Part shown: positions 1-64,000 of the stretch, in pieces | How the letters are laid out: each line of letters starts with the position of its first letter | Position numbering within the stretch: the first letter of the stretch is position 1 | Assembly (NCBI RefSeq): GCF_044324875.1 | Contig: NZ_CP172186.1 | Length of the DNA stretch: 64,000 bases | Reading direction: 5' to 3' (one strand) | From: Escherichia coli | GTDB lineage: Bacteria > Pseudomonadota > Gammaproteobacteria > Enterobacterales > Enterobacteriaceae | The notes under the pieces: generated by a model | What the model was told of the DNA's origin: nothing | The model's database searches: none | The model's input: only the letters and a program-made list of their open reading frames with translations | Translations under genes and position numbers: made by a program

Positions 1-271
1 TTCCGCCATTTCTTCCTGAAGTGCGCTGATTCGCTCCTGTGCTTCCTGTATCTGCCGTTCGGTTTTTGCACGAAGTTTTTCTGAGCTTTTACCGAACTGC
101 ATACGTTGCAGTTTCGCAACCAGCGCCTTCAGCCGGTTGATTTCGGAAGCATAAGCCGCCACCCGCTGTGAGAGCAGGCGGTTGTATTCAGCCATCTGGC
201 GGATGGTGTCCTGTTGCGTCTGCAACAGTGCCCGCAGGCGGGCGTTCTCATGAGCAAGTGAGGTGTCCATA
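1..271 (-). CDS. tnpC: IS66-family transposase TnpC, N-terminal part only (continues past window start)
   Basis: Manual minus-strand translation from ATG at 271 gives MDTSLAHENARLRALLQTQQDTIRQMAEYNRLLSQRV..., an uninterrupted heptad-rich N-terminus typical of IS66 TnpC; sits directly downstream of tnpB as in IS66 operons. Confidence 0.7.
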
Positions 272-289
272 TCCTCACTTTACAACGGG

Positions 290-637
290 TTATATGCGGA
301 TTCCAGCGCGTTCCGTTCGTTTCGGGTGCTTCCAGTTGATACCTTCAAGAAGCATGGATAACTGAGCCGGAGTAAGGTGCACCTTGCCGTCACGGGTGAC
401 TGGCCAGACGAAGCGGCCCCGCTCCAGGCGTTTGGTGAAGAGGCACAGTCCGTCACTGTCAGCCCACAACACTTTTATCTGGTCACCCCGGCGTCCGCGG
501 AAGATGAACAGGTGTCCGGAGAACGGGTCATCCTTCAGGACGTTCTGAACTTTTGATGCCAGGCCGTTAAAGCCATTTCGCATATCGGTGATACCTGCAA
601 CCAGCCAGATACGCGAACCTGCAGGGAGAGATATCAT
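290..637 (-). CDS. tnpB: IS66-family accessory protein TnpB (Orf2)
   Basis: 115-aa ORF MISLPAGSRIWLVAGITDMRNGFNGLA... recognised as IS66 Orf2; stop/start overlap with upstream ORF. Confidence 0.9.
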   Translation of the reverse strand: MISLPAGSRIWLVAGITDMRNGFNGLASKVQNVLKDDPFSGHLFIFRGRRGDQIKVLWADSDGLCLFTKRLERGRFVWPVTRDGKVHLTPAQLSMLLEGINWKHPKRTERAGIRI

Positions 638-1314
638 CAGTGGCTGCTCCCTTTTATTTCGCGGATAAGTGTCTGTAATAACGCCGGCGTCAGTTTACCT
701 TTAAGCCTGAGAGTTCCGGCCGGCAGAACCAGCTCACAACACAGACTGTCGGACGGTGTATTTATCTGCTCTGGTTCCTGTGCGGGGGCCGGGATTTTAT
801 TATCCGGCTCCGGCGTTAACGTCACGGGAAGCAGTGCCGGCATATTTTTTCCGGAAGGCAGCAGGCCACCTTTCCGGTATTGATGGCGCCAGTTGAAGAG
901 CAGGTTATCGTTGATTCCGTTTTCCCGGGCGATCTGCGCCACACAGGCTCCGGGCTGCAGTGACTGCTCCACTAAGGCGATTTTAAACTCATAAGGGAAG
1001 TTGGGCCGCCGGGGACGTTTTTTTACCACGGGGGCTTCGGATATAACGGTGCTTTCAGGACGTACGACTGGTACCGTGGAAAATTGTCCGTAAAGGCAGG
1101 CATCAAGTTCCTGCTCCGACATGCCTGCGGGCAAAGGCCACGAAAGGCCAGCTCTCCGAAAGCGCACGAACATACTACAAACTGTTGATTTTGGTACACC
1201 CAGGCGACGCCCGGCCACAACCCGGGGTAAATGTTCTTCAAAGTGAAGACGTAAAGCTTCAGTGATCCAGGTCCGGTGTTTCATACGATAGTGTCCATTA
1301 AAAATGATGGACAT
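637..1314 (-). CDS. IS66-family Orf1 (TnpA)-like HTH protein; N-terminal ~95 aa resemble an IS21-family IstA N-terminus (possible in-frame fusion)
   Basis: C-terminal part (RRPNFPYEFKIALVEQS...AQIARENGINDNLLFNWRHQYRKG) has a transposase HTH pattern; N-terminal part (..GVPKSTVCSMFVRFRRAGLSWPLPAGMSEQELD) parallels the IstA N-terminus at 8063..9598 (..ASSLSWPLPADISHDTLE). Confidence 0.55.
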   Translation of the reverse strand: MSIIFNGHYRMKHRTWITEALRLHFEEHLPRVVAGRRLGVPKSTVCSMFVRFRRAGLSWPLPAGMSEQELDACLYGQFSTVPVVRPESTVISEAPVVKKRPRRPNFPYEFKIALVEQSLQPGACVAQIARENGINDNLLFNWRHQYRKGGLLPSGKNMPALLPVTLTPEPDNKIPAPAQEPEQINTPSDSLCCELVLPAGTLRLKGKLTPALLQTLIREIKGSSH

Positions 1315-1523
1315 TATTTTTGTAGAGCCGGAGGAAACAGACCAGACGGTTTAAATGAGCCGGTTACTTCCCGACAGACGACTCGGTGAAAAAAGTGGTG
1401 TGGCTGGCAATCCAGTCTGCGTCCCGGAAATGGACGATGCCGTTGAAGGACTGGCGAATGGCAATGAGCCGCTTTATTATCGAGTTCGGTGACCGCCTGG
1501 ACGGTCACTTCTGAGAAAGGCAT
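1314..1523 (-). CDS. hypothetical ORF, possibly non-coding remnant
   Basis: 69-aa ORF from track only; no recognisable motif. Confidence 0.15.
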   Translation of the reverse strand: MPFSEVTVQAVTELDNKAAHCHSPVLQRHRPFPGRRLDCQPHHFFHRVVCREVTGSFKPSGLFPPALQK

Positions 1524-1589
1524 TTACACAGAATCTTAAACAGGCTCAAGTGAAGCTAAGCACACAATCAATTCAGGTCTTTGACATCC

Positions 1590-1658
1590 TCCATCTTAAC
1601 TTCCAAAGGGTACTCCCGCCGACATAAGGCGGGAGTACCCTTTGGAAGTTAAGATGGA
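1590..1658. repeat. perfect 31-bp inverted repeat with 7-bp spacer (tccatcttaacttccaaagggtactcccgcc / gacataa / ggcgggagtaccctttggaagttaagatgga)
   Basis: Read directly; arms are exact reverse complements; related motif ttgacatcctcca occurs at about 1581 and 1759 and inverted at about 1782. Confidence 0.9.
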
Positions 1659-1801
1659 AAACCGACATAAGAACCCTCTGTTATCCTGAAACTCTTATAT
1701 TTATATAACTTGTGAAGGCGTTATGCACACAACCAATCTTCGCAAAGTCGGCGTCTCGTTGACATCCTCCACGCCCTGACGAATGTGGAGGAATGTCAAT
1801 A

Positions 1802-4075
1802 TTAATGTCCGGGCCACTCCTGTTGTTCAGTGACGTGATGTGATATTTCTTCTTTAGCTGTAGCCTCATTCTGGAGGTTTGAAGTAAATATACGCTCCAT
1901 TGTTTGTGCAACCGATGGTGGCATTTTTTCTTCCACACGTTCCTCTTCCGGACAACTCTGTGTGATATAGCATACGTGCCGTTCTTCCCGGGATGTGGTA
2001 TTGATGATGTGAACTGCCTTGTTCCACAGGCTGTTTCCCCGGGCAGAGATATCTGTATCATATTGCGGAAGCAGATCCAGCGATGTTTGTGTTTCGTTAA
2101 GCTGCTTCTGGAAGGTATCGATGATACGGTAAGGCTCTGTACGGTTTTTACGACGTTTACGGGATGGTTTTGCTGTCAGTACACCAATAATGCTGCTGAC
2201 ATGCTCCGGTGTGGGAAAACGGCGCTGCACTGTCCTGGGGACGAGACGGCGGAGACGCTCCAGGCGGGGGGCTTCAACGGAAATATAGCGGTTGATGACC
2301 ACCGGATCACTGTCGCAACTTTTCTCGCTGTCCGGAATATACACAGAGGCTGACGGCACCACATCCCCCTGGAAAACGGTAAAGAACTCACCGGCATTCA
2401 GTCTGATCAAATCCTGCACGTCGATTTTGCTTTCCATCTGGATGGTGATCTGGTTACCGTCCACCCAGGACTCACCCATCACACCATCGTGGCGCTGCAG
2501 GCTGCCCATTCTGGCCCGAGCCTCTTCACCGGCGGCATTTTTCACCGTTCTTGCCGTTTTGTCGTCACTGACAATGCGTCCGGCGAATTTGGTGCCGGCG
2601 TTCTGCATCAGTGTGGCGGTGTTGGTGGCGGAGGTCTGCCCTTCAATTCGCTCCTGATCCTGCGCCATCATTATCAGGGAAAACTCCAGTGAACGTACCT
2701 GGGTGGCCTCCACAGCAATGCGGTCTGTGTAGTAGGCACCGACTTCGTCAAGGATACAGATATAGGGGAAGCGGCCTTTGTATTTTTTTACTTCCAGGGT
2801 CTGTGCGTCTGTGCCTTCCAGGCGGTAGCCCAGGTCACGGGCGAGGATCATGCTCTGCTGGGTGATGAACATACGACCGAGTGCCGACGTGGTATGGGCT
2901 GATGTGTCCAGTGCGGGGATCATCACAATCAGAATTCGGTCGCTGTGGATACTGTCGCGAATATCGATGTCGCCGGCATCTGCCGCAAAGACGTCCCCGA
3001 AGGTTTCGGCAAAGGTTGTGAATGTTTCCGAGAACTGACCGGAGAGATAAGCATGCTGTTTACGGGGCTCCTCAGTCCAGGCTGACGGCGTTCTCACCAG
3101 TGACATATCGAATCCCGGAACGTCCTGCAGGTAATTTCTCAGTGGTGCGATGGCTTCTTCCGGCCACTGGTCATCAAGCCCACGGCAATAGAGTTTTGCC
3201 ATACCTTCCAGCGTCATATGCTCCCGTAACATCTGCAGGGACATGGTTTTTCTTTCCCGGACGCACCAGAATTTTGTGCCAAAGACCAGGGCTTTGTTCA
3301 TGGCTATCGCCCGTGACTGCCATTCACCCCCCTGAACGTTCTGGGGAAGCATGGACTGCATGGTTTCGGCGGTGAAGGCTTCGGTGCTGAATGCGAACGG
3401 GTTCCAGGTGTTTGACTGTGGGCGGGATTTTTCGCCGCTCTGAATGATTTCACTGCGGGATTTTCCGCCGTTCATGAAGTTGATGACCTCGATATCATCC
3501 TCCCGGCCAAAACGTCGGGAGAGATACCAGATTGTCCTCGTGGTATCGTTCTGTGCCTTTCCGTCAACAAAGGTAAAGCCTCTTCCCCAGCAGAGAGGGT
3601 TGAGCAGCCAGGCAAAGGTGGTTTCTGTTTTACCGCCACCGGTGGTGGAAAAAAATATGATATGCCGGGTGAGGTCATCCATGCTCAGCCAGAGCTCACG
3701 ACCGATATCGTTGATACGGCGGTAACCGACATAAAAAATCCCCCGTGCGGGGGATGTTTCATCTGCTTCATACTGAAACAGGGTGGGCCAGAAGCTGAAG
3801 AGGCTTCGCCTGACCTTTCTGTCCTGGGAGGGGTCATCAAGGCTGAGCGTCATGGGCATACGCAGGGGGCATCGCCAGCGTTGCAGCGTGAATATCACGG
3901 AGGTGACCAGGGTGAACAGCAGACAGACAGGAAGGGCCAGTGGCCATATCAGGGCCGTAATGATACTGCCGGCCAGACACAGACCAATGATGTTCAGGTT
4001 GTGCAGTGCATTCCACAGCGGGTTTCCCCAGGCCGTGCGGTGTATGAGGTCAGGATTAACGTGATGCTGGCTCAT
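1802..4075 (-). CDS. trbC: type IV coupling protein, DotL/IcmO-like (IncI1 TrbC-like)
   Basis: 757 aa; N-terminal TM segments; Walker A FFSTTGGGKTET; last gene of trbA-trbB-trbC arrangement. Confidence 0.8.
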   Translation of the reverse strand: MSQHHVNPDLIHRTAWGNPLWNALHNLNIIGLCLAGSIITALIWPLALPVCLLFTLVTSVIFTLQRWRCPLRMPMTLSLDDPSQDRKVRRSLFSFWPTLFQYEADETSPARGIFYVGYRRINDIGRELWLSMDDLTRHIIFFSTTGGGKTETTFAWLLNPLCWGRGFTFVDGKAQNDTTRTIWYLSRRFGREDDIEVINFMNGGKSRSEIIQSGEKSRPQSNTWNPFAFSTEAFTAETMQSMLPQNVQGGEWQSRAIAMNKALVFGTKFWCVRERKTMSLQMLREHMTLEGMAKLYCRGLDDQWPEEAIAPLRNYLQDVPGFDMSLVRTPSAWTEEPRKQHAYLSGQFSETFTTFAETFGDVFAADAGDIDIRDSIHSDRILIVMIPALDTSAHTTSALGRMFITQQSMILARDLGYRLEGTDAQTLEVKKYKGRFPYICILDEVGAYYTDRIAVEATQVRSLEFSLIMMAQDQERIEGQTSATNTATLMQNAGTKFAGRIVSDDKTARTVKNAAGEEARARMGSLQRHDGVMGESWVDGNQITIQMESKIDVQDLIRLNAGEFFTVFQGDVVPSASVYIPDSEKSCDSDPVVINRYISVEAPRLERLRRLVPRTVQRRFPTPEHVSSIIGVLTAKPSRKRRKNRTEPYRIIDTFQKQLNETQTSLDLLPQYDTDISARGNSLWNKAVHIINTTSREERHVCYITQSCPEEERVEEKMPPSVAQTMERIFTSNLQNEATAKEEISHHVTEQQEWPGH

Positions 4076-5174
4076 TGTGATTATCCTCGGTATCTGTGGC
4101 TTTCAGGAACAGGCTGACGGTAGTGGCGTCTTTCAGGATGCCGGACGGCAGGTGCCAGCCGGTATCGGATAACACCCATGGGGTACCGCCAAAACCGAAC
4201 TGGCGGAAAGCCTGGTTATTGACATCGATGGCAGCACGAGCAGCGGTCAGACACTTTTCATCCGGTGCAGCCGGTGCATCGCCGGTGGGTGCCATACCAC
4301 CGTCTGCGGAATACAGCTGATGCCATCCGGTCGCCCGTTTTTGTGCGTCCGGTTCACACAGCAGTGGCGCAGTCCGGTTTGTGCTGGCCTCTCCGCCGAT
4401 TACGGAGACCGGATAAATCACCACGCTGAATTCCCGGGCCAGTTGCTTAAGCGCGGGCTCCAGAAGACGGCAGTTGATGCATGCGGGGTCAAGGAAGGCG
4501 TAGAGTGTGCGTTCATGACCAGTGGAGAGATTAATGGTGAACATACCCCGGTCCGCGTTGCGTTTAAGTACAGTGGCCAGATTACGGCGGGCTTCAGCGA
4601 CCAGAGTATTTTTGTCTGCTGTTATCGCCGGGGTAGCGGATGTCTCCTGCATTTCCTGTGATGCCGGGTGAACGATTTCATTTTTCGTCTCTGACGGGGC
4701 TACTGACCGGACAATTTCCTTGTCGATGTGTAATGGTGCTGTTTCTGTTACGGATTCTGTGACAGGTACCCTGAGAGGGGAATCGCTGTCCGGTTTCAGT
4801 AAAATATATCCGGCTGTTACCGCTGTCAGAAGTGCCAGCACTAATCCTGCACCGTATATCAGCCCTCTCATGAAGCTGGTTTTCCGGGCAGGAAGTTCTG
4901 CATATGCCGCGCTCAGACAGCTGTCAATCGCGGAGAGCATTCTGCCGATGTGATGTCCGGGACGTTCAGTATCAACGGTATCAACAAGCAGTGTTTCGGT
5001 TATTTCACGAAAAGGGGTGCTGAAGGACAGGTGCATCAGCCTGTTATTACGGTTAATCAGTGCGCCCAGTTCTGTAACCGGCAGGATGGCAATAACCTCC
5101 TGACCACCGTCAGGGTACAGGGCGGTCAGGGACAGGTGTTTATTGTTCAGTGTTGCAGTGTAGCGGATGGTCAT
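4056..5174 (-). CDS. trbB: thioredoxin-fold protein with CxxC motif (TrbB-like)
   Basis: 372 aa; TM/signal-like N-terminal region; motif LDPACINCRLLEPA; position between trbA and trbC. Confidence 0.65.
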   Translation of the reverse strand: MTIRYTATLNNKHLSLTALYPDGGQEVIAILPVTELGALINRNNRLMHLSFSTPFREITETLLVDTVDTERPGHHIGRMLSAIDSCLSAAYAELPARKTSFMRGLIYGAGLVLALLTAVTAGYILLKPDSDSPLRVPVTESVTETAPLHIDKEIVRSVAPSETKNEIVHPASQEMQETSATPAITADKNTLVAEARRNLATVLKRNADRGMFTINLSTGHERTLYAFLDPACINCRLLEPALKQLAREFSVVIYPVSVIGGEASTNRTAPLLCEPDAQKRATGWHQLYSADGGMAPTGDAPAAPDEKCLTAARAAIDVNNQAFRQFGFGGTPWVLSDTGWHLPSGILKDATTVSLFLKATDTEDNHNEPASR

Positions 5175-6487
5175 TGTGCTTTTTCCTTGTCGGCGGGATG
5201 CTGTTTTTCGGTGGTTTCGGTGGTTTCGGTGGTTTCGGTGGTTTCGGTGGTTTCGGTGGTTTCGGTGGTTTCACCAGTGTCAGTGTCTTCGTCGTTATCA
5301 TGGCGGCGGGGTATCACGTCATCCGTGAGTGACCAGCGGGTCCTGATCTGACGTTTACGATCGCGATCTGGCTGAGGTTCGTCCCATATCAGGCCCAGCC
5401 CCAGCATGTCCCGTCGAAGCCCTTCAATGGCCTCTTCCACACAGGGTTCCGGGCAGGGGAGGCCGAGACGGCTGGCTTCATTTTCTGCCCGGGCAACGGC
5501 CACCACGCCGGCCCCTTCGATGAAGCCTTTTGTGGTGTTTGCCCGGTGAAGGGCATAGAAGAGCGTCCGGTCAACGCCCTTGAGCCACAGCCAGTTCGGA
5601 GGCGTCAGGCGCAAATCATGTGCGTAAAGCCAGACCAGACCGCTGCGAACGTAACGGTGCTGCCTGAGCCACTTTTGTGCGCCTTCTGTTTTGATGACCC
5701 GGATAAAGGCGTTTCTGGCCAGTGAATACACCGGCGTGCTGAAACGCCCCTGGTCCCGTTTACTTTTGAGCCTGCAGGAGAGATTGAGGTTGTTCATCAG
5801 GGCTACCGCTGCTTTCCGGTCACCGAGGAAGAACTGCAGGCCAAAGATGGCAAAGAGCGCTTTTTCATGTGGGGCCATGTCTTTCCAGCTGGTCAGTGGT
5901 TGCCCCAGTTGCGCCATGAAGCACTGGCGTGTGGACGCAACATCGAGCTGCATGTTGCGGATAAGGTTGTTCTGCTCCACAAAGGCTTCGGGGGTTAGTG
6001 CGACACGGCGCTCGGGACGTTTTTGTCCGTGGAAGAGTCTGTTGTTGTCTCCGTCAGCCAGAACGGGGGCGATCGCCGGTGACAGAGCTGAAAAAATATG
6101 GGGCAGTGTGTGGATATTCAGTGGCCTGCGGGTAAAACGGGGCTGGGCCGGATGGTGAAACCACATCCACAGAAAGCCGAATGTCATGGGAAGCAGAATC
6201 AGCCAGAGGATCCCCACTGTCCGGGACATAACATCCAGCCACTGGCTGAAAGTGATGGTTGCCGCGTTGTTAGCAGTGATGGCCAGCAGGTTGTAACGGG
6301 GGACGGCAAAGTTGTGAAAGGGCCCCCAGTCAATCATGCCCCACAGTGTGTGCAGGATCAGGCAGGAGGCGAAGACGATTTCAGGTAAAAAGCGCCAGAT
6401 GATAATCGCAAAGAGCAGGCATATGGCACCGACGATATACCATATAGCCATTGGATCTTCGGCGGCAGACGTCTGTTGGTAAGACAC
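5171..6487 (-). CDS. trbA: inner-membrane protein (TrbA-like, DotM/IcmP-like) with C-terminal (ETT)7 repeat tail
   Basis: 438 aa; several hydrophobic helices; C-terminus TGETTETTETTETTETTETTETTEKQ encoded by the 9-bp tandem repeat. Confidence 0.65.
   Translation of the reverse strand: MSYQQTSAAEDPMAIWYIVGAICLLFAIIIWRFLPEIVFASCLILHTLWGMIDWGPFHNFAVPRYNLLAITANNAATITFSQWLDVMSRTVGILWLILLPMTFGFLWMWFHHPAQPRFTRRPLNIHTLPHIFSALSPAIAPVLADGDNNRLFHGQKRPERRVALTPEAFVEQNNLIRNMQLDVASTRQCFMAQLGQPLTSWKDMAPHEKALFAIFGLQFFLGDRKAAVALMNNLNLSCRLKSKRDQGRFSTPVYSLARNAFIRVIKTEGAQKWLRQHRYVRSGLVWLYAHDLRLTPPNWLWLKGVDRTLFYALHRANTTKGFIEGAGVVAVARAENEASRLGLPCPEPCVEEAIEGLRRDMLGLGLIWDEPQPDRDRKRQIRTRWSLTDDVIPRRHDNDEDTDTGETTETTETTETTETTETTETTEKQHPADKEKAQ
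5207..5269. repeat. 7 perfect tandem copies of 9-bp unit ttcggtggt inside trbA
   Basis: Read directly from sequence; in-frame, encodes (ETT)n on minus strand. Confidence 0.95.
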
Positions 6488-6643
6488 GGGGATTCCTCCA
6501 TAGATGAATGGATAAATTTCGGGATTAAGTCGGGTGGCATGAATGCGAATCAGCGCCGGTAATAACCGGACAGGAATGAATTCAACAGGACATTTTTACA
6601 GAGAAGAGCGAACGGCAGAAGGTGGTGGGAGACAGGTACAAAA

Positions 6644-6680
6644 AAACCGACTGGTGAGGCCGGTTTTTTTGCGATTCCGG
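6644..6680. terminator. putative bidirectional intrinsic terminator (A7-CCG..CGG-T7 hairpin)
   Basis: aaaaaaaccgactggtgaggccggttttttt: short GC-anchored stem flanked by A-run and T-run; lies between IS21 end and trbA promoter region. Confidence 0.4.
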
Positions 6681-6797
6681 GGTGGAGTTGGTGGCTCTGA
6701 CCGGAGGAAGTCTCTTTTCAGCTAACAATGAGAGAGCTGTTGTGACAGGCAATGTAAGAGTAAGCAGCAGTGATTTCCTCCATTGACGGAGAAACGG

Positions 6798-6881
6798 ATG
6801 ATTAACCTGTTAATCATCGTTCTCAGGGCGGTTGTTGCTGTGGCTAACGCAGTGATAGCTCTCCGGGAACTGGTTGACTGA
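6798..6881 (+). CDS. candidate small hydrophobic peptide (27 aa, MINLLIIVLRAVVAVANAVIALRELVD)
   Basis: ATG preceded by GGAG at 6-nt spacing; start codon lies inside a 10-bp palindrome (gatgattaac-ct-gttaatcatc, 6797..6818); stable hairpin 6901..6930 downstream; below track size cutoff. Confidence 0.35.
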   Translation: MINLLIIVLRAVVAVANAVIALRELVD

Positions 6882-6943
6882 TAATCCCGGAAACGTACTT
6901 AAGGGCAGAGGGTCACCTCCTTCTGCCCTTTAACAAAATATGC

Positions 6944-7120
6944 TCAGGTTAAAAATCGAAAACCTTCCTGCACTTCCTGTGCCTGTTCCCGTGAGCCAAA
7001 CATGAGCCGGCTTTTACCCGGAACTCCCCAGGAAATATATTCTACATCCACCCACCATTTTCCGTATTCTTCATACGGTCCGGATATCACTTTAGTGACA
7101 AATGCATCAATCAGGTTCAT
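6944..7120 (-). CDS. candidate small protein (58 aa, MNLIDAFVTKVISGPYEEYGKWWVDVEYISWGVPGKSRLMFGSREQAQEVQEGFRFLT)
   Basis: Manual translation; AAGGTG-like RBS upstream; convergent with the 27-aa ORF and sharing the 6901..6930 hairpin; below track size cutoff. Confidence 0.35.
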   Translation of the reverse strand: MNLIDAFVTKVISGPYEEYGKWWVDVEYISWGVPGKSRLMFGSREQAQEVQEGFRFLT

Positions 7121-7290
7121 TTTTACACCTTTCTGTTATTCTGCTTATTACGACCAGCAGACAGCAAATATTAAAAATAACGCGGCGGTAATGCGTATTC
7201 CGCTCTATTCGATCACGGATTGGCATCGAAGTCCGATCAGCGATTCGCATCCATTCGATCAACCGGGAACTTAACTTTTTCTACCGCTTT

Positions 7291-8046
7291 TTAACGCGTT
7301 TTTTCGCTGCTTTCCACTACCGGGGGATTTTTCCTCAGTGACTCTCCCTGAAGGACCACTCGGTGTGAGTTATGTACCAGTCTGTCCAGGATGGCATCTG
7401 CTGTTGTTGGGTTCTCCATCAGACCATGCCATTTATCTACCGGGAACTGGCTTACCACTATCGTGCTGCTTTGTCCGTAACGATCCTCTATGAGCTCCAG
7501 AAGGTCATTACACTGGGCGTTACTTAACTGTTCCAGCCCCAGATCGTCCAGGATTAGAACCTGTATTTTTTGCAACTGTTTCAGATATTTCAGCCAGCTG
7601 CCATCAACACGTCCCTGAGCCAGTTGTTCCAGTAATCGCCCGGTTCTACAGTACCGGACGCTGTGTTTCTGTCGACATGCCTGTTCGCCCAGCGCATTGG
7701 CTATCCAGCTCTTGCCACATCCTGTCGGACCGGTTATCAGCAGGTTTTTCCTGTGGGTTATGTAGTGGCCGTTCAGCAGTTCTCTCATCTGTTCAGCCCG
7801 CAGACCTCTTGAGGCCGGATAGCGCAGCCCTTCCGGTGTTGCCTGGTATTTCAGGCCGGCATTTTTTCTCAACCGTGCCACACGGCTGTTTTCCCTGCTC
7901 AGAAGCTCGTCATCAACCAGCAGCGTCAGCCTTTCCTCGAACGACAGTTCGTCGTAGGTCTGAGGCGTTTCCCGCTGCCGTATCAGGCTCCCGGCCATCG
8001 CCGGGAGTTTCAGTTGGGTCAGTTTGTTTAACAGGTTATCACTCAT
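7291..8046 (-). CDS. istB: IS21-family helper ATPase IstB
   Basis: Walker A GPTGCGKSW, Walker B VLILDDLG; start taken at MSDNLLNKL (track ORF 7291..8289 begins further upstream). Confidence 0.85.
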   Translation of the reverse strand: MSDNLLNKLTQLKLPAMAGSLIRQRETPQTYDELSFEERLTLLVDDELLSRENSRVARLRKNAGLKYQATPEGLRYPASRGLRAEQMRELLNGHYITHRKNLLITGPTGCGKSWIANALGEQACRQKHSVRYCRTGRLLEQLAQGRVDGSWLKYLKQLQKIQVLILDDLGLEQLSNAQCNDLLELIEDRYGQSSTIVVSQFPVDKWHGLMENPTTADAILDRLVHNSHRVVLQGESLRKNPPVVESSEKTR

Positions 8047-8062
8047 ACTGTTGTTCCTTCTG

Positions 8063-9598
8063 TCAGTGGTAGTAGCCCGGACCACGCAGGTTTTCATGCT
8101 CTGAAGCATATGCCGGATGTTGTTCGCCCTGGCGGGATAATGGAAGCTCCAGGTTCTCCCGATGGTGACGCAGCAGATTGTCGATAAAGCGTCTGTCAGG
8201 GGCGTTATAGTGCAGGGCAACGTAACAGGCCTTTTCCAGCCGTTCCGGGCCGTATTTTTTCTGAAGTGCCAGCAGCCCCAGAACTGCACGATAAGCCAGT
8301 TCCGGATGGGGTTTTGCCTTCAGCATGGATTCAACCACCCGGCCTGTGGACGGGCCCGTACGTTTTCCCTGCTCGATCAGGCGTTCCGGTGTCCATGTCC
8401 CGTGCTGCCGGTGGCGCTCTGGCATGTGAAGCGGATTGGTTGTGTGTTTATATTCATGTGTGCTGCGCGGATGTTGCGCCACACACTGCCCCTTGTGCCA
8501 GAGCTGTACCACCGACTGCCCCGCCTTCAGTGACAGACGCTGACCGACCAGTTCGTGTGGAACGGAGTACCAGTGACGGGCATATTCAACGTGGTAGTCA
8601 GGGCCAACCTTCACAGCTTTGTATTCCGTGTATTCATAAGGTGCCAGAGGCAGCGGAGAGAGTGCTGGCGCATCCAGTATGCGGAAGCGTTCTGCACGGG
8701 TTTGATTGCCGTACCCCTTCATTGGCCGGTTATTCATGTCTGTCAGTAACTCCCTAAGGCGCGCATTCAGCGCCCTGAGCGTGTGGAAGGTTTCATTACG
8801 GATGCGGGCAAGAAGCCATCGTTCAACGATGAGGACGCCGTTTTCTGCTTTTGGTTTATCTTTAGGTTTGCGTGGTCGGGCCGGGATGATAACCGTGCCA
8901 TAGTGCTCAGCCAGTGCCTGATAACTGTCGTTGATGACAGGCTCATATCGATCGGCCTTTTTCACTGCGCTTCTGAGGTTATCGGGGATGAGCAGCTTCG
9001 GTACGCCGCCCAGGAAGGTCAGGCAACGGCTGTGGGCATTTAACCATGACATCATGTCCTGACCTTCGCACGCTTCAACGTAGGTATAGTTGGACGCCCC
9101 CATTACGGCCACGAAGATTGCCACGCGGCGTATCTCACCGGTGTCCGGATTAATAACAGGAACCGTAGGACCACAGAAGTCGATAAAAAGCTTTTCGCCG
9201 GCACGATGCTCCTGGCGCATGGAGAGACGTCGCGTTTTTTTCCACTCCCGGTAGCAACGGCAGAAGTGCGAGTATCCCATCGCTTTGTTACCCGCCTGTG
9301 CCTTGTATTCCATCCACAACAGTTGCCGCGTCACACCTGGTTTTCTCATTTCCGTATCGAAGTACAACATGTCAGGCATTACAAGCTCTGATGCAAAGGT
9401 GTCTTTGGGCGGAAAAATGAGTTTCTCCAGCGTGTCATGGGATATATCAGCAGGTAATGGCCATGACAGAGAAGAGGCTTTGAAGCGGGCAAGAACCTCA
9501 AAAACGGTTGAGGCGCTGATGTGTAACGTCAGTCCGATACAACGGTTAGTCAGCTTCTTGTCGAACTTGAGCTGAAGGATCTTAAAACAGGTTTCCAT
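8063..9598 (-). CDS. istA: IS21-family transposase IstA
   Basis: N-terminal HTH, DDE-type core; start taken at METCFKILQ with RBS (track ORF extends to 9709). Confidence 0.85.
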   Translation of the reverse strand: METCFKILQLKFDKKLTNRCIGLTLHISASTVFEVLARFKASSLSWPLPADISHDTLEKLIFPPKDTFASELVMPDMLYFDTEMRKPGVTRQLLWMEYKAQAGNKAMGYSHFCRCYREWKKTRRLSMRQEHRAGEKLFIDFCGPTVPVINPDTGEIRRVAIFVAVMGASNYTYVEACEGQDMMSWLNAHSRCLTFLGGVPKLLIPDNLRSAVKKADRYEPVINDSYQALAEHYGTVIIPARPRKPKDKPKAENGVLIVERWLLARIRNETFHTLRALNARLRELLTDMNNRPMKGYGNQTRAERFRILDAPALSPLPLAPYEYTEYKAVKVGPDYHVEYARHWYSVPHELVGQRLSLKAGQSVVQLWHKGQCVAQHPRSTHEYKHTTNPLHMPERHRQHGTWTPERLIEQGKRTGPSTGRVVESMLKAKPHPELAYRAVLGLLALQKKYGPERLEKACYVALHYNAPDRRFIDNLLRHHRENLELPLSRQGEQHPAYASEHENLRGPGYYH

Positions 9599-9702
9599 AG
9601 TGCTCCTGGATTTTCTCTTTCTGGACATTGACGTCTCCACTGGTTTAAACACGGCAATGGAGACTGTGGTGAAAAGAGTTAATTCCCGGAGTGACTGGCA
9701 GG

Positions 9703-9830
9703 ATGCCAATCAATGATCGGAAGCATGCCAAATCGTGATCGATTGTGATGCCAAACTGTGATCGGAGATGGATGCCAAATCATGATCGATTCGAATGCCA
9801 AACTGCGATCGATTCAGATGCCATTTTGCA
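9703..9830. repeat. direct repeats ATGCCAAA(T/C)NNTGATCG (at least 5 copies) at IS21-family left terminus
   Basis: Read directly; spacing about 22-27 bp; typical multi-site termini of IS21-family elements. Confidence 0.8.
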
Positions 9831-9913
9831 GGTAAAAATGGCAATTTTTTTCATGCTGTATTTTTGCCATTTATTTTCTTTGAAATGGTTTTTTTCTTCA
9901 TATCAGCAAATAA

Positions 9914-10381
9914 TTATTTCTTATTCTGTTTTCTCCAGGTCCATGGTGGTACCGGATTTTTATCTGCCCATAATCCCCGCTTCAGGGCGCGGGCATCACG
10001 CTGGAGCGGCGGGAGAGTATAGTCATTATTGTAGTCCGGGTACACCCAGGCAGCGCCGTTACGGACCTGCCAGCGATTTGCTTCTGTGCCGTCAGCGGTA
10101 TAGACCCGGCCGAGAATACGGCCATACCTGTCTGTCTGCGCGTATTGCACGGTTACGGGCTTTCCGGCCACCAGGTCCTTCAGCTGAGTGGCTGACCAGC
10201 GTCCAAAGGGCTGTTTCTTTTCCGGTGCATCAATATTAGCCAGACGGACCCTGACAGGCTTTTTGTCCTGTAATATTTCCAGCGTATCACCATCAAGAAC
10301 GCGGATGACGTGCCCCTGAATCTGTGCGGCACAGAGAGAAGCGGAAAAAATAATGGTGAGTGAAAAGATATATTTTATCAT
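9914..10381 (-). CDS. nuc: secreted thermonuclease (SNase/micrococcal nuclease fold)
   Basis: 155 aa; signal peptide; motif VIRVLDGDTLEI...RLANIDAPE. Confidence 0.8.
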   Translation of the reverse strand: MIKYIFSLTIIFSASLCAAQIQGHVIRVLDGDTLEILQDKKPVRVRLANIDAPEKKQPFGRWSATQLKDLVAGKPVTVQYAQTDRYGRILGRVYTADGTEANRWQVRNGAAWVYPDYNNDYTLPPLQRDARALKRGLWADKNPVPPWTWRKQNKK

Positions 10382-10483
10382 TTCATCGTCTCCTTTTTAT
10401 TTATGAAAACAGGTGCAATTAATATTGCGAAATAATAACGTTCAGGTGTGTTTTTTTTGGCAGTGTGATACTTCACGCAGGGC

Positions 10484-11164
10484 ATGAATTCCAGTACGCT
10501 GATATCCGTGATGATACGGCAACAGATATCCGGTGACGGTATGCAGGAACATATTGATTATCAGATTGAGAAATATCAGTTCAGGGCCAGGAATGAGTCA
10601 CCGCGACTGATGCGCCAGTGGGAAGATGTCATGCGTGAATGCCGTGATACCGGAGCAGGAGCCAGGGAGCGGCTGCGGATTGCCTTACTTAATGTTGATT
10701 ATGTGACCAGTTTTGAACTGCCGTTTCGTCTGCTGTTAACCCGGACACCGCAGATGATTGACAGCGTGCGGCGGGAATGGCAGCTCAGCCAGAAAAAAGT
10801 CGTATTCAATGAGCGGCAGCGGGGATGTGTATACAGTCTGCAGAATGACTTATCCGGCGTGCCGGATAGCTTCAGTTACAGTCTTGCGACGCGAATACGG
10901 CGGGTGGACAGCTATGGCATGACGACGCGTTGTTTCACTGATATAGCCGGGCAGGTTAAAGCCCCGACAGCACGGCTGAAACTGGCGCTGGAAAGCGGGT
11001 TAATTGTCACCGCGCTGGATGGTCTGTTCTGGCTTGGTATTCAGCGTATTGCCGCAGATGTGCAGCGGCTGCGTCAGTCCGGAATGACAATCATCACCCG
11101 GGATGTTGAGGTCTCAGACTCGCTGACCGGAACCACACGGGTTGTTTCCGGGTACAGACTTTGA
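10484..11164 (+). CDS. hypothetical protein, possible C-terminal winged-helix DNA-binding domain
   Basis: 226-aa ORF; C-terminal LKLALESGLIVTALDGLFWLGIQRIAADVQRLRQSGMTI resembles an HTH; convergent with the small-gene cluster. Confidence 0.4.
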   Translation: MNSSTLISVMIRQQISGDGMQEHIDYQIEKYQFRARNESPRLMRQWEDVMRECRDTGAGARERLRIALLNVDYVTSFELPFRLLLTRTPQMIDSVRREWQLSQKKVVFNERQRGCVYSLQNDLSGVPDSFSYSLATRIRRVDSYGMTTRCFTDIAGQVKAPTARLKLALESGLIVTALDGLFWLGIQRIAADVQRLRQSGMTIITRDVEVSDSLTGTTRVVSGYRL

Positions 11165-11365
11165 TTTATGCAACAAAGTATCGCAGCGTCGAATATGAGC
11201 TATGGCCAGATTTTTGTTAATCGTGGTTGTTGCAACATGTAAGGCGAATGACCACACTATTCTGGTACGCTCGTAATCACGCTGAAATTCTGCTTCCTGT
11301 CCTGCCGTGATGAGTTCCGACCAGGACATACGGCGAAGTGTATGTCTGTCAGTAATATCCGTCAT
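11114..11365 (-). CDS. hypothetical small protein (83 aa)
   Basis: Third ORF of a tightly packed three-ORF cluster (4-bp overlap with upstream ORF). Confidence 0.35.
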   Translation of the reverse strand: MTDITDRHTLRRMSWSELITAGQEAEFQRDYERTRIVWSFALHVATTTINKNLAIAHIRRCDTLLHKSKSVPGNNPCGSGQRV

Positions 11366-11577
11366 GAGCTCTCAGCCTCCTCCTTCGTATTTCCGTCAGA
11401 AACACAAACGCCCCGCAGAGAAAATTCGCCAACATTCTCCTTTTTAATGGCGCGCAATGCATCGCGGCAGGCCCGTTCGGTATGAAAGGCCTGGCTGTGC
11501 ACCGCCAGTGTGGGCTGACGGGCATCACCGGAAGAGACATTAAAGGGCGATGAAAGCCAGAAAATCAGTAGCCACAT
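11362..11577 (-). CDS. hypothetical small secreted protein (71 aa) with signal peptide
   Basis: N-terminal hydrophobic MWLLIFWLSSPF; two Cys in mature part. Confidence 0.4.
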   Translation of the reverse strand: MWLLIFWLSSPFNVSSGDARQPTLAVHSQAFHTERACRDALRAIKKENVGEFSLRGVCVSDGNTKEEAESS

Positions 11578-11580
11578 GCG

Positions 11581-11964
11581 TCACACCTCGTCCTTTTTAT
11601 GCGGGTATCTGGACAGAATATTGAGCGCCTGTAATGGCGCTTCATGCATTTCACGGATACAACGGGCATCGGTGATATTTTCCCGGTAATGTGTGGTTTC
11701 CAGCATCATATGATGCATATGGAGCATCCGGGCCAGGGCTGCGCGGAGTTCTTCAATATGTTGTTCATGGGAATGCTGGCGGGGCTGTATCCGGCAGAGA
11801 GGGATAACCTCCACATCATCCGGGTGCGCGCGAAGCCACGCGTCAGTGACTGCAATGTCGTCAGTGTAAAACCATGTGCCGGATGTCCCGTTGGCCAGAA
11901 AACGCATTTTCCAGGCTTCTGGGGTGGCGGTTGTGTTGTTATCTTTCATGGTGCCACCACTCAT
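11581..11964 (-). CDS. hypothetical protein (about 122-127 aa), His-rich
   Basis: First ORF of three-ORF cluster; 3-bp gap to next ORF. Confidence 0.4.
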   Translation of the reverse strand: MSGGTMKDNNTTATPEAWKMRFLANGTSGTWFYTDDIAVTDAWLRAHPDDVEVIPLCRIQPRQHSHEQHIEELRAALARMLHMHHMMLETTHYRENITDARCIREMHEAPLQALNILSRYPHKKDEV

Positions 11965-12406
11965 TCAACAGGCTTAATGCTGTCCAGGCGCAGTCTGCTC
12001 AGACTGTCGTGGCTGCCACAGCGGCGTCCAGTGCTTTTGCTGTAGCACTCCTGCCCCCTGATACACCATGCCGTTGGCGTTTCGTAGAGGCTGACACGTC
12101 GGGTTTTATCTTTAATGATGAGAAGCCCGGTGTGAGTTTTTGTCTTTTTCATCGGTGGGGTACAAACGCAGAAATTTTGTTGTCATTACATCATCAGTTT
12201 TAGCCTGCAGAGACGCTGAAAAATCAGCGTTTTCAGACCCTGTTCAGGTTAGTGAATATTCTTGCCTGGCCTTTCGGCAATATCAATCCCCTGATGTGTG
12301 CACACGTAGTCACTTTCCGGCTTTATTTCTGTCCCTGACACAAAATACGTGGTGGCATGAAAAGGATTGTGGCGGACAGGAAAACGATTAGAATAGCGGC
12401 GGGCGC

Positions 12407-12700
12407 TTGAGGCTGTATGCCGAAAGCGTTTTGTGGACGGCATGTAGCAGAAAGCCCCAGGCGATTTTTTTATCAATCAACCCAGGGCCCACTGTAATGC
12501 CTAGACAACATTATAGTAGCCCGATGACGGCCGAAAGGCAATGGAGGGGCTGCGATGCCACAACGAACGTTTTTAATGATGTTAATCGTCGTCTGTGTGA
12601 CGATACTGTGTTTTGTCTGGATGGTGAGGGATTCGCTTTGCGGATTTCGTATCGAGCAGGGAAATACGGTGCTTGTGGCAACGTTAGCCTACGAAGTTAA
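12407..12700 (+). CDS. pndC: pndC-like (mok-equivalent) overlapping reading frame of pnd locus
   Basis: ORF overlaps pndA in another frame, as in hok/mok-type loci. Confidence 0.45.
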   Translation: MRLYAESVLWTACSRKPQAIFLSINPGPTVMPRQHYSSPMTAERQWRGCDATTNVFNDVNRRLCDDTVFCLDGEGFALRISYRAGKYGACGNVSLRS

Positions 12701-12707
12701 ACGTTAA
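12555..12707 (+). CDS. pndA: Hok/Gef-family type I toxin PndA (50 aa)
   Basis: Manual translation MPQRTFLMMLIVVCVTILCFVWMVRDSLCGFRIEQGNTVLVATLAYEVKR: single TM helix plus conserved RDSLC motif of Hok family. Confidence 0.85.
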   Translation: MPQRTFLMMLIVVCVTILCFVWMVRDSLCGFRIEQGNTVLVATLAYEVKR

Positions 12708-12844
12708 CGGGCAACACGGCGGTAGAGAATCTGCCGCCGGATTGTTGCGAAGGCTGACCTCAATGCGCCTTGTTTGTCTTTTTTACCGGACGACTGCTGG
12801 TTGCTGCTGTCCGGCAGCTATTATTTTTTCCGTCCTGTGCGTCA

Positions 12845-13060
12845 TCAATTATGACAGTCGCTCTCATTTAGTTGTCTCTGGTTAGATGTATTATTATATA
12901 TTTTCGGGGTAATTCGATAAAAGTTATCCACTTCAGCACCAGACTGAATGATATATGCAATAAGATCTAAACGATGAATCTCGTATCGTGTACGTAACTC
13001 CATTATTTCACGCCATGGAGTACCATGTCGTGCTGGAAAATTGCTGCGGGATTCAGACAT
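12845..13060 (-). CDS. hypothetical small protein downstream of excA-like gene
   Basis: 71-aa ORF from track; low GC. Confidence 0.3.
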   Translation of the reverse strand: MSESRSNFPARHGTPWREIMELRTRYEIHRLDLIAYIIQSGAEVDNFYRITPKIYNNTSNQRQLNESDCHN

Positions 13061-13333
13061 GATTTTATCTTTATGTTTTCTAGGTACTGCCTTGAGTGTG
13101 TGGATATGATAATTATTTATAATGATATTGTTATCTTTTATAGATAACTGATATGCAGAATTGTATTGATTTTGTCTACAGTGGGCAAGACAGTGCTAAG
13201 AATTTGTGGGGAAAACATAGAGACTCCATGCTGCGTCCTGAGATAGACGGCAGACAGGCATTCTGCCTGAAAAGAAAAAGCCGGTTCAGAGAAAACCGGC
13301 TGACGGATTATCGTCTAACAGTTGATAGCTACC

Positions 13334-13981
13334 TCAAAATACTTCTGCAACAGGAACACCGGCAACTTTTTCCCACTCTTTAACCCGATACCGGATCATC
13401 TGTGGGAAACGTTCCTTGTACTCATATCCACGTGCAGCCATGGTGTGCATGGTGTTGGCCAGCGTCCTTGCTGAGATGCCGGAGATCTCAAGAGGAATCA
13501 TCGGCAGACTCACATAGGTGGTGTGGATTTCCAGCTTGCCGTCCTCAGCAACCGTGCGGGTAAAGTTGTGAATATCCAGACCAATCACATCCATCACATT
13601 GTTTGGATAAATACGCACATACAGCATGGTGCCGTTTTTAATGTCGATCCCGAAATAACAACTCTTCGAGAATGACAGTTGCTCATAATCGCTGGTCGGC
13701 GCAAAGGGACTGCTTTCTTTTATCTGCTGAACAACCTGCTGGACTTTCTTTTTCTTCGCCCTGGTTCTTAGATATAGCCAGAGTAATGGGAGGATAATCA
13801 GCGTTGAACATCCATATGTTATCATATAGATATTAGGGGAGGAGTATCTGGCGTAGCTAATACTTAATGTACCTAATATTGCATATATTAATAGGAATGG
13901 TATTCCAATAATAAAATAAGCATTGCGGATCAGGTAATAATATGCCCACCAGGAAGGATATCTGTTTTTTGTTGTACTCAT
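13334..13981 (-). CDS. excA: entry-exclusion inner-membrane protein (ExcA-like)
   Basis: 215 aa, low-GC, two N-terminal TM helices; sits immediately after traY as in IncI1. Confidence 0.55.
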   Translation of the reverse strand: MSTTKNRYPSWWAYYYLIRNAYFIIGIPFLLIYAILGTLSISYARYSSPNIYMITYGCSTLIILPLLWLYLRTRAKKKKVQQVVQQIKESSPFAPTSDYEQLSFSKSCYFGIDIKNGTMLYVRIYPNNVMDVIGLDIHNFTRTVAEDGKLEIHTTYVSLPMIPLEISGISARTLANTMHTMAARGYEYKERFPQMIRYRVKEWEKVAGVPVAEVF

Positions 13982-14068
13982 AATAAACCTCCATATTCAC
14001 CTGAATGTATTTTAATCTCTTCAGGTGAATATGGCAATGGTATTTTAGTGGTTTTTCGATATTTTCAT

Positions 14069-16228
14069 TTATTGTTTTATTCCGTCTTTATCATCTCTAT
14101 TAATATTTTTCAGTTTTTCTTCACGAACGCCAGGTGTTCTGCGCATATTGGTATTACCTCCGGCAATAATATCTTTGACGGATGAAACCATATTCCCCAG
14201 CATATTAACACCGTCACGTCCGCCCAGAAAATTAATCACATGGTCAGGCAGATAAGCCTGAAGCGCAAAAACGGCCGCAACCAGCGTGGTACAGACTCGG
14301 GCATAAATCAGCAAAAATCCTGCCATGCTGAATAGCCCCGTCAGGGAGTCTGTCTGTACATTGGCCAGTGCAGCTCCAAACAACGAATTTAGAATGGTTC
14401 CGGCAGCAATGATAGCGACTGACGCAAAGAAGAACCCGAATACCATCAGCAGCGGTCTGATCATGCTGTCTATCAGGTAGATGTAACCGTAAGCGGCCCG
14501 GCTTCCCCGGTCCTGGCTTGTTCCCAGGTGGGTGGCCGCCCAGAGGGGGCCAGCAGCACATCCAATCAGCACGCTGACTATCCAGTTACCAATGCCGGTC
14601 ATCCAGAAGATAAACGGAATAAACGGCAGGTAAATGGATAACGAAAAGCCGGCACAGAACAGCAAAAACAGCAGGAAGTAGAGCGGTGGAGCGGCTGCTT
14701 CCATAAAAGCCTTTGCAGCCTCAGGTAAGCCCGTAACGGTATTAACCAGCCGACCAAAAATGGAGTTGCTGCCGGCAGTCGAAAGCACCCTGACTGTGGT
14801 ATAACCCGCCCAGATGCTTTCAGTAATGCCCATAGTGTAATCACCGATATTTTTCATTTTTATCAGTGGGTTTAGTTGGTCAGTGGTTGTGCCGGTTTTT
14901 GTAAAGATTGTTGCTACATTATTTGTAAGTTCTACTCCAGGAATTGAACTTAAAATAGCACTTTGCGGATCGTTACTGCCTGCGCTGTTATATTCATTTG
15001 CTGATTTTAATGTTCCCAGTGCAGGAGTATACGTTGAGTTCTGTAGCTGTGCCTGGTAAGCCCCCTTGACTTCCTTCAGGAACTCCGTATCCCCGGCTTC
15101 GCCCAGTGACGAGACGCCACTCACAGTAGGAGCGCGGTTGGCCAGGTCTTCCAGTCGCTGGTTGGCGGTGGCAAAGGTCTGGTACCAGGCGCCCAGGGCA
15201 ACCCAGCCGTAGGTGGTCAGGTAGGATTTCAGCTGCTCCCTGCGCTCAGTTTCTGCGTTATCTGCCGGCAACGCCTTCTGCACCGTTTCTTCATACCGGT
15301 TGGCAGCCTGCTGAATACGGCTTTCAATATCCGGCAGGTTGCCGTTACCCGTGTCGCGTCGGGTCCGGTACGCTGACACAAATTCCTGCGCCGCGCTGTC
15401 CAGGTCACGGAGCATGGTATCCATGGCGGAGCGCTGTGCCGTCAGAACCCCCTGATATTCCGTTTCAATGAAGGGATTGAAAAAATGGGCCAGCGCGGAC
15501 TGCTTGTTACTGCCGTTTCCTTTCACGGAGAGACTCACACTCCCGCAGGTGGCGCTGCCATTTGAGACGGTGACGGTATATCTGCCATTCTCTGTCCGTG
15601 AGGATTCGCTCATGGGCGGCGTTGATGAACGTGCGGTACGGTTAAAGTCATCGAGGCCCGTATTCATGGCGTGTTTGCACAGTTCCATCTCCAGTATTCC
15701 CCGTGCTGCCGTGCGGGTGGAGACATGTACTGGCTGTACGGTCATTGAATAGCCTTCAGCGATGTTTTCTGCCGCTGTCTGAACCATGATATTGGCGGAA
15801 CCGATGCCCATGATGGATGCGCCCCACAGCATGACCAGTTGTGCCAGACTCCAGCCGGAAGCGGTGGGCACAATCATCATAAAACCGCTCACAATACTGA
15901 GCATTCCGACGACGTCCCGTCCGTTGTTAAAGACATTGCCCTGGTGTCCCGTGCGGACAGCATGACGGATACCAATAAACAGAAACCAGACTATCCCCAT
16001 CGTGGCGATAATTGCGTTAAACACCATGAACAGGTTGCCAATGATGGTGTTGCTGCTGGCTGTCAGGGGATTTGTGACCACATCACCAAAAATGGTGACC
16101 AGTGCCTGGCGCGACAGGTCATCCGGATTGGTGGCGGCACTCACAATGTCCTGATAGGTGACGAAAGCCTGTGCAGGTACGGCAGCCAGCGCCAGACCTG
16201 CACTCAGTGCTCTGGGTATGATTTTCAC
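14069..16228 (-). CDS. traY: integral membrane conjugation protein TraY
   Basis: 719 aa, multiple TM helices; size/position match. Confidence 0.7.
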   Translation of the reverse strand: MKIIPRALSAGLALAAVPAQAFVTYQDIVSAATNPDDLSRQALVTIFGDVVTNPLTASSNTIIGNLFMVFNAIIATMGIVWFLFIGIRHAVRTGHQGNVFNNGRDVVGMLSIVSGFMMIVPTASGWSLAQLVMLWGASIMGIGSANIMVQTAAENIAEGYSMTVQPVHVSTRTAARGILEMELCKHAMNTGLDDFNRTARSSTPPMSESSRTENGRYTVTVSNGSATCGSVSLSVKGNGSNKQSALAHFFNPFIETEYQGVLTAQRSAMDTMLRDLDSAAQEFVSAYRTRRDTGNGNLPDIESRIQQAANRYEETVQKALPADNAETERREQLKSYLTTYGWVALGAWYQTFATANQRLEDLANRAPTVSGVSSLGEAGDTEFLKEVKGAYQAQLQNSTYTPALGTLKSANEYNSAGSNDPQSAILSSIPGVELTNNVATIFTKTGTTTDQLNPLIKMKNIGDYTMGITESIWAGYTTVRVLSTAGSNSIFGRLVNTVTGLPEAAKAFMEAAAPPLYFLLFLLFCAGFSLSIYLPFIPFIFWMTGIGNWIVSVLIGCAAGPLWAATHLGTSQDRGSRAAYGYIYLIDSMIRPLLMVFGFFFASVAIIAAGTILNSLFGAALANVQTDSLTGLFSMAGFLLIYARVCTTLVAAVFALQAYLPDHVINFLGGRDGVNMLGNMVSSVKDIIAGGNTNMRRTPGVREEKLKNINRDDKDGIKQ

Positions 16229-16302
16229 GGTAACTCCGGAACCGAAGGGGATGCCCGGGCATCAGCCCCCGGAATGAGGAAAAGAAATTGCAGACCGGAC
16301 GG

Positions 16303-16872
16303 TCAGTACTGCCGGTGGGTAATGGCCAGCCATGTGGCCTGTTTCCAGCCGTGCCGGGCCTGCAGGTAATCGGGGAAGGTGCCCTGTTCGTCCTCGCTGA
16401 CCCGCCGTTCATTCAGCTGCCAGAGGCGGTATGACGCAATCAGGGCTTTTGAGGCACACAGTGCTGCAATGGTGCTCATCAGTAACAGGCAGACCAGGAT
16501 ACGTATCAGGGTGATGACCGGCAGTGCGGTGGCCGCAAGGGCCATACCACACAGCAGAAGTACCGGTATCATCATCAGCCAGAATCCTGTCCGCCAGAAC
16601 ATCCTGCGACGTCGCAGACGCCGGTCCAGTTCGTCGACCGTCAGTCCGCTGGCCCTGACCGCTTCCTCCCAGGTCATACAGACCGGACTCTCCGGTTGCC
16701 GGTCGGGCATGAGGCGCTTCAGGCGCGTTTTATGCTGGTCCAGCATATGGCGGCAGCTGCGCAGCATCCAGCGGGTTTCTGCCAGTGGTGCGAACAGATT
16801 TATCCCTATATCACCGATGCGGCGGAGACGGGGGGCCGGTTTTTTTTCGTCGATGCTGTTGTCGTCTTTCAT
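16303..16872 (-). CDS. traX: conjugal transfer membrane protein TraX
   Basis: 189 aa with TM helices; synteny. Confidence 0.6.
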   Translation of the reverse strand: MKDDNSIDEKKPAPRLRRIGDIGINLFAPLAETRWMLRSCRHMLDQHKTRLKRLMPDRQPESPVCMTWEEAVRASGLTVDELDRRLRRRRMFWRTGFWLMMIPVLLLCGMALAATALPVITLIRILVCLLLMSTIAALCASKALIASYRLWQLNERRVSEDEQGTFPDYLQARHGWKQATWLAITHRQY

Positions 16873-18179
16873 CTTACGCTCCCCTGGCTCATGGCCTGTG
16901 ACAGTTCGCCAAGGCGCTGTCCGTAATACTGCCGTGCGGCCAGCGCAAGTTGCTGCCCGGCGATAACGTTACCCTGACGAATCTGCTCTTTCAGGTCGTT
17001 CATCTGCCAGTTCAGCAGGGCGGTGGTGCGCAGCAGTTCACGGAGAAGGTTATCGCCTTCCATGCCCTGCAGATCCTGCTGCCAGTCGGTGTTTGCATAG
17101 CGTCTGCCGGCTTCAAAGGCCTCAAACTCCCGCTGGCTCATGTGACCACGGGTGCGGGCCTCTGATGATGCGGTCCGGTCAAAATATGCCGCAGCGGATG
17201 GTGACTGCAGGGCTTCAGTCAGCGCTCCACGGGTGGCCTCATTAGGGGTGCTGTCAGCTATCAGTGACAGTTGCGGATGAGAGGCGGCATCGATGATGCC
17301 GTTGTATTCATTCTGCAGGCCCACATACGTGCGCCCGGTCTGTGTTCCCACTTCACCTTTCCCCGGGGCACGACCCGCTGACGGTCTGGCGGTGTTTTTC
17401 ATGTAAGCCGTGGCAGCATCAATCTGTTTCTGATCCCAGGTGAGGGCGGCAGGGGTATCTGCTGTGCCTGCACCCTGATAGAGCGATCGCACCTGGCTGT
17501 CTCCGCCCGGCAGCTCGCCCACGGCAGGGCAGACATCGGTTCCGCCAAAGCGGGCATATTCAGCTTCCGTGCAGTAACCGGCATGAATGCCTGCACTGTC
17601 ATATGCCTCGCGGGTTGGTGAGTCTGCTGCCCGGGAGAGACGTTCACGGATGAGTTTACTGCTGACGCCTCCTCCCTGACTCAGACGTGCAGCCGCAGAC
17701 GCTGCTGCACGGCGACTTTCAGCTGCAACTCCGGAGGCGGATTCACTGCAGATGGAGTCCGGCACGCTGAAGCTCTTCCGGGCTTCCTCAAGCCGGCGGG
17801 TTTCATTACTGAATATCATCTGCTGACGGGTGGCCTGCCCATCCTGTGCGATGACAGAGGCCAGCTTCTCTGAACTCTGGTTGATGGCTGTGCCGGTGGC
17901 TGTCTGCATACGGACCATCTCTGCCATCACGCCCTGAATGGCGGCCAGCTCCGGCATGATTTGTGTGGTGACAGGCTGGCTGGCCACTACGGTCACAGAA
18001 TAGGCGTGGGTGGACGGGATAACCGCACAGCCTACCAGGAGTGCAAGCAGTGTGGTTGCTGGTTGTCTTTGCATTCTTTTTTCTCCGTTTTCAGGGGATA
18101 CAGGATGTCTGGTACGCGGTGACTGTGTGATTCCGGCAGCGGAGCCAGCGGGAAACACTGGAAGCGGCGCGTGATCCAT
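16869..18179 (-). CDS. traW: conjugal transfer lipoprotein TraW
   Basis: 436 aa; lipobox-like LVGCAV; synteny. Confidence 0.6.
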   Translation of the reverse strand: MDHAPLPVFPAGSAAGITQSPRTRHPVSPENGEKRMQRQPATTLLALLVGCAVIPSTHAYSVTVVASQPVTTQIMPELAAIQGVMAEMVRMQTATGTAINQSSEKLASVIAQDGQATRQQMIFSNETRRLEEARKSFSVPDSICSESASGVAAESRRAAASAAARLSQGGGVSSKLIRERLSRAADSPTREAYDSAGIHAGYCTEAEYARFGGTDVCPAVGELPGGDSQVRSLYQGAGTADTPAALTWDQKQIDAATAYMKNTARPSAGRAPGKGEVGTQTGRTYVGLQNEYNGIIDAASHPQLSLIADSTPNEATRGALTEALQSPSAAAYFDRTASSEARTRGHMSQREFEAFEAGRRYANTDWQQDLQGMEGDNLLRELLRTTALLNWQMNDLKEQIRQGNVIAGQQLALAARQYYGQRLGELSQAMSQGSVR

Positions 18180-29183: not shown

Positions 29184-29998
29184 ATGACGTACTTTTTGTC
29201 AGGAAACGAATCCGGCAGCAGGATAAGCGCCACACCGTCCATTTTCTCCCGCAACATTTGACGCTGTGCCGGCGGCCAGCGGCGCAGTGCATCAGCAAAA
29301 TCCGCCGGACGCCAGGTGCGAAATTTCTCCTCAACGGCCAGGCGGTTCTGTACCAGGGCATTCAGTACGGCCCGTCCCTGTCTGACTCGCTTACGCTCAT
29401 CGCTGAAAATTTCCTTCAGTGCCCGTGCATTGAGAGCAACTACCGAGGCCGGATGCAAATCAGGGAGCCAGACCATCACCCCCTGTGCGGCAGCGTAGCC
29501 GTTCAGGCAGTGCCAGGCGTGGCAGAAGGCACAGAGATGAAAGGGCGGGCCTTCCGGCTGCAGCAGTTCACTTTCATTTTCGCTGAGTGCATCTGTTGTG
29601 ACGATTTGTGACTTTTCCACATGACGCAGGGCCAGTCGCCTGGCCGACAGGCGGGCCTGTGCCAGGGACCGCTCCGCATCCTGCAGGGTTCGGGTGTGTT
29701 TCTTTTTTTCGTCAGCGTTTTCCGGTACCGGATGTTTTTTCAGGCGCATCACCCGGGTGAGGTTTTTTTCCAGCAGGACGACCGTATCCCGGCAGGTGTC
29801 AGCCATCTGCTGTAATGGCCATGAATCCTCCAGAATGAAGCGGTGAGTGACGGTCCTGCGACAGCAGGGACAGCGTCCGGGTGTTGAGAGCACGGGTGGT
29901 GGCAGCAGGGATTCACCGCTGAATACCGTGTCCGGTTGCGGGAGCGGGAAAAGCCAGCGTTCCCGGGCCGGGGCGATGAGTGGCGGTGTTTTGTTCAT
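29180..29998 (-). CDS. conjugal transfer protein (TraT-like by position)
   Basis: 272 aa; position before traU; no diagnostic motif. Confidence 0.5.
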   Translation of the reverse strand: MNKTPPLIAPARERWLFPLPQPDTVFSGESLLPPPVLSTPGRCPCCRRTVTHRFILEDSWPLQQMADTCRDTVVLLEKNLTRVMRLKKHPVPENADEKKKHTRTLQDAERSLAQARLSARRLALRHVEKSQIVTTDALSENESELLQPEGPPFHLCAFCHAWHCLNGYAAAQGVMVWLPDLHPASVVALNARALKEIFSDERKRVRQGRAVLNALVQNRLAVEEKFRTWRPADFADALRRWPPAQRQMLREKMDGVALILLPDSFPDKKYVM

Positions 29999-30197
29999 AC
30001 GTTTTTCTCTCTGTATACAGGGTGACGGCAGCCAGAATCAGTGCTGCGATGGCGGTGGAATAACACTCTGCAAACACAAACTCCTGATTATCCCGGTTGT
30101 CGCGGGCAATCACGTTGCCGTGCTCTGTTCTGAGCAGGGTGAAAGGGGGCAGCTCACAGGACATGGTCTGGTCCTCTTCATTGTGTGAAGACGGCAC
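29913..30197 (-). CDS. small membrane protein (TraS-like by position)
   Basis: 94-aa ORF with one hydrophobic helix; overlaps next ORF start. Confidence 0.35.
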   Translation of the reverse strand: MPSSHNEEDQTMSCELPPFTLLRTEHGNVIARDNRDNQEFVFAECYSTAIAALILAAVTLYTERKTYEQNTATHRPGPGTLAFPAPATGHGIQR

Positions 30198-30220
30198 CGG
30201 GAAACCGGTGCCGTTGTGGA

Positions 30221-30619
30221 TTAACTGATGGAGACCGGAGAAAGACCGAGCGTTTTCTGTCCGCTGCTCATCATTTCCGGTACGACGGCAAGACAGGCAC
30301 CGACCACAATGGACAGTATGCAGGCCAGCCCTGCTCCGGGTTTTTTACCGATTTGTTTGAGGCCAAGCAGGCCGGCAATAAAGAGCACCAGGCCAATAAC
30401 CTGAGCGATGGTCACAAATGAACTGCTGGAGCCTTTTGCACCATCGCCAACGGTTTTGATCATATCGAATAGGGTGTTTGCCATCGCTGTGTGGGGCAGC
30501 AGTATCACGGGAAGCAGAAGTAACAGGCGTATCAGCCGGTCACGGCAGGCCACCAGGCATAACTGAACATAAATAAATGCAGCGCACAGACGCGCCGCCA
30601 TGGCACGGAATCGTGACAT
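30221..30619 (-). CDS. traR: conjugal transfer membrane protein TraR
   Basis: 132 aa, multi-TM; synteny. Confidence 0.55.
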   Translation of the reverse strand: MSRFRAMAARLCAAFIYVQLCLVACRDRLIRLLLLLPVILLPHTAMANTLFDMIKTVGDGAKGSSSSFVTIAQVIGLVLFIAGLLGLKQIGKKPGAGLACILSIVVGACLAVVPEMMSSGQKTLGLSPVSIS

Positions 30620-30665
30620 ATAGTCTCCTTAACTAACAGACTGAATTACTGAAAATGAATGTGGA

Positions 30666-31196
30666 TCAGAAGGCGAGACCAAGACTCGCCAGAGAGGCAT
30701 CGATGACGCGATCGATAAAAACCAGCAGAACGCCGGCAACAAACTTGACGTTTCCTTTGCTGATGGACTCACTGCTGCTCAGGGCGGTATGCCCGTCCAG
30801 CAGGGATTTACGCCAGATGGAAATGCCGTTCATGGCAAATCCCACTCCGGCCAGTTTTACCAGTGAGAGCATGGCATTGGCGGCACCGGCAGCGGCACCA
30901 AAGGTGGTTGGTTGTACATAAGCGATAGGGCCGAAGGAATCTGCCCTGAATCCCATCTGGGTACCCCCGGCATTGATGAAGGATGGCAGGGCGACCAGCA
31001 TGCCGCAGATGACGATACCGGCGATAAATTTTCCCGGTCCCATACTGTGACGCCCTTCTGCCCGGGCGCGCATCAGATGACCAATCAGGCCGATAATCCC
31101 CAGCAGCTCTCCCCAGGTGAAGAGAAACTCCATGCCTGCACTGAATATACCGCTGGCAAAGTTCTCTATGGCTGTCAGGGCATCAATGCTCATCAT
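30666..31196 (-). CDS. traQ: conjugal transfer membrane protein TraQ
   Basis: 176 aa, multi-TM; synteny. Confidence 0.55.
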   Translation of the reverse strand: MMSIDALTAIENFASGIFSAGMEFLFTWGELLGIIGLIGHLMRARAEGRHSMGPGKFIAGIVICGMLVALPSFINAGGTQMGFRADSFGPIAYVQPTTFGAAAGAANAMLSLVKLAGVGFAMNGISIWRKSLLDGHTALSSSESISKGNVKFVAGVLLVFIDRVIDASLASLGLAF

Positions 31197-31906
31197 CGTA
31201 ATGTACCGGCAGAGGTGATGACTGAGCGGCTGGACGGTTCAATCCGGGTGATGGTGATATTCCCCAGCCTGTCACCTTCCCGTACTGCCCAGGCGCTACC
31301 CTGCCAGCGGATCCAGGCCATTCCTTTTTCCACCGACATGATTTGCATGCCCTGCAGGCGGGAAGGCGGGGTTTTCGTTGACTGGCCGTTATTCCCGGTC
31401 GGGATTTGCAGTGGTCCCTGCATCTGCAGGGCATGCACCTGCTTACGGGTTTCATCAAGCAACTGACGGGTTTCCTGTGCCCAGGCCTCATCTTTCCGTA
31501 TGGTGTCGCCAAGGGTTGTGATGCTCTCTTTCAGCATGGTCAGGGTACGTCGGATTTCCTCATCCCGCCTGTCCAGCTCTGCTTTCAGGTCACGGGCAAG
31601 CTGCTGCATGTCTGCCTGTGGGGTGACAGGAGGCGCGGACATGGTGTTTCCGCTCCCGGTCTCCGTTATGGGCATGGGCTCTGCCCAGCTTTCGGCTGCG
31701 GGCGGTGTGACAGCGAAGCCTGCATCTGCAGGGGGCTCTGAGGGTGTCCGCAGAAACTTGTACCAGACTGCGGCCAGGATGATGAGGACACAGCCGGCCC
31801 AGACTGGCAGGCTGTATCCCATATACTGGCGTTTCAGGAAGGATTTGCCGGATGCCGGTGTCGTTGTTTCGCCAAAACTGCCGGGATCTTCATGTTCGTT
31901 TTTCAT
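31193..31906 (-). CDS. traP: conjugal transfer protein TraP
   Basis: 237 aa, one TM helix plus coiled-coil region; synteny. Confidence 0.55.
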   Translation of the reverse strand: MKNEHEDPGSFGETTTPASGKSFLKRQYMGYSLPVWAGCVLIILAAVWYKFLRTPSEPPADAGFAVTPPAAESWAEPMPITETGSGNTMSAPPVTPQADMQQLARDLKAELDRRDEEIRRTLTMLKESITTLGDTIRKDEAWAQETRQLLDETRKQVHALQMQGPLQIPTGNNGQSTKTPPSRLQGMQIMSVEKGMAWIRWQGSAWAVREGDRLGNITITRIEPSSRSVITSAGTLR

Positions 31907-33234
31907 GGATGACTTTCCTGTTGTATTCCGTAACGTTGCCGCATTTCGTTCTGTTTACGCATGACAGCTGCCTGGATCCTGTCAGACGCCTGACGCTCTG
32001 CTTCTTCCTGGGTGAGCGGGCGTCCGGAGGGCGGTGGCACAGAAGGGGCAGTGCCGGAGGAGGGGGGACTGATATCGTTGCTCATGACCGGCTCAACAAA
32101 CAGAATGGAGACAACCTCTCCGCGTGACACTGTCACCTGCCGGTAAGGTTCGCTCTCCGCCTGGCGGGTCAGCAACTGACTGCCCCGTTCGGCCATGCCG
32201 CCTGCAATGACGCCAGCCAGCGCCTCGCCATCAGGCATTCCCACCCTGCCAGTAATGCTGCCGTAGTTTCCCTGAATGACCTGTGTGTTGGCGTCTTTGT
32301 AAAGACTTCCGACACTGCCCACCCCACCGAGCACAGACGGCAGAACGATATGCTTAAACCAGCGGTGGTTCACGTCGCTGGCCACGGATGACATGCCGGT
32401 ATGTTCATTCAGGGCATATGCATTGACTTTCAGAAACATGCCCCGCCACATCATCCGGTCAAAGTGGATATCCATTCCCTTGCCGGCGAGTCTGGCGTCC
32501 TGGCTGTAGAGGACGGCCCCGGCCCATGGGCCGGCAGGTACGGAGGCCACCACGCGGGAGACAGCATTGTCAGAGTCCACTTCCGTATCAATGAAGGCAG
32601 GTACGCGGGTCAGTGCCGGTATCAGCTGTATCCCTGTACGAGCTGCCGGGGTTGCCAGACTGGCCTCCTGCAGACGTGGTTGTGGTGATGTGCCGGTACC
32701 GGGTGGTGAGGCGTGTGAGCTTATCCCGGGAGCACCAGTGGCACCCCACATTGCAGCCGCCACTACCGGGGGGCGGGCGTCAGGATGCTGTGTGTTGATG
32801 CGGGCAAGCAGTTTTTGTAACGCTTCCCGCTGTTTTTCCCGGGCTGTTTGATCTGCCTGAGGGGGCGTTGATGGTTGACCAGAACCCTCGGCCTGGTCAG
32901 CAGGCTGAGTATCCCTACTTTGATTCTTTCCGTGATCAGTATCCAGTCCCCTGGGCAGACTGGCGATGAACGTCTGGTTATTACGTAATGCTTCTGCGGC
33001 CCCGCGCTCATTGTCAGCACGCAGTAAATCCCGGTAGTGCTGTGACTCCACCACGGTCCGCCCGCTGCCTGTTGTCGTGCTGTTGATATTGACTGACGAG
33101 AGCGATGCGCTGTTTTCGGGGGAAAGCCAGGTGAGCAGCAGGTATCCGCCCCCGATGATAATCACGCTCCCGAGAACCAGCAGGGCTGACAGTTTTTTGC
33201 CGGACTTTACGGCTGTGTCCTGTTCTGCGCTCAT
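31903..33234 (-). CDS. traO: conjugal transfer protein TraO
   Basis: 443 aa, N-terminal TM, Pro/Gln-rich linker; synteny. Confidence 0.55.
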   Translation of the reverse strand: MSAEQDTAVKSGKKLSALLVLGSVIIIGGGYLLLTWLSPENSASLSSVNINSTTTGSGRTVVESQHYRDLLRADNERGAAEALRNNQTFIASLPRGLDTDHGKNQSRDTQPADQAEGSGQPSTPPQADQTAREKQREALQKLLARINTQHPDARPPVVAAAMWGATGAPGISSHASPPGTGTSPQPRLQEASLATPAARTGIQLIPALTRVPAFIDTEVDSDNAVSRVVASVPAGPWAGAVLYSQDARLAGKGMDIHFDRMMWRGMFLKVNAYALNEHTGMSSVASDVNHRWFKHIVLPSVLGGVGSVGSLYKDANTQVIQGNYGSITGRVGMPDGEALAGVIAGGMAERGSQLLTRQAESEPYRQVTVSRGEVVSILFVEPVMSNDISPPSSGTAPSVPPPSGRPLTQEEAERQASDRIQAAVMRKQNEMRQRYGIQQESHP

Positions 33235-33237
33235 GAT

Positions 33238-34317
33238 TTACTCCAGTTCAGGGGTGACGTGAATGGACTGACCATTCACGGAGAAGGTGAGTAAGGGAGT
33301 CACCGGCAGTTTCCACAGACGCGTACCGTCAGCAGATGCCAGCGTCTGTTCAAATTCATCCCGCAGCATGGCCCGCGATCGCACGAGCAGATCATCGCCG
33401 TGCTGCCAGATGGTGGTGCCCGGAACATTTCCGGAGAATTTCAGCCGACGCACGGTGGGATCATCGGGAGGAACACCGTCCAGAAAGGCCTGCAGGGTGG
33501 CATCATGCAGGGCAATCTTCTCTGATGGTACGGCTACCACAGGACTGGCAGGTCCCTGACGGGGAATGCGCAGATCCAGACGGCTGTCGATCTCCTGACT
33601 CAGGGTATTGGTGTCGGTTTCACCACTGGTGATATTCAGAATGACCGGTACAGACAGTCCTTTGAGGTAGACCGTTACATTCCCTGCAGCCCAGGCGCGC
33701 AGGGGGGTGACGGAGACCATATTGCCGTTGAACTGCACATCAAAGTGACCGGGTGCCGCGTTATAAGGCGGATCCGACTGAGGCCACGGGGAGCCGTTGA
33801 TGTCCGTGAACGTTACCACGCTGACGTTATGCAGTGCGGTTCGGACAAGCGGCAGACTGGCCCCGGGTGACAGATTTACCGTGAGGGAGCTGATACGGGG
33901 CACCACACTGGTGACAGGTGCGCTGATGGCCCGTTCGTTATCGGCCATTCGTCCCCGCAGTTCCCGAATTTCACCTGCATTCAGGGGGGAATCCAGTGAT
34001 GCGGCTTCCTGAACAAGAGGAGAGGCAGGTGGCGGCAGGGGGCCTGTGAGTTGTGTGGCTGGCGGGGGGCCGCCTGCGGGGGCGCTCCCGGGAGCCTGTC
34101 CTGTCTTTCCGCCAGCCTGTGGGGTTCGTGCGTTCTGCCAGCCCGGGTTATCTGCAGCCGTGACAGTGCCGCACACAATAAGCAGTGCGCCAAGAAGATG
34201 ATGTATTTGCATGATATGAGTCTCAGGTTCCTGATGCGGCGTTACGGGAAACCATCTGGCTGATTTCCATGCCGCCGGGTTTGATTCGTGGGTCAACGCG
34301 CCGGACAGTGATTTCAA
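33238..34317 (-). CDS. traN: conjugal transfer protein TraN (secreted)
   Basis: Signal peptide MQIHHLLGALLIVCGTVTA at an internal start; synteny. Confidence 0.55.
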   Translation of the reverse strand: MKSLSGALTHESNPAAWKSARWFPVTPHQEPETHIMQIHHLLGALLIVCGTVTAADNPGWQNARTPQAGGKTGQAPGSAPAGGPPPATQLTGPLPPPASPLVQEAASLDSPLNAGEIRELRGRMADNERAISAPVTSVVPRISSLTVNLSPGASLPLVRTALHNVSVVTFTDINGSPWPQSDPPYNAAPGHFDVQFNGNMVSVTPLRAWAAGNVTVYLKGLSVPVILNITSGETDTNTLSQEIDSRLDLRIPRQGPASPVVAVPSEKIALHDATLQAFLDGVPPDDPTVRRLKFSGNVPGTTIWQHGDDLLVRSRAMLRDEFEQTLASADGTRLWKLPVTPLLTFSVNGQSIHVTPELE

Positions 34318-34918
34318 AGGTGAAGGCCTGCTCGGGGCGGGTGCTGGTCTGACCGACCAGACGCATCCTGACCGGATACTGGAATTTCCAGAACCAGATG
34401 CCGTTTTCCATCTGGCCCTGATTCACCAGCGTGCCGGCCCCGATGGTGGCTGTGAGGTTAAATTTCTCCTTTTTAATGGTGTCCAGAATGTTGGAGGCCT
34501 GAAGAGCATTCACATAGCCGGCAAAACCGGCTTCGGAAAAGCGTGGAGCCAGTGTCGTGATTTGTTTCCTGTAGTGGACAAAATCCAGATTAAAAGCTTC
34601 GCTCAGCGTCATGCTGCCAAACGTCATGACGTCGCTCTGACTCCAGGCTGGCTGACTGGTGGGGGCCAGGCGGACCAGCCGGCCATTGTCGGTGGCAAAG
34701 TATTCGCGCGTCACGTCGGTGGCATGCCAGTACTGTATGATATTGCCGGTCAGACTGATGACGAGAGCTGCGCTGCTACACAGCAAGGCCCTGACCAGTC
34801 CGGGAACCAGTGCGGCCCGTTGTTCTGACTGTGCGATGGTTCTGAGCACGGGGTTATAAATATCTCCGCTGTTATCCGCTTCCGGTGAGACAGGGGAGGT
34901 GGGTTGTGCTTCGCTCAT
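34223..34918 (-). CDS. traM: conjugal transfer protein TraM
   Basis: 231 aa; synteny. Confidence 0.55.
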   Translation of the reverse strand: MSEAQPTSPVSPEADNSGDIYNPVLRTIAQSEQRAALVPGLVRALLCSSAALVISLTGNIIQYWHATDVTREYFATDNGRLVRLAPTSQPAWSQSDVMTFGSMTLSEAFNLDFVHYRKQITTLAPRFSEAGFAGYVNALQASNILDTIKKEKFNLTATIGAGTLVNQGQMENGIWFWKFQYPVRMRLVGQTSTRPEQAFTFEITVRRVDPRIKPGGMEISQMVSRNAASGT

Positions 34919-34929
34919 GGTGCTCCTGT

Positions 34930-35280
34930 TCAGAGGTTATAGTCTTTCCAGGGGTCGATATTCCCCGGCAGATGTTCATTCACCCGATCCACGACGGCAT
35001 CACAGACCTGGTTTTCCAGGTCGCGGAGGAGTTTGTCCAGGCTGGGGAACTGCGGAAGAGTGATGCTGACGTCCTTGATGCGGGACAGGCAGGACTGCAG
35101 GGAAGAGGCGACGTCATTCTCCCGCTGTGACCATGCCTGGCTGGCTGTGCGCGCCCGCTCCCAGGCGGCTCTGCTGCCGGCTTCGGCAGCGGCCCCCGCC
35201 CGGCAGGTGGCGGCACCTGCCACCGGTGATGCCAGGGTGATGCCGGTCAGTATGACCAGCAGCGTTTTTTTCATGTTCAT
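34930..35280 (-). CDS. traL: conjugal transfer protein TraL (secreted)
   Basis: Start taken at MNMKKTLLVILTGITLASPVAGA signal peptide (track ORF extends to 35451). Confidence 0.5.
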   Translation of the reverse strand: MNMKKTLLVILTGITLASPVAGAATCRAGAAAEAGSRAAWERARTASQAWSQRENDVASSLQSCLSRIKDVSITLPQFPSLDKLLRDLENQVCDAVVDRVNEHLPGNIDPWKDYNL

Positions 35281-35296
35281 GGTCGTCCTTACCGGC

Positions 35297-38200
35297 TCAT
35301 CGGCCGGGGCTGTGAGATTGTGCCTGTTGCAGAGTTTTTTCCTGCCTGTCCTCCGCCTTTTGGCTGTCAGACCACTCTTTCCAGGTCTGCTCAAAACCCA
35401 GAGAGCGGAAAAGCTTGTCCGGCTGCTCTTCCGGTTTGTGGATGGCGGCAAACAACGGGGAGTCCTGTTGCTTCAGGTGAAACTGCATCAACTGTGGGGC
35501 AGGACGCTTAGGGCCGTCCGCATCCCGGTTGATGGCCTCACCGTAACCGGAAAACTGAAGGCCCCTGTCGGTCATGGCGTTGATGACCAGCTGACGGCTG
35601 TCCGCTGTCGGGGTGGCCAGTGCCGGGTAAAGGGTGCCGTTCAGGCGGACCACGCCCTGCATGTATTCGTCGGCGCTTTGTAACAGCAGCAGATCCAGAC
35701 GCTGGCTTTGTTTGTCGACGGAGAAGATGAGCGGCGTCAGTGTGGCGGGCGGTGTTCCGTTAAGTGGAACCCGCAGTGCCGGGTCTCGCGGTGCAGCGGC
35801 TGGCTGGCGGTCCTCCCCCAGATACAGGGTGTCGGGTACTTTGTCGGGGAGACGTACATCCTGCATGAGCTGTGGCCATCCCTGCTGTAACAGGGTCATC
35901 ATCTGGCGGAATGTGGCCGCCGGATATTCCCGGATGTACTGGCCTTCATGCGGGTTATCATGCGATACGCTGATCCCGTTACAGACCGGTTTCATGGTCC
36001 AGATATTTCGCACCCATTCCGGTTTGCCCTGTGATGAAGGTGATCTCTCCCGGGCCTGCAATGTCAGCGTGACGGGGTCGCCTTTCTGGTGGTTTTTGAC
36101 CAGTTCTTCCAGGCCTTTTCCCCAGTATTCCCGTTTGCCACTGCGGTTGGTGAGCTCCACAAAAAAGCAGCGCCCTTTTCCGGGCGCATACTCTTTTTCT
36201 CCGTAGTTTGTCAGGACGGCAGTCACACTTTCACCGGGTCTGAGTTTGCCGGGGGGCTCTTCCTCCGGTGTGTCGGGTTGCTGTGGCTGTGCACTGACAG
36301 CGACGTTTCCTGCTGACGATGACGGGGCGGCTGGTTGTTCCGGTGTGTCGGCCCGGGGGGCTTCAGCTTTTGCCGTGACCGGCGCTTCCGGATGCGGTGT
36401 TTCAGCCGTACTGCCTGCAGTTTGCTCTGTTTCTGCTTTCGGTGACACAGGGGGGGCCGGTTGTGCCATTGTTGTCTCTTCCGGTGACAGGCGGTTGAGT
36501 TCCGGCGTGGGTCTGTGGGTGACGATGGCATCATGCGCCATCCCTTTCTCCTGGCGGAGTTTTTCCAGCGCAGCCCTCTGGGTCGGGAGTTTCATGCGAA
36601 CCTTGATGTCGTATTCGACAATCAGTTGCATGGCTTTTTGTTTAAAGGCATCACTGCCGGTCAGCTCGATAACGCCGCCATAGAAATTGGTGGCCACAGC
36701 AAGGGCAGCCAGAACCTTTTTGTCATCCGCGCTGGCGCCATCCACCATTTCCAGACGGTTGAGTTTATCCAGGAATGCCGGTTCGCCGTCGACGCGGTAG
36801 AGCGCAGTATTGTCGGGTAACTCTTCGTGCTCAAGATTTTTAATAATCTCGTCCAGGTTGTGCCGCTGCGGACTGTCGGGACGGCGGGGCGCAAAGATAA
36901 TCGTGTCCGGTTCCGTTGACGATGTGTCTTCCGGGCTGTTTTCCGGTGGTGATGGTGGTGCGACCTCCTCTGTTGCTGTTTCAGCCTCCGTGGGCTTTTT
37001 CTCCTGAATAACGGAAGGTTCTGAGGTGCGTGATTTCCCACCGGTCAGAAAACGGCGCAGACGGCTGAAAAGCGATGGCGTTTCAGGGTGGGCTGCTTCA
37101 TTCGCTGTGCTGGTCTCAGTGGCAGACACAGGACGCTCTTCCTGCAGTTTATCTTCAGCCGTCGGTTCAGCGGTGGCCTGCCGGACTGGCTGAGTTTCTG
37201 CAGGTTCAGAAGGTGAGGCTGTTTCTGCTGTGCCGGTGTTGTGAACAGTGGCAGCAACCGTGGCATCGGCATTGAGCTCCTCAGGCGGTGCGTCACGGTT
37301 GTTATCGGGGACGGCAGAGGCACTCTTTTCACTGGTATCCGTTGCAGACAGAACATCCTCTTCCTGCGGTTTATTTTCTGCCGTTGCTTCAGGGGTTGCC
37401 TGCTGAACAGGCTGAGTCCCGGCAGGTTCAGAAGGTGAGGCTGTTTCTGTTGTATCGGTGTGGTGAGCCGTGGTCATCACAGTGGCATCAGCGTTGAGGT
37501 CTTCCGCAAATGCGCTCCAGTCGTCAGCGCTGGCCATGGAGACCTGCAGTTGTTCTTCAGTCTGCGTTGTGGTGGTGTGCTGTGTCCCGGTCGCGTCGGA
37601 GACGGAGGTTTCCGGTGTGTCGTCACCTGGGGAGAGCTCTTCTGCCTGTACGCTCTGGTTGTCAGCGGTGGTGGCAGAGGCATTTTTTTCACCGGTATCA
37701 GCGGCAGGTATAACGCTCTCCTGAGGTTTGTCTTCTGCTGTTGGTTCAGGGGAGGACTTCTGAACAGGCTGAATCTCTGCAGGTTCAGGAAGCGTTCCTG
37801 TTTCTGCTGTGTTGGTGTTGTGAGCGGTGTCTGTACCTGTGGCGTCTGTATTGAGGTCTTCCTGGTCGCCAGCGGTAGCCGCAGAGGTATTCTCTGTGCC
37901 GGTATCAGCGGCAGACGCAATATTCTCCAGTGGTTTATCCGGGGATAACGTCTCCGTAGTTACTGACTGCAGGGATGCATAGGCGGCATAGTCATCTTCA
38001 TATGCCTGGTTTTCTGTCTCTTCAGTGTGGATGTCATAAGGCGTATCCGGTGTCGCCAGCACCGTTTCCGGGGCTGTGCTCTGTTTGTTTTCAGGGGACA
38101 TTTGTGGCTTCTCATCTTTTACCGGTGTGAATATCAGGTTGCCGATCACGACAGCTTCACGGTGGTCGGCAGTGTCACTGTTGGGTGTGGGGATACCGAT

Positions 38201-39328
38201 ATGTTTTAACTGTGCGTTCATGACATGCTGAAAGTCGTCCCGTCCCCGGCTGGCGTCCAGGTCATTGAAATCGGTCAGTCCCTGTGCTTTTTCCTCCTCC
38301 GTAAAGGCCGGAATAATGACTTCGCCATTCGTGACTTCTGCGGCTTTTGTTGCACTAAAAACCCCCTTGTTAATTTCCCGTTGATGATCGTTGTCGGCAC
38401 AGAAGACAAAGGGGCTGTCAGTCCAGATTTGGCGGGCATTTTCTGCCACGGCAATCATATTGCCGGCATCAACTGTCATCAGAACCGGAAGGCCGGTGGC
38501 TTCGTGCAGGGAGGCGGCAGTAGCGTAACCTTCCGCAAATAACAGGGGACGGCCATTTTCCGGGGTTCCGAAGGTGAACCAGTTGCCGGTTTTCTCGGAG
38601 TCTTTCAGAATGCGGGCATCCTTCCCGCCGGTGACCGGAATACGCTGGTACGAACGTATTTCCCCCCGGCCGTTGCTGAAGGGAATAACCAGCTCATTTT
38701 TATTGTTCAGCCGCACGCCAGGCGCGGCCCGGATGCCCTTGCGCGTCAGGTATTCATGTGCTGTTGCCTGTGGCAACCCGTTAATATAGGAGCGGGCATA
38801 CCGGGCCTGTTTGTTGTACTGTTGCTGCAGTTTACGTGCGTTATCATCGCGCTGTTGCTGAGCGAATGCCCGCAGATGCAGTCTGGCCAGAGGATCGTGT
38901 TGTTCTCCGCCGGAAAATACCCAGTTTGTGGGACTGTCATCGGCGCTCCGGTAGTCGCGGTACCAGCCAGCGGGGCGCCCATCAAGATAGGCTTTGTATG
39001 CGCCACTTTTGGCCCCTTTTTTGTCATCCCGGGTGGCGACTCTGTGTATGGCGCCATCCATCTGTGGCAATCCCTGAATAACCAGCCCGGCGTTTTCCAG
39101 GACCTGAGCAAATTCGGTGACCGGATCGCCGGCATCCATCGACAGTTCCTGCGGCCGGGGTAACCAGCGCTCCAGCAGAGAAAGTTCGGTACCTGCCCGG
39201 GCATACCAGAGTTTTTTTTCTGGATCCCATGCGACAGCTTTGCGGCCATTTAACGGGGGTACTGCATTTTTTACGGCTTCTGTCTCCTCAGGCGGGACAG
39301 CAAGCCAGGTACGATATCTGGACTTCAT
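35297..39328 (-). CDS. sog: DNA primase Sog (plasmid primase, suppressor of dnaG)
   Basis: 1343 aa; primase motif LLFAEGYATAASLHEATGLPVLMTVDAGNM; long acidic Thr/Pro/Glu-rich repetitive linker. Confidence 0.8.
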   Translation of the reverse strand: MKSRYRTWLAVPPEETEAVKNAVPPLNGRKAVAWDPEKKLWYARAGTELSLLERWLPRPQELSMDAGDPVTEFAQVLENAGLVIQGLPQMDGAIHRVATRDDKKGAKSGAYKAYLDGRPAGWYRDYRSADDSPTNWVFSGGEQHDPLARLHLRAFAQQQRDDNARKLQQQYNKQARYARSYINGLPQATAHEYLTRKGIRAAPGVRLNNKNELVIPFSNGRGEIRSYQRIPVTGGKDARILKDSEKTGNWFTFGTPENGRPLLFAEGYATAASLHEATGLPVLMTVDAGNMIAVAENARQIWTDSPFVFCADNDHQREINKGVFSATKAAEVTNGEVIIPAFTEEEKAQGLTDFNDLDASRGRDDFQHVMNAQLKHIGIPTPNSDTADHREAVVIGNLIFTPVKDEKPQMSPENKQSTAPETVLATPDTPYDIHTEETENQAYEDDYAAYASLQSVTTETLSPDKPLENIASAADTGTENTSAATAGDQEDLNTDATGTDTAHNTNTAETGTLPEPAEIQPVQKSSPEPTAEDKPQESVIPAADTGEKNASATTADNQSVQAEELSPGDDTPETSVSDATGTQHTTTTQTEEQLQVSMASADDWSAFAEDLNADATVMTTAHHTDTTETASPSEPAGTQPVQQATPEATAENKPQEEDVLSATDTSEKSASAVPDNNRDAPPEELNADATVAATVHNTGTAETASPSEPAETQPVRQATAEPTAEDKLQEERPVSATETSTANEAAHPETPSLFSRLRRFLTGGKSRTSEPSVIQEKKPTEAETATEEVAPPSPPENSPEDTSSTEPDTIIFAPRRPDSPQRHNLDEIIKNLEHEELPDNTALYRVDGEPAFLDKLNRLEMVDGASADDKKVLAALAVATNFYGGVIELTGSDAFKQKAMQLIVEYDIKVRMKLPTQRAALEKLRQEKGMAHDAIVTHRPTPELNRLSPEETTMAQPAPPVSPKAETEQTAGSTAETPHPEAPVTAKAEAPRADTPEQPAAPSSSAGNVAVSAQPQQPDTPEEEPPGKLRPGESVTAVLTNYGEKEYAPGKGRCFFVELTNRSGKREYWGKGLEELVKNHQKGDPVTLTLQARERSPSSQGKPEWVRNIWTMKPVCNGISVSHDNPHEGQYIREYPAATFRQMMTLLQQGWPQLMQDVRLPDKVPDTLYLGEDRQPAAAPRDPALRVPLNGTPPATLTPLIFSVDKQSQRLDLLLLQSADEYMQGVVRLNGTLYPALATPTADSRQLVINAMTDRGLQFSGYGEAINRDADGPKRPAPQLMQFHLKQQDSPLFAAIHKPEEQPDKLFRSLGFEQTWKEWSDSQKAEDRQEKTLQQAQSHSPGR
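37080..37862. repeat. three imperfect in-frame tandem repeats (about 354, 216 and 210 bp) within sog
   Basis: Units start with E[DE]LN[AT]DAT..TAH..T..ETASPSEPAETQPVQQATPE at about 37862, 37508 and 37292 (minus strand). Confidence 0.8.
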
Positions 39329-39391
39329 GTCGTTCTCCGGGGATTAAAGATGAGGGCGTTGTGATACGCCGGGATGATGGACAAAAGAGGG

Positions 39392-39682
39392 CTATTCTGG
39401 TCCGTGCCATTCACGGGGTAATTCTGTGCGGTGTCGGTACCACCAGGGACGTCCTGATGCCTGCTTACCCTGAAGCAGGCTGTACAGACGTATACAGAGG
39501 GTGCGGACTGTCCAGCCGGAATATCCCAGGAGCATAAAAAACAGCAGAATGCCGCTGCACACCCAGAATGTCGTTTTTGACGGATACGGAAACAACAGCA
39601 GGTAAATCATGGTAAACGGCAGGGGGACACCATAAATGTTGAGCGGTGGAGTTACATCCCGCCAGAAGCCTTCGCGTTTCAT
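39392..39682 (-). CDS. traK: conjugal transfer membrane protein TraK
   Basis: 96 aa, two TM helices; directly downstream of traJ. Confidence 0.55.
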   Translation of the reverse strand: MKREGFWRDVTPPLNIYGVPLPFTMIYLLLFPYPSKTTFWVCSGILLFFMLLGYSGWTVRTLCIRLYSLLQGKQASGRPWWYRHRTELPREWHGPE

Positions 39683-40890
39683 CGGGGGAACTCTCCGGCC
39701 GGGATGAAGAGCGCTGCTTCTGATTTCTCAATGCGGTCGTTCTGATACATGGTCAGAACCTGATCCCTTATCCGCCGTTTTTCCTGACGAATGATTTCGT
39801 CAATGTAATGTCCCCATGTTGCATGGGATTGTCCGGAGAGCGTATTGCGCAGTTCGTCAGTCATGACGATGTATTCCCGGACAGCCTGCCTGCCGCCGTC
39901 ATTTGTTCTGACCAGTACCTGCACCAGAATGAACTGTACGAGGGAAAGCGTGGCTGCAGCCATCGAATCCCTGATTTCAGGAGGAAACAATCCCAGCAGG
40001 CGGGCAAAGGTTTCTCCGGGTGATTTTGTGTGCATGGTGCCGATACAAAAGTGTCCGGTATTACCCGCCTGGACTGCGGCATCTGCTGTTTCATAATCCC
40101 TGATTTCACCGATACCAATGATGTCCGGATTACGGCGAACGGCAGAGCGAAGTCCTGCAGCAAAACTTTCCACATCGCGCCCGATTTCGGCCTGATGGGG
40201 AGGCAGAAGGTCATTCTCTCCGCCCAGAATGTATTCCACCGGATCTTCATAGGTCACTATTTTGCGATCGGGGAAATTTTTCAGAATGTGGCGATACAGT
40301 GCCGCCGCCAGTGTGGATTTCCCGGAGCCGGTTTCTCCGCAGATGAAGCCCAGGCCGGTTTTTCTGAGCATGGCATCCAGCAGATCCGGTTCAATATTCA
40401 TAGTGAGGATGTCCGGAATATCTGACGGGATCACCCGCATGGTGACGGAAATGGCTTTTTCTTCTGTTGCCGATGTTCCCTGTATCAGGTGGCAGCGCAG
40501 GCGAACACGCTGACCTCGTTGCAGGCCATAGCGACCGGAGGCATCTCCGCTGACCTGAATGGTACGATCCACGGGATGACCTGACAGAACCCGGGGAAGA
40601 ACCTCCCGCCCAAACAGCTCATCACTCAGTGCCATCATGATGGAGGACGGAAGGGGATTTACGGATGAGCGAACCCGCCGTCCAAAGCGACTGACGGATA
40701 CCGGTGAACCGCCGGTCAGATCAATATCACTGACGCGGTGGCGGGCACACCAGGCAAAAAAATGGCGAAACTCTTCTGCCGTAAAACGGGAGAAGGGGAA
40801 GGTACCGAAGTCATCTGGTGATATCATTTTTCTCTCCTTCGGTGCTGACAAGAGGGCGCCAGCGCGATTTCTGCAGCGTAAATTCAGCAT
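39679..40890 (-). CDS. traJ: secretion ATPase TraJ (PilT/VirB11/DotB-like)
   Basis: Walker A GETGSGKST; about 380-400 aa; likely start at MISPDD about 40827. Confidence 0.75.
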   Translation of the reverse strand: MLNLRCRNRAGALLSAPKERKMISPDDFGTFPFSRFTAEEFRHFFAWCARHRVSDIDLTGGSPVSVSRFGRRVRSSVNPLPSSIMMALSDELFGREVLPRVLSGHPVDRTIQVSGDASGRYGLQRGQRVRLRCHLIQGTSATEEKAISVTMRVIPSDIPDILTMNIEPDLLDAMLRKTGLGFICGETGSGKSTLAAALYRHILKNFPDRKIVTYEDPVEYILGGENDLLPPHQAEIGRDVESFAAGLRSAVRRNPDIIGIGEIRDYETADAAVQAGNTGHFCIGTMHTKSPGETFARLLGLFPPEIRDSMAAATLSLVQFILVQVLVRTNDGGRQAVREYIVMTDELRNTLSGQSHATWGHYIDEIIRQEKRRIRDQVLTMYQNDRIEKSEAALFIPAGEFPR

Positions 40891-41647
40891 GTGTTTTCAG
40901 GCGGCGGACGCGATCGCCAGTGATGAGTTTTTGCCCGTTGCCGGTAACCGTCTGCATCTGCTCTGTGACATCTGGACGTGTGATCATGCCCTGACGCCAC
41001 AGAAGGGCGTAAAGCATCATGCCCCGGTAATCACGGGTCAGGCGCTTCTGATTAGCTTCCAGTGTGAGATCTGCGTTGAGGCGCCCTTCCTGCCATCCCT
41101 GACGTAAGGCGTTTTCCCATAGTCTGCGTTGTGCCCGGTCTTCCGGCACAACCCGGCCTTCAGTGCCTGGTGTGGCGGTGGTTGAGAGTCCTTTCAGCAG
41201 CCAGTCACGCCATCCAGGAGGATTACTGACAAAGCGTTCCGGGCGGAGGATAGTCCAGACACGGGAGGCTGTTCTTATCTGGTCCGGTCTGATGTGTGCA
41301 ACATCCTGCGCTTCATCGATAACAGGAGGCAGCCAGCCTTCCTTGCTGATGAGAGGCCGGAAATCATACAGGGCATTCAGGGTACTTTCCCGGGCATTCA
41401 GTGCCTGAATCAGTTCCCATGAGCGCTGTGCTTTTCCACCACGGAATCCCAGCGTTCTGCCGGCATCCGTGAGCATCTGACGACGGGTATCTGAAATACC
41501 ATCATCCTGGTTGCCGGAGGGCGTCAGCCATGCACGGATATCCGGGGGCGGTGCGTTTTCTGTCATGACGGCAGAAGAACGGTGATGCTGTCCGGCACAG
41601 CCTGTAAGCAGGAGAGCAGACAGCAGGAGACACAGGTGTGTTTTCAT
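40811..41647 (-). CDS. traI: conjugal transfer lipoprotein TraI
   Basis: Lipobox LLLTGCAG; 278 aa; synteny. Confidence 0.6.
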   Translation of the reverse strand: MKTHLCLLLSALLLTGCAGQHHRSSAVMTENAPPPDIRAWLTPSGNQDDGISDTRRQMLTDAGRTLGFRGGKAQRSWELIQALNARESTLNALYDFRPLISKEGWLPPVIDEAQDVAHIRPDQIRTASRVWTILRPERFVSNPPGWRDWLLKGLSTTATPGTEGRVVPEDRAQRRLWENALRQGWQEGRLNADLTLEANQKRLTRDYRGMMLYALLWRQGMITRPDVTEQMQTVTGNGQKLITGDRVRRLKTHAEFTLQKSRWRPLVSTEGEKNDITR

Positions 41648-42096
41648 TTTTTCTCCGGCGTCATAAAAGACAGATGTAAACGCCCGGCTGACTGCGAGAG
41701 TGTTGCCCGCCAGGCAGTCTGGGCTTCAGTGAGACGAAGGACATCAGCAAAGGTCATGTCGCGGACGTGCAGTGAGACGGGTAAGGGGAGACGGACGCCG
41801 CTGTAGCTGAACTGCTGGCCGCGCAGACGGGCCAGTTCGTTGAGCAATTCCAGGGCATCGCCTTCCCAGTCAAAGGAAACACGGTCGCTGTGAGCCTTCA
41901 GACTGCCGCCGGACTGACGCTCCGGAAGGGCTGCAGAGTAAATTCCCTGCCCCCATAGCTGATACTGCGCATGCCGGGCGACGGCGACATCAGAGGCAGC
42001 ACCATACTTTCTGGTCGGAGCTGTATTATCCGGGGGGAGATGGCAGCCGTTCAGGCAGAGTACGGCGAGACATCCCGCAGGTATCATACGGTTCAT
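41644..42096 (-). CDS. traH: conjugal transfer lipoprotein TraH
   Basis: Lipobox LCLNGCH; 150 aa; synteny. Confidence 0.6.
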   Translation of the reverse strand: MNRMIPAGCLAVLCLNGCHLPPDNTAPTRKYGAASDVAVARHAQYQLWGQGIYSAALPERQSGGSLKAHSDRVSFDWEGDALELLNELARLRGQQFSYSGVRLPLPVSLHVRDMTFADVLRLTEAQTAWRATLSQSAGRLHLSFMTPEKK

Positions 42097-42144
42097 GGTG
42101 TATTTTTCCTGAGCAGTGAAAGAAGAAAGCGTTGTGGGGAGGAT

Positions 42145-42327
42145 TTACTGGTTCGTGTTTTTGCTGAATGGCTGGAACACCTCAGAGGGTGACAGTGCTA
42201 CCCGGATACAAATATCGTTTGCTATCACGATATTACATTCGTTAGCTGTCGGATCCCGGAACGGTTCCACCATAAAGGCTTTGTTTTCGATATGCGTTTT
42301 ATTTTTGTTAAACATGCATTTCCTCAT
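42145..42327 (-). CDS. small ORF (TraG-like by position)
   Basis: 60-aa track ORF between traF and traH; no motif. Confidence 0.25.
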   Translation of the reverse strand: MRKCMFNKNKTHIENKAFMVEPFRDPTANECNIVIANDICIRVALSPSEVFQPFSKNTNQ

Positions 42328-42454
42328 GCGAAAATGATATGTCAGATAACAGCCAGATCAGAGGCAGCACTACAGGTCTGGCTGTGTCGTTTGATGGTCG
42401 GAAAACGCGAGGATGCAGGTCTGGATACCCCGGTCAGTACCGGGGCAGAGATGA

Positions 42455-43705
42455 TCAGAATGTGAACTGCAGTTGTGCAACGGCACCGTAGTTGTTGTCT
42501 GTGCCTGCTATACCCGCCACATCAATATGGACGACATCAAATGGTGAGATACCCAGCCCGGCGGTGAACGCACTGCCATCATTGCTGGCCAGATTCTGGC
42601 GGTAGCCTGCACGTAACTGTGCCCATTTCCAGGCATTAAATTCAGCACCAATGGCAGCAAACTGACGTTTACTGTCTGATGTGAAGCCACTGGCCGGGGT
42701 CAGGTCAACATCCAGTGCTGTAGTGAACATGTCGTTGTGCCAGGAGACACCGGCAGTCACCTGCGGGCGGATCCTGAAAGTTTCAGTGACACCGTTCACT
42801 TCTTTTGTCTCAATACTGCGGGGGAGCAGGTTCTGTGCGACCAGACCCAGTGTCCAGTTGTCATCCAGGTCCATGCTGGCCCCGATATCAGCGTTAATGC
42901 CGTTTCTGGTGTTGTGGTAACGGTCGCCTTTGAAAGCGCTGCTGTCGTAATTTTTAACCAGCACGTTGTAGCTAAACAGGTCAACACGCTGGAATTTTGG
43001 TGTGAAGCCCAGAGACCACTTTTGTCCGGCCGTTTCCAGTTCAGTAGCCAGAGCAATACCCACATCGGTGACCAGTGCGGCACGGGCAAAAGCCTGAGAG
43101 GTCAGTCTGTCTTTATCCACATCCTGACCGTTACTGTTTGCAATGCTTTCCAGATAGTTCAGGTCGGCATCACTGACTTTACCGTCGACACTGACCGTAC
43201 CGTAGCTTTTCAGCATCAGAGCGGCAGCGAGGGTGTCACCGGGAAGAGTCGCCACAGCAGATGTTCCCACCTGTGCGTCAGCATGCGTGTGACGGAAGTC
43301 CTGAAGTCGCGTCTTCAGACGTGCAGCAGTCTGCGACACGTTGCTCTGACTGTCGATGGCACGATCAAAGGCTTTCCAGTCATCACTGATTTTGTCTGCG
43401 TTGTCACTGATATTACCCGGATCGGACAATTGCCCACCAACGGACGGAATCAGAAGACTGAAGTCATCTTCCGGACCGGCTTTTGTCAGCAGGGCCGGGT
43501 TTGCCAGAGGTGCCACACCGTAGTGAGAGGAGGCTACCCCGGTTCCCCCCATTGCATCATTGCGGGCTTCAAAATATGAAGTTGCGGCTGTTGAATTAAA
43601 GGAAAATAAAACAGCAGATGCGATGAGAGTTCGGGTAATGTGCATATTCATCATCATTTCAGTTTCCTGGTTTGAGGTGTTTTGGGTACAGCAACGGTAT
43701 GACAC
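42455..43705 (-). CDS. traF: outer-membrane beta-barrel protein TraF
   Basis: Signal peptide, alternating beta pattern, C-terminal ..AQLQFTF terminal Phe. Confidence 0.6.
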   Translation of the reverse strand: MSYRCCTQNTSNQETEMMMNMHITRTLIASAVLFSFNSTAATSYFEARNDAMGGTGVASSHYGVAPLANPALLTKAGPEDDFSLLIPSVGGQLSDPGNISDNADKISDDWKAFDRAIDSQSNVSQTAARLKTRLQDFRHTHADAQVGTSAVATLPGDTLAAALMLKSYGTVSVDGKVSDADLNYLESIANSNGQDVDKDRLTSQAFARAALVTDVGIALATELETAGQKWSLGFTPKFQRVDLFSYNVLVKNYDSSAFKGDRYHNTRNGINADIGASMDLDDNWTLGLVAQNLLPRSIETKEVNGVTETFRIRPQVTAGVSWHNDMFTTALDVDLTPASGFTSDSKRQFAAIGAEFNAWKWAQLRAGYRQNLASNDGSAFTAGLGISPFDVVHIDVAGIAGTDNNYGAVAQLQFTF

Positions 43706-43746
43706 GACTGTGCCATTAAAAATTTACTGGTTTTTTCTCTGCGTTA

Positions 43747-44568
43747 TTACCAGGGTAATAACGGTATACTGAATAACTCAGCAGGTAATATTTTTCCTGT
43801 CATCAGATATTCTGCCTGTGCCGGACGAAGCGTTACGGTCCGGACGGATGTCTTTGCATATAAATTGCGGGCAGTGTGAAACCAGTTTTCTTTTTCCTTA
43901 TTCATTCTTACAGGTGATAAAGAAAGTACAGGATAAATGATGGCTTTATTAATTTCTTTTTTCTTGCGGAACAGTACACCGCAATATTCCTGTGAATGAA
44001 CACCGGCAAAAGGAAAACTGTGCCAGATAATAATATCCACATTATCGCTGGCTGAAATAAGCTGGCAGAACGCATCCTGTGTTGCTGGCCACTCACCGGC
44101 ACGGCTTAAAGGATAACGTACCCTGCCGTTCAGCCATTCCGGGTTGAGATAAAACCAGTCAGCCAGAGCAGTCAGAATCTCTCCTGTCAGATAATCTGCG
44201 AGTTTGTCCGGGTCACGGAAAACGGCAGGACGGATATTCCAGGGAGCCAGTAACGTTGTCATCGTTGTTACGCAGACATCATGTGCCTGCATGATGTGTT
44301 CTGTCCGGCAGATAAGACGGTGAACGATGTTTTCAGCCGGGAGAAACATTTCAGTTAATGCATCTTCGACCAGGATACGCGTCAGGTCGGATACAGAAAG
44401 GGAGAGTTGCTCGCTCATTATTCCGAGTGCTTCTCTGACGCCCTGCGGATAACGGATCTGCAGGGGAGTGGACTGCAACTGGCGGTTATTGAGCAGAGCT
44501 TCACTAATCCGGGCCCTGTCAATGGAGAGCATCATGCGGGCAGCAATGCCTGTGCTGTTGGGTTTCAT
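43747..44568 (-). CDS. traE: conjugal transfer protein TraE
   Basis: 273 aa; first tra gene after rci; synteny. Confidence 0.5.
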   Translation of the reverse strand: MKPNSTGIAARMMLSIDRARISEALLNNRQLQSTPLQIRYPQGVREALGIMSEQLSLSVSDLTRILVEDALTEMFLPAENIVHRLICRTEHIMQAHDVCVTTMTTLLAPWNIRPAVFRDPDKLADYLTGEILTALADWFYLNPEWLNGRVRYPLSRAGEWPATQDAFCQLISASDNVDIIIWHSFPFAGVHSQEYCGVLFRKKKEINKAIIYPVLSLSPVRMNKEKENWFHTARNLYAKTSVRTVTLRPAQAEYLMTGKILPAELFSIPLLPW

Positions 44569-44827
44569 TTCACCTCCGTGCGGTTCATATGTTAAGTCTA
44601 AAGAGCGTGTTTACTGAACGGAAACGAGTTATTTCGATCGTTATGATCGAGTGTGTTTCAAGAGTGCTTTTAACTCTGTTTTAAGCGTGAATGAAAAGGA
44701 TTCGGACAGGACGTGATTTAGTATGCCGCTGGTCTGGCATTATGCTGCAGAGCAGACGGAGTCAGGAGATTGAAAGTATTTCGTTATATAATCTTTTCCT
44801 TTTCGGGATGAAATCAACGAGGTTCGT

Positions 44828-45148
44828 ATGAAAATTAAACAGCATAAAGAAAAACTGGAGATTATAAGGGATATTATTCGAGAGACGCTGTTGGGTAATG
44901 CTGCTCTTATTGTTCTGGCAGCCATGGTTCCGGTTGTACTGGTGAAACCATGGGATTCGATGACATTTATTTTTATGGGGGCCGTGTGTGTTTCTTTTGC
45001 AGTCATTCTGTTTTGGCTGGTTTATATAGTTTGTTTGTATATAGGAACGCTTGTAAAGAATATTTTTATAAGGATTTTTGCTTTTTCTATTTGGGCCCTT
45101 TCTGCTGAGGGGGCAATTATTTATAACATGATAAAGATATTATCATAG
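44828..45148 (+). CDS. hypothetical small membrane protein (106 aa) in low-GC islet
   Basis: Three predicted TM helices; opposite strand to all neighbours; AT-rich context. Confidence 0.4.
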   Translation: MKIKQHKEKLEIIRDIIRETLLGNAALIVLAAMVPVVLVKPWDSMTFIFMGAVCVSFAVILFWLVYIVCLYIGTLVKNIFIRIFAFSIWALSAEGAIIYNMIKILS

Positions 45149-45239
45149 AAAAGTTGTTTATATATTGGCTCTATGTAAAAAGAATGGTACCTCTGCCAGA
45201 GTTCCCGGCGTTATTTTTATGTGTTGGGGCCATGAATGT

Positions 45240-45560
45240 TTATTTGGCATCCCTTATCTCGCCCATTAGCAGGCGGATACGCAGCCAGGTGTCATGATCC
45301 AGAACAGGTGATGGTGTTACCATGCAAGCACAGTGCCCGATGGCGAGCGTATCAAGGAAGCGTTTTGCATCGCTGGCACTTTCATATTCACCAGTATGGA
45401 TCAACATCCACCTTTGCCCCAACGCTGATTCGGTGTGAATTGGTTGCGAGAATGCGATTGTGTAAACGTCTTCAATTGTAACGATACGATTATTATCCGC
45501 AGTGGCTGCACGGGAGGATAAGTGTTTCATAAAGGGTCTCATAGCGTTAATTTTGAACAA
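45240..45560 (-). CDS. hypothetical protein (106 aa) immediately downstream of rci
   Basis: 12-bp gap after rci stop; no motif. Confidence 0.4.
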   Translation of the reverse strand: MFKINAMRPFMKHLSSRAATADNNRIVTIEDVYTIAFSQPIHTESALGQRWMLIHTGEYESASDAKRFLDTLAIGHCACMVTPSPVLDHDTWLRIRLLMGEIRDAK

Positions 45561-45571
45561 AAATTATTTGT

Positions 45572-46741
45572 TCAGGAGGAGGATATGAAAATACTGTTCG
45601 CTTTTGTCATGAACTGGCTGTTTGTTAACGGACAAATCATGACCCGTTCATCAATGTTTGCGGGTAGCTCGCCTGGTGTGGGGACGCGTTCACCCCGCTG
45701 AGCAGCCTGGGCCAGTGCGCGCAGCAACAATACGCTGGCGTGAGATATTGCCAGTTCCCGGGTTTCAGCACGGCTTTCAAGGTCGAAATCGTGCAGTGTC
45801 ACAATGAACACTCCGTTTCTGTTTCTGACAGTTGCAGGGTAGGGAACAAAATAAGGGGAAATTTTGCTGGTCTGTTTACGCCTTGCATCGAGTTTACTGA
45901 CCAGGTGATATGCCCGGAGATGTGTGTACCGTTTCAACATGTTCAGGGAGCGGTGACCGGAAATGGCTGCAATCTCCATAACGTTCAGTGTGCCGAGCTC
46001 GAACAGACGGCTGATGGCCTCATGGCGGAGATCGTGAAAATGCAGATTTTCTATTTTCAGATCCAGAAGAGCGGTACGCCAGGCGCTTTTGAAACCGGAC
46101 GAGGTGTAATTGAACACATTGCCGTTTATCTGTTGTGGCAGAATTTGCAGGTAGTTACGTGCTTTCCGGGAGAGTGGTACGTCGCGTGGTGAGCCATTTT
46201 TCGTTTCAGGAAGATGCGCCACGCCGTGCTGCAAATCGAGGTGTTCCCAGCGTAATGAGAGAATTTCTCCCTGGCGCATTGCTGTTTCCAGAGCCAGATG
46301 GAAGATAACGTAGAGCTGCGGATTTTTGTCCCTGAAATAGCGGGAAAGGCGGCGTTCTTCACCAGAAGTCAGTCGGCGGTCGCGGCCATTACTGATTTTC
46401 GGTTTTCGGACCAGTTCAACAGGATTCATACGGCATGTTCCCCATTCCACACGGGCGATATTGAATAATGATGATAAAAGGGCAAGTTCAAGACGGACGG
46501 TATTTCCGGTGATTTGACGCCCTGTTCGTGGGTTAATTTGAGCTAAACGCTGATCCCGGTAACCGGCGATATCAATGGTAGTGATTTCATCCATATAGCG
46601 CTCGGCCATAGGGTGACGTTTAATCACATTGACGCGATAAAACTCCTGCAGATGACCTTTTTTATGGACGGAAACGGTTTTCAGGTATTTGTCCAGCGCC
46701 CGGTTGAGAGTCATTTTGCGAATTTTGATTTTTCGAAACAT
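45572..46741 (-). CDS. rci: shufflon-specific tyrosine recombinase Rci
   Basis: Integrase-family motifs ..[16 protein letters not shown]..; adjacent to 19-bp shufflon repeats; start placed downstream of the repeat at 46804 (track ORF extends to 46810). Confidence 0.85.
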
Positions 46742-46803
46742 ATCTGCCTTCCACGATAAAAACGGGGAAGGTAGGAATAGTGAAACGGAAATGCAATATC
46801 GCC

Positions 46804-46822
46804 GTGCCAATCCGGTTCGTGG
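46804..46822 (+). repeat. shufflon 19-bp repeat gtgccaatccggttcgtgg
   Basis: Read directly. Confidence 0.9.
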
Positions 46823-47352
46823 ATTAGGGTATCAGGTAGCACTGTTCTGACAGGAAAAATCGCAAATGGAGAACGACTACCTTTGCCGTCTGGTTTTTCT
46901 GCCAGCCAGTGTACCTGGAGCGTCAGCAATGCTGAAAACCCGCATGGCTGGAAGCCAAATTACTTCGCAGGTTCTGTTGCGACATATGATTCGAACAGGA
47001 TTGTGAAGTGTGGTTACTACGATGAATACAATTTTCACGGCGGTACAAACAGGAACGACCTGACGGGGAAATGTAGTTACATTGTGGTTTGCCAGTAAAT
47101 CACTTTGTCATTGGCAAATGGCATGTACAGTTATTTTTCCAATGATGTGTTCTGTCGTATCGCAATAGCCATACCAGGCATTATTGTTTACAGGTATTGA
47201 ACGGACAAGCCAGATAAAGCCAATTCCAGAGCTGCATTCTGCACCACCCCCGATCACCTTCTTACCCATTGGGCAGGTGGCAGTAGCACCAGGCCAGCGG
47301 AGTTTTGATGCTGTTACTTTGACGATTTCAATATCGCCTTTTCCTGCATTTT

Positions 47353-47371
47353 TCCACGAACCGGATTGGCA
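47353..47371 (-). repeat. shufflon 19-bp repeat (inverted; exact reverse complement of 46804..46822)
   Basis: Read directly. Confidence 0.9.
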
Positions 47372-47379
47372 CGGAGGCC

Positions 47380-47398
47380 AGTGCCAATCCGGTATCTG
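47380..47398 (+). repeat. shufflon 19-bp repeat gtgccaatccggtatctgg
   Basis: Read directly; 8 bp from previous repeat. Confidence 0.9.
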
Positions 47399-47848
47399 GA
47401 CAACGACAAAAATGAACTTCACTACCAGTACATACAATATCGGGAAAAATACTCGTAATCTGAGCATTGGCGTACATGCGTACTGCTCGTGGACATACCT
47501 TAATGGCTCGCCTTTTGGTGGTTTTCAGCAGATATACGCCGACCAAAACAAGGTTTGGTATGTGAATAATTATGCGTGGGGAAATTATGAGTCCGGTGGC
47601 ACAATTACAGTGACATGCCTCAACCTTCCTGGTGCCGGAATCTAACCAAAAGGGCAACAGTAAGCATCGACGTGCTCTTCATCAATACCATCTCCGATGC
47701 CGTACATTCTTGTACCTGTCATGACGTACCCGGCAGGGCACTGAATCGGCTTGTAATAAATAGAACCTCCACTTCTGCCACCGATAAAATGTGCGGAGGT
47801 CGCTTCATACCATTTACAGGCAGAATAGTTCACTTTATTGCCTCCAAG

Positions 47849-47867
47849 CCACAAACCGGATTGGCAC
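47849..47867 (-). repeat. shufflon 19-bp repeat (inverted)
   Basis: Read directly. Confidence 0.9.
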
Positions 47868-47875
47868 TGGCCTCC

Positions 47876-47894
47876 GTGCCAATCCGGTGTGTGG
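47876..47894 (+). repeat. shufflon 19-bp repeat gtgccaatccggtgtgtgg
   Basis: Read directly; 8 bp from previous repeat. Confidence 0.9.
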
Positions 47895-48270
47895 GTTGGC
47901 TTTGAATCCTACCCTGTGGGAAGCCCTATCCCGTGGCCATCTGCCACTCCTCCACAAGGCTATCTGTTGATGAACGGCCAGTCGTTTTCCTGTTCCCGGT
48001 ATCCTCAGCTTGCCCGTGCTTATCCTGGCTGTAAATTGCCCGATCTGCGCGGTGTTTTTATCCGTGGCTGGGATAACGGGAAGGGACTTGATGGTGATCG
48101 GAACAGACAACTCCTGAGTTATCAGGCCGATCAATCAGGCGTCTATCACGAACGTGGCGGATGGCTGAAAGGGCATCATAGTGGTATGCCATACTGGGCA
48201 CAGGGGAGTACCACAGAAATGCGTCCCAAAAATATTGCATTCAACTACATTGTTAAAGCCAGCTAGGGAC

Positions 48271-49605
48271 TCACATCTGATAGGCATACACAGAGAAAAC
48301 ACCGTTACCACAGGCGTAATTTTGTGTTGGTCTGGAGATGATTTGATATGACGCTCCCACTGGCACGGCAAATGAAATAAATGCTGTCTTTCCGTAGGAG
48401 GGGTTATTGCTGGCATTCATACCAATGAAAGCGCCGTTCACATAGCCCTGAAGATTTGATGTGTTGGCGCAATCACCGCCACCGGCACCATTTCCACCGG
48501 AAGCGTACACAAACAAAGTTCCTCTGCCGTTATTTCTCCCGTTAAATGTTCCCCGGTGAGAACCCAGATTGCTGTAACTTCCGTCAGGTGCACCAATCGT
48601 TCGCCACACACCGGATTGGCACGAAAGTATTGCCCCTTTACTGTCGCGGCCTACAAGTCCGTCCGGTGAGCAGGAAGTACCTGCGGTGGCTGTTTTATCC
48701 AGCTGTAAATACTCACCCGTGGAAAGACGCCCCTCAGACCGGACAGTTCCACCACTGACTTTTCCTCCTTTGAGCTCTCCTTCGGTTGTGATCCCTTTGT
48801 TGTTAACAGCACGTATCCATTGGCTGTCCGTCATGGTGAAACCGCCTCCGTGCGTCGTGTTCATCCACCCCTTGTTGTTTCTGGTGATAAGCCAGCCGTC
48901 TTCGCTGGTTATATCGCCTTTCACCGTGGCTTTCTGACCATTGAGGTTACCGGCGTTATTGATGTCATTTCCGCCCATGTTGATAGCTGTGTGCATCTGG
49001 TTCAGCTCTGATCTCCCCGGGACCTGGAAACGATACAACCTGTCGCTTTCCTGCAGATCATCACCCGTCATGACGACGGCAATGTGACCTGCCGAACAGG
49101 TGAGTCCGTAATCCCCCGGTTTGTCTGTCCAGGCGCCGAATGCGCCGGTTGCTGTTCCGTTTTTACCAATATAACCACCCAGCCCGGGAAGCTGTCCTGC
49201 CACACTGCGCAGACCATCTTCTTTGATATTCTGCCCCCCTGTTGAGCAGGTCAGGGCTTCAAGACGTCCTGTAGTCTGGTTACGGCGGATACCCGTGATA
49301 TAACTCTGCCCAAACGGAGAATGATTAAATCCCTGTTTCAGGTATCCCTTGCGAATCAAATCATCGGCTGTAAAGTTTGCCGGAAGGCTGCCGTTGTGCA
49401 GAGTGGCATTGTTATCGGCAATGTAATTTCTGGCTGCGGTATTGTAGGCATCTGCATGAGAAGCAGCACTCTGGTAAAGCTGTTCATTCAGCCAGTTTTC
49501 TATTTCGGAATAAATCAGCGGCGTGGCGATACCAATCACTATCAGTCCCGCCAGTATTTCAAGCAGAATAAAACCTTTGTCGTCATCGTGTCTGAACTTT
49601 TTCAC
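48271..49605 (-). CDS. pilV: thin-pilus minor pilin/adhesin PilV (current shufflon configuration)
   Basis: Prepilin-like N-terminus KGFILLEILAGL; constant region joins variable C-terminus at the 19-bp repeat. Confidence 0.9.
   Translation of the reverse strand: MKKFRHDDDKGFILLEILAGLIVIGIATPLIYSEIENWLNEQLYQSAASHADAYNTAARNYIADNNATLHNGSLPANFTADDLIRKGYLKQGFNHSPFGQSYITGIRRNQTTGRLEALTCSTGGQNIKEDGLRSVAGQLPGLGGYIGKNGTATGAFGAWTDKPGDYGLTCSAGHIAVVMTGDDLQESDRLYRFQVPGRSELNQMHTAINMGGNDINNAGNLNGQKATVKGDITSEDGWLITRNNKGWMNTTHGGGFTMTDSQWIRAVNNKGITTEGELKGGKVSGGTVRSEGRLSTGEYLQLDKTATAGTSCSPDGLVGRDSKGAILSCQSGVWRTIGAPDGSYSNLGSHRGTFNGRNNGRGTLFVYASGGNGAGGGDCANTSNLQGYVNGAFIGMNASNNPSYGKTAFISFAVPVGASYQIISRPTQNYACGNGVFSVYAYQM
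48604..48622 (-). repeat. shufflon 19-bp repeat (inverted) inside expressed pilV
   Basis: Encodes the CQSGVW junction of the current PilV. Confidence 0.9.
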
Positions 49606-50309
49606 GTGAATATCTCCGAAGTGCGGAAAACGGAATCAGGGAGGAGGGTTAGTGCATACAGTGATGCGCAGAGAAACGGGGCGAACGGCAGTGCCTGCTG
49701 ATGTCTGTGACGGCAGAAGAGGAGGATAAACAGAAATGCCCCGGAAGCTGCGGCGGTGATTAGCAGCGGCGTGTGTTGTGGCTGTGTCCACATTGCAATT
49801 CCTGCTATCAGGAATACATCACCAAGGCCGAGTGCTTCTGTTCCTTTTGCCGTTATGAAAAACTGCCGTAGCAGGTATGTCATGCCGAACCAGAGTGATG
49901 CGTTGAGGAGGCTGTATGTGAGCTCCTCCAGGCTGTACCTGAACGCTGCCCCCAGAACAATCAGTGAAAGCGTGAATATCCGGGGAAGCCGACAGACGGC
50001 GATGTCCGTCAGCGTCATTACAGTTAATAATCCCGTCAGAATGGAAAGGAATAACAGCCCCGTGGCTTCAACACCATATGCGCCGTTGAGGCTGACACTC
50101 ACTATGGCCAGAAGGCAACACACGTACACCACCGGCCTGGGCGGCCGGGTGTCGTGTACTGCTGACAGGTAGAGAGCGGCGGTGATGTATGCAATATAAA
50201 GAATAACCGCCAGGATGATGATTATTATTGTCATGCTCAGTAATGCGCTCACCGTCACCTCGTATTTATTAATATTGTCTGAAATACCGGTTGTGGATTT
50301 TTCGGGCAT
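49602..50309 (-). CDS. pilU: prepilin peptidase PilU
   Basis: 235 aa polytopic membrane protein; position between pilT and pilV. Confidence 0.75.
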   Translation of the reverse strand: MPEKSTTGISDNINKYEVTVSALLSMTIIIIILAVILYIAYITAALYLSAVHDTRPPRPVVYVCCLLAIVSVSLNGAYGVEATGLLFLSILTGLLTVMTLTDIAVCRLPRIFTLSLIVLGAAFRYSLEELTYSLLNASLWFGMTYLLRQFFITAKGTEALGLGDVFLIAGIAMWTQPQHTPLLITAAASGAFLFILLFCRHRHQQALPFAPFLCASLYALTLLPDSVFRTSEIFT

Positions 50310-50745
50310 ATATCATGCGCCGGGCTGTGTTATTTTTGCTGAAACCGGCGTTATAGCTGCCAAGGCATTCCCAGTTAACGCCGCAGCGTTGAAAATGGCG
50401 GGCCAGTATCCAGGCACCGGTATGAATATTCAGGCAGGGCTTTTTAAGCAGTTCATCCTTGTTTTTAATGACGCCCAGTTTTTTCAGTTCAGGAATATGC
50501 ACTGAATTAATCTGCATTATTCCGTAATCCGTACTGATAATTTTTCCGGATTTGTTTTTATTGTGATTTATCGCAGTGGCGACCAGGCCGCTTTCCTGCT
50601 GTGCAATGGTTTTAAGAAGCTCAGGCGCAATCAGGTAACGTTTTCCGGCCTGAATAAAACAGGAATCGAGATGATTATTATTCATCACAGATGCGATTGA
50701 TGTGTGACTGAATAAAAGCAGGACAGAGAGATATAACCATTTCAT
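50269..50745 (-). CDS. pilT: lytic transglycosylase PilT
   Basis: Signal peptide; SLT-like motif ..AQQESG..YGIMQIN.. Confidence 0.75.
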   Translation of the reverse strand: MKWLYLSVLLLFSHTSIASVMNNNHLDSCFIQAGKRYLIAPELLKTIAQQESGLVATAINHNKNKSGKIISTDYGIMQINSVHIPELKKLGVIKNKDELLKKPCLNIHTGAWILARHFQRCGVNWECLGSYNAGFSKNNTARRMIYARKIHNRYFRQY

Positions 50746-50803
50746 TATGATAATCCCGGCAGTGACAGCATCCTCTGGTATTTAAGGATGCTGTCCGGAA
50801 ACA

Positions 50804-51340
50804 TTAGCTGTTTGTTTCAAGGGTGATGTTATTTTTGTCGTTACTACATACTGTTACGGGATCCACAGTAGCCGGGGCGGTATTCATGATTTTGGTAAAC
50901 ATGGATGAACTGCGCAGGCTGTTAATGAGTTCCACGCAATTTTCTTTCGGTACATTATTGCTGGTAATCGTATAACCATACTTATCTGCTGTTGCCTTAA
51001 TGGTGACATCACCGCCCCAGGCATTTTTGGCCTTGTTACCACCGGCGATCATATCGGCCGGCAGGGAACCACTCTGCGTCAGCGTTTTGATATAATCACT
51101 GCTGGTATATTGTCCCTGGAACTTGTACTGCTTCATTTTGGTTGCAATGGTCTGCAGGTTTTTCACTTCGCGCTGGTTATCACTGGATGACATGGTACTG
51201 GACATCTGACTCATTGCGAGAACAACCACAATACCGATAATAATCAGTGCGCCGGCAACTTCCAGTAAGGTTAAACCTTTATCCTCCTCTTTCTCTTTTT
51301 TTAAAGCAAAATAAGAATAAAGACATGATCTGAAGTTCAT
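50804..51340 (-). CDS. pilS: type IV prepilin PilS (thin-pilus major pilin)
   Basis: Leader followed by GLTLLEVAGALIIIGIVVVLA prepilin cleavage/hydrophobic segment. Confidence 0.8.
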   Translation of the reverse strand: MNFRSCLYSYFALKKEKEEDKGLTLLEVAGALIIIGIVVVLAMSQMSSTMSSSDNQREVKNLQTIATKMKQYKFQGQYTSSDYIKTLTQSGSLPADMIAGGNKAKNAWGGDVTIKATADKYGYTITSNNVPKENCVELINSLRSSSMFTKIMNTAPATVDPVTVCSNDKNNITLETNS

Positions 51341-51389
51341 ATATCACTCCTGGTTTATGGGATGTTTCAGAAATATTCTGTATGCGGGA

Positions 51390-52556
51390 TTATTGTTTCA
51401 GCATGTCGCTGATACTGTAGATGGCAGATATCATGTTAAGAATAAAAAAGAAGACAAAACCTCCTGATATACCGGTAATAATTAATCCAATTCGTTTTAC
51501 CCGTTTTTTTGCTTCCTCCAGCCACTGATCGGCATAGAGTGCCATGGTTGCCACACTGTCCTCCCTTTCGGAGTTCAGGAGCAGTTTATTGATGCATATT
51601 CTGGACGGAAAATCGTAACCGGAATTTCGCATTGCTGTGGCCAGATTCTGACCGGATAATACATGTTTTCGTATTGCCTGAATTCTCTCCTTTAACCATT
51701 TATTCTTTTCTGCACCTTTTTCCATTCGGAGCAGCGCCTGCGAAAGAGGAATATTAATCTGCAGCATGGATGAAATACTGAACAGATAATTCACCCCGTG
51801 TAAGGTCTGATACAGTGACCAGGGGGGAGCCTTGTCCAGCATCCTCCGGCCGGGGCCGGTATACCGGCTGAATGAAAAACGGATCAGAAGCGTCAGGGCG
51901 AAAATGGTCCCACAGAGCCAGAATCCGTACCCGATGAAAAATTCCGACATGCCGGCAAGCAATTTCATCTGGAATGACCATTTATCTTCTGAAGCAAACG
52001 CACTGACGATGGGGATGATACGGGTATGGGCGTTGTACATATTCACCACACAGAGCGAAAGCAGCAGAAGGGGGTAGAGGCAGACGGCAATGAGGCTGGA
52101 TGTCATTTCCCGCCGGGCTTTAACGGTTCTGGCCACCTGGAAAAGGGCGTCGGCAATATTTCCGCGCTCTTCCCCGTTTCTGATTAACGTGGCTTCCTCC
52201 GGTGGCACCCAGGTTAACAGGGCACCGGATAACATGCCGCTGGCTTTGATGGAATCGATGCATTCTTTTGCCAGAAAATACATGCCGGATGTGCCTTTCT
52301 TTTCACCAAAATCGGTTTCGATCTCGCAGAGAAATTCGAGTGCACGCAGGGACGGCGTTCCGTCACGTATCATGCCGCCCAGGGCTTCGTAGAACTCCAC
52401 CCGGTTCAGGGCAAAGGTTTTTCTGGCTATCCAGACAGTCAGTGCTGTCAGCTCAATGTCGGTGTTGTTGAGTTTTTCCAGAAATCTCATGTCAGTGCAG
52501 CAGCGTATAGCTGTCCTCGTCGATGGGAGAGATGTAATGGGCCGCCAGCGGATCAA
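51390..52556 (-). CDS. pilR: type IV pilus inner-membrane platform protein PilR (GspF/TadB-like)
   Basis: 388 aa polytopic membrane protein downstream of the ATPase. Confidence 0.7.
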   Translation of the reverse strand: MIRWRPITSLPSTRTAIRCCTDMRFLEKLNNTDIELTALTVWIARKTFALNRVEFYEALGGMIRDGTPSLRALEFLCEIETDFGEKKGTSGMYFLAKECIDSIKASGMLSGALLTWVPPEEATLIRNGEERGNIADALFQVARTVKARREMTSSLIAVCLYPLLLLSLCVVNMYNAHTRIIPIVSAFASEDKWSFQMKLLAGMSEFFIGYGFWLCGTIFALTLLIRFSFSRYTGPGRRMLDKAPPWSLYQTLHGVNYLFSISSMLQINIPLSQALLRMEKGAEKNKWLKERIQAIRKHVLSGQNLATAMRNSGYDFPSRICINKLLLNSEREDSVATMALYADQWLEEAKKRVKRIGLIITGISGGFVFFFILNMISAIYSISDMLKQ

Positions 52557-54000
52557 CCTGCCCGCTGTTGATTTTTCCCAGCAGATGCTGATTTCGTGTC
52601 ATGCCGCCCAGCTCCCGGTGCCAGTATGTTCTGGCCTCAATACGCCCCTTTTCCCGGTACAACTGGAAAAAACGGGCATCCGGGGAGATGACTTCTGCGA
52701 TCACCGTTCGTCCTGTCACGCCACGCCAGCAGTGCGGGCAGCCTTCATGATTTCGCAGATATACCTGGTCCGGGTTGCAGACGCTTTCCACCAGGTGCCG
52801 TTCATCATCCGTGCGCTCGGTAGCCACCTCATGCCAGGGGCGACGGCAGTGCGGACATATCAGCTGAACCAGACGCTGGCTCAGCAGGCCAATGAACAGT
52901 TGCGGGTCGGCAATCATCCTGGCCTGTACCCCCTCCATCTCAAGACGTTCGAGGATGTTAATCGGGTCGTTCGCATGGATGGTGGTCAGCATCAGATGGC
53001 CGGTCATGGCGGCTTTTATTGCCGTAATGGCGGAATCGTGGTCGCGGATTTCACCGTTCAGGATCCCGTCGGGGTCAAGACGCAGTGCCGATTTGATGGA
53101 GTCCACCCAGCCCTGCGCGGTATCCATGACGGCGGTCTGAATGGCACCGGGAATACGCCCTTCCGGCGGGGATTCGATGGTGAACAGCCTGCGACGGGGA
53201 AGAAGAATATCGCCGGTGTTGTTGAAGCCGTACTGTTCAAGGTACGCCGCAGAGGCGGTTCTCAGCGTGGTGGATTTTCCTGAGCCGGTGGGGCCTGAGA
53301 GCGTGATAATGCCTTCAGGGCGCTGCAGAATGCGGCGAAGAGTGCGCTCCTGGTCAGGGTGATAGCCCAGCATACTGAAGGTCGGGATTTGCTGACTGTC
53401 ATCCTTGATCAGACGGAGCACAGCATATAGGCCGCCCACACAGGGGTAGTGGGAGTAGCGTGCACCAAACAGACCGGCCAGTTTCAGATACTGCTCTGAA
53501 AGACGTGCATCCTGAGGCACCCCGGGATCAAACTGTGTGCCCTTGATAACATCGGTCATGCCGGAATAGGTGGCCCCCAGTAATTCGAGGCCTTCTTCTT
53601 TCCGGAGGATATCGAGCACTTCCAGTTCGCCGTGAACCCGGGCTTCCACATAGGTGAAGTCCGTGTTGTCTCGTCCCGGGGTCATATGAAGGTCTGAGGC
53701 ACCAAGAGAGGCAGAATGGCGGATATAGCCGAGCATTTTCTGCTGTACCGGGTTAATGACGCTTTCATCACCGGCGGTTGTGGTGTCCTGTCTGAGGCGG
53801 GCTATCACATCCAGGGTGGTGAATTCAAAGTCTCCCACACGCCCCTGATGACGTGCGCGCAGGCGGGTCAGATATTCCTGGACGGCACGCAGATGTTTTT
53901 TTCCCTCCACGACCCTGACCCGCAGATGACCGGTTTTATCTGTGTCGATAGCCACATAATCCAGAATGTCATCCGGTGGCAGGTCTGCAGGCTCCAACAT
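52492..54000 (-). CDS. pilQ: type IV pilus assembly ATPase PilQ
   Basis: Walker A LSGPTGSGKSTT; Cys-rich C-terminus; 502 aa. Confidence 0.8.
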   Translation of the reverse strand: MLEPADLPPDDILDYVAIDTDKTGHLRVRVVEGKKHLRAVQEYLTRLRARHQGRVGDFEFTTLDVIARLRQDTTTAGDESVINPVQQKMLGYIRHSASLGASDLHMTPGRDNTDFTYVEARVHGELEVLDILRKEEGLELLGATYSGMTDVIKGTQFDPGVPQDARLSEQYLKLAGLFGARYSHYPCVGGLYAVLRLIKDDSQQIPTFSMLGYHPDQERTLRRILQRPEGIITLSGPTGSGKSTTLRTASAAYLEQYGFNNTGDILLPRRRLFTIESPPEGRIPGAIQTAVMDTAQGWVDSIKSALRLDPDGILNGEIRDHDSAITAIKAAMTGHLMLTTIHANDPINILERLEMEGVQARMIADPQLFIGLLSQRLVQLICPHCRRPWHEVATERTDDERHLVESVCNPDQVYLRNHEGCPHCWRGVTGRTVIAEVISPDARFFQLYREKGRIEARTYWHRELGGMTRNQHLLGKINSGQVDPLAAHYISPIDEDSYTLLH

Positions 54001-54096
54001 AAGGCCTCCTTACGGGCAGCGGCGCCCGGAAAATATGTTTTCTGTTATTAAGCGAGGGAAATAATCAGTTCTTCTGCGGAGAGAATCTGGACATTT

Positions 54097-54771
54097 TCAG
54101 CACAGGCTTAACAGTGTAAAAATGATTACGCCTCCAAAAGCGAATAACAGGGGAATGTTTTTCTCCGGCTGTGTTGATCTCAGCGTTAATACCGGTGTGG
54201 CGAGAGCGTAAAAAATAATACCTGCGGTATAAATAAAATAAGGTGTGATGCCGGACAGATTACATACACTGGCGAATATCATAAGCATGACGGCAACTAC
54301 CGATAAAATAATGGAAGTATTCTTCCATTCACCAGATGGTGTAAGTGAAATGATATCGCCATCCTGTTTATAGTTCGTGTTCAGCTTCAGGAAATGACGG
54401 ATATCTTTCAGCGTGTTCAGTTTCTGCTGGATATCTTCCACAAGTTCCTGTCTGTCGGTTTTTTCACGGAGCAGCTGGAATTTTGTCTCCCTCAGTACAG
54501 ATATAATACGGTCCACCTGGCCGGGGGAGGGATAGTAATGATGTTCGAGCATCCACCGGATATCGGCGATTAACCGGTCAGTTACCGGTGTATTACCGTT
54601 GTTAATGAGAGGTGTTTCGTGCATCCACTGAAATATGCGGTAGATATGTTGCTTAACAAAAATAAAATCATCGGTGGTTTTATTCTCCAGCATGAGATAT
54701 ATCCCGTCGAGTGTTAATAATAAAACGTCCCGGGTGTGAGGTGATTTGTGATGTATTGTACGGAATATCAT
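54097..54771 (-). CDS. hypothetical membrane protein (224 aa): soluble N-domain plus 3 C-terminal TM helices; not a recognised pil gene
   Basis: Track ORF; TM segments SIILSVVAVMLMIFASV, ITPYFIYTAGIIFYALATPVL, IPLLFAFGGVIIFTLLSL; lower GC than flanks. Confidence 0.5.
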   Translation of the reverse strand: MIFRTIHHKSPHTRDVLLLTLDGIYLMLENKTTDDFIFVKQHIYRIFQWMHETPLINNGNTPVTDRLIADIRWMLEHHYYPSPGQVDRIISVLRETKFQLLREKTDRQELVEDIQQKLNTLKDIRHFLKLNTNYKQDGDIISLTPSGEWKNTSIILSVVAVMLMIFASVCNLSGITPYFIYTAGIIFYALATPVLTLRSTQPEKNIPLLFAFGGVIIFTLLSLC

Positions 54772-54788
54772 TTCTGCACTGTAATCGT

Positions 54789-55343
54789 TTACGCAGGTGA
54801 TATATCACACCAGAGTAAATACAGCGGAATGAAGCTGTAGAGTGACCAGAAAAGCCCGAGGGGATCTTTTGCCCACAGGCATAAGAATGTCAGTCCGGTG
54901 CACCATGCGCCGGCAAGTGCCGCGCATAATTCAGCGCCTCCGGAATTGCCGCTCTTCATCATATAACAGAGCGCGATCAGCAGTGGGATAATGAAGACGA
55001 GCGGCAGGACAAAGGATTCGGCTGCGGATATCCATTCCCGGTAACGCCAGCGGTCGTTTAATCTGTCGGCATCATATTTCAGACAGTTGCTCAGGAACGC
55101 CAGATCGTTCATGAGGGGGGCGTCCTGGCCATACTGCGCCGCGAGGCGCATTCTGGCACCCCACAACCGGGCACTCAGGGCACGGAGTTGTGCCGGGGTG
55201 ACCTGTTTTCCCCGACAAAGTTGTACCTGTAATTGTGTTGCCTCGTGGACAATATCTGTGTGGTTCACCCCATATTCTGCAGCGGCTGTTTCCAGGTCAC
55301 GGATGATCAGGCTGAGCCAGGATATCAGTTCACTGATGTTCAT
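54789..55343 (-). CDS. hypothetical membrane protein (184 aa): soluble N-domain plus 3 C-terminal TM helices; not a recognised pil gene
   Basis: Track ORF; TM segments FVLPLVFIIPLLIALCYMM, LCAALAGAWCTGLTFLCLWA, LFWSLYSFIPLYLLW. Confidence 0.5.
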   Translation of the reverse strand: MNISELISWLSLIIRDLETAAAEYGVNHTDIVHEATQLQVQLCRGKQVTPAQLRALSARLWGARMRLAAQYGQDAPLMNDLAFLSNCLKYDADRLNDRWRYREWISAAESFVLPLVFIIPLLIALCYMMKSGNSGGAELCAALAGAWCTGLTFLCLWAKDPLGLFWSLYSFIPLYLLWCDISPA

Positions 55344-55391
55344 TGTCGTTCATCCTTTTGTACGGACAGCCGCCTGTACTGGCGGCCGGTT

Positions 55392-55844
55392 TCATGGTCG
55401 CAGGGTTTTTCTGATGCCGGACTGCTCCAGTACCACACTGTCCGGTGTGATTTTCTCCACGAGATAAGGGGTTCCGGGGATGTTCTGGCCCGTCTTCACA
55501 TCGGTGATGTGTCCACCCGAAAGTTCTATCCGGGCGCTCAGCTGAGGCTGTACACCAAATATTTCTGTCAGACGGGGGGATGTCGCCGTCGACGGGGCAG
55601 TCGGGATGGCGGACGTGCTTTCCTGCGGACGACCGGGCTCTGCGGGAATACCCTGCTCCAGCATGCGCAGTTCATGACGGATTTTCTCTCTCGCCAGCAT
55701 GGCTTCATACAGGGCTGTTTCGTCCTGTATCCGCTCAATCTGCAGTTGCCGGGGACTCTGTTCCTCTGCGTTTCCGGTTGTGGCCATTGCCGTTGCCGGT
55801 AACAGCAGCGCTGAAACCAGAAGGGCTTTTGTTTTAGCGTGCAT
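55392..55844 (-). CDS. pilP: thin-pilus assembly protein PilP
   Basis: 150 aa with signal peptide; size/position match. Confidence 0.6.
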   Translation of the reverse strand: MHAKTKALLVSALLLPATAMATTGNAEEQSPRQLQIERIQDETALYEAMLAREKIRHELRMLEQGIPAEPGRPQESTSAIPTAPSTATSPRLTEIFGVQPQLSARIELSGGHITDVKTGQNIPGTPYLVEKITPDSVVLEQSGIRKTLRP

Positions 55845-57129
55845 AATATTTACCTGTAAATTGATAGTGGAAACGACCGTTCTCCAGTTGTCGTGTGACA
55901 GAGATAAAACGGACAGAAGGCGCCTTCAGACGTTCAACCAGCTGGTATGCCGGGAGTAGCGTCTGTATCTGAAGGTCATACTCTTTCCACGGAGGCTGGA
56001 TAATATTTCCGTTTTCATCGGTGACGCTGTTACTGACCTCCTGCCAGTCCAGCGTCAGTGGCATTGACTGAGCAAGCGTGGTCAGTTGTTCTTGCAGGAC
56101 AGAGCTTTCCGGCAGAGCATCAACGTCGACGGGATGTTCAGGCAGGCGGAAGCTGACTGGCAGGCCAATGCCGCCGGTCTTTCCTTCCGGCATCACAATA
56201 AAGGGGCGGGTACCCGTCATATCACTGATGCGCCGGATGAAGTCAGTCACTGTCGCGCCAGCTGTATTAGTGTACGAGGCGCGAAGATTGCCGCTGCCGC
56301 CGTCAGTTGAACATTCAGCCAGCGAATAACGCCATCCGGAGGCAGACAGTGGCAGTGACGTCCATATGTCAGCACATCCCTGGATAAAGGCGTCGGTTTC
56401 GGGGAGTCCGGGCCAGGGGGGACTGATTTGTTCCTCTGTGACCTGTCGGGCAGCTGCTGCCTGCGCGGCTTGTTCAGTCTTCCACCGTTCATAATACTGC
56501 CAGCCGTACCATGCAGCGCCGAGAAGGGCGATGATCAGCGAGACAGTGATGAACTGCGCTCCCCGGGATACCGGATTCAGGCGCGCGGCAGCCGGATGTT
56601 TACCAGAGCCGGTCAGGGTGGACAGCGGCAGGGCCTGATTCTGATCGCCTGCTGAAAATGCCACCGGTTCATAGCGTGTCCAGCCCTGCTCCGGTTCGGT
56701 GTTGATGGAAAGAAAGGTATCCCGGGCTTCACGGACCTCTTCTCCGCTTCCCACCAGGTCACTGACGAGAACACCGTCGACAGCGGAAACAAAGCTGTAG
56801 CGCGGTGTTTCTCCGGGTAACGTCAGTTCCGTGATGGCATAGCCGCCCTGTTCAAGCAGTGGCAGGATCAGCAGGGCGAGGGAGAAGCACTGACGGGGTT
56901 TTCCGGGCAGTATGCGGCGACTGGCTGTGGCCACCATGGTGTGGGTATCGGCATCTTCATTACTGAGATACTGACAGGCCAGGAAAAGGTCGGCTTTCTG
57001 TGCCCGGGCAAAGTCGCGGGCATGCCGGTACTGTGAGGGCAGTGTTTTCCATTCCAGACCGGCCAGAAACACATTGCGCCCTGCCGTCAGCGGAAACACC
57101 TGCCGCTCTGTCGGTGAAATATCCGTCAC
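55834..57129 (-). CDS. pilO: thin-pilus assembly protein PilO
   Basis: 431 aa; size/position match. Confidence 0.6.
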   Translation of the reverse strand: MTDISPTERQVFPLTAGRNVFLAGLEWKTLPSQYRHARDFARAQKADLFLACQYLSNEDADTHTMVATASRRILPGKPRQCFSLALLILPLLEQGGYAITELTLPGETPRYSFVSAVDGVLVSDLVGSGEEVREARDTFLSINTEPEQGWTRYEPVAFSAGDQNQALPLSTLTGSGKHPAAARLNPVSRGAQFITVSLIIALLGAAWYGWQYYERWKTEQAAQAAAARQVTEEQISPPWPGLPETDAFIQGCADIWTSLPLSASGWRYSLAECSTDGGSGNLRASYTNTAGATVTDFIRRISDMTGTRPFIVMPEGKTGGIGLPVSFRLPEHPVDVDALPESSVLQEQLTTLAQSMPLTLDWQEVSNSVTDENGNIIQPPWKEYDLQIQTLLPAYQLVERLKAPSVRFISVTRQLENGRFHYQFTGKYYAR

Positions 57130-57149
57130 GATCGTCCTCCTTGTGAAAA

Positions 57150-58769
57150 TCAGATGATATTGGGCGTGATCAGCACCACGAGAATGGTGTCGTCGTTTTC
57201 ACTGTTGATCCCACCGCCAAGACCGAAGAATCCCGGCGTGCCTACACCCTGTTTTCCGCTGCGACGTCCTGACTGCTGGAAGCCACTGATAATGACCGTC
57301 TGCCCGGATTTCAGATCCACGGTCTGATTGATGGTTTTCAGATCCACATTCGGCAGCTGGGCTTTACTTCCACCGCTCTCATAATTCTCAATAACCGGTT
57401 TGTCGGAGAGACTCATGGAATAGAGCAACTGCAGTGTCTGTGAGTCCGGGAGAATGAACGGCAGAAGGGTCATGTTAAAACCGGTGGTGATGGTGGCCGC
57501 ATTCAGGGAGGTGGATGAGCCGACATTGGCAGTGGTATCCGTCGTCACACTCTCGATGTAACTCTGCTGATTGGCGATCTGCATTGGCACCGGCGTCAGG
57601 TTTTTGGTGACGGCAGAGTTCTGGGTCACCACACTGACATCCCCCTGGGAAGACAATGCTTTCAGGAAGGCTTTTGAACCGGTGAGTTTACCGTCCACAA
57701 TGGAAACACCACCTGTGATGGCATCACTGGCTGCACTGGTGAATGTGCTGCCGAGACTCAGTCCCAGCGTTCTGTCGCTGAAGACTGCGTTCCAGTCGAT
57801 ACCGGCCTGCTCATTGCGGGTTTTCCGGATACTCAGAATTTCCACATTCAGCACCACCTGACGTTTCATCTCTTCATTGCGTTTTTCAATGAATGCCCGG
57901 ACCGTTTCCAGAACCTGTGGATTATCTGTGACGGTGATAAAGCCCGTGGACATGAACATGCGTCCGATACCCGGGGTCAGCATTGATGTGACCGCATTTT
58001 TCACATCCTGATACAGCGCAGACTTCATATCCACGGTGGTGGTCTGGGTATTGCTGGCATCACCGGAAATGGCATCTGATGCACTGCCTCCTGATGAGCC
58101 GTTTGAGGACATGGTGCCGCTGACCACAGTGGCGTTATAGGTCACCTGACTGTCCATATAGGTGATGGGGAAGGTCTGTGTCTCGAGATAATAGAAGATG
58201 ATATGCGAGCCGTCATAGCGCCAGGATATACCGAGACGGGAGGAGACCGCATTCAGCAGGGTCGTCAGGCCGGAGGCATTCAGTTCAGACAGTGCTGCGG
58301 TATTTCCCGGCAGACGGGATGGTGGCGTGTCAGATGCGCCAATGGCGGCAAGGGGGACCATGCCGCTCGCATCTGGTGGGGGTAACGCGCCCTGGATTTG
58401 TTGTGTGCTGCCGGTTGTGGATGTATTCAGGTATGTCAGTACATCAGGTGTGATCCGTACCGGAATATGGCAGCTTTCCGTGATTCGCTGAACCACCTGC
58501 TGAAGGGTGATGCTCTGACGGGTATGAATGACAATGGGACAACCGGGAACGGTTTTGCCGGTGTTTTTATCCATGACCGGACGGGGATTGATCCATTGTC
58601 GTGATGATTCCTTAACAACCGGCGTCCGGGTTCGCAGATCAGACATCATTTCCCGTGCCCGTTGTTGTTCCGCAACGGCTTCCTTTCTTGTGCTCTCAAG
58701 CTCTCTGTAACTGGCACAGCCCTGTAACAGAGCGGCGGCAATCATAATGGCAAGAATTTTTTTATTCAT
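57150..58769 (-). CDS. pilN: secretin-like outer-membrane lipoprotein PilN
   Basis: Lipobox LLQGCAS; 539 aa; Gly/Ser/Thr-rich beta-rich C-terminal domain. Confidence 0.7.
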   Translation of the reverse strand: MNKKILAIMIAAALLQGCASYRELESTRKEAVAEQQRAREMMSDLRTRTPVVKESSRQWINPRPVMDKNTGKTVPGCPIVIHTRQSITLQQVVQRITESCHIPVRITPDVLTYLNTSTTGSTQQIQGALPPPDASGMVPLAAIGASDTPPSRLPGNTAALSELNASGLTTLLNAVSSRLGISWRYDGSHIIFYYLETQTFPITYMDSQVTYNATVVSGTMSSNGSSGGSASDAISGDASNTQTTTVDMKSALYQDVKNAVTSMLTPGIGRMFMSTGFITVTDNPQVLETVRAFIEKRNEEMKRQVVLNVEILSIRKTRNEQAGIDWNAVFSDRTLGLSLGSTFTSAASDAITGGVSIVDGKLTGSKAFLKALSSQGDVSVVTQNSAVTKNLTPVPMQIANQQSYIESVTTDTTANVGSSTSLNAATITTGFNMTLLPFILPDSQTLQLLYSMSLSDKPVIENYESGGSKAQLPNVDLKTINQTVDLKSGQTVIISGFQQSGRRSGKQGVGTPGFFGLGGGINSENDDTILVVLITPNII

Positions 58770-58799
58770 GGGAGATCCGTGATTTATTCAGATTCGTGA

Positions 58800-59237
58800 C
58801 TAATTCATCCAGAGGATGACGTGATCGGGGATCACTGACGGAAGTGTGATGGAAAGCGCTCTGCCGGCAGTGTCCAGCAGTCGGCCGTTTTCCACCCTGC
58901 CGAGCAGAGCAGAGTCATTACTCTGTTCCCTGAGCGCGGCCATCAGGCCCGGGGTTTCTGTAGCCCAGACAAAAACACGTTGCTGGCTGATGATATGACT
59001 GACGGTATCCGTCCCGGGAATCCCGAGCTGAGCGGATGTCAGCCGCCCTCCGGCTGTCCGTCGTTCCGGATGCTGATGCAGGTAATCATTGATGGCGTTC
59101 ATATAACGAATGAACGTTGCTGCCTGTTGTGTGTTTTCTGCGGCCTGATGACGGTGTTCGCTGCGGGAGAGCTGACTGGTGAACCAGAAATTGCCGGTGG
59201 TCGTGATGACCATGATGAACACGATGAACCAGCCCAT
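58800..59237 (-). CDS. pilM: thin-pilus assembly protein PilM
   Basis: 145 aa, N-terminal TM; size/position match. Confidence 0.6.
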   Translation of the reverse strand: MGWFIVFIMVITTTGNFWFTSQLSRSEHRHQAAENTQQAATFIRYMNAINDYLHQHPERRTAGGRLTSAQLGIPGTDTVSHIISQQRVFVWATETPGLMAALREQSNDSALLGRVENGRLLDTAGRALSITLPSVIPDHVILWMN

Positions 59238-59241
59238 AAGG

Positions 59242-64000: not shown

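Follow-up and report, generated by a model that had tools for sequence, protein, structure and literature searches.

The IstA-like N-terminus of the IS66-family protein TnpA in an ISCro1 copy from Escherichia coli

The window analyzed here, a stretch of 64,000 nucleotides of Escherichia coli DNA (assembly GCF_044324875.1, contig NZ_CP172186.1), contains, close to its left end, a gene that raises the question of whether two insertion sequences have been fused into one reading frame. Directly upstream of an IS66 tnpB gene, on the minus strand at 637..1314, lies an open reading frame of 225 amino acids that begins like the N-terminus of the IS21 protein IstA and continues like an IS66 Orf1. A preliminary description of the sequence considered that either this IS66 member has an unusually extended Orf1, or it had landed in frame in a pre-existing IS21 copy, the rest of which would lie to the left of the window. 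The analysis shows that the IstA-like module is an ancient component shared by the two families, and not the result of a recent insertion into IS21. The 225-codon frame is almost certainly the native tnpA of ISCro1, a multicopy IS66-family insertion sequence that is common in Enterobacteriaceae. The word hybrid fits the domain composition of its product, not the route by which it originated.

Gene content and ends of the ISCro1 copy

The frame is annotated as tnpA (WP_001339397.1), in agreement with the ORF call and with the family model NF038385. It is followed on the same strand by tnpB (IS66 Orf2, 115 amino acids, WP_000624622.1) at 290..637, which was recognized by PF05717 (E = 4.7e-40) and NF033819 (E = 5.2e-38); the tnpA stop and the tnpB start overlap by one base, in the TGATG at 639..635. 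The gene of the IS66 DDE transposase, tnpC, starts at 270, nineteen bases beyond tnpB, and its first 90 codons (1..270, minus strand), identified by translation and by a match to LZ_Tnp_IS66, run out of the window leftward. Since the window begins within tnpC, it is the rest of this gene that lies to the left, in the place where the preliminary description had expected the remainder of an IS21 copy. The TnpC of an identical full copy has 523 amino acids and comprises the LZ, zf-IS66 and DDE_Tnp_IS66 domains and a C-terminal domain (matches to PF03050, E = 2.5e-103, PF13005, PF13007 and PF13817). tnpA, tnpB and tnpC are consecutive on one strand, and the whole trio is present in three full chromosomal copies of the element (L001 to L003). 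RefSeq names the three products IS66-like TnpA, TnpB and "IS66-like element ISCro1 family transposase"; the name ISCro1 used here is taken from this RefSeq/PGAP annotation.

The exact ends of ISCro1 were set by comparing the three full copies. These share a unit of 2699 bp that has GTAAGCGACTCG at its tnpC side and ...GAGCCGGTTAC at its tnpA side. Positions 1..1367 of the window align to positions 2865..4231 of L001 with 0 mismatches (100% identity), which places the tnpA-proximal end of the element at window position 1367. The copy in the window is therefore partial (1..1367, minus strand; positions 1-1367 of the 2699 of the IS): it is truncated at the left boundary of the window, and what remains in it is the terminal inverted repeat of the tnpA side (IRL), both tnpA and tnpB, and the first part of tnpC. 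In hundreds of plasmids, the matches to ISCro1 end at ~1369-1372.

Comparison of the inverted repeats on the full copy located the IRL, GTAACCGGCTCATTTAAACCGTCTG, at 1343..1367 on the minus strand. It reads GTAACCGGCTC... from 1367 downward, and the element thus ends 53 bp upstream of the annotated tnpA ATG. The IRL pairs imperfectly with the IRR, GTAAGCGACTCGTCAGAACCGTATT; this second repeat is beyond the window and was read on the full copies, where it starts GTAAGCGACTC.... Both ends are of the IS66 type GTAA(C/G)CG and form imperfect inverted repeats, and the terminal block TAA(G/C)CG...CGTCTG is kept among related elements.

Perfect 8-bp duplications (ACATAAAA, AAAGCCAG and CGATGTTA) bound the three independent full copies. 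Two of these interrupt phage genes, one for an S49 peptidase and one for a terminase, and the third adjoins an IS5-family remnant, with the istA of ISEc10 about 220 bp past the tnpC-side end, opposite tnpA. No IS21 sequence was found at the junctions of the three copies. The terminal repeats and the target duplication of this IS66 element could thus both be located, as the preliminary description had proposed, the former with the IRL ending at 1367 and the latter on the full copies. The other end of the window copy falls outside the window, and the duplication expected for it is TTCCCGAC.

These observations decide on the possibility that an IS66 element with a short Orf1 recently landed in frame in an istA gene and that the 225-codon frame is an artefact of the junction. 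What speaks for it is that residues 21-75 of TnpA and the N-terminus of the IstA encoded in the window share 36% identity, and that an IS21-family (ISSso4-like) element is indeed present at ~7250-9800. Such an event is, however, contradicted by the IS66-type end at 1367, which lies upstream of the whole frame, by the identical frame within 2699-bp units that sit in phage genes between 8-bp duplications, by the flank at 1368, which is IS1414 and not IS21, and by the presence of tnpC to the left. Moreover, the identity to IstA proteins (31-46%) is far too low for a fresh junction, and one curated family model covers both halves of the protein. Because the IS66 ends enclose the entire frame, which moves along with them, its reading as an IS66/istA junction is excluded, and we regard a recent nested insertion as having practically no probability.

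With tnpA (637..1314) as the query, matches were obtained in 1993 of 5426 complete E. coli genomes, at up to 23 places per genome. The query 1..1700, which spans IS1414 and backbone sequence as well, matched 2764 plasmids. Both ISCro1 and the curated TnpA family behind this frame were already known, and the region is an ordinary ISCro1 copy. The biological weight of this result is small; its outcome is the correction of a misreading at the level of annotation.

The junction with IS1414 and the plasmid surroundings

The arrangement of one IS within another that is actually present at this locus brings ISCro1 up against internal sequence of IS1414 rather than of IS21. IS1414 is a member of the IS256 family that carries astA/EAST1. 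Its 3' fragment occupies 1368..1553 on the plus strand and consists of the last 48 codons of the transposase gene, ending at 1514, and the end of IS1414. From 1368 the translation reads FPTDDSVKKVVWLAIQSASRKW...DGHF-stop, the C-terminus of an IS256-family transposase, and the frame FPTDDSVKK...DGHF belongs to a stretch annotated as IS1414 in plasmids that are 100% identical. Across the position of the junction, uninterrupted IS1414 reads ...AAAGTG followed by TTCCCGAC, and the 100%-identical sequences that annotate it as IS1414 are poultry E. coli plasmids. Other copies of IS1414 cease to match at ~1553-1572. Neither IS21-type end repeats nor istB were found beside the tnpA frame.

The exact junction between ISCro1 and IS1414 (1367/1368) was absent from PLSDB and from the 5426 complete E. 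coli genomes. Since it is unique among the plasmids and complete genomes searched, this junction could serve as a lineage marker for the plasmid of the window. Related plasmids carry ISCro1 elsewhere in the region, pLH10-b-1-A at a distance of ~4 kb and pTB-nb2 in the interval from IS1414 to trbC, which indicates that ISCro1 moved repeatedly in this plasmid lineage. The arrangement in the window is either a fresh simple insertion or an IS-mediated adjacent deletion of ~4 kb. If it is a simple insertion, ~1332 bp more of ISCro1 would lie to the left of the window, ending ...CGAGTCGCTTAC (plus strand), with TTCCCGAC before it.

The backbone sequence that separates the end of IS1414 from the 3' end of trbC contains an inverted repeat (1590-1620 and 1628-1658) whose two 31-nt arms match perfectly around a loop of 7 nt. 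It is 100% conserved in related poultry E. coli plasmids, and may function as a terminator or in recombination. trbC itself (1802..4075, minus strand) belongs to the plasmid backbone, which at 1802..6430 and 9914..10381 is made up of conjugation genes of the I-complex type (trbC, a gene of the DsbC family and trbA) and a thermonuclease gene. Because this backbone is as in pTB-nb2 and pLH10-b-1-A, the window most likely derives from a chicken plasmid of the IncK2/Z type.

The IS21-family element of the window is intact and lies at ~7200-9815, between trbA and the thermonuclease gene. It is ISSso4-like and contains istB, present among the listed ORFs at 7291..8289, and istA at 8063..9598/9709. 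Arrays of GATGCCAA-N-TGATCG are found at both of its ends (7204-7254 and 9702-9812), as is typical of multiple IstA-binding sites. A search for similarity between the ends of ISCro1 and these IS21 end repeats found none.

Domains, start codon, and relatives of TnpA

NF038385, the curated NCBIfam equivalog IS66_access_TnpA ("IS66-like element accessory protein TnpA"), has 190 positions, and residues 13-206 of TnpA match its positions 1-189 with 295.8 bits, the cutoff being 150. Because this model matches end to end, the extended N-terminus belongs to a recognized family of IS66 TnpA proteins. This bears out the first of the two readings in the preliminary description: the extended Orf1 is WP_001339397.1 of ISCro1, a reference IS66 element that carries an IstA-like N-terminus natively, which is the very case that the description had set against its own proposal of a junction.

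The protein comprises an IstA-like helix-turn-helix (HTH) module at residues ~17-75 (1090..1266, minus strand), defined by homology to IstA N-termini and predicted with a pLDDT of 87-94, and a second HTH at residues 102-159 (838..1011, minus strand) that matches HTH_Tnp_1 (PF01527, E = 8.6e-15). The second HTH is common to short IS66 TnpA proteins and the OrfA of IS3. NF047595, the model of the short IS66 TnpA, matches residues 102-219 with 89.5 bits (cutoff 74), and the continuation of the frame into an HTH of the IS66 Orf1 type was correctly recognized from the start. The C-terminus (~190-222; 649..747, minus strand) is predicted to be a β-hairpin and a helix, and its motif CELVLPAGTLRL.G.LTP.LL is conserved in the alignment.

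An AlphaFold2 model built on an alignment of 13 sequences contains two confident helical modules, at residues 16-75 and 108-147 (pLDDT ~90), the N-terminal one with helices at 16-25, 31-38, 42-54 and 67-75. Residues 78-105 form a low-confidence, disordered linker, and the C-terminal elements (strands at 192-197 and 200-205, helix at 210-222) are predicted with a pLDDT of ~71-76. When this model was compared with the PDB by Foldseek, no structure reached E ≤ 0.001; the double-homeodomain protein DUX4 came closest (E = 0.043), and the IstA complexes 8q4d and 8b4h followed with E = 0.36 and a probability of ~0.15. Profile searches against solved structures returned weak, generic HTH matches to DeoR (0.0022), SorC (0.0046) and Cgl2762 (0.0096). 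Since the fold search gave no significant match, it is homology of sequence that identifies the N-terminal module as IstA-like.

The true start of tnpA is probably the ATG at 1284..1282 (codon 11), which would give a protein of 215 amino acids and make the RefSeq start 10 codons too long. This is suggested by the conservation of this ATG, by the homologues and NF038385, which start at residues 11-13 of TnpA, by the low confidence of residues 1-11 (pLDDT <50), and by the divergent long-form element L006, where the frame upstream of the conserved start runs into a TAA. That the RefSeq start of such a common protein is probably overlong is a practically useful point.

The annotated ATG (1314) sits directly beside the left arm of a palindrome, TGTCCAT-N8-ATGGACA (1292..1313, minus strand), which became apparent when the 5' ends of four elements were aligned. 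These elements, whose TnpA proteins are 41-45% identical, all keep GTGTCCA(T)-N8-15-(A)TGGACAC, and the palindrome ends 5-7 nt before the conserved ATG in these divergent elements; the other sites are at 3962-3986 in L006, ~3471-3498 in L009 and ~53-76 in L007. There is one site per element, and a second copy of the half-sites was sought near the other IS end but was not found. As RNA, the palindrome folds modestly (z of -1.2 to -2.2). It may be an operator, or a translational fold-back hairpin that sequesters the ribosome-binding site. A literature search found no description of this palindrome.

Long-form TnpA proteins are present in other elements as well. An exhaustive HMMER search of 1.84 billion representatives returned 36 matches at E ≤ 1e-30; among these are full-length relatives of 205-224 amino acids that are 41-56% identical and align from query residues 11-13 to ~223, and the short-form TnpA proteins (~100-140 amino acids) align to residues ~99-223 only. 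Among the four divergent long forms located on contigs, TnpB_IS66 follows directly in all four and the IS66 DDE TnpC comes next in three, the fourth contig stopping just past tnpB. IS66-type termini (TAAGCG/TAACCG) were found upstream of the divergent long tnpA genes where the contig extends that far. The persistence of the architecture in divergent elements indicates that the TnpA with two HTH domains is old and conserved in a subgroup of the IS66 family.

In Enterobacter chromosomes (L011 to L013, 4001-4593), a protein of 94 amino acids is annotated as a "winged helix-turn-helix transcriptional regulator" (P0237). It is encoded by the N-terminal half of a long-form tnpA that is frameshifted and decayed; the HTH_Tnp_1 half of this gene forms an overlapping ORF of 106 amino acids, and no tnpB or tnpC follows the split gene. 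Stand-alone regulators of 94 amino acids were considered and rejected in favor of such frameshifted remnants, and the annotation looks like a database error.

A misplaced start codon could also mean that the frame of ISCro1 is an artefact in which a short tnpA has been joined to a separate, small regulator gene lying upstream of it. Codons 1 to 10 do indeed have a spurious look, with homologues starting from residue 11 and the annotated ATG adjoining the palindrome, and separate ORFs of 94 and 106 amino acids do exist in Enterobacter. From residue 11 on, however, the frame is uninterrupted and is kept as a single unit in elements of down to 41% identity, the Enterobacter pair is an overlapping frameshifted remnant that lacks tnpB and tnpC, and NF038385 covers both halves. 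A fusion of this kind is consequently very improbable.

Relation to IS21 IstA and to other IS66 proteins

The resemblance to IstA noted in the preliminary description is real homology of sequence, limited to ~60 residues. Residues 21-75 of TnpA align with residues 8-62 of the window IstA (8063..9598) over 55 amino acids (36% identity, E = 4e-9, BLASTP), and the shared WPLP motif was confirmed; the extent, put at ~95 residues, shrinks to ~60 (about 17-75). The window IstA itself matches positions 7-71 of NF038385 (E = 9.3e-15). On plasmids, a tblastn search with residues 11-80 matched the istA of IS21-family elements at 36-46% identity, among them ISFK1 (Bradyrhizobium), ISIde2 (Alicycliphilus), a Mycetohabitans element and enterobacterial IS21 members. 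The N-termini of IstA and the N-terminal module of TnpA are collinear and share the motif ..RF/AR..G..WPLP... The IS21 transposase model NF033546 gave no match to the 225-codon frame at E ≤ 0.1, and no rve domain was found in it, so that only the HTH of ~60 residues is common to the two proteins. Protein homologue searches with the N-terminal 104 residues or with a profile of the module yielded, with few exceptions, proteins that are short or partial (≤182 amino acids) and did not reveal relatives of IstA length, which the tblastn search did; no account of an IstA-like domain in an IS66 TnpA was found in a literature search.

How the module came to be shared is a separate question. The ancestor of the long TnpA proteins may have gained the HTH of an IstA by an old IS66/IS21 recombination or nested insertion that then became fixed, which we consider possible, if unlikely on balance. 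In its favor, IstA N-termini from alpha-, beta- and gammaproteobacteria are collinear with the ISCro1 module at 31-40% identity, about as close as other long TnpA proteins are to it (29-48%), and short-form IS66 TnpA proteins (~113-140 amino acids) lack the module. On the other hand, ~60 residues cannot reveal the direction or the mechanism of a transfer, intermediate forms did not turn up, and the repeats at the IS21 ends (GATGCCAA..TGATCG) are unlike the ISCro1 ends or the palindrome. A common pool of HTH domains like region 4 of sigma-70 may also be the source, the module of TnpA and the N-terminus of IstA both giving weak, sub-threshold matches to Sigma70_r4 and HTH_23 in nearly the same register. 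Given that IstA is about as near to ISCro1 TnpA as the other long TnpA proteins are, an ancient exchange and a shared HTH pool are both compatible with the data.

Whatever its source, the module is part of a four-part long TnpA, which consists of the IstA-like HTH, a flexible linker, HTH_Tnp_1, a domain common to all IS66 TnpA proteins, and a small conserved C-terminal domain, and which characterizes the IS66 subgroup to which ISCro1 belongs. In genetic work on IS679, tnpA, tnpB and tnpC were reportedly all needed for transposition, which generated 8-bp duplications. By its domains, the TnpA of ISCro1 would be a noncatalytic accessory protein that binds DNA through two HTHs, and its translation is probably coupled to that of tnpB through the TGATG overlap. 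It most likely recognizes DNA specific to the IS, be it the ends or the palindrome next to the tnpA start, and would in this way assist or regulate the transposition catalyzed by TnpC. A more speculative and rather doubtful proposal is that a mobile HTH was exchanged between IS66 and IS21 in the distant past and that the module may have been repurposed to bind the palindrome at the start of tnpA. If this is true, binding would give autoregulation or control of translation, unlike IstA, which binds the ends of its element. The IstA-like module and the palindrome together offer a concrete handle for the study of the role of TnpA in IS66 elements.

ISCro1 was first named in Citrobacter rodentium, where it has expanded to 24 copies (PMC3072379). 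The copy in the window has the same tnpA, tnpB and TnpC N-terminus, with no sequence difference; it is merely incomplete, and differs in that it adjoins the interior of IS1414. Compared with the short-form IS66 TnpA (NF047595, e.g., of the ISRel24 type, ~113 amino acids), the TnpA of ISCro1 has the same HTH_Tnp_1, the same C-terminal domain and the same place before tnpB, whereas the short form is devoid of the N-terminal extension of ~90 residues that is formed by the IstA-like HTH and the linker. The IstA proteins of IS21 elements (ISSso4-like, ISFK1, ISIde2) carry the same module of ~60 residues, ..LRL.F...L....I...LGVS.STV....R.R..G..WPLP.., at their extreme N-terminus. In IstA, however, what comes after this module is a catalytic core of the rve/DDE type with a Mu-transposase C-terminal domain, whereas TnpA continues with HTH_Tnp_1 and has no catalytic domain.

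Follow-up and report, generated by a model that had tools for sequence, protein, structure and literature searches.

Directly downstream of the IncI1-type gene trbC, the window (the whole stretch of 64,000 nucleotides analysed here) harbours an inverted repeat whose two arms, 31 nt each at positions 1590-1620 and 1628-1658, are 100% complementary and are separated by a 7-nt loop, GACATAA. The locus raises the question of what such a structure is, how it arose, and whether it serves a function beside trbC. A previous sequence-only reading of the window had described the perfect arms, the 7-bp loop and the position just downstream of trbC, and in these points it is borne out: complementarity is exact, and trbC occupies 1802-4075 on the minus strand. 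As possible identities it had put forward a 220-bp element flanked by inverted repeats, a recombinase or relaxase site, or the end of an IS21-like element. We find that the palindrome is very probably a relic of an insertion sequence (IS) of the IS200/IS605 family, derived from its left end (LE). Our overall reading, which we consider probable, is that it consists of two copies of the outermost 41 nt of this LE, fused head to head at their hairpin, and that it is the scar of a deletion between inverted IS copies. The features referred to in the following are:

1..1367, minus strand: IS66-family element (tnpC N-terminus, tnpB, tnpA), inserted into IS1414; context only.
1368..1547, plus strand: 3' remnant of the IS256-family element IS1414 (transposase C-terminus at 1386-1514, plus the IS end), outside the palindrome; backbone homology starts at 1548.
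1557..1572, plus strand: flank repeat TAAGCACACAATCAAT, partner of 1722-1737.
1581..1594, minus strand: last 13-14 nt of a second element, IS-B, at its right end (...TGGAGGATGTCAA|); pRM10042-1 runs on from here into a 118-nt IS-B 3' end.
1590..1658, no strand: whole palindrome (31+7+31), recognised by self-complementarity; the 67-bp structure within it recurs in three other plasmid contexts.
1591..1657, no strand: core of the putative LE-LE scar, i.e. CCAT (1591-1594), 26 nt, loop, 26 nt, and ATGG (1654-1657).
1591..1594, plus strand: target tetranucleotide CCAT on the top strand, insertion and predicted cleavage site of the parent IS; already present in the unoccupied relative pRM10042-1.
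1595..1635, plus strand: native LE of the 1818-bp IS, 41 identical nt, consisting of CTTAAC...GGGTA and the hairpin CTCCCGCC-GACATAA-GGCGGGAG.
1621..1627, plus strand: hairpin loop GACATAA, the sole asymmetric part; in another plasmid family, a sister plasmid has it in opposite orientation at the same site.
1636..1653, minus strand: outer part of a second, inverted LE copy (TACCCTTTGGAAGTTAAG), in place of the native IS sequence GGGAATTTGGACGGGC...
1654..1657, minus strand: target CCAT on the bottom strand (ATGG on top), already present in the unoccupied relative.
1722..1737, plus strand: second copy of the flank repeat, TATGCACACAACCAAT.
1759..1796, minus strand: hairpin with a 14-bp stem and one bulge, directly after the trbC stop codon; 1759-1789 matches the last 31 nt of the IS-B right end with 87% identity.
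1802..4075, minus strand: IncI1-type trbC, 757 aa; context only.

Structure of the palindrome and its parent element

The palindrome is a single-copy feature. A count of its copies, as suggested by the sequence-only reading, showed it to be unique within the 64-kb window, also when up to 3 mismatches are allowed (0 matches expected from shuffled sequences), and there is no second long perfect hairpin in the window besides 1590-1658. Folded as single-stranded DNA, it reaches -39 kcal/mol, compared to -9.2 +/- 2.4 kcal/mol for shuffled sequences (z = -12.6); either strand folds with about -39 kcal/mol (z about -12). The earlier statement that the structure lacks a U-tract and is not an ordinary terminator agrees with a scan of positions 1300-2000, in which neither strand showed a T/U tract or a consensus for a terminator or promoter. 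An Rfam scan of the same interval returned no family at threshold; the only sub-threshold match, to a miRNA-hairpin model, was obtained on both strands and corresponds to a generic hairpin match.

The origin of the sequence is revealed by its left half. Positions 1591-1635 (CCAT and 41 nt, together 45 nt) are 100% identical to the target and LE of an 1818-bp IS at four IS loci, and IS copies carrying the identical LE reside on an E. coli chromosome as well as on IncI2 and F plasmids. A BLAST search with the segment identified about 150 other plasmids and a few chromosomes, all of which match only via the left arm, the loop, and 8 further nt; each of these matches adjoins an IS200/IS605 tnpA together with an oppositely oriented tnpB. 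The encoded TnpA matches the Pfam family Y1_Tnp (E = 7e-38), and TnpB, an RNA-guided nuclease, matches OrfB_IS605 and Cas12f1-like_TNB. The ends of the IS are fixed exactly by an insertion into the F gene traC of p_STEC379. There, the element extends over 1818 bp from CTTAAC to GATGTCAA (right terminus ...GGATGTCAA) and is located 3' of CCAT with no duplicated bases, and its removal in silico restores the TraC reading frame. At least 11 independent insertions of the IS have the tetranucleotide CCAT on the 5' side of the LE, and the base that precedes CCAT varies. The LE hairpin is comprised of an 8-bp stem and a 7-nt loop, its foot being 18 nt away from CCAT; the foot of the right-end hairpin is 9 nt away from the terminal TCAA. 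By analogy with the guide rule of IS608, the 4 nt GGTA immediately 5' of the LE hairpin foot would pair with CCAT position by position.

The right half of the palindrome departs from the native element at the hairpin. Past the hairpin, the native IS continues with GGGAATTTGGACGGGC. The window instead continues with TACCCTTTGGAAGTTAAG|ATGG, which exactly reverse-complements LE and target. Both arms of the palindrome hence correspond to LE positions 1-26, joined at the hairpin, and the 8-bp hairpin of the native LE is extended in the window to CCAT-26 nt-GACATAA-26 nt-ATGG, with an LE facing outward on both strands. Between inverted copies, the arms of the LE hairpin provide direct repeats of 8 nt. 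Chance adds one further pair to the palindrome, the outermost T/A (1590/1658). The remainder of the parent IS is missing: there is no further LE match in the window, and 1300-1900 contains neither significant TnpA or TnpB coding similarity nor internal IS sequence. The two CCAT sites are just 59 bp apart, and the structure has none of the components of an autonomous element, namely tnpA/tnpB and a right end that includes a separate hairpin and cleavage site. The segment maps cleanly to a known IS terminus, the outcome that the sequence-only reading itself had named as speaking against its proposal.

The parent element is rare among species representatives. Searching genome contigs with the LE 41-mer resulted in 1 match, on the chromosome of K. 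pneumoniae ATCC 13883, and a metagenome scan for the LE returned 10 loci, all of them native or solo LEs and none a new palindrome. We note that papers on IncI2 mcr-1 plasmids refer to insertions in this region as 'IS200 element' or 'IS683'.

The trbC-proximal spacer and a second element

The sequence that preceded the palindrome can be read from an intact relative. In the window, the backbone extends from 1548 to the trbC stop codon, with trbB and trbA located after trbC. The gene order of pRM10042-1 is nikA-nikB-pemI-pemK-spacer-trbC, and its spacer has no palindrome. Positions 1548-1594 of the window align just after pemK of pRM10042-1, positions 1654-1801 just before trbC; between the aligned flanks, pRM10042-1 harbours about 205 bp of different sequence where the window harbours the palindrome core. 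The CCAT and ATGG junctions are both already present in pRM10042-1, the parts common to both sequences being ...TCCAT| on the left and |ATGGAAAACC... on the right. The palindrome is a scar that marks a small deletion, in which about 205 bp of an older IS200/IS605-type relic were replaced. An R-M cassette in NZ_JBUXMJ010000003.1 does not share the right boundary of the palindrome, contrary to a first impression; the cassette is located within the older 205-bp relic segment.

In the lineage of the window, IS elements occupy the place of nikAB, and nikAB-pemIK is gone from beside trbC, in line with the earlier observation that nikAB and oriT are not recognisable here. An IS21-like element is not involved: the neighbouring remnant belongs to the IS256-family element IS1414, and 1548-1594 is backbone that is also present in pRM10042-1, which has no IS1414 at this place.

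The motif TTGACATCCTCCA had been reported near positions 1581 and 1759, with a nearly inverted copy near 1782. The first two are exact copies (1581-1593 and 1759-1771, 178 bp apart), and the third corresponds to GTGGAGGAATGTCAA at 1782-1796, which pairs with 1759-1772 in a 14-bp stem with one bulged A. With up to 2 mismatches allowed, the motif is not enriched in the window (4 occurrences found, 2.1 expected); despite this lack of enrichment, the two exact copies are real homologues. The reverse complement of the motif, TGGAGGATGTCAA, is the right-end terminus of a TnpB-only IS200/IS605-type element, here denoted as IS-B, that adjoins the 1818-bp IS on IncI2 plasmids. In pRM10042-1, the first 118 nt of the 205-bp segment show 95.8% identity to the final 118 nt of IS-B (minus strand), including 16 codons of the tnpB 3' end. 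The IS-B relic at 1581-1594 was truncated by the event that formed the palindrome. The hairpin at 1759-1796 has the form TTGACATCC-TCCACG-loop-GTGGA-GGAATGTCAA and, save for one extra A and a diverged loop, may represent a palindromic relic of IS-B that combines two right ends. The flank repeats at 1557-1572 and 1722-1737 are alike, indicating that the two right-end relics together with their flanks are diverged duplicates. The spacer next to trbC consists of layered IS200/IS605 debris of two elements. The idea of a 220-bp element flanked by inverted repeats is thereby given up: the TTGACATCCTCCA copies are right-end relics of IS-B, and the palindrome is the doubled LE of another element. A 10-nt repeat, CCGACATAAG, at 1662-1671 reproduces the hairpin loop and its closing bases; it matched neither IS and is possibly due to chance.

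Recurrence at rearrangement junctions and proposed origin

The 67-bp structure CCAT-26-7-26-ATGG is not confined to the window. It is found in three other, unrelated plasmid contexts, each time at the junction of a deletion or rearrangement, and in all 4 of the 4 contexts the flanks are non-contiguous in relatives. For example, in pEC16-2-type phage-plasmid-like replicons the palindrome takes the place of 167 bp within a small ORF, of which more than 80 relatives have an intact version (pEC16-2 versus NZ_CP061757.1). In the K. pneumoniae plasmid pINF237_02, homology to a ColE1-like exc1 segment ends exactly at CCAT and homology to a ccdB segment begins exactly at ATGG. A second site of pINF237_02 and the plasmid of K. 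pneumoniae FDAARGOS_775 harbour the palindrome with the inside of an IS3-family transposase gene on one side and a DUF2913 gene on the other; for this junction the evidence is ambiguous, as most relatives of the right flank lack ATGG. In both Klebsiella sequences, CP032835.1 and NZ_CP040995.1, the left-flank homology ends at CCAT and the right-flank homology starts at ATGG, with flanks that stem from unrelated DNA. Across the contexts, the palindrome extends past the IS end by 4, 4, 4, and 5 nt, corresponding to CCAT and, in the window, one additional chance base. The fact that the extension always equals the CCAT target argues for two LE-target junctions.

Two kinds of variation are informative. 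The Klebsiella palindromes carry the variant CTTAACCTCC in both arms (T-to-C and A-to-G), and the same LE variant is found in the chromosomal IS copy of K. pneumoniae ATCC 13883. Plasmid NZ_CP040995.1 (FDAARGOS_775, listed as an ATCC isolate) is presumably from the same strain as K. pneumoniae ATCC 13883. The presence of the local IS variant in both arms points to an independent formation of the Klebsiella palindromes. Within the pEC16-2 family, plasmids with identical flanks differ in the orientation of the loop, which reads GACATAA in one plasmid (pEC16-2) and TTATGTC in two others, including pYLMB53a. Opposite loops at an identical site suggest that both registers of a slippage event were used, or that the loop was flipped. 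The palindrome of the window type, in turn, is 100% conserved in at least 13 plasmids, which is attributable to one recent lineage of chicken-associated E. coli plasmids.

A route via two IS copies and replication slippage would account for these properties, and we give it about an even chance. Two copies would have inserted on opposite strands, one at the top-strand CCAT and one at a nearby bottom-strand CCAT, with their right ends facing each other and their LEs outward. The resulting 1.8-kb inverted repeat with a short spacer would be unstable; long inverted repeats with a short spacer are poorly tolerated by E. coli. The LE hairpin is itself a small palindrome, hence the same 8-mers would be directly repeated in each inverted arm, and replication slippage between 8-nt direct repeats (CTCCCGCC or GGCGGGAG) would delete both IS bodies together with the intervening DNA and leave a perfect palindrome. 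The choice of one 8-mer or the other would give rise to the two loop orientations.

Both junctions of the palindrome have the exact form made by TnpA chemistry, CCAT|LE, and an arrangement of the precursor type is known from p14EC029a, in which two IS copies are found 6971 bp apart with right ends facing and LEs outward. The proposed two-copy intermediate itself was seen at none of the four scar sites: queries that combine the flanks with a native LE detected no native IS at either junction of the pEC16-2 site in the plasmid collection, and none was found at the site of the window. Similarly, the right-end/right-end scar that the 1818-bp IS is predicted to leave had no full-length match in 72,556 plasmids. 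The IS3-family/DUF2913 context counts against the model, given that relatives of its right flank mostly have no ATGG at the junction. The number of scars, about 4 for a few dozen independent insertions of the IS, is suggestive of a concerted or local-hop mechanism.

Two independent insertions on opposite strands within 170-205 bp, seen twice, also look frequent for chance.

Several other origins have to be weighed against slippage between two copies. A single IS at the top-strand CCAT could have sufficed if the nascent strand folded back on the LE hairpin, copied the left arm outward, and re-annealed at a downstream ATGG microhomology, thereby deleting the IS and adjacent DNA. The native LE is already a quasi-palindrome (TCCAAA-GGGTA-stem-loop-stem-GGGAA-TTTGGA), which favours such template switches; ATGG was already present at the right junction, as expected of microhomology, and only one insertion is needed, in keeping with the missing two-copy intermediate. 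Microhomology, however, predicts a variable extension, whereas the observed extensions of 4, 4, 4, and 5 nt always include the exact CCAT target, and the opposite loop at the same site would mean that the single IS had occupied the second CCAT on the opposite strand, or that the loop was flipped later. We consider this origin unlikely. A concerted aberrant reaction of TnpA is a still less likely candidate, be it an LE-LE synapse, in which the cleaved bottom-strand CCAT is joined to the 5' end of the top-strand LE, or a mobile symmetric 59-bp LE-LE unit that deletes the DNA between inverted CCATs on arrival. It would account for two junctions defined exactly by the chemistry of the enzyme (CCAT|LE), for four contexts of which two are on one Klebsiella plasmid, for the short and similar size of the replaced segments (167 and 205 bp), and for a scar frequency that looks high for two independent insertions. 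But a unit with neither right end nor TCAA cleavage site makes canonical single-strand excision impossible, no simple insertion was seen, identical arms are predicted by slippage as well, and TnpA of the IS608 type is active on one strand only (PMC3201880). The broader proposition, that the LE-LE palindrome is the signature of a TnpA-dependent reaction which joins LEs on opposite strands and deletes the DNA between inverted CCAT sites, appears rather improbable to us; possible forms are an LE-LE synapse, local reinsertion on the opposite strand followed by collapse, or a symmetric 59-bp non-autonomous element.

It is highly improbable that the palindrome is a functional plasmid site, such as an oriT/nic site, a site of single-strand initiation, a partition or recombinase site, or a bidirectional terminator between trbC and the upstream genes. 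The very stable hairpin, its location between the relaxase operon and trbC in IncI1-type backbones, and the full conservation in at least 13 plasmids are what such a site would lead one to expect. Yet the structure is missing in intact relatives that keep nikAB-pemIK beside trbC, and it turns up at unrelated positions of Klebsiella and phage-plasmid-like plasmids. In the plasmids that have it beside trbC, nikAB is gone from the neighbourhood and the conservation reflects one recent lineage; neither a T tract nor a terminator or promoter consensus nor an Rfam family at threshold was detected. Of the earlier suggestions, some parts survive: the locus stems from a site-specific DNA-processing site of a mobile element, the motifs are IS termini, and the hairpin is the predicted target of recognition by an HUH (Y1) transposase, these enzymes being distant relatives of relaxases. 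The palindrome is not an oriT, as the intact spacer of pRM10042-1 does without it. An artefact of assembly or sequencing, for example a hairpin chimera, can practically be dismissed: perfect palindromes are a known class of artefacts, but the identical structure is shared by more than 15 complete and independent assemblies that come from several countries, covers four genomic contexts, and has lineage-specific symmetric variants.

Present role, significance and relation to known systems

Most likely the palindrome does nothing today. It can form a strong hairpin or cruciform. As each strand still has a predicted hairpin and cleavage site for TnpA, nicking may occur in cells that also harbour the IS. 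The residual site could then be a fragile point whenever the IS shares the cell. For the window, the analysis removes a false lead, as there is no hidden oriT or novel recombination site. More generally, a 67-bp palindrome bounded by CCAT and ATGG is a recognisable footprint of past IS200/IS605 activity at deletion and rearrangement junctions, by which annotators could date and orient plasmid rearrangements. If formation of the scar needs TnpA, a deletion-forming side reaction would be added to the 'peel-and-paste' cycle of TnpB-carrying elements, and a TnpA-dependent joining of LEs, if true, would constitute a new route by which TnpA/TnpB elements sculpt plasmids. The components of the scar belong to a well-known IS family; the doubled-LE palindrome as a recurrent junction scar appears to have no description in the literature searched.

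The closest reference is the left end of IS605/IS608-type elements, as known from IS608, whose left-end hairpin has its foot 19 nt from the target, with 10 nt at the right end, and which uses TTAC and TCAA (PMC3201880). The LE described here, whose 41 nt are those of an active-looking IS, shares with the left end of IS608 the subterminal hairpin, a distance of about 18 nt between target and foot, and a predicted 4-nt guide 5' of the foot, complementary to the target. Likewise, the parent IS inserts 3' of a fixed tetranucleotide without duplication, and its right end finishes in TCAA. Different from IS608 are the target, CCAT instead of TTAC, and the LE, which is doubled, inverted, and fused at the hairpin. 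Unlike an element of the IS608 type, the window contains no transposase gene, right end, or internal sequence of the parent IS.

A formally similar product is known from Tn10. Its nearly precise excision, reportedly described by Ross, Swan and Kleckner in 1979 and by Foster et al. in 1981, is said to leave a palindromic remnant of 50 bp, to which two inverted IS copies contribute their outer ends. This remnant reportedly results from a transposase-independent deletion between short repeats within the inverted arms. The palindrome resembles the Tn10 remnant in that the outer ends of two inverted IS copies are joined at a short internal repeat. In contrast to Tn10, the parent is a single-strand HUH element without terminal inverted repeats, and the short repeats are provided by a subterminal hairpin. 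Furthermore, there is no flanking 9-bp target duplication, the DNA between the copies is lost, and a precursor at the same two sites was not found in the plasmid collection.

Two further classes of short palindromic sequences are related to the same IS family. The haloarchaeal PATEs are non-coding IS605-type derivatives of about 52 bp that arise by repeat-mediated deletion at near-terminal palindromes (Dyall-Smith et al. 2011, PMC3119063). The palindrome is similar in being a very short non-coding IS200/IS605 derivative whose core would have been lost via near-terminal palindrome repeats. However, in a PATE the two ends of one element, left and right, are fused in direct orientation; it stays at a single insertion site and may still be mobile, whereas the palindrome consists of two inverted left ends, has no right end, and always joins non-contiguous flanks. 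It does not qualify as a PATE- or MITE-like element, which would have both ends and a simple insertion with contiguous flanks. The REP and BIME sequences associated with RAYT (TnpA-REP) transposases are extragenic palindromes that form hairpins, are related to the ends of IS200/IS605 elements and frequently come in inverted pairs (PMC3333891, PMC8266576). The palindrome described here is likewise hairpin-forming and related to IS200/IS605 ends; unlike REP sequences, it has on reading no GTAG tetranucleotide of the REP type and exists in few plasmid copies rather than in hundreds of chromosomal ones, and it is identical to the end of an autonomous IS, not to the REP family.

Partial copies and target sites of the 1818-bp element

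The left end of the 1818-bp IS200/IS605-family element, present as two inverted copies fused in the palindrome at 1590-1658, also occurs alone. Two metagenome contigs (L014, at 1729-1780, and L016) carry a solo left end consisting of CCAT, 41 nt and GGGA, and unrelated genes abut it directly, just beyond its hairpin. These solo left ends are another sign that the hairpin acts as a deletion endpoint. In the plasmid collection, the 45-nt terminus of the right end is found in 240 records, whereas the left end is found in only about 163, and right-end-only relics or derivatives of the element appear to be common.

The flank 3' of the inverted left end, ATGGAAAACC, is common to the insertion in F traC of p_STEC379 (11413-11422) and to the window (1654-1663), and several other insertion sites of the element have a T-rich stretch 5' of CCAT. 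The target preference may be TTTTCCAT, extending beyond CCAT alone.

Repeats and rearrangements around the palindrome

The palindrome itself varies between sister plasmids: pEC16-2 and pYLMB53a are identical in arms and flanks, but the 7-nt loop is inverted in one relative to the other. In the window, a second copy of the hairpin loop with its closing bases (1619-1628), CCGACATAAG, lies 43 bp further downstream at 1662-1671, in DNA that is already there in pRM10042-1, the relative whose pemK-trbC spacer lacks the palindrome. Because this repeat matches neither the 1818-bp element nor IS-B, the second, TnpB-only IS200/IS605-type element, it is either a chance occurrence or a very old left-end fragment.

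In NZ_JBUXMJ010000003.1, an m5C methyltransferase and a type II restriction endonuclease (1150-4000) form a pair inserted within the IS-B relic of the spacer. The adjoining DNA (approximately 1180-1250) resembles, by eye, the region upstream of the IS-B tnpB (approximately 3450-3500 of L012).

The IS66-family element at 1-1367 occupies the identical IS1414 site as its counterpart in p135-2 (6183-8798), in opposite orientation, and in pTB-nb2 an IS66 copy is found instead at the equivalent of position ~1665. The differing orientation and position suggest either repeated insertion or inversion between IS66 copies.

Repeats in the plasmid backbone

Beyond trbC, a tandem 9-bp repeat (approximately 5190-5260) lies at the 3' end of the following gene:

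5171-6487, minus strand, trbA

The repeat encodes (TET)n/(ETT)n at the C-terminus of TrbA, and PKPPKP in another reading frame. The sequence GTGCCAATCCGGT lies within imperfect inverted repeats at 47350-47403 and 47844-47899. These look like the sfx recombination sites of the IncI1 shufflon, consistent with an IncI1-type backbone.

Follow-up and report, generated by a model that had tools for sequence, protein, structure and literature searches.

Background

Bacterial in-frame coding VNTRs, such as those exploited in MLVA typing, are built from perfect units that follow one another head to tail and have a length divisible by three. The copy number of these arrays changes much faster than point substitutions accumulate, and they display size homoplasy. 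The units within an array are homogeneous, and the segments that they encode are of low complexity or disordered.

Among the components of conjugation systems, the closest analogue of the locus described below is the TraD protein of F-like plasmids (F, R1 and R100), which possesses a variable QQP repeat in its C-terminal extension. The repeat of TraD comprises QPQQP (5 residues) in F and 23 in R1, and the acidic tail of the protein binds TraM (PMC3245843, PMC3159463). In the plasmid R64, conjugation requires both trbA and trbC, and the product of trbA is a DotM homologue belonging to the coupling subcomplex (PMC6112013). The precise function of TrbA was described as unknown in 2018 (PMC5802825).

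In poultry as well as in humans, blaCMY-2 and blaCTX-M-14 are to a large extent carried by plasmids of the IncK2, IncK1 and IncB/O types. Here, we analysed a 64-kb stretch of Escherichia coli DNA, referred to as the window, in which the 3' end of a trbA gene contains a perfect 9-bp tandem array, and compared this array with its counterparts in related plasmids. We report that the array is probably a hypermutable in-frame VNTR, which would be driven by slippage and in which the length of the TrbA tail would drift in a near-neutral manner.

Results

Genomic context and identity of TrbA

The features of the trbA region are listed in Table 1. The match of TrbA to the Pfam family PF23127 (DotM_C) has an E-value of 1.6e-47 and a score of 162 bits versus a cut-off of 27. 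A search of the PDB with a profile of 19 TrbA homologues identified the DotM structures 6sz9_B, 6exa and 5x1u, with E-values from 2.5e-19 (6sz9_B) to 1e-15. In the alignment, residues 4-358 of TrbA are placed against residues 9-362 of DotM, which amounts to full-length collinearity, and the profile match covers DotM residues 6-363. The AlphaFold model of TrbA contains long hydrophobic helices at residues 12-32, 34-51, 55-73 and 92-110, forming a predicted N-terminal membrane region. When compared with the DotM/IcmP equivalog model of NCBIfam (NF033890), TrbA scores 70.7 bits, below the cut-off of 230, and is therefore a homologue of DotM but not an equivalog. No match of TrbA to the VirD4/TraD coupling ATPases was obtained, DotM_C being the only match; TrbC, which matches TrbC_conju of NCBIfam (E = 1.3e-303) and TraG-D_C of Pfam, is the VirD4-like protein in this system. 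Judged by its sequence, TrbA is a member of the TrbA/DotM (IcmP) family of type IVB coupling-complex subunits. A first-pass annotation of this DNA had called the product a 'TrbA-like membrane protein', and this description is borne out by the DotM_C match, by the neighboring TrbB and TrbC, and by the relatives of the gene, which carry the annotation 'IncI1-type conjugal transfer protein TrbA'.

Table 1. Coordinates of trbA, its repeat array and the adjoining genes in the window
Feature	Position	Strand	Evidence
Perfect 9-bp tandem array, 7.4 copies	5206..5272; (ETT)7 codons 5210..5272	-	Tandem Repeats Finder, sequence, pattern search, translation
trbA, 438 aa + stop, DotM/IcmP-like	5171..6487	-	ORF, Pfam DotM_C, DotM 6sz9_B profile match, annotated trbA of equal length in relatives
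DotM_C cytoplasmic domain, residues 185-358	5414..5935	-	Pfam limits; helical model confident to ~364
Predicted disordered C-terminal extension, residues 376-438	5174..5362	-	AlphaFold pLDDT, charge, end of DotM alignment
trbB, DsbC-like, 372 aa	4056..5174	-	ORF, domain match, annotation of relatives
trbC, 757 aa, DotL-like coupling ATPase (type IV), at the end of the trbABC unit	1802..4075	-	NCBIfam, Pfam

The relatives are typed as MPF_I and MOBP and encode homologues of DotA/TraY, DotH and DotI in the same region, and the nearest plasmids are of the IncK2/Z type (MOBP, MPF_I). The trbA gene of the window sits on an IncK2-like plasmid of the I-complex. Its flanks are of the IncK2 type and show 56 mismatches to the pHBI01-type plasmids over positions 1939-7191. 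In PLSDB, the best full-length match to positions 4800-10600 is pCT (96.6%), and none covers this segment at high identity.

A perfect 9-bp array at the 3' end of trbA

Tandem Repeats Finder reported an array with a period of 9, 100% matches and a score of 134, which is the only one with more than three perfect copies in the 64-kb window. The repeated 9-mer reads TTTCGGTGG on the plus strand and GAA ACC ACC on the minus strand, which is the coding one. It occurs seven times in the window, every time inside the array, against an expectation of 0.71 from shuffled sequences, and none of the 100 shuffles reached seven. By chance, a run of seven perfect 9-mers would be expected ~1e-28 times in 64 kb; a chance origin of the array is excluded. 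On the coding strand, (GAA ACC ACC)x7 encodes (ETT)7, corresponding to residues 406-426 of TrbA, after which come EKQHPADKEKAQ and the stop codon.

These results agree with the first-pass annotation, which had placed seven perfect copies of ttcggtggt at 5207..5269, exactly seven being perfect in that register, and had assigned them to the 3' end of trbA as the code for an (ETT)7 tail, as the translation of the ORF also indicates. Open reading frames with KPP, FGG, SVV and RWF repeats overlap the array in the other frames. They were rejected as mechanical by-products of the repeat, because they are annotated in no relative and their lengths follow the copy number.

Copy number in related plasmids

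A query of 601 nt centred on the array had matches in 471 plasmids of PLSDB and in 392 records of E. coli RefSeq, almost all of which are plasmids. In systematic samples of these matches (40 from PLSDB and 60 from E. coli RefSeq), the length of the locus differed from that in the window by a multiple of 9 in 100 of 100 records, implying 1-13 units. Direct counting in 25 sequences, which comprised the window and 24 other loci, gave 1, 1, 2, 3, 4, 4, 5, 5 (pCT), 6, 7, 7, 7, 7 (window), 8, 9, 9, 10, 11, 11, 11 (two plus a degenerate unit), 12, 12, 12 and 16 units. The arrays are pure in the relatives as well, up to 16 units, and the translation of every allele is (ETT)n with an identical terminal peptide behind it. 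Among PLSDB plasmids with flanks identical to those of the window within the 601 nt, alleles of 6, 7, 8, 9, 10, 11, 12, 13 and 16 units are found. The split-alignment or exact matches with identical flanks, 33 in number, carry 7 units (n=3), 11 units (n=8), 12 units (n=18), 13 units (n=3) or 16 units (n=1), and the alleles of 6, 8, 9 and 10 units were recovered as single-piece matches, in which the gap is the only 'divergence'. Two units are present in many STEC plasmids. The 9-bp unit had been expected to preserve the reading frame, as it does in every sampled relative, and to let the tail length vary. The comparison of plasmid trbA homologues proposed at that time returned 1-16 units, with variation even where ~50 kb of flanking sequence contains no point difference (see below).

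Could (ETT)7 instead be a conserved peptide repeat of set length that TrbA needs? Beyond the presence of the repeat, nothing speaks for such a fixed motif, which we regard as extremely improbable. The range of 1-16 copies already refutes it. A fixed motif was expected to show the same copy number everywhere and diverged third positions, and the opposite was seen: the units are identical at the DNA level and homogeneous within each array, and a third-position variant (ACT) has itself been amplified. Moreover, the region is predicted to be disordered, and more distant TrbA proteins, including those of the IncI1 type, do not contain the repeat.

Differences in copy number may also be produced by repeat collapse or mis-expansion during assembly, the true array being of the same length everywhere. 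Errors of this kind would likewise involve whole units and thus multiples of 9; arrays of 12-16 units (108-144 bp) are near or above common k-mer sizes, and one allele contains a suspicious G8 run. An artefact is nevertheless highly unlikely. Arrays of 1-7 units (9-63 bp) are far below read and k-mer length, yet they differ, and the same counts recur within lineages (12 units in 18 records, 11 in 8 and 2 in many STEC plasmids). The alleles of 9, 10, 11 and 12 units (KR9053xx) originate from a 454 study, in which indels were verified by PCR and Sanger sequencing. The Danish plasmids were assembled from ONT and Illumina reads in combination and corrected by read mapping. In addition, the interrupted allele ETT-[A/E]PP-(ETT)11 is present in two independent assemblies, of plasmids from Chile and Korea. 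The assembly caveat holds for the exact number of units in the longest arrays.

Rate of change relative to point substitution

Comparison of the 3.3 kb flanks of individual alleles indicated that changes in copy number outpace point substitutions. Zero differences in these flanks were found between alleles of 11 and 12 units (L001 and L002) and between those of 9 and 10 units (pDV10 and pTMSA1088), and one difference was found for 11 versus 6 units (L003 and L006) and for 7 versus 8 units (L004 and L007). A published IncK2 comparison had described pDV10 and pTMSA1088 as identical except for the shufflon; here, they are one unit apart. The window and L004 provide a case of size homoplasy, as both have 7 units and their flanks are ~220 differences apart.

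The strongest case is provided by the plasmids pHBI01 (7 units, from a human blood isolate) and pSA17022 (12 units, from a slaughterhouse isolate), which agree at every one of the 49,892 flanking bases compared and whose lengths, 119,333 bp and 119,378 bp, respectively, are exactly 45 bp apart. The pair MT725450/MT707656 shows the same behaviour; since some records, possibly including this pair, could be repeated deposits of one plasmid, the four-way identity may amount to fewer than four independent cases. The isolates HBI01 and SA17021/SA17022, which are the hosts, are reported to be separated by only 4-7 SNPs (PMC11047599), and the array therefore changes within recent transmission chains. 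From one event and 0 substitutions in ~50 kb, we infer that the per-locus rate of array change would exceed the summed substitution rate of ~5e4 sites.

The perfection of the array had been taken to suggest a recent expansion. The results sustain the recent change but not the expansion: most plasmids of the closest clade have 11-12 units, and a 7-unit allele within that clade is for this reason more simply explained by contraction.

Origin and lineage distribution of the array

The single-unit alleles read GGT GAA ACC ACC GAA ACC CGG (GETTETR...), which is a 15-nt proto-repeat with one full and one partial unit. The plasmids on which these alleles sit are typed as conjugative. Two types of arrays were distinguished. 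In the 'G' type, which is located on IncK2/Z, IncB/O and IncK1 plasmids, EKQHPADKEK[A/E]Q comes directly after (GAA ACC ACC)n. In the 'A' type, one GAA ACC ACC is followed by 1, 2, 3 or 8 copies of the synonymous GAA ACC ACT, and the ancestral ETRHPADKEKAQ end is kept; four E. coli plasmids carry this type, among them plasmids of strains named STEC1012 and plasmids of cattle and sheep origin. Unit-by-unit slippage of the DNA predicts just such a pattern, in which a separate lineage has independently amplified a third-position variant.

The ETT array is absent from the more distant TrbA proteins (<=76% identity, 375-462 aa), including those of the IncI1 type, and across the sequences compared it is restricted to one lineage. 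The distant proteins have short acidic tails instead, most of which end in Phe (e.g. ...PATDHEF and ...EDDEQPF). An acidic C-terminal tail was thus seen in all TrbA homologues examined, and its conservation hints that the tail is not functionless.

The position of the array next to trbB raises the question of a role in cis at the level of DNA or RNA. The repeated 9-mers could bind a protein, could act as a promoter or terminator inside the unit, or could form a structure in the mRNA that controls the translationally coupled trbB gene, with the ETT peptide being incidental. A stretch of 32 nt separates the end of the array from the start codon of trbB downstream, which in turn overlaps the stop codon of trbA (ATGA at 5171..5174), and a weak terminator-like match on the plus strand (5191-5203) abuts the array. 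The distance from the array to trbB is, however, the same in all alleles, and the terminator-like match has 5 pairs and lies on the non-coding strand. No promoter-like site was found in 4900-5600, the 9-mer occurs nowhere else in the 64 kb, and a range of 1-16 copies is unexpected for a binding array. Folding of the array did not exceed that of shuffled sequences on either strand (z = 0.09 and -0.68), and the array is missing in IncI1 relatives with the same trbA-trbB arrangement. Taken together, these observations make a cis element very improbable.

The C-terminal tail of TrbA and conjugative transfer

In the AlphaFold model, which is based on a 19-sequence alignment, the membrane helices and a helical DotM-like fold are confident up to residue ~364, and residues 376-438 have pLDDT values of 31-49 and no secondary structure. 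This extension consists of a basic linker and an acidic tail (residues 398-438), the latter containing the array. The net charge is +12 for the cytoplasmic segment 151-364 and -11 for the tail, the latter value becoming more negative by 1 with each added unit. The tail is an add-on without a counterpart in DotM, because the DotM alignment ends at ~358-359, and in the model it is undocked on the folded domain (pLDDT 31-41).

The effect of tail length on transfer can be evaluated from a published study, in which all 46 IncK-blaCMY-2 isolates passed on blaCMY-2 in filter matings (PMC11047599). The plasmids of that study include pSB18001 with 6 units, pHBI01 and pHBI05 with 7 units, and pSB17032, pSB17042, pHBI03, pRL97, pRL316 and pRL320 with 11 units, and many have 12 units. 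Alleles of 6, 7, 11 and 12 units are all transfer-proficient, which shows that a range of tail lengths is tolerated. As the mating assay was qualitative, graded effects on transfer may exist.

These data bear on an adaptive reading of the array, according to which the coupling complex would be tuned through the count of ETT units, and hypermutability would be selected as a heritable means of adjusting the frequency or specificity of conjugation. The tail would act as a flexible acidic tether, as a docking motif for a relaxosome or substrate protein, or as a competitor in cis for the surface of the DotM-like domain that binds acidic signals. Such a role would be in line with the acidic tails of all TrbA homologues examined and with the opposite charges of the folded domain and the tail, the latter gaining one negative charge per unit. 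Precedents exist in that Legionella DotM binds Glu-rich peptides via Arg patches (PMC5802825) and that the acidic tail of the F-like coupling protein, situated after the variable QQP repeat, docks the relaxosome specifically (PMC3245843, PMC3159463). We consider this adaptive reading unlikely, as the alleles are broadly spread over 1-16 units with no favoured length, plasmids with 6, 7, 11 and 12 units are all able to transfer in the qualitative assay, carriers of single-unit alleles include plasmids typed as conjugative, the tail is undocked in the AlphaFold model, and, of the DotM arginines involved in Glu-rich binding, TrbA keeps only R314.

Specifically, of the DotM Arg patches R196/R197, R217 and R314/R315, R314 corresponds to R307 in TrbA, R315 is replaced by T308, and R217 is replaced by K202/D203, while R196/R197 lie outside the confidently aligned block. 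The tail as a mimic in cis of the Glu-rich ligand of DotM was rejected, with one of five Arg conserved and the tail undocked, and is kept at a low probability. A more explicit version holds that the -1 charge and the three residues per slippage event would tune the competition or bridging by the tail at a basic surface of the coupling complex, thereby setting conjugation frequency or substrate choice; we find this quite improbable. The same low credence attaches to its further details, namely that the surface would belong to the DotM-like domain, TrbC, or the relaxosome/primase substrate, and that hypermutability would be selected in changing hosts (poultry versus human gut).

Proposed mechanism of array variation

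The explanation that we favour, a slippage-driven and nearly neutral drift in tail length, can be outlined in the following steps. The array would have grown from the proto-repeat GAAACCACC GAAACC, which some I-complex plasmids carry as a single unit. Whole 9-nt units would then be gained or lost, with replication slippage among the identical units as the likeliest route and unequal recombination between plasmid copies as an alternative. Since the unit comprises three codons, each change adds or removes Glu-Thr-Thr in the predicted disordered acidic tail, which presumably extends freely from the folded, DotM-like part of TrbA in the coupling complex. As a wide range of tail lengths is tolerated, the length may drift fast and nearly neutrally. 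The structure of the arrays points to slippage as the mechanism, and the qualitative conjugation results are the one line of evidence that suggests near-neutrality.

Instability driven by a hairpin or another structure was also considered and rejected, since neither strand of the array folds better than shuffled sequences. In the absence of such excess structure, simple misalignment is preferred over hairpin-mediated slippage. With near-identical head-to-tail units, differences of whole units between alleles and a frame that is always kept, the array can be classified on sequence grounds as an in-frame coding VNTR.

Discussion

The literature search, which was not exhaustive, yielded no description of the trbA repeat, including in three IncK2 comparative papers, which do not mention trbA. 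The polymorphism is apparently unreported at this locus and belongs to an ordinary kind of coding repeat polymorphism. The array may be useful as a fine-scale marker, as it separates resistance plasmids that are alike over tens of kilobases, and it has been overlooked by SNP-based comparisons and by published statements on 'identical' plasmids. It also constitutes a trap for annotation and assembly: with a rising number of units, the product name assigned by the annotation pipeline slides from 'IncI1-type TrbA' to 'hypothetical protein', and BLAST identity at the locus mostly tracks the number of units and not real divergence. For the I-type conjugation system, the results describe the TrbA tail as a length-tolerant, predicted disordered acidic appendage, which parallels the QQP repeat and acidic extension of TraD. 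The alleles represent a natural series for probing the function of this tail.

Several described systems share features with this locus. The trbA array resembles contingency loci in the presumed slippage at a perfect short repeat and in the heritable, reversible change that results. In contrast to these loci, in which a frameshift or altered promoter spacing turns genes on or off, its frame is never shifted (100/100), no promoter-like site is found near the array, and the outcome is a graded tail length and not an ON/OFF state. The array is therefore not a phase-variable contingency locus, as neither a frameshift nor a promoter is involved.

The TrbA protein shares with Legionella DotM (IcmP) the N-terminal membrane region, the all-helical cytoplasmic domain, an adjoining gene for a DotL-like ATPase, and the arginine R314 (R307 in TrbA). 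It differs in its score against the equivalog model (70.7 versus 230) and in four of the five arginines for Glu-rich binding, which are not demonstrably conserved. Unlike TrbA, DotM (380 aa) ends soon after the fold and lacks an acidic repeat tail of the ETT type.

No MLVA or plasmid-typing scheme using the trbA array was found in the literature search. The array is like the MLVA-type coding VNTRs in all of the traits listed in the Background, and is unlike them in its location, which is an essential transfer gene of a conjugative resistance plasmid and not a chromosomal gene for a surface protein.

The F-like TraD proteins remain the closest parallel. In both TraD and TrbA, a tripeptide repeat varies in length between close plasmids, and in both this repeat lies in a flexible C-terminal extension, beside a highly acidic tail, of a coupling-complex component at the cytoplasmic entrance of the channel. 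The repeat of TrbA is ETT, acidic and polar, unlike the QQP repeat of TraD, and the binding of the TraD tail to TraM contrasts with the tail of TrbA, which is described here from sequence and model. Furthermore, TraD is a VirD4-like ATPase, the I-complex equivalent of which is TrbC, whereas TrbA is a non-homologous, DotM-like accessory subunit. The resemblance between the two proteins is functional and architectural rather than a matter of common family membership.

Interrupted and variant-unit repeat arrays in trbA

The plasmids pDV10 (L005, KR905390) and pTMSA1088 (L008, KR905386) carry 9 and 10 ETT units, respectively, a difference of one unit; their flanking sequences, compared over 3.3 kb, show 0 differences. 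These two plasmids were reported to be identical, with the exception of the shufflon (PMC5350095).

Two of the related trbA loci, L014 and L021, contain interrupted alleles, in which the second unit in the gene orientation is degenerate and is followed by 11 perfect units (see the table). The degenerate units contain A-to-C substitutions that create a run of C6-C8, a homopolymer that is itself liable to further slippage. At four other loci (L010, L012, L015, and L017), the synonymous unit GAA ACC ACT has been amplified to between 1 and 8 copies, which are preceded by one ancestral GAA ACC ACC unit, and the ancestral ETRHPADKEKAQ end is retained. The carriers, which form a separate lineage, are four E. 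coli plasmids, including those of strain STEC1012 and of cattle and sheep isolates.

In the annotation tables for L001-L024, the product name of trbA degrades with the rising number of units, although the gene is one and the same: “IncI1-type conjugal transfer protein TrbA” for alleles of up to 9 units, “conjugal transfer protein TrbA” for 10-11, 13, and 16 units, and often “hypothetical protein” for 12 units. Newer RefSeq records use the name “secretion/conjugation apparatus DotM-related subunit”. Likewise, the BLAST “identity” at this locus mainly reflects the gap introduced by the difference in unit number.

Plasmid backbone and the IS21-family element upstream of trbA

Across the 601 nt centred on the array, the window matches IncK2 plasmids at 100% identity, but its segment 1939-7191 differs from L018 (MT725450) by 56 mismatches. 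Other segments show only 90-97% identity. Taken together, these values suggest a mosaic I-complex backbone. No full-length high-identity match to positions 4800-10600 was found among the PLSDB records.

An inserted IS21-family element separates a thermonuclease gene (9914-10381) from the small ORF (6944-7120) that lies upstream of trbA. Its IstB protein matches PF01695 (E = 2.4e-60), and its IstA protein contains rve and Mu-transposase C domains. The element is missing from IncK2 relatives, whose alignment to the window stops at 7191 and restarts at 9831. IS21 ends typically carry multiple terminal repeats, and the imperfect repeats at the inner edge of this element may correspond to them. The related plasmid pCT also has an IS21 element, which is ISSso4-like, but it occupies a different site, past the nuclease gene.

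Features of the IS21-family element and of the interrupted trbA arrays
Feature	Sequence	Position	Details
IS21-family element	window	7191-9831	two minus-strand ORFs, 7291-8289 and 8063-9709; IstB/IstA domains
Imperfect tandem repeats, periods 23 and 47	window	9701-9823	73-81% matches; inner edge of the IS21-family element
Interrupted allele	L014, Chilean plasmid	2806-2823	degenerate unit GCC CCC CCC (APP)
Interrupted allele	L021, Korean plasmid	606-623	degenerate unit GAA CCC CCC (EPP)

C-terminal tails of TrbA homologues

Among the compared homologues (P0003-P0040), most TrbA proteins outside the K/B/O/Z branch, including those of the IncI1 type, end in a short acidic tail with a terminal Phe (e.g., ...ATDHEF, ...EDDEQPF, ...DDDSPF, and ...EPENEF), which could represent a conserved short linear motif. 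In the K/B/O/Z branch, this tail is replaced by (ETT)n-EKQHPADKEKAQ. The tails of F-like TraD proteins are described as highly acidic and as containing aromatic residues (PMC3159463).

Follow-up and report, generated by a model that had tools for sequence, protein, structure and literature searches.

Two independent accessory units, a winged-helix gene and a small-gene operon, meet in the trbA-excA slot of an IncB/O/K/Z plasmid

What are the small genes packed between a nuclease gene and the pnd locus of an Escherichia coli plasmid, and do they form a single module? The window analysed here, a stretch of 64,000 nt, comes from a plasmid of type IncB/O/K/Z (I-complex). A preliminary description of its sequence had singled out a plus-strand open frame of 226 aa (10484..11164) on which three minus-strand ORFs converge, of 127 aa (11581..11964), 71 aa (11362..11577), and 83 aa (11114..11365). 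We found all four as described, including the 3-nt gap between the 127-aa and 71-aa ORFs and the 4-nt ATGA overlap between the 71-aa and 83-aa ORFs, and the convergent overlap of the 83-aa ORF with the plus-strand ORF, given as about 50 bp, measures 51 bp. The three minus-strand genes are indeed operon-like and coupled, but a fourth had been missed: orf63 (11961..12152, minus strand; 63 aa), which PGAP annotates, is the first gene of the operon in the window, and its stop codon shares sequence with the most upstream ATG of the 127-aa ORF. PGAP starts the latter at 11949, which gives 122 aa (orf122). The region had also been called unannotated, which holds for the 83-aa ORF alone; RefSeq lists the others as hypothetical or HTH proteins.

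All these ORFs are real genes. The coding signatures that the preliminary description proposed to look for in alignments are present: in comparisons with divergent homologues, pS is far above pN for every ORF, and dN/dS ranges from 0.07 to 0.33 across the five genes, indicating purifying selection (0.07 for orf71 against its paralogue in the relative L010, 0.12 for orf63 against its pO111_3 homologue, 0.15 for orf122, and 0.10-0.15 for the winged-helix gene on the plus strand). The genes orf63, orf122, orf71, and orf83 form one translationally coupled operon, distinct from the winged-helix gene. The coupling is indicated by ATGA overlaps and by Shine-Dalgarno sequences that sit within the upstream genes. 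For orf71 the Shine-Dalgarno is GAGGTG, 6 nt upstream, and the start of orf83 combines the ATGA overlap with AAGGAGGAGG. Upstream of orf63 lies the remnant of a backbone gene (12249..12290, minus strand). Alignment with L008 and L001 shows it to be the final ~14 codons of an 80-aa gene, which relatives carry intact and of which the reference plasmid R64 has a homologue. A sigma-70-like site (12286-12258) falls within this remnant, and the promoter scan there is not above chance; over the region as a whole, scans for promoters and terminators gave no excess over the shuffled expectation. The sole Rfam match is the sok/pnd antisense RNA, outside the studied genes.

The preliminary description treated the plus-strand gene and the converging small genes as one module of four genes. 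Comparison of co-occurrence across relatives splits the winged-helix gene from the cassette of small genes, and shows that they are two independent accessory units. They meet at 11149..11189, where BLAST and alignments delimit 41 nt with no counterpart in L008; there, 2.59 kb encoding a DUF2569 protein and a sulfatase-type phosphoethanolamine transferase separate the two units. The same order recurs in L005-L009: nuc, the winged-helix gene, the DUF2569 gene (uncalled in L006), the sulfatase-type gene, and then genes of 74, 71, and 122 aa. In L010 a paralogous triad (121, 63, and 95 aa; 68%, 84%, and 49% identical) is placed between trbA and nuc, with nuc separating it from the winged-helix gene, and the DUF2569 and phosphoethanolamine transferase genes occupy the interval from the winged-helix gene to pnd. 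In L003 and L004 nuc and the winged-helix gene are retained, and no triad was detected beside the latter in the stretches examined. Conversely, cassettes that lack the winged-helix gene are located beside iha in L021-L025, and directly downstream of SPATE autotransporter genes in L026-L030 and pO111_3. Winged-helix homologues, for their part, occur in 2799 of 5426 complete E. coli genomes, where their island surroundings lack the cassette. The 51-bp overlap exists because the 2.6-kb DUF2569-transferase segment is absent here, having been either lost here or gained in the relatives. There is no supporting sign that the convergent overlap is a regulatory design. The abutting arrangement with its 51-bp overlap is nevertheless the commonest one (356 of 496 matching plasmid records), and therefore a secondary functional link via convergent transcription may exist.

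Both units occupy the trbA-excA slot, whose cargo differs among I-complex plasmids, as expected from the earlier remark that this is a variable accessory stretch. In IncI1/I-gamma plasmids the slot carries finQ and hha, and elsewhere it holds a TnsA-like gene or the DUF2569 and phosphoethanolamine transferase pair. In R64 it contains pnd, an 83-aa protein (by eye, an apparent homologue of the 80-aa gene), dqlB, a 58-aa protein, a HEAT-repeat protein, and excA. When the four small proteins of the window were compared by BLASTP with the R64 83-aa and 58-aa proteins and the IncI-gamma Hha, no match was significant. That the genes might be IncI1 backbone genes is rejected, given that R64 does not carry them, and the earlier statement that none of them is a tra, pil, or known maintenance gene stands. 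The gene orf122 is present in 504 plasmid records, versus 1993 for the adjacent pnd locus. On the other flank, the neighbour called nuc (9914..10381, minus strand) is, by Pfam and by PGAP ('thermonuclease family protein'), a gene for an SNase-type thermonuclease, unlike the PLD-type nuc that R64 carries. It is divergent from the winged-helix gene, and the pair is retained in IncK2/Z relatives despite differing adjacent downstream cargo.

The winged-helix gene itself runs from 10541 to 11164 on the plus strand and encodes 207 aa rather than 226, because the 57 nt upstream of ATG 10541 show no coding conservation in relatives and family members are 207-213 aa long. These homologues are spread across Enterobacterales. 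By score, length, and C-terminal HTH_39, the predicted product is a member of the ECs1377 family (NCBIfam NF052300): it matches profile positions 2-190 of 190 at 300.6 bits against a cut-off of 190 (E = 3.4e-90). It also matches phrog_24243. The C-terminal winged helix proposed from the sequence is borne out by Pfam HTH_39 (residues 165-225 of the 226-aa ORF, E = 1e-4) and by an AlphaFold model that is confident in its C-terminal part (about residues 121-207 of the 207-aa protein); about residues 11-117 are of low confidence, short stretches excepted. Foldseek against PDB gave generic winged-helix matches alone, all with E > 0.2, and none for the N-terminal region. Most likely the protein binds DNA as a local transcriptional regulator, a role that we infer from the winged helix, because the N-terminal region is unmodelled and has no fold match.

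Among the small genes, orf83 has a conserved core that covers about codons 1-62 (11365 down to about 11180, minus strand) and is followed by a variable C-terminal tail, whose last 17 codons lie on the strand opposite the 3' end of the winged-helix gene; the tail that forms the overlap is not conserved and is frameshifted among close relatives. The core is 46-64% identical in divergent cassettes, at its place 3' of the 71-aa gene, with a syntenic paralogue in L010, and pS exceeds pN against both L008 (0.53 vs 0.25) and L010 (0.86 vs 0.36). The protein is best assigned, from its profile matches, as a putative divergent and sub-threshold ANR-like (AraC negative regulator) protein. The window orf83 matches ANR_neg_reg (NF033650) at 16.2 bits (E = 0.007), and three relatives reach 30.7, 27.8, and 21.7 bits (E from 2e-7 to 1e-4), all below the curated cut-off of 32. 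This model is the sole family match for four members of the orf83 family, over profile positions of about 3-52 of 54. The ANR signature comprises A10, E14, A22, W26, A29, W43, and R47 (PMC4983702). In a hand alignment with an offset of 12, the orf83 family consensus has five of these seven residues (A, E, A, W, A), and in the window protein G22 and T34 replace two of the alanines. Most relatives have an equivalent of R47, and W43 is replaced by I, S, or T. Mutation of W45 in Aar, the counterpart of this helix-3 Trp, abolishes activity. ANRs are proteins of <10 kDa built from three alpha helices, and orf83, with 83 aa and a core of ~62 aa, fits them in size. A profile search starting from the orf83 family recovered proteins of E. 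coli and Shigella alone and no canonical ANR, and tblastn against the plasmid collection at E <= 10 recovered none either. A search with one seed found no AraC-family gene in the window; in L021-L023 a YdeO-like AraC-family gene is present at a distance of 5 kb from the cassette.

The three other small proteins have no assignable activity. The orf63 product matches phrog_1226 (E = 7e-17) and that of orf71 matches phrog_3766 (E = 2.5e-11), both phage-related families; an assignment of orf63 to DUF4222 was tried and rejected. Pfam has no match for orf71, which has two conserved cysteines and a short hydrophobic N-terminus. The signal peptide earlier ascribed to it is not established, as the N-terminus has ~12 hydrophobic residues and lacks a basic n-region. 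For orf122 there is no match in Pfam, NCBIfam, PHROG, or PADLOC. Its AlphaFold model (pLDDT 72) predicts a small beta-beta-alpha-beta N-terminal domain and a C-terminal helical hairpin with the motif ALxRMxxMHxLMMxKxNHxASFYDAxCxREMNEAPxQA, and a fold search with this model gave generic matches alone. It belongs to a narrow family, but the C-terminal motif is common to ~20 clusters of small proteins, some of which have weak PHROG links; Pfam found nothing in 21 proteins with this motif. Across the five proteins, HTH_39 in the winged-helix protein is the single Pfam match, PADLOC-DB v2 contains no family at E <= 0.1, and searching solved structures by sequence gave no meaningful match.

Functional data come from the related plasmid pMS7163B (CP026855), whose genes 550-610 have identical sizes and order (369, 216, 252, and c681 nt, then nuc of 468 nt) and share the 51-nt overlap. 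All four ORFs are annotated there, and the 80-aa gene (243 nt) is intact, versus a remnant in the window. These appear to be one and the same set of genes. In the transposon sequencing (TraDIS) of pMS7163B, the authors left them among uncharacterised 'other genes' (PMC10286972). Insertions in genes 560-590 are abundant and undepleted after conjugation (LogFC +1.3 to +2.9; PMC10286972 S1 Table A), and the abundance column reads 12.6-13.2 for genes 560, 570, and 580, versus 0.98 for repA (PMC10286972). Insertions in the winged-helix gene are ~8-fold enriched post-conjugation (LogFC +2.94, FDR 3.5e-286), a result that the authors did not follow up (PMC10286972). Both units are thus dispensable for maintenance and surface conjugation in this related plasmid.

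The explanation that we consider best, with about an even chance of being right, is that two independent accessory units abut at this locus, in the variable trbA-excA slot of an IncB/O/K/Z plasmid, with functions that we infer as follows. In the first unit, the ECs1377-family protein would bind DNA and act as a local transcriptional regulator, divergent from the SNase-type nuclease gene. The second, the operon of four small proteins, is a cassette that moves among plasmids and pathogenicity islands. If its last product, orf83, behaves like Aar and other ANRs, it would most likely bind not DNA but a transcription factor (an AraC/XylS-type activator or H-NS), and this binding would tune host or plasmid gene expression. 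A bolder version, in which the two proteins form a regulatory pair acting beyond their own genes, with orf83 as an ANR-like anti-activator of host AraC-type virulence regulators or H-NS and the ECs1377-family protein as a brake on transfer, the latter suggested by the post-conjugation enrichment of insertions in its gene, strikes us as rather unlikely.

Several other readings of the locus have to be set against that of two independent units. The four genes could be one functional module, serving for instance phage defence, exclusion, or stability, in which the winged-helix protein is the regulator and the overlap belongs to the control. The abutting arrangement and 51-bp overlap in 356 of 496 plasmid records and in pMS7163B would fit, as would the accessory functions that the slot holds in other I-complex plasmids. 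Yet the units stand 2.6 kb apart or on either side of nuc in relatives and each is found alone elsewhere, the overlapping tail of orf83 is variable and frameshifted among close relatives, PADLOC is blank for all five proteins, and TraDIS shows no effect on maintenance or conjugation such as this reading requires, so that we hold a single module to be quite improbable. Somewhat less improbable, although still unlikely, is that the cassette is phage-derived cargo serving anti-phage activity, superinfection exclusion, or another phage-host interaction instead of transcription-factor modulation. The PHROG matches of orf63 and orf71 (E = 7e-17 and 2.5e-11) point this way, as does the recurrence of the orf122 C-terminal motif in small proteins of which some are weakly linked to PHROG. 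The matching PHROG families have no known function, however, the cassette DNA has no match in 50,697 phage records, PADLOC is again blank, and the contexts found are plasmids and pathogenicity islands beside virulence genes, not prophages.

Two further possibilities are very improbable. Genes that are small, overlapping, translationally coupled, and adjacent to pnd, a hok/sok-type locus, might suggest a toxin-antitoxin or addiction cassette complementing pnd, but transposon insertions are well tolerated in all three pMS7163B genes, contrary to what is expected of an antitoxin, which in a type II module cannot be inactivated as long as the toxin is intact, and no toxin-antitoxin family matches in NCBIfam, Pfam, or PADLOC. 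The 83-aa ORF might instead be no gene at all, only a chance frame on the strand opposite the 3' end of the winged-helix gene, in line with its treatment by PGAP here: it is absent from the RefSeq annotation of pLH50-c-A, no feature is listed under it in the sampled window-type records of PLSDB, and the public names of its relatives ('neurotensin receptor R8' or 'FlgM') are plainly wrong. Against this, the antisense part is confined to the last 17 codons, the core is 46-64% identical at the same position in divergent cassettes with pS well above pN, the start has a strong Shine-Dalgarno and the ATGA coupling signal, and members of the family consistently match one NCBIfam model. It is then a conserved gene that the RefSeq annotation of pLH50-c-A has missed.

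An ANR-like protein encoded on a resistance plasmid could enable that plasmid to modulate virulence or H-NS regulons in Shigella and pathogenic E. coli hosts. Shigella sonnei and pathogenic E. coli often carry I-complex (IncB/O/K/Z) plasmids. The ECs1377 family is very widespread, and the plasmid copy provides an easy genetic handle on it; should the transfer-brake role be true, the family, which about half of E. coli genomes carry, would gain its first function. In other respects the region is ordinary accessory DNA, dispensable for plasmid core functions.

Among known systems, Hha is a small helical protein that acts by binding H-NS. IncI1/I-gamma plasmids carry its gene in the corresponding trbA-excA slot, which fits the idea of H-NS or virulence modulation by the plasmid; it has no sequence similarity to the window proteins, and the parallel is positional and conceptual only. 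The ECs1377 family takes its name from a hypothetical protein of the SpLE1 island of E. coli O157:H7 Sakai, and we know of no member with a known function. The window protein shares with it the full-length match, the length of 207 aa, the C-terminal HTH_39 winged helix, and ~65% identity to chromosomal members across Enterobacterales. It differs in context, since the chromosomal copies lie among island backbone genes (AlpA-like HTH, CdiB/HecB-type), whereas the window copy is on a conjugative plasmid and forms a divergent pair with the SNase nuclease gene. For orf83 the closest known relatives are the ANRs, Aar of EAEC, Cnr of ETEC, and Rnr of Citrobacter rodentium (PMC4038620, PMC4983702, PMC5570504). 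In contrast to them, it is the last gene of a four-gene operon and not stand-alone, one seed found no AraC partner in the window, its family's scores are all below the cut-off, and the helix-3 Trp is missing. It is similarly small, its family consensus has the helix 1-2 signature A, E, A, W, A, and, like the ANRs, it is carried on horizontally acquired DNA, beside virulence genes.

The genes lying between nuc and pnd are best read as two independent accessory units: a winged-helix gene, which probably encodes a DNA-binding regulator, and a mobile four-gene operon of small proteins, the last of which is an overlooked ANR-like protein (ANR, AraC negative regulator). We infer all functions discussed here. 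The preliminary description was essentially right in its observations, with some corrections, and its ORFs of 226, 127, 71 and 83 aa all lie at the positions given. The 127- and 71-aa ORFs (orf122, 11581..11964, PGAP start 11949; orf71, 11362..11577; both minus strand) lie 3 nt apart, the latter shares an ATGA with the 83-aa ORF (orf83, 11114..11365, minus strand), and orf83 and the plus-strand ORF have 51 bp in common, where about 50 bp had been claimed. The plus-strand ORF is a coding gene, the real start of which is at 10541 and not at 10484 (10541..11164, 207 aa instead of 226); the ATG and the frame of the 57 nt upstream are lost in relatives, and homologues across Enterobacterales have 207-213 aa. 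The three minus-strand genes do form a same-strand run, which extends upstream to orf63 (11961..12152, minus strand; 63 aa, PGAP-annotated, phrog_1226 match with E = 7e-17), whose stop codon overlaps the ATG that opens the 127-aa ORF. Since orf63 continues the run, the operon here is orf63-orf122-orf71-orf83. Relatives have an intact 80-aa gene beside pnd, upstream of orf63 (L008, a related locus, 3884-4126), of which the window retains the last ~14 codons (12249-12290) after a ~290-bp deletion with short microhomology.

Nei-Gojobori counting against divergent homologues shows purifying selection on every one of these five genes, in agreement with the proposal that the ORFs are real genes. Amino acid identity and dN/dS are 68% and 0.15 for orf122 and 84% and 0.07 for orf71 (both against the paralogues in locus L010), 73% and 0.12 for orf63 (against its pO111_3 homologue), and 89% and 65% with dN/dS of 0.10-0.15 for the winged-helix gene (against L010 and L012). 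For orf83 they are 59% and 0.33 against L008 (pS 0.53, pN 0.25), and the comparison with L010 gives 49% identity, pS 0.86 and pN 0.36. This gene has a strong Shine-Dalgarno sequence (AAGGAGGAGG) and the ATGA coupling signal, and keeps its position after the 71-aa gene in the paralogous cassette. The set had been called unannotated, which holds for orf83, the sole gene that RefSeq omits from plasmid pLH50-c-A; no feature is listed under it in the sampled window-type PLSDB records. Public names given to its family (P0008, P0210, P0222 and others), such as 'neurotensin receptor R8' or 'flagellar biosynthesis protein FlgM', are plainly wrong.

The interpretation as a single module did not survive comparative genomics, which gives two units separable in relatives. 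Loci L005-L009 have, in this order, nuc, the winged-helix gene, a DUF2569 gene (uncalled in L006), a sulfatase-type phosphoethanolamine transferase gene, genes for 74, 71, 122 (, 63) and 80 aa, and pnd. When the window is mapped onto L008, 2.59 kb (L008 5177-7766) are missing here and the unmatched joint between the units is 41 nt (11149-11189). The conserved core of orf83 stops at about codon 62 and the tail beyond it varies among relatives, including frameshifted versions; here, its last 17 codons are the antisense strand of the end of the winged-helix gene, read through. The separability of the units, the variable tail and the 2.59 kb between them in L008 make the convergence a junction, albeit a common one. 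Each unit also has its own distribution. L003 and L004 keep nuc and the winged-helix gene, with no triad (orf122/orf71/orf83-type genes) detectable in the stretches examined, and 2799 of 5426 complete E. coli genomes carry winged-helix homologues within SpLE1-type islands without the cassette. In L010 a paralogous triad (121, 63 and 95 aa) lies in the nuc-trbA interval, across nuc from the winged-helix gene. Beyond I-complex plasmids, the cassette adjoins an iha-type TonB-dependent receptor gene (L021-L025), chromosomes (L026-L030) have a paralogous copy directly 3' of genes for SPATE autotransporters, and pO111_3 (L011) has orf63-like and truncated orf122-like genes, again 3' of a SPATE gene. 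Whole or in part, the 122-aa/ANR-like cassette recurs directly 3' of SPATE (Peptidase_S6) genes (L026-L030, L011, L004). In L021-L025, where the cassette is downstream of the receptor, a YdeO-like AraC-family gene is 5 kb away.

The genes occupy the slot between trbA and excA of an I-complex plasmid that belongs to the IncB/O/K/Z group rather than to IncI1 proper. Positions 10300-12300 match E. coli plasmid pLH50-c-A (NZ_CP100501.1, typed IncK2/Z) at 100%, and the identical 2 kb occur in 356 of the 496 plasmid records that matched, almost all of which are MPF_I conjugative plasmids from Escherichia and Shigella. Read in the orientation of the window, the gene order is trbC-trbB-trbA (minus), dqlB, a 58-aa gene, an SNase-type nuc (minus), the winged-helix gene (plus), the small genes (minus), pnd (plus), excA (minus) and traY (minus). 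The same slot in R64 holds pnd, an 83-aa protein, dqlB, a 58-aa protein, a HEAT-repeat protein and excA, and neither the winged-helix gene nor any of the small-cassette genes, in line with the view that these are not named IncI1 backbone genes. The R64 83-aa protein is, judged by eye, an apparent homologue of the 80-aa gene. The nuc of R64 is a PLD-family gene located elsewhere, near traJ, so that the SNase-type nuc is another gene with a similar label; this observation and the next one draw on L018 9374-9583 and L019 431-982. Because finQ and hha occupy the slot in an IncI-gamma/K1 plasmid, it repeatedly houses small modulators; the parallel between this hha and the ANR-like orf83 is one of position, nothing more. 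Relative to pLH50-c-A, an IS21-family element of 2.64 kb (7192-9830; istA ORF 8063..9709, minus) is inserted between the 58-aa gene and nuc, its flanks overlapping by ~5 bp, and cuts nuc and the small genes off from trbABC, which points the same way. The window has an intact pnd locus (12401-12707), with an Rfam sok match of 125.6 bits (12401-12557) and a 50-aa Hok/Gef-family PndA ORF (12555..12707).

Transposon insertion data (TraDIS) exist for pMS7163B, an I-complex plasmid with an IncB/O backbone, in which genes 560, 570, 580 and c590, followed by nuc (600), have the same sizes and the 51-nt overlap, and are all annotated, the 83-aa ORF included (PMC10286972). Insertions are plentiful in them (12.6-13.3, compared with 0.98 in repA; PMC10286972, S1 Table A), and after surface conjugation they are enriched, not depleted (LogFC +2.08 for 560, +1.29 for 570, +1.62 for 580, +2.94 for c590; PMC10286972). 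Hence, the genes are dispensable for maintenance and transfer of pMS7163B in vitro, and no gene among them acts like an antitoxin. The positive values could come from transcripts that leave the transposon in the direction of trbABC, which is co-oriented and lies downstream, or from a genuine negative effect on transfer. The value is +2.20 for nuc and highest, +4.69, for the next gene (610), beside trbA (PMC10286972, S1 Table A). The authors group the genes as 'other genes', name impB as the sole repressor and, across 560-610, discuss 610 alone, as a jackpot artefact (PMC10286972). A transfer-repressing role of the winged-helix gene (c590) is a candidate reading of its value.

The C-terminal winged helix proposed for the plus-strand protein was recovered as Pfam HTH_39 (residues 165-225, E = 1e-4), in a confident AlphaFold region; the N-terminal part gave no usable model, and fold searches returned generic winged-helix matches only. 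The protein belongs, over its full length, to NCBIfam ECs1377_fam (300.6 bits, cut-off 190), a family that takes its name from a hypothetical protein in the O157 Sakai SpLE1 island, and is probably a DNA-binding regulator from a very widespread uncharacterised family. Just 5' of its real start, positions 10501-10532 contain two GATATCCG repeats 24 nt apart and an inverted repeat (GATATCCGT / ACAGATATC), of which only the second copy (ACAGATATC) is kept in IncK2/Z relatives. These repeats could be an operator.

Within the operon, orf71 matches phrog_3766 and has two conserved cysteines; the signal peptide proposed for it comes down to a short hydrophobic N-terminus and is not established. No library searched gave a match for orf122, which is modelled as a small beta-beta-alpha-beta domain with a helical hairpin. 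The hairpin carries a motif of ~50 aa (residues ~64-112, window 11629-11775, minus; ALxRMxxMHxLMMxKxNHxASFYDAxCxREMNEAPxQA) common to ~20 clusters of small proteins, in which it is fused to varied N-terminal domains (alignment A4). The motif lies outside Pfam and NCBIfam coverage, fold searches give no explanation for it, and its links to PHROGs of unknown function are weak. One further protein, P0171 (57% identity; L016/L017 6001-6375), is the sole other full-length relative of orf122. The contig that carries it, apparently part of a virulence plasmid, also has type III secretion export genes (SpaO/P/Q/R/S-like), three PerC-family genes, a phage antiterminator Q gene, ProQ/FinO and SSB; homologues of orf71 and orf83 do not follow P0171 there. 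The defence-system library PADLOC matched none of the proteins.

The only family-library match of orf83 is NCBIfam ANR_neg_reg (NF033650), with 16.2 bits for the window protein and 30.7, 27.8 and 21.7 bits (E = 2e-7 to 1e-4) for relatives over the same profile region, every score being under the curated cut-off of 32. By analogy with the ANR proteins, orf83 probably acts by protein-protein contact, with a transcription factor as its partner. Compared with the published ANR signature (PMC4983702), the consensus of the family shares the A, E, A, W and A of helices 1-2, and most members have the signature Arg, whereas the helix-3 Trp is absent from the consensus. On this sequence likeness we call orf83 ANR-like, not an ANR member. 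What is new here goes no further than a divergent branch of a familiar kind of protein and a gap in annotation.

What the first reader, a model, noticed from the sequence alone, without database searches (positions are those of the whole stretch)
12407..12707. Hok-family type I toxin locus (pnd-like) embedded in the transfer region
A 50-aa Hok-type toxin is encoded with an overlapping mok-like frame. This is known addiction biology, but it was missed by the 60-aa ORF cutoff and matters for plasmid stability and cloning.
Basis: partly seen in the sequence, partly recalled or inferred. Interest (0 to 1): 0.25.

Follow-up and report, generated by a model that had tools for sequence, protein, structure and literature searches.

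The report
Known pnd (Hok-type) plasmid killer locus
This is an intact copy of the long-known pnd toxin/antisense-RNA "addiction" locus of IncI/IncB-type conjugative plasmids; its toxin is identical to the catalogued PndA protein, so the finding is correct but ordinary.

Summary
ORF 12555..12707 (+) encodes a 50-aa Hok/Gef toxin (Pfam HOK_GEF 47.5 bits, cut-off 22). Its sequence is identical to the database entry "Protein PndA, PNDA1_ECOLX" and 92% identical to the R64 copy.

All the RNA parts of a hok/sok-type type I toxin-antitoxin locus are present:
- a structured leader (Rfam RF01794, 125.6 bits, cut-off 59);
- an antisense promoter on the minus strand (TTGCCT, 17 nt, TACTAT) whose position is conserved in nine homologues, giving a ~60-nt RNA from ~12506 to ~12447;
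- a target hairpin with a CUAG U-turn loop;
- 5'-3' end pairing (12402-12411 with 12759-12769), supported by compensatory changes across the family.

The functional unit is wider than reported, about 12367-12830. It lies between trbA/nuc and excA/traY on an IncK2/Z-type plasmid. The same 456-bp stretch (12380-12835) matches 1,984 plasmid records.

Mechanism is inferred from homology. A stable toxin mRNA is activated by 3' trimming. The unstable antisense RNA blocks pndC translation, and therefore pndA translation, so plasmid-free segregants are killed. Novelty: already known. Interest is low.

The parts
12367..12394 (+). Putative pnd mRNA promoter: -35 TTGTGG (12367-12372), 16-nt spacer, -10 TAGAAT (12389-12394).
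   Evidence: Read from the sequence. The -10 hexamer aligns with TAGAAT in R64, TATTAT in F srnB and TATGAT in F hok, each 7-8 nt before the conserved GGCGC mRNA start. The simple promoter scan did not report it because the -35 matches only 3 of 6. Inferred, not shown.
12402..12830 (+). Predicted full-length pndCA mRNA, about 429 nt.
   Evidence: The 5' end comes from position 1 of the Rfam model and from homology to the hok mRNA start. The 3' end comes from the terminator scan. MFE is -168.8 kcal/mol, z = -5.66 against shuffles.
12401..12557 (+). Structured leader of the toxin mRNA. The Rfam 'sok' model RF01794 matches the sense strand here and ends on the toxin AUG.
   Evidence: 125.6 bits against a gathering score of 59, E=1.6e-29, model positions 1-157 of 157.
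12402..12411 (+). 5' tac-like element (GGCGCUUGAG) that pairs with the 3' fbi element in the full-length mRNA. After 3' truncation it is predicted to refold into a local hairpin (12403-12408 with 12424-12429).
   Evidence: MFE pair table. Duplex energy is -19.8 kcal/mol; 5 of 300 shuffled 5' elements did as well.
12484..12487 (+). Possible Shine-Dalgarno (AGGG) for the pndC/mok-like frame, 9 nt before ATG 12497.
   Evidence: Read from the sequence. It lies inside the region complementary to the antisense RNA. Inferred.
12497..12700 (+). pndC/mok-like leader reading frame (67 codons plus stop). It overlaps nearly all of pndA in another frame.
   Evidence: ATG at -58 from the toxin ATG; the frame stays open until 7 nt before the toxin stop. 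R64 and F hok have the same offset and frame. The ATG aligns with the mok ATG of F hok.
12491..12517 (+). Antisense-target hairpin: 9-bp stem containing the pndC AUG, and a 9-nt loop CCUAGACAA (12500-12508) with a YUNR motif CUAG (12501-12504).
   Evidence: MFE and partition function give P(unpaired) of 0.90 for the loop. The same hairpin is in the Rfam consensus structure.
12447..12506 (-). Predicted PndB/Sok-like antisense RNA, about 60 nt. It has a single-stranded 5' tail (GUCUAGGCAUUA) complementary to the target loop, then a long hairpin and a CUUUCU tail. Both ends are approximate.
   Evidence: Fold of 12443-12506(-): -24.9 kcal/mol, z = -3.43, 5' 12 nt unpaired. The GGGGCUUUCU 3' motif is conserved in nine homologues.
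12513..12541 (-). Antisense RNA promoter: -35 TTGCCT (12541->12536), 17-nt spacer, -10 TACTAT (12518->12513).
   Evidence: Minus-strand sequence. The alignment of nine hok-family loci shows invariant TTG/C in the -35 and GGC.A at the -10, with equivalent hexamers such as TTGCGC/TATCCT in F hok and TTGACC/TACAAT in srnB. It matches 8 of 12 consensus positions, so the simple scan missed it.
12543..12547 (+). Toxin Shine-Dalgarno GGAGG, 7 nt before the pndA ATG.
   Evidence: Read from the sequence.
12555..12707 (+). pndA: 50-aa Hok/Gef-family membrane toxin, MPQRTFLMMLIVVCVTILCFVWMVRDSLCGFRIEQGNTVLVATLAYEVKR.
   Evidence: ORF. (Pfam HOK_GEF, 47.5 bits). (exact match to 'Protein PndA PNDA1_ECOLX', seen on at least 1000 contigs). 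(annotated in relatives as WP_001302699.1, Hok/Gef family protein).
12759..12769 (+). 3' fbi-like (fold-back inhibition) element CCUCAAUGCGC, complementary to the mRNA 5' end with one bulged U (12764).
   Evidence: MFE pairs 12402-12406 with 12765-12769 and 12407-12411 with 12759-12763. Homologues carry a complementary element at the same place (stop +48 to +58), with compensatory changes. Homology to the IncI1 (R64) module ends exactly here.
12798..12830 (+). Intrinsic-terminator-like hairpin plus T-run (TGGTTGCTGCTGTCCGGCAGCTA TTATTTTTT).
   Evidence: Terminator scan.

Best explanation
The region is an intact pndCAB locus, a hok/sok-type type I toxin-antitoxin (post-segregational killing) module of the R16/IncB-K-Z lineage. 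A weak promoter makes a stable ~430-nt mRNA. In the full-length mRNA the 5' end (12402-12411) pairs with a 3' element (12759-12769), which keeps the RNA translationally inert (the pairing is predicted; the repression is inferred). Slow 3' trimming removes that element, and the 5' end refolds (the refold is predicted; the trimming is inferred from hok and pnd of R1 and R483). Ribosomes could then translate the pndC leader frame from ATG 12497, and by coupling the 50-aa toxin PndA. A stronger minus-strand promoter (12541->12513) makes a short, unstable ~60-nt antisense RNA. Its free 5' tail would dock on the CUAG U-turn loop of the target hairpin, cover the pndC start and trigger RNase III cleavage. 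Cells that lose the plasmid lose the antisense RNA first, translate PndA, and die from membrane damage. Shown here: the sequence, family membership, the structural elements and their conservation. Inferred from the family: transcription, processing, killing and the stabilising effect.
For: The toxin passes Pfam HOK_GEF and is identical to UniRef 'Protein PndA PNDA1_ECOLX'. It aligns with R64 PndA, SrnB and Hok, with all invariant residues present: C14, T16, L18, R25, L28, C29, A45, Y46, E47. The leader matches Rfam RF01794 end to end at 125.6 bits. The pndC/mok frame has the same offset and phase as in R64 and F hok. The antisense promoter hexamers, spacing and terminator motif are conserved in nine homologues, and the antisense RNA folds as a 5' tail plus hairpin. 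5'-3' pairing appears in the MFE structure. In the five homologues with a different 5' element, the cognate 3' partner is the best of nine, at -18.5 to -25.1 kcal/mol against a non-cognate mean of -15.9 over the whole nine-locus comparison. Synteny with IncI pnd, between trbA and excA, holds. Published work describes pnd as an antisense-regulated killer system in IncI plasmids (PMC7602700; PMC4147584; bioRxiv 10.1101/2025.08.07.668861).
Against: Nothing here shows transcription, processing or toxicity for this copy. Thermodynamic folding did not predict any change in accessibility of the pndC or pndA start sites after 3' truncation, so the activation step rests on homology alone. In the IncI plasmid pESBL, deleting pnd alone did not affect stability (PMC7602700), and pndC/pndA scored non-essential in TnSeq (PMC4288162). 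The size of the stabilising effect in this plasmid is therefore uncertain. Both promoters are imperfect consensus matches that the generic scan missed.
Confidence: 0.93

Rival explanations
1. The locus is structurally intact, but its main role is not plasmid stabilisation. It might act in phage exclusion or abortive infection, in stress or persistence responses, or during establishment after conjugation, using the same toxin/antisense circuitry.
For: Deleting pnd alone had no effect on pESBL stability, and only a slight effect appeared in a delta-par background (PMC7602700). pndC and pndA were classed non-essential for maintenance and transfer (PMC4288162). The locus keeps a fixed place inside the transfer region in IncI and IncK plasmids.
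Against: Published work reports that the native R483 pnd locus mediates post-segregational killing (cited in bioRxiv 10.1101/2025.08.07.668861). No data here point to a specific alternative role.
Confidence: 0.15
2. The locus is a decayed, non-functional relic, like several chromosomal hok loci, retained only by linkage to the transfer genes.
For: No expression data exist for this copy. The neighbourhood shows rearrangements: an IS21-family insertion at 7192-9830 and a deleted neighbouring gene at about 13013-13017. One related contig (L008) carries the toxin ORF without its leader.
Against: Every element is intact: the toxin ORF is identical to PndA1, the leader matches the full Rfam model, and the pndC frame, antisense promoter and tac/fbi pairing are all present. 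Forty-nine plasmids carry the 456-bp stretch 12380-12835 at 99% identity or more, and 1,794 records have one match covering at least 80% of it, which suggests purifying selection. None of the rearrangements touches 12360-12830.
Confidence: 0.04
3. The small ORF is a chance hydrophobic ORF and the 'mok-like' frame is an accident of composition.
For: Short ORFs are abundant: 23 ORFs of at least 20 aa overlap the 900 bases 12100-13000.
Against: Pfam gives E=1.3e-12. The sequence is identical to a named protein. Rfam gives E=1.6e-29. The overlapping frame is conserved in the same phase in three systems.
Confidence: 0.01

Closest known systems
pnd (pndA/pndB/pndC) of IncB plasmid R16 and IncI-alpha plasmid R483
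   Same: The toxin is identical to UniRef 'Protein PndA PNDA1_ECOLX'. From memory, unverified here, that is the R16 entry. It is 92% identical (46 of 50) to the IncI1 R64 copy. DNA from promoter to fbi (12360-12769) is 89.8% identical to R64. The pndC frame, antisense promoter and placement between trbA and excA are all the same.
   Different: Against the IncI1 (R64) version there are four substitutions: V13I, F31L, I33L and E34Q. Sequence downstream of the fbi element, including the terminator region, is unrelated beyond 12769. Gene order also differs: here the order is trbA, dqlB, nuc, HTH, pnd, excA, whereas in R64 pnd directly follows trbA and precedes dqlB.
hok/sok (parB) of plasmid R1 and its F homologue flm (flmA/B/C)
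   Same: The architecture matches. The 5' GGCGCUUGAGGCU start is identical. The mok-type ATG sits at -58 in the same phase. The antisense promoter is in the same place (TTGCGC, 17 nt, TATCCT in F). There is a target hairpin, a fold-back element in the 3' UTR, and a CUGCUGGUU-containing terminator.
   Different: The toxin is only 32% identical and is 50 rather than 52 aa. The leader is about 15 nt shorter, 153 against 168 nt.
srnB/srnC of plasmid F
   Same: It is a Hok-family toxin, 46% identical, with an antisense promoter at the equivalent position (TTGACC / TACAAT) and 5'-3' complementarity (GGUGUCUG with CAGACACC).
   Different: In srnB no start codon was found for a mok-like frame in the -1 phase upstream of the toxin ATG. 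The tac/fbi sequences also differ.
Chromosomal hokA-E / gef loci of E. coli
   Same: They belong to the same Pfam family. Some sources label this exact protein 'protein HokA'.
   Different: It fails the NCBIfam HokA equivalog cut-off (66.7 against 89 bits), so it is not HokA. It is plasmid-borne with all regulatory parts intact, whereas published work suggested the chromosomal systems are inactive because three tested loci (hokA, hokB, hokC) could not mediate killing (bioRxiv 10.1101/2025.08.07.668861).

Membership tests
Hok/Gef toxin family (Pfam PF01848) | Score at or above the Pfam gathering threshold on the HOK_GEF model. | tested here: met
   47.5 bits against a cut-off of 22, E=1.3e-12, covering profile positions 3-42 of 42.
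Hok/Gef toxin family (Pfam PF01848) | Peptide of about 50 aa with an N-terminal hydrophobic helix and the conserved residues C..T..L...R..LC...AYE. | tested here: met
   In the six-sequence alignment, C14, T16, L18, R25, L28, C29, A45, Y46 and E47 are invariant and all present.
Hok/Gef toxin family (Pfam PF01848) | Membrane-damaging toxicity on expression. | not testable with these tools
   Needs an expression experiment. Toxicity is published for PndA of R483 and for 42 of 45 tested Hok homologues (bioRxiv 10.1101/2025.08.07.668861).
hok/sok-type type I toxin-antitoxin locus | Long structured 5' leader of the toxin mRNA with the family's conserved fold. | tested here: met
   Rfam RF01794 scores 125.6 bits against a gathering score of 59, with full model coverage, on the + strand, ending on the toxin AUG.
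hok/sok-type type I toxin-antitoxin locus | Overlapping leader ORF (mok/pndC) whose start lies in the antisense target and which reads through the toxin start. | tested here: met
   ATG 12497 (-58 from the toxin ATG), open to 12700. R64 and F hok have the identical offset and phase. The start codon sits in the stem of the target hairpin.
hok/sok-type type I toxin-antitoxin locus | Cis-encoded short antisense RNA with its own promoter inside the leader. | tested here: met
   At sequence level only. TTGCCT, 17 nt, TACTAT at 12541->12513, conserved in position across nine homologues. The predicted ~60-nt RNA has a free 5' tail plus a hairpin. Transcription was not tested.
hok/sok-type type I toxin-antitoxin locus | 5' (tac) to 3' (fbi) end pairing of the full-length mRNA. 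| tested here: met
   The MFE structure pairs 12402-12411 with 12759-12769. Cognate 5'/3' partners are the best of nine in all five homologues that have a divergent 5' element.
hok/sok-type type I toxin-antitoxin locus | 3' processing that activates the mRNA, RNase III cleavage of the duplex, and post-segregational killing. | not testable with these tools
   These are experimental properties. In-silico truncation refolds the 5' end but predicts no change in start-site accessibility.
pnd subfamily (PndA of R16/R483) | Toxin sequence identity to named PndA. | tested here: met
   An exact-sequence look-up returns 'Protein PndA ... RepID=PNDA1_ECOLX'. It is 92% identical to the R64 copy.
pnd subfamily (PndA of R16/R483) | Location in the IncI-complex transfer region between the trb and exc/traY genes. 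| tested here: met
   Annotations of pLH50-c-A (IncK2/Z, 99.97% identical flanks) and of R64. An IncI-complex replicon marker, PK-repZ, lies at 63839-63988.
HokA (NCBIfam NF007290 equivalog) | Score at or above the curated equivalog cut-off. | tested here: not met
   66.7 bits against a cut-off of 89. The Hok subfamily model NF007279 gives 41.5 against 73. The label 'protein HokA' that some sources give should not be adopted.

The most novel reading that the evidence does not exclude
The R16/IncK-type and IncI1-type pnd modules share homology that stops exactly at the 3' edge of the fold-back element (12769). Beyond it this copy carries a different terminator, one that resembles the F hok terminator (CUGCUGGUU). 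This could mean that the 3' 'timer' segment, the part trimmed to activate the mRNA, is an exchangeable cassette that sets lineage-specific activation kinetics. It may equally be an ordinary recombination breakpoint.
Probability: 0.08. Interest if true: 0.3.

Novelty: already known. Interest (0 to 1): 0.06.

Why it matters
The value is practical rather than conceptual.

- **Annotation:** the locus should be labelled pndA (toxin), pndC (leader frame) and pndB (antisense RNA, minus strand). Size-filtered ORF callers miss the 50-aa toxin. The Rfam 'sok' hit lands on the mRNA strand, so a naive transfer would put the antitoxin on the wrong strand.
- **Cloning and curing:** fragments that carry 12555-12707 without the antisense promoter (12513-12541) could be toxic. 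Plasmid-curing strategies need to supply the antisense RNA.
- **New biology:** none. The same 456-bp stretch (12380-12835) matches 1,984 sequenced plasmid records.

Tried and rejected
1. The generic sigma-70 scan found neither the mRNA promoter nor the antisense promoter. Both fall below its 9-of-12 rule. I placed them by homology instead.
2. As in mok, what matters is that the frame is open, not the protein it encodes.
3. Accessions AP005147 and KY749247 (R64, R1) are not in the collections. I used NC_005014 (R64) and NC_002483 (F) instead.
4. The viral-contig scan gave only six loci. One of them, L008, lacks the leader and was dropped from the RNA comparisons.
5. An unrestricted search for the best 3' partner picked non-homologous sites in R64, F hok and L013. 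I then restricted the search to stop+30..+130 and compared cognate with non-cognate partners.
6. In-silico 3' truncation was expected to expose the start sites but did not. The activation step is therefore reported as inferred.
7. A six-frame HMM search for a second Hok gene in the window found none.
8. I did not run the large protein-database searches, structure prediction, or the metagenome and genome scans. The exact-match look-up had already settled the identity.

Full report
**Observation**

The window holds a 50-aa ORF at 12555..12707 (+): MPQRTFLMMLIVVCVTILCFVWMVRDSLCGFRIEQGNTVLVATLAYEVKR. A longer ORF in a different frame overlaps it at 12407..12700.

The short protein matches Pfam HOK_GEF (PF01848) at 47.5 bits against a gathering score of 22, E=1.3e-12. 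It falls below the curated cut-offs of the NCBIfam HokA equivalog (66.7 against 89) and of the Hok subfamily model (41.5 against 73). The 97-aa overlapping frame has no family match. A six-frame search with a Hok profile found no second Hok gene in the 64-kb window.

**Identity**

An exact-sequence look-up returns this very sequence, named by the sources 'Hok/Gef family protein', 'protein HokA' and 'Protein PndA ... RepID=PNDA1_ECOLX'. It has been seen on at least 1000 contigs.

Identity to other family toxins:

| Toxin | Identity |
|---|---|
| R64 (IncI1) PndA | 92% (46/50) |
| Vibrio plasmid homologue | 57% |
| F SrnB | 46% |
| IncHI2 homologue | 38% |
| F Hok/Flm | 32% |

Residues C14, T16, L18, R25, L28, C29, A45, Y46 and E47 are invariant across this set.

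DNA searches place the window on an IncI-complex plasmid:
- It is 100% identical over 701 bp to pLH50-c-A (IncK2/Z), where the ORF is annotated WP_001302699.1.
- The 456-bp stretch 12380-12835 has matches in 1,984 plasmid records. Of these, 49 are at 99% identity or more and 1,354 are at 90-95%.
- The window also carries the IncI-type repZ pseudoknot at 63839-63988.

**Context**

In pLH50-c-A, whose flanks are 99.97% identical to the window, the gene order is: trbA, dqlB, nuclease, HTH gene, three small ORFs, the Hok gene, excA, traY, traX, traW. R64 has its pnd gene in the same trbA-to-excA interval, but directly after trbA. [quoted passage not shown]

**RNA anatomy**

*Leader.* Rfam RF01794 ('sok') matches 12401..12557 on the + strand over the full model, at 125.6 bits against a gathering score of 59. 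The match ends on the toxin AUG, so the model describes the toxin mRNA leader in sense orientation. The antitoxin RNA is on the other strand. This is a trap for anyone transferring the annotation automatically.

*mRNA promoter.* A -10 hexamer, TAGAAT (12389-12394), lies 7-8 nt before the conserved GGCGC start. It aligns with the equivalent hexamers of R64, srnB and F hok. The -35 (TTGTGG) is weak.

*Leader frame.* The mok/pndC-like frame most plausibly starts at ATG 12497. That is 58 nt before the toxin ATG, in the same phase as in R64 and F hok, and it ends 7 nt before the toxin stop.

*Target hairpin.* The ATG at 12497 lies in the stem of a hairpin (12491-12517). Its 9-nt loop, CCUAGACAA, is predicted to be 90% unpaired and contains a YUNR motif, CUAG.

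*Antisense RNA.* The minus strand reads TTGCCT (12541->12536), 17 nt, TACTAT (12518->12513). In an alignment of nine family loci these hexamers keep their position, for example TTGCGC/TATCCT in F hok and TTGACC/TACAAT in srnB. A GGGGCUUUCU motif follows at the 3' end. A transcript from about 12506 to about 12447 folds with a free 12-nt 5' tail followed by a long hairpin (-24.9 kcal/mol, z = -3.4). That free tail is complementary to the target loop.

**End pairing**

The predicted full-length mRNA (12402-12830) has an MFE of -168.8 kcal/mol (z = -5.7). In that structure 12402-12411 pairs with 12759-12769, with one bulged U.

Across homologues, a complementary 3' element sits at the same distance from the stop codon (+48 to +58) and changes together with the 5' end. 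Examples are GGGUGCUCUGGAUC with GGAUCCAUGAGCACCC, and GGGCGCUUUUGGCU with AGUCAAAAGCGCCC.

I compared cognate and non-cognate partners across nine loci. In all five loci with a divergent 5' element, the cognate partner was the best of nine. The cognate mean over all nine loci was -20.8 kcal/mol, against -15.9 for non-cognate pairs.

Removing the 3' element in silico lets the 5' end fold into a local hairpin (12403-12408 with 12424-12429). It does not change the predicted accessibility of the start sites. The activation step is therefore inferred from published work on hok and pnd, not shown here.

A terminator-like hairpin with a T-run lies at 12798-12830. Homology with the IncI1 module spans 12360-12769 at 89.8% identity and stops at the edge of the 3' pairing element.

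**Mechanism**

This is committed to, but largely inferred from the family. The locus is a hok/sok-type post-segregational killing module.
1. The stable pndCA mRNA is made in an inert, end-paired form.
2. It is slowly activated by 3' trimming.
3. The abundant but short-lived antisense RNA binds the U-turn loop and blocks pndC translation. Because pndA translation is coupled to pndC, pndA is blocked too.
4. The duplex is cleaved by RNase III.
5. After plasmid loss the antisense RNA decays first, and PndA kills the cell by damaging the membrane.

These steps are described for hok and stated to hold for pnd of R483 in PMC4147584 and in the papers cited in PMC7602700.

One caveat applies. In the IncI plasmid pESBL, deleting pnd alone did not alter stability, and pndC/pndA scored non-essential in TnSeq. 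The real contribution to maintenance may be modest or redundant.

**Comparison and novelty**

This is a member of the pnd subfamily, not merely similar to it. It has an exact toxin match and meets every sequence-level defining feature tested. It is not HokA, because it fails the equivalog cut-off.

The differences from the IncI1 version are minor: four conservative substitutions, a different 3' terminator segment, and a different gene order within the trbA-excA interval. Nothing is new.

**Noticed in passing**

- A second type I toxin locus, also below the 60-aa cut-off: a DinQ-like 27-aa ORF with an AgrB-like antisense RNA at about 6638-6881.
- An IS21-family insertion at 7192-9830.
- A deleted neighbouring gene at about 13013-13017, and a 257-bp indel at about 12293-12302, both relative to R805a.
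- A viral-collection contig that carries the pndA ORF without its regulatory leader.

Noticed in passing
window 6638-6881: A second small type I toxin-antitoxin locus that a 60-aa ORF cut-off would also miss. A 27-aa DinQ-like ORF (MINLLIIVLRAVVAVANAVIALRELVD) lies at 6798..6881 (+). Related plasmids annotate it as 'DinQ-like type I toxin DqlB'. An Rfam AgrB antisense RNA match lies at 6638..6725 (-), 51.8 bits against a gathering score of 40.
   Followed up: partly
window 7192-9830: A 2.64-kb insertion relative to the otherwise 99.7-99.97% identical plasmid pLH50-c-A, with about 5 bp of overlap at the junctions. It encodes an IstB-like ATPase (7291..8289 -) and an rve/Mu-transposase-C protein (8063..9709 -), so it is an IS21-family insertion sequence. 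It sits between the dqlB locus and the nuclease gene.
   Followed up: partly
window 12845-13060 (-), junction at about 13013-13017: The 71-aa ORF just downstream of pnd appears to be a fused remnant of a 528-aa 'TnsA endonuclease N-terminal domain' gene that is intact in R805a and many IncI-gamma/K1 plasmids. About 1,366 bp are missing here. It has no Pfam match.
   Followed up: partly
window 12293-12302: Most close relatives, such as R805a, carry an extra ~257 bp here, about 65 bp upstream of the pnd promoter. The extra sequence holds a small annotated hypothetical ORF. The window and two IncK2/Z plasmids lack it, and the blast blocks overlap by 10 bp at the junction, which may mark a short direct repeat.
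   Followed up: no
L008 (IMGVR_UViG_2534681836_000028) 687-915: A contig from the viral collection carries a pndA ORF 96% identical to the window's, with its SD and 3' UTR up to the fbi element (window 12541-12769). The whole leader, the antisense promoter and the pndC start are replaced by unrelated sequence, and there is no Rfam sok hit. An AgrB-like RNA lies nearby at 1328-1414. This is a toxin gene apparently uncoupled from its antitoxin.
   Followed up: partly
window 12401-12557 (+): The Rfam family RF01794, named 'sok antitoxin', matches the toxin-mRNA sense strand and ends on the toxin AUG. Automatic annotation from this hit would place the antitoxin on the wrong strand and make it too long.
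   Followed up: yes
window 12769 and beyond: Homology between this R16/IncK-type pnd and the IncI1 (R64-type) pnd stops exactly at the 3' edge of the fold-back element. The terminator segment beyond it (12798-12830) shares a CTGCTGGTT motif with the F hok terminator.
   Followed up: partly
window 22935-23051 and 63839-63988: Other Rfam hits above gathering score: an ALIL pseudoknot at 22935-23051 (+), which is an IS3-family frameshift element and points to another IS, and the repZ regulatory pseudoknot at 63839-63988 (+), which marks the IncI-complex replicon.
   Followed up: no

Follow-up and report, generated by a model that had tools for sequence, protein, structure and literature searches.

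Imperfect in-frame repeats in the linker of a sog conjugative primase gene of IncK2/Z plasmids: whole-unit variation and predicted disorder

Can the linker of a conjugative primase be built of tandem repeats, and does its length vary by loss or gain of whole units? The question is raised by the sog gene of the window (the whole stretch of 64,000 nt of Escherichia coli DNA that was analysed), in which the first-pass annotation proposed three consecutive in-frame units forming a disordered spacer of variable length. The layout of the gene and of its product is as follows.

35297..39328, minus strand: sog gene, stop codon included, 1343 aa, SogL-type conjugative DNA primase (ORF list)
39158..39313, minus strand: DUF5710 N-terminal domain, aa 6-57 (Pfam PF18974, E 1.2e-8)
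38237..38539, minus strand: Toprim primase domain, aa 264-364 (Pfam PF13362 Toprim_3, 28.2 bits, cut-off 27.2)
38516-38533, minus strand: EGYATA motif, aa 266-271 (translation)
38099..38101, minus strand: putative internal in-frame SogS start, M410 (alignment with M412 of IncI-type SogL)
36866..38113, minus strand: whole predicted disordered acidic linker, aa 406-821 (AlphaFold2 pLDDT, charge-hydropathy, composition)
36548..36805, minus strand: LPD7 domain, aa 842-927, folded in the model (Pfam PF18821, E 2e-11; pLDDT ~90)
36239..36493, minus strand: second Pro/Thr/Ala-rich linker, aa 946-1030 (composition)
35300..36238, minus strand: conserved C-terminal region, aa 1031-1343 (homology hits; bioRxiv 10.1101/726927)

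The gene matches the CDS WP_112038045.1 of the E. coli plasmid pLH50-c-A (IncK2/Z, MPF_I) at 100% identity. The gene order on this plasmid is traJ, a 96-aa traK-like gene, sog, a traL-like gene, DotI/TraM, DotH/TraN and traO, which places sog within the MPF_I transfer operon, ahead of traL-traM-traN-traO. SogL proteins of IncI-type plasmids, among them the annotated one of pN11, share 64-66% protein identity with the sog product over 71% of its length, and the linker is the part of the product that does not align with them. The EGYATA motif was read from the translation (FAEGYATAAS, aa 264-273), and the C-terminal region is common to the C-termini of MOBQ4 relaxases (bioRxiv 10.1101/726927). 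The Toprim_3 domain with its EGYATA motif, the homology to SogL outside the linker and the neighbouring traK and traL confirm the naming of the gene as a sog primase. As judged from sequence, they support the assignment of its product as a Sog-type (I-complex) conjugative primase. This identity is masked by the automatic names "LPD7 domain-containing protein" and "DUF5710 domain-containing protein". An NCBIfam search with the product found no family, a PDB sequence search no relative, and an Rfam scan of 35000-39600 no match. The domain map and the SogL alignment agree in placing the repeats, as had been proposed, after the N-terminal primase domain and ahead of the C-terminal LPD7/transfer region.

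The sizes of IncI-type SogL and SogS (1255 and 844 aa) imply a SogS start at M412 (PMC6112013), which aligns with M410 of the window protein. All 9 alleles examined have ATG or GTG at this position, and a weak Shine-Dalgarno-like GAGAAG precedes M410. The repeat linker probably also makes up the N-terminal third of SogS, the short isoform, with M410 as its putative start.

The repeats themselves were delimited by direct-repeat searches, alignment and profile HMM.

37718..37939, minus strand: repeat unit 1, aa 464-537, 74 aa (222 bp) (direct repeats; HMM E 3.8e-36)
37358..37717, minus strand: repeat unit 2, long form, aa 538-657, 120 aa (360 bp) (direct repeats, alignment, HMM)
37422..37449, minus strand: 28-bp tract CAGAAACAGCCTCACCTTCTGAACCTGC, unit 2 copy, identical to the unit 3 tract
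37136..37357, minus strand: repeat unit 3, aa 658-731, 74 aa (222 bp) (direct repeats; HMM E 1.5e-40)
37200..37227, minus strand: 28-bp tract CAGAAACAGCCTCACCTTCTGAACCTGC, unit 3 copy, identical to the unit 2 tract
37079..37135, minus strand: possible partial fourth unit, aa 732-750 (19 aa), RPVSATETSTANEAAHPET (marginal similarity)

The direct-repeat search identified a family of 144 nt with members at 37140, 37362 and 37719, which are 76-79% identical, and a pair of 222 nt in which 37083-37304 matches 37305-37526 at 73% identity. Successive copies start 222 and 357/360 nt apart, and all repeats are in frame with the minus-strand ORF 35297..39328. Units are 71-76% identical to each other at the DNA level and 52-62% at the protein level. 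Tandem Repeats Finder reported no repeats over 35000-40000 at a minimum score of 30, because divergence between the unit copies is too great and indels set them apart. As blastp of the linker against itself gave nothing off the diagonal, Smith-Waterman scores compared to 1000 composition-preserving shuffles were used in its place: unit-unit scores are 162-180, versus 42-49 +/- 7 after shuffling (z 15-20, 0/1000). The repeats are thus real and situated where they had been reported, at 37080-37862, except that the start of the array has to be moved ~77 bp towards the 5' end of the gene (to window position 37939, aa 464), an extension which takes in the N-terminal half of unit 1. Unit lengths are indeed multiples of three, and the lengths first given, 354, 216 and 210 bp, become 357, 222 and ~204 bp in the same register; the natural repeat unit is 74 aa (222 bp). 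The longest exact match between units, and the sole long exact tract common to two of them, is the 28-bp tract of units 2 and 3. The consensus of 23 distinct core copies, EdLNaDat...t.HnT.taET...sEPAe.qPVqqat.EpTAEdKpqE, agrees with the motif originally described (E[DE]LN[AT]DAT..TAH), and about 20 of 49 core positions are kept in at least 90% of the copies.

Other parts of the linkers were compared with the unit in the same manner. Similarity of aa 732-750 to the N-terminal half of unit 3 is marginal (z 3.7, reached by 8 of 2000 shuffles). Unit 2 is interrupted by a 45-46-aa insertion (aa 562-606) ending in DDWSAFAEDL; the idea that this insertion is a decayed extra unit finds no support (z of at most 1.4), yet 40 nt of it align at 70% in the repeat search. 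The flanking parts of the linker show no significant similarity to the unit on the shuffle test, and the second Pro/Thr-rich linker (aa 946-1030) gives z < 0.

The distribution of unit number was then analyzed among plasmids. Alleles with two cores encode 1269 and 1281 aa, those with three cores 1335-1353 aa, and those with four cores 1458 and 1463 aa; a third, independent two-core allele occurs in an L007-like background. The sog alleles of IncK2/Z (I-complex) plasmids are mosaic and differ by whole in-frame blocks of 222 or 360 bp, all natural copy-number changes being in register with the frame kept. In CP070395, a 222-bp deletion falls exactly on the 28-bp tract common to units 2 and 3; in OQ534118, a 360-bp gain corresponds to an out-of-register recombinant between a window-like and an L005-like allele. 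The four-unit protein is carried by 35 contigs and the two-unit proteins by 2-3 contigs each, and these variants are not one-off artefacts. They are rare: about 7 of the ~444 PLSDB plasmids with the repeat region have a number of units other than three, the specific four-unit junction being present in 5 PLSDB records and the two-unit junction in 1. A length of exactly 1343 aa is found in 104 of the 120 best database clusters (94-100% identity). The linker is thus variable in length by whole units, as anticipated, with two, three or four copies, but variation is infrequent and three units are by far the commonest state, so that the sog array is not hypervariable. Such predominance may stem from selection favouring a certain length, and need not be neutral. 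Plasmids with two-, three- or four-unit alleles are all typed as conjugative from their gene content.

A further expectation of the first-pass annotation, collapse of the array in short-read assemblies, is unlikely for the three-unit allele of the window, whose units share at most 28 exact bp; each exact sequence of the 1343-aa form is represented by dozens of contigs or even by more than 100, many of them from the Logan and ENA assembly sources. The four-unit allele has a 98-bp exact repeat, and for this allele only is collapse conceivable. Among the partial proteins of the four-unit cluster, inspected for breaks at the repeats that would hint at faulty assembly, breakpoints are scattered, only 4 of 10 lying in or near the array. 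Since alleles differ by whole in-frame blocks, changes in sog length should not be read as truncation or misassembly, a caution which applies to plasmid typing and annotation.

The proposal that the array is disordered is supported by prediction. In the AlphaFold2 model pLDDT is below 50 over aa 406-751 and 763-809; it is ~30 over aa 406-751, the array included, without secondary structure over the units, and ~90 over the adjacent LPD7 in the same model. The mean hydropathy of the repeat region (0.39) is below the charge-hydropathy boundary (0.46-0.47), on the disordered side, and the primase, LPD7 and C-terminal regions are all above it. The 287-aa array (aa 464-750) contains 58 D+E versus 10 K+R (net charge -48) and 2 aromatic residues only; the whole linker (aa 406-821) has a net charge of -61 and a pI of 4.05. 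We therefore regard the repeat array as predicted to be intrinsically disordered. Between orthologues the repeats have a dN/dS of 0.52-0.55, compared with 0.08-0.16 for the primase and 0.07-0.13 for LPD7; between paralogous units the ratio is 0.39-0.45, with dS of ~0.5-0.65. The array is under relaxed, not absent, purifying selection. The cores are not freely drifting, given their ~20 conserved positions and a dN/dS below 1, and a sequence-specific role, for example as a short binding motif, is therefore possible.

The first-pass annotation pointed to Sog of the IncI1 plasmids R64 and ColIb-P9 for comparison. SogL/SogS of these plasmids occupy the same slot directly upstream of traL in an MPF_I (Dot/Icm-like) tra operon, and share with the window protein the Toprim domain with EGYATA, LPD7, the C-terminal region (64-66% over 71%), the in-frame ATG at the SogS start position and an acidic interdomain linker. 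The repeats are absent there: the IncI-type linker is ~90 aa shorter, cannot be aligned and has no such DNA or protein repeats. No repeats were found either in the Citrobacter homologue, which like IncI-type SogL has an acidic linker of other length and sequence. On IncI-type pN11 nuc is directly upstream of sogL, a place taken here by traK. Among 1.84 billion representative proteins there were 14 matches to the unit; Sog sequences account for the two longest, and the others are short fragments, most of which match the unit-core HMM. On these comparisons the repeat-built linker appears to be lineage-specific, and full-text literature searches found no account of repeats in the sog linker. Pri of pCTX-M3 (IncM) and TraC of RP4 (IncP) are also conjugative Toprim primases, with similarity to the sog product only in the N-terminal ~380 aa (31-37% identity). 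TraC yields two products in the same frame and accompanies the DNA. Pri may also yield a shorter in-frame product (PMC6112013).

The reading that we consider probable is that of a disordered acidic tether, lengthened by unit duplication and reshaped by occasional recombination. The N-terminal Toprim primase and the C-terminal LPD7/transfer region would be linked by a Thr/Ala/Glu/Pro-rich acidic tether. A 74-aa (222-bp) unit would have been duplicated in tandem within the IncK2/Z lineage, which takes in some IncI-gamma/K1-typed plasmids, and the copies would then have diverged to ~75% DNA identity under relaxed but present purifying selection. Whole units may occasionally be removed or added by homologous recombination out of register or by slippage where short tracts are identical, and the frame survives since unit lengths are all multiples of three. 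Since plasmids with two, three and four units are all typed conjugative, the exact length is probably not critical. We infer that the array acts mainly as a flexible DNA-repelling spacer, unfolded for transport, and not via a specific fold. Pro/Thr-rich linkers of glycoside hydrolases and the Pro-rich spacer of TonB are repeat-built, length-polymorphic disordered linkers, which resemble the array in low complexity, absence of predicted structure, in-frame gain and loss of units and relaxed constraint. The array differs from them in its long (74-aa), strongly acidic units with a conserved core, and in its host protein, a type IV secretion substrate. What transposon data on IncI1 and I-complex plasmids show is limited to a requirement in transfer for the entire SogS-coding part (PMC4288162, PMC10286972). 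Insertions in this part would be polar on the C-terminal domain.

Several other explanations were weighed against this one. That there are no true repeats, the periodicity coming from biased Thr/Pro/Glu/Ala composition, would fit the blank Tandem Repeats Finder result and the biased composition of the region, but it has practically no chance of being correct and is refuted by unit scores 15-20 SD above composition-preserving shuffles (0/1000), by 73-79% DNA identity over 144-222 nt and by natural indels that are exact in-register multiples of the unit. The differences in copy number among plasmids, always with the frame kept, might suggest a fast-switching contingency locus adapting transfer or evading recipient defences; such loci are made of short near-perfect slippage-prone repeats, whereas the units here measure 222-360 bp, are only 71-76% identical and share a single 28-bp exact tract. 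The constancy of the 1343-aa length among the best clusters and the few PLSDB records with four-unit or two-unit junctions also make such switching extremely unlikely. Scarcely more credible, and very unlikely in our opinion, is a DNA-mimicking or defence-titrating decoy arriving in the recipient with the incoming strand. Sog proteins do enter the recipient (PMC6112013), the negative charge density of the array is very high (net -48 in 287 aa), and proteins with LPD7 fall into the Pfam class of "large polyvalent protein-associated" domains. The known DNA mimics ArdA and Ocr, however, are folded proteins with ordered charge arrays, unlike the array, which is predicted to be disordered; a defence-related family was not detected, and the idea comes by inference only.

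Instead of a passive spacer, the units could also be short binding motifs in a multivalent array, for example internal signals, acidic and Glu-rich, for recruitment by TrbA, the DotM-like protein of the coupling complex, in which version copy number would tune the efficiency of Sog export to the recipient. E.LN.D, H.T, ET, EPA, PV and E.TAE.K..E are kept in the 23 copies despite a dS of ~0.5-0.65, which argues for such an array, and the presence of two-, three- and four-unit alleles on plasmids all typed conjugative argues against it; we hold it to be unlikely. As to TrbA, the window encodes this protein (5171-6487) with a DotM_C domain (E 1.6e-47), and the I-type system is known to have Sog among its protein substrates (summarised in PMC6112013). 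In Legionella Dot/Icm, DotM binds acidic Glu-rich effector peptides (PMC5802825), and the E-block signals resemble the array in their acidic Glu-rich character, their type IVB substrate and their DotM-like receptor. These signals are short and C-terminal, whereas the array is internal (aa 464-750 of 1343), 287 aa long and Thr/Ala-rich, and ends ~590 residues before the C-terminus; on position, it does not qualify as an E-block signal. Sog of IncI1 has no such units and is transferred all the same. The conserved acidic cores might be internal multivalent docking sites for TrbA, unit number setting the amount of Sog loaded and exported per transferred strand, which we judge decidedly improbable; if true, it would mean that a conjugation system has a type IVB secretion signal which is internal and encoded by repeats. 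The natural series of two-, three- and four-unit alleles is a ready allelic set for separating a passive spacer from a signal-bearing linker.

The variation of the sog repeats is real but ordinary, and leaves current understanding unchallenged. Two antisense or alternative-frame ORFs cross the repeats, at 37460-37948 (plus strand) and 37477-37920 (minus strand), and are treated here as by-products of the stop-poor repeat.

The repeats lie in a single open reading frame of the minus strand, whose features, with those of the repeat region that it contains, are as follows.

Features of the sog gene and its repeat region (coordinates of the window; aa of Sog)
35297..39328, minus strand: sog, single long ORF of 1343 aa containing the whole repeat array
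aa 6-57: DUF5710 (Pfam)
aa 264-364: Toprim domain (Pfam)
aa 266-271: EGYATA primase motif, read from the translation
37970-37996 (aa 445-453): helix-prone island
aa 464-537: repeat unit 1, 74 aa
aa 538-657: repeat unit 2, 120 aa, adjoining units 1 and 3
aa 658-731: repeat unit 3, 74 aa
aa 732-750: 19-aa tail with weak likeness to the unit start
37046-37072 (aa 753-761): helix-prone island
aa 842-927: LPD7 (Pfam)

The Pfam domains, the EGYATA motif and a tblastn match to IncI-type plasmids, including one annotated sogL (64-66% identity across 71% of Sog), together identify the gene by homology as encoding the Sog primase of an I-complex plasmid, in keeping with the assumption of the first-pass annotation. 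The middle section of the protein cannot be aligned to IncI-type SogL. The entire gene is 100% identical to that of the E. coli plasmid pLH50-c-A (NZ_CP100501.1), typed IncK2/Z, MOBP and MPF_I, where the gene order is traJ, a 96-aa traK-like gene, sog, then traL-, traM(DotI)-, traN(DotH)- and traO-like genes. The end of the protein (aa 1031-1343, window 35300-36238) shares 36-42% identity with the C-terminal portion of MobQ (MOBQ4) relaxases from mobilisable plasmids of ~4 kb, a likeness remarked before (bioRxiv 10.1101/726927), and the two may possibly have in common a domain for transfer or recruitment.

A repeat search of the window returned a family of 144 nt with members at 37140, 37362 and 37719 (76-79% identity) and a 222-nt pair (37083-37304 versus 37305-37526, 73% identity), the spacings being 222 and 357/360 nt. 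Unit 2 is an ordinary unit carrying within it an insertion of 45-46 aa, which has no recognisable likeness to the units. Smith-Waterman scores between units (162-180) stand 15-20 SD over 1000 composition-preserving shuffles, none of which equalled them; the similarity is homology, beyond biased composition. Identity between units is 71-76% for DNA and 52-62% for protein; Tandem Repeats Finder did not detect them. The repeats reported at first pass in the sog linker are thus borne out, with amended dimensions: the sizes of 354, 216 and 210 bp become 357, 222 and ~204 bp in that register, and the array starts ~77 bp closer to the 5' end of the gene. About 20 of the 49 core positions are kept in ≥90% of the 23 distinct copies (consensus EdLNaDat...t.HnT.taET...sEPAe.qPVqqat.EpTAEdKpqE). 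No published description of the sog repeats was found by full-text literature search; the phenomenon is of a familiar kind, and its biological interest is low.

The disorder proposed earlier for this linker is also predicted here. The array contains 58 Asp+Glu versus 10 Lys+Arg (net charge -48, pI 4.05), 17% Thr, 17% Ala and only 2 aromatic residues among 287; a charge-hydropathy plot places the linker among disordered sequences and the primase, LPD7 and C-terminal parts among folded ones. In an AlphaFold2 model of aa 378-946, built on a 13-sequence alignment, all units lack secondary structure and score a pLDDT of ~30, versus ~90 for LPD7. The sole structured islands of the modelled linker are two short helices, DDYAAYASL (aa 445-453) and LFSRLRRFL (aa 753-761). 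Two acidic-aromatic motifs of the linker, YEDDYAAYASL and DDWSAFAEDL (aa 602-611), resemble sequences (YEDYSAYQEL and KDWREFEAEL) in the otherwise unalignable IncI-type linker; such motifs and helix islands are possible short linear motifs.

Constraint on the repeats is relaxed, not absent: dN/dS is 0.39-0.45 among paralogous units and, among orthologous alleles, 0.52-0.55 in the repeat region versus 0.08-0.16 in the primase domain and 0.07-0.13 in LPD7. The core HMM counts two copies in alleles of 1269 and 1281 aa, three in those of 1335-1353 aa and four in those of 1458 and 1463 aa; another two-copy allele has a separate sequence background. In CP070395 the 222-bp loss falls exactly on the 28-bp tract CAGAAACAGCCTCACCTTCTGAACCTGC, the only exact match of at least 17 bp between units; the 72-aa loss in CP033633 is in register, at SEPA; and the 360 bp gained by OQ534118 reflect out-of-register recombination between a window-like allele and one like the related allele L005. 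Such junctions are consistent with diverged repeats having undergone slippage or unequal homologous recombination, through which length would change, recombination between co-resident plasmids being among the possible routes. The gene is also mosaic: over aa 1-460 OQ534118 hardly differs from the window (dS 0.004), but from aa 831 on dS is 0.2-0.4, and CP063494 has roughly the reverse pattern (nearly identical from aa 946 on), which indicates recombination within sog between I-complex plasmids. The related alleles L004, L005, L009 and L010 carry at ~aa 540-565 a 12-aa micro-duplication, ADT[RG]EE[NK]AS.., absent from the window and from allele L014, which adds a smaller, second tier of in-frame variation in length.

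The linker is therefore length-variable, as had been suggested, with alleles of two, three and four units and in-register junctions, and its variability is low. Among the 120 top-ranking database clusters, at 94-100% identity, 104 have a length of exactly 1343 aa. About 444 PLSDB plasmids, mainly from E. coli and Shigella, have the repeat region at ≥80% nucleotide identity; 5 of these records contain the specific four-unit junction and 1 the CP070395 two-unit junction. The four-unit protein is supported by 35 contigs and the two-unit proteins by 2-3 each, and in-frame indels of 2, 3 and 12 aa are also present among alleles. The locus is a slowly evolving length polymorphism and no switch. Collapse in short-read assemblies, also proposed at first pass, is not supported for the window allele, whose longest exact repeat is only 28 bp; it is conceivable only for the four-unit allele, in which an exact repeat spans 98 bp and whose contig breaks are scattered. 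That remark excepted, the original observation is confirmed and its interpretation supported.

The comparison with IncI sog that had been called for was run: SogL of IncI type (1254 aa) also has an acidic, poorly conserved linker, and the repeats are absent. The same holds for a Citrobacter homologue (1499 aa), which has in addition an insert unalignable to other linkers; neither contains DNA repeats of at least 40 nt or a match to the unit HMM. The Citrobacter gene is an unannotated ORF at 541-5097 of the Citrobacter sp. BIDMC108 plasmid record (NZ_CP073009.1), and its extra insertion, placed after the primase domain, looks non-repetitive. Among 1.84 billion representative proteins the array had only 14 matches, the two longest being Sog sequences and the others short fragments, most of which fit the unit-core HMM. 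Given these absences and so few matches, the duplication is a lineage-specific elaboration of a generally present linker.

R64 produces SogL (1255 aa) and, by internal translation initiation, SogS (844 aa) (PMC6112013), which places the SogS start at residue 412. Met412 of IncI-type SogL aligns with Met410 of the window Sog (ATG 38099-38101), and ATG or GTG occupies this position in 9 of 9 alleles examined. The repeats would thus form the N-terminal third of the short isoform, if it is made.

The best-supported reading is that the linker is a length-tolerant, disordered, acidic tether, which would link the primase with the C-terminal part of Sog, necessary for transfer according to transposon studies (PMC4288162, PMC10286972), and whose length unequal recombination would occasionally reset. 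The principal rival takes the conserved cores to be binding motifs, in the most interesting version docking on the DotM-like TrbA, whose gene also lies in the window (DotM_C, E 1.6e-47); by analogy, Legionella DotM binds acidic Glu-rich signals (PMC5802825). Against this version, those signals are C-terminal, IncI1 Sog lacks the units, and unit number differs among plasmids typed conjugative.

The window holds other repeats. At 5206-5272, within the minus-strand ORF 5171-6487, a perfect 9-bp tandem repeat of 7.4 copies, TTTCGGTGG, is translated as (TTE)7 close to the C-terminal end of the DotM_C-bearing TrbA-like protein and gives a second transfer protein an acidic Thr/Glu tract. Since its copies are exact and keep the reading frame, this repeat is a stronger candidate than the sog units for slippage-driven length change. 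Imperfect 23/47-bp tandem repeats (73-81% matches) at 9701-9823, at the edge of ORF 8063-9709, could be iteron-like or binding-site repeats.
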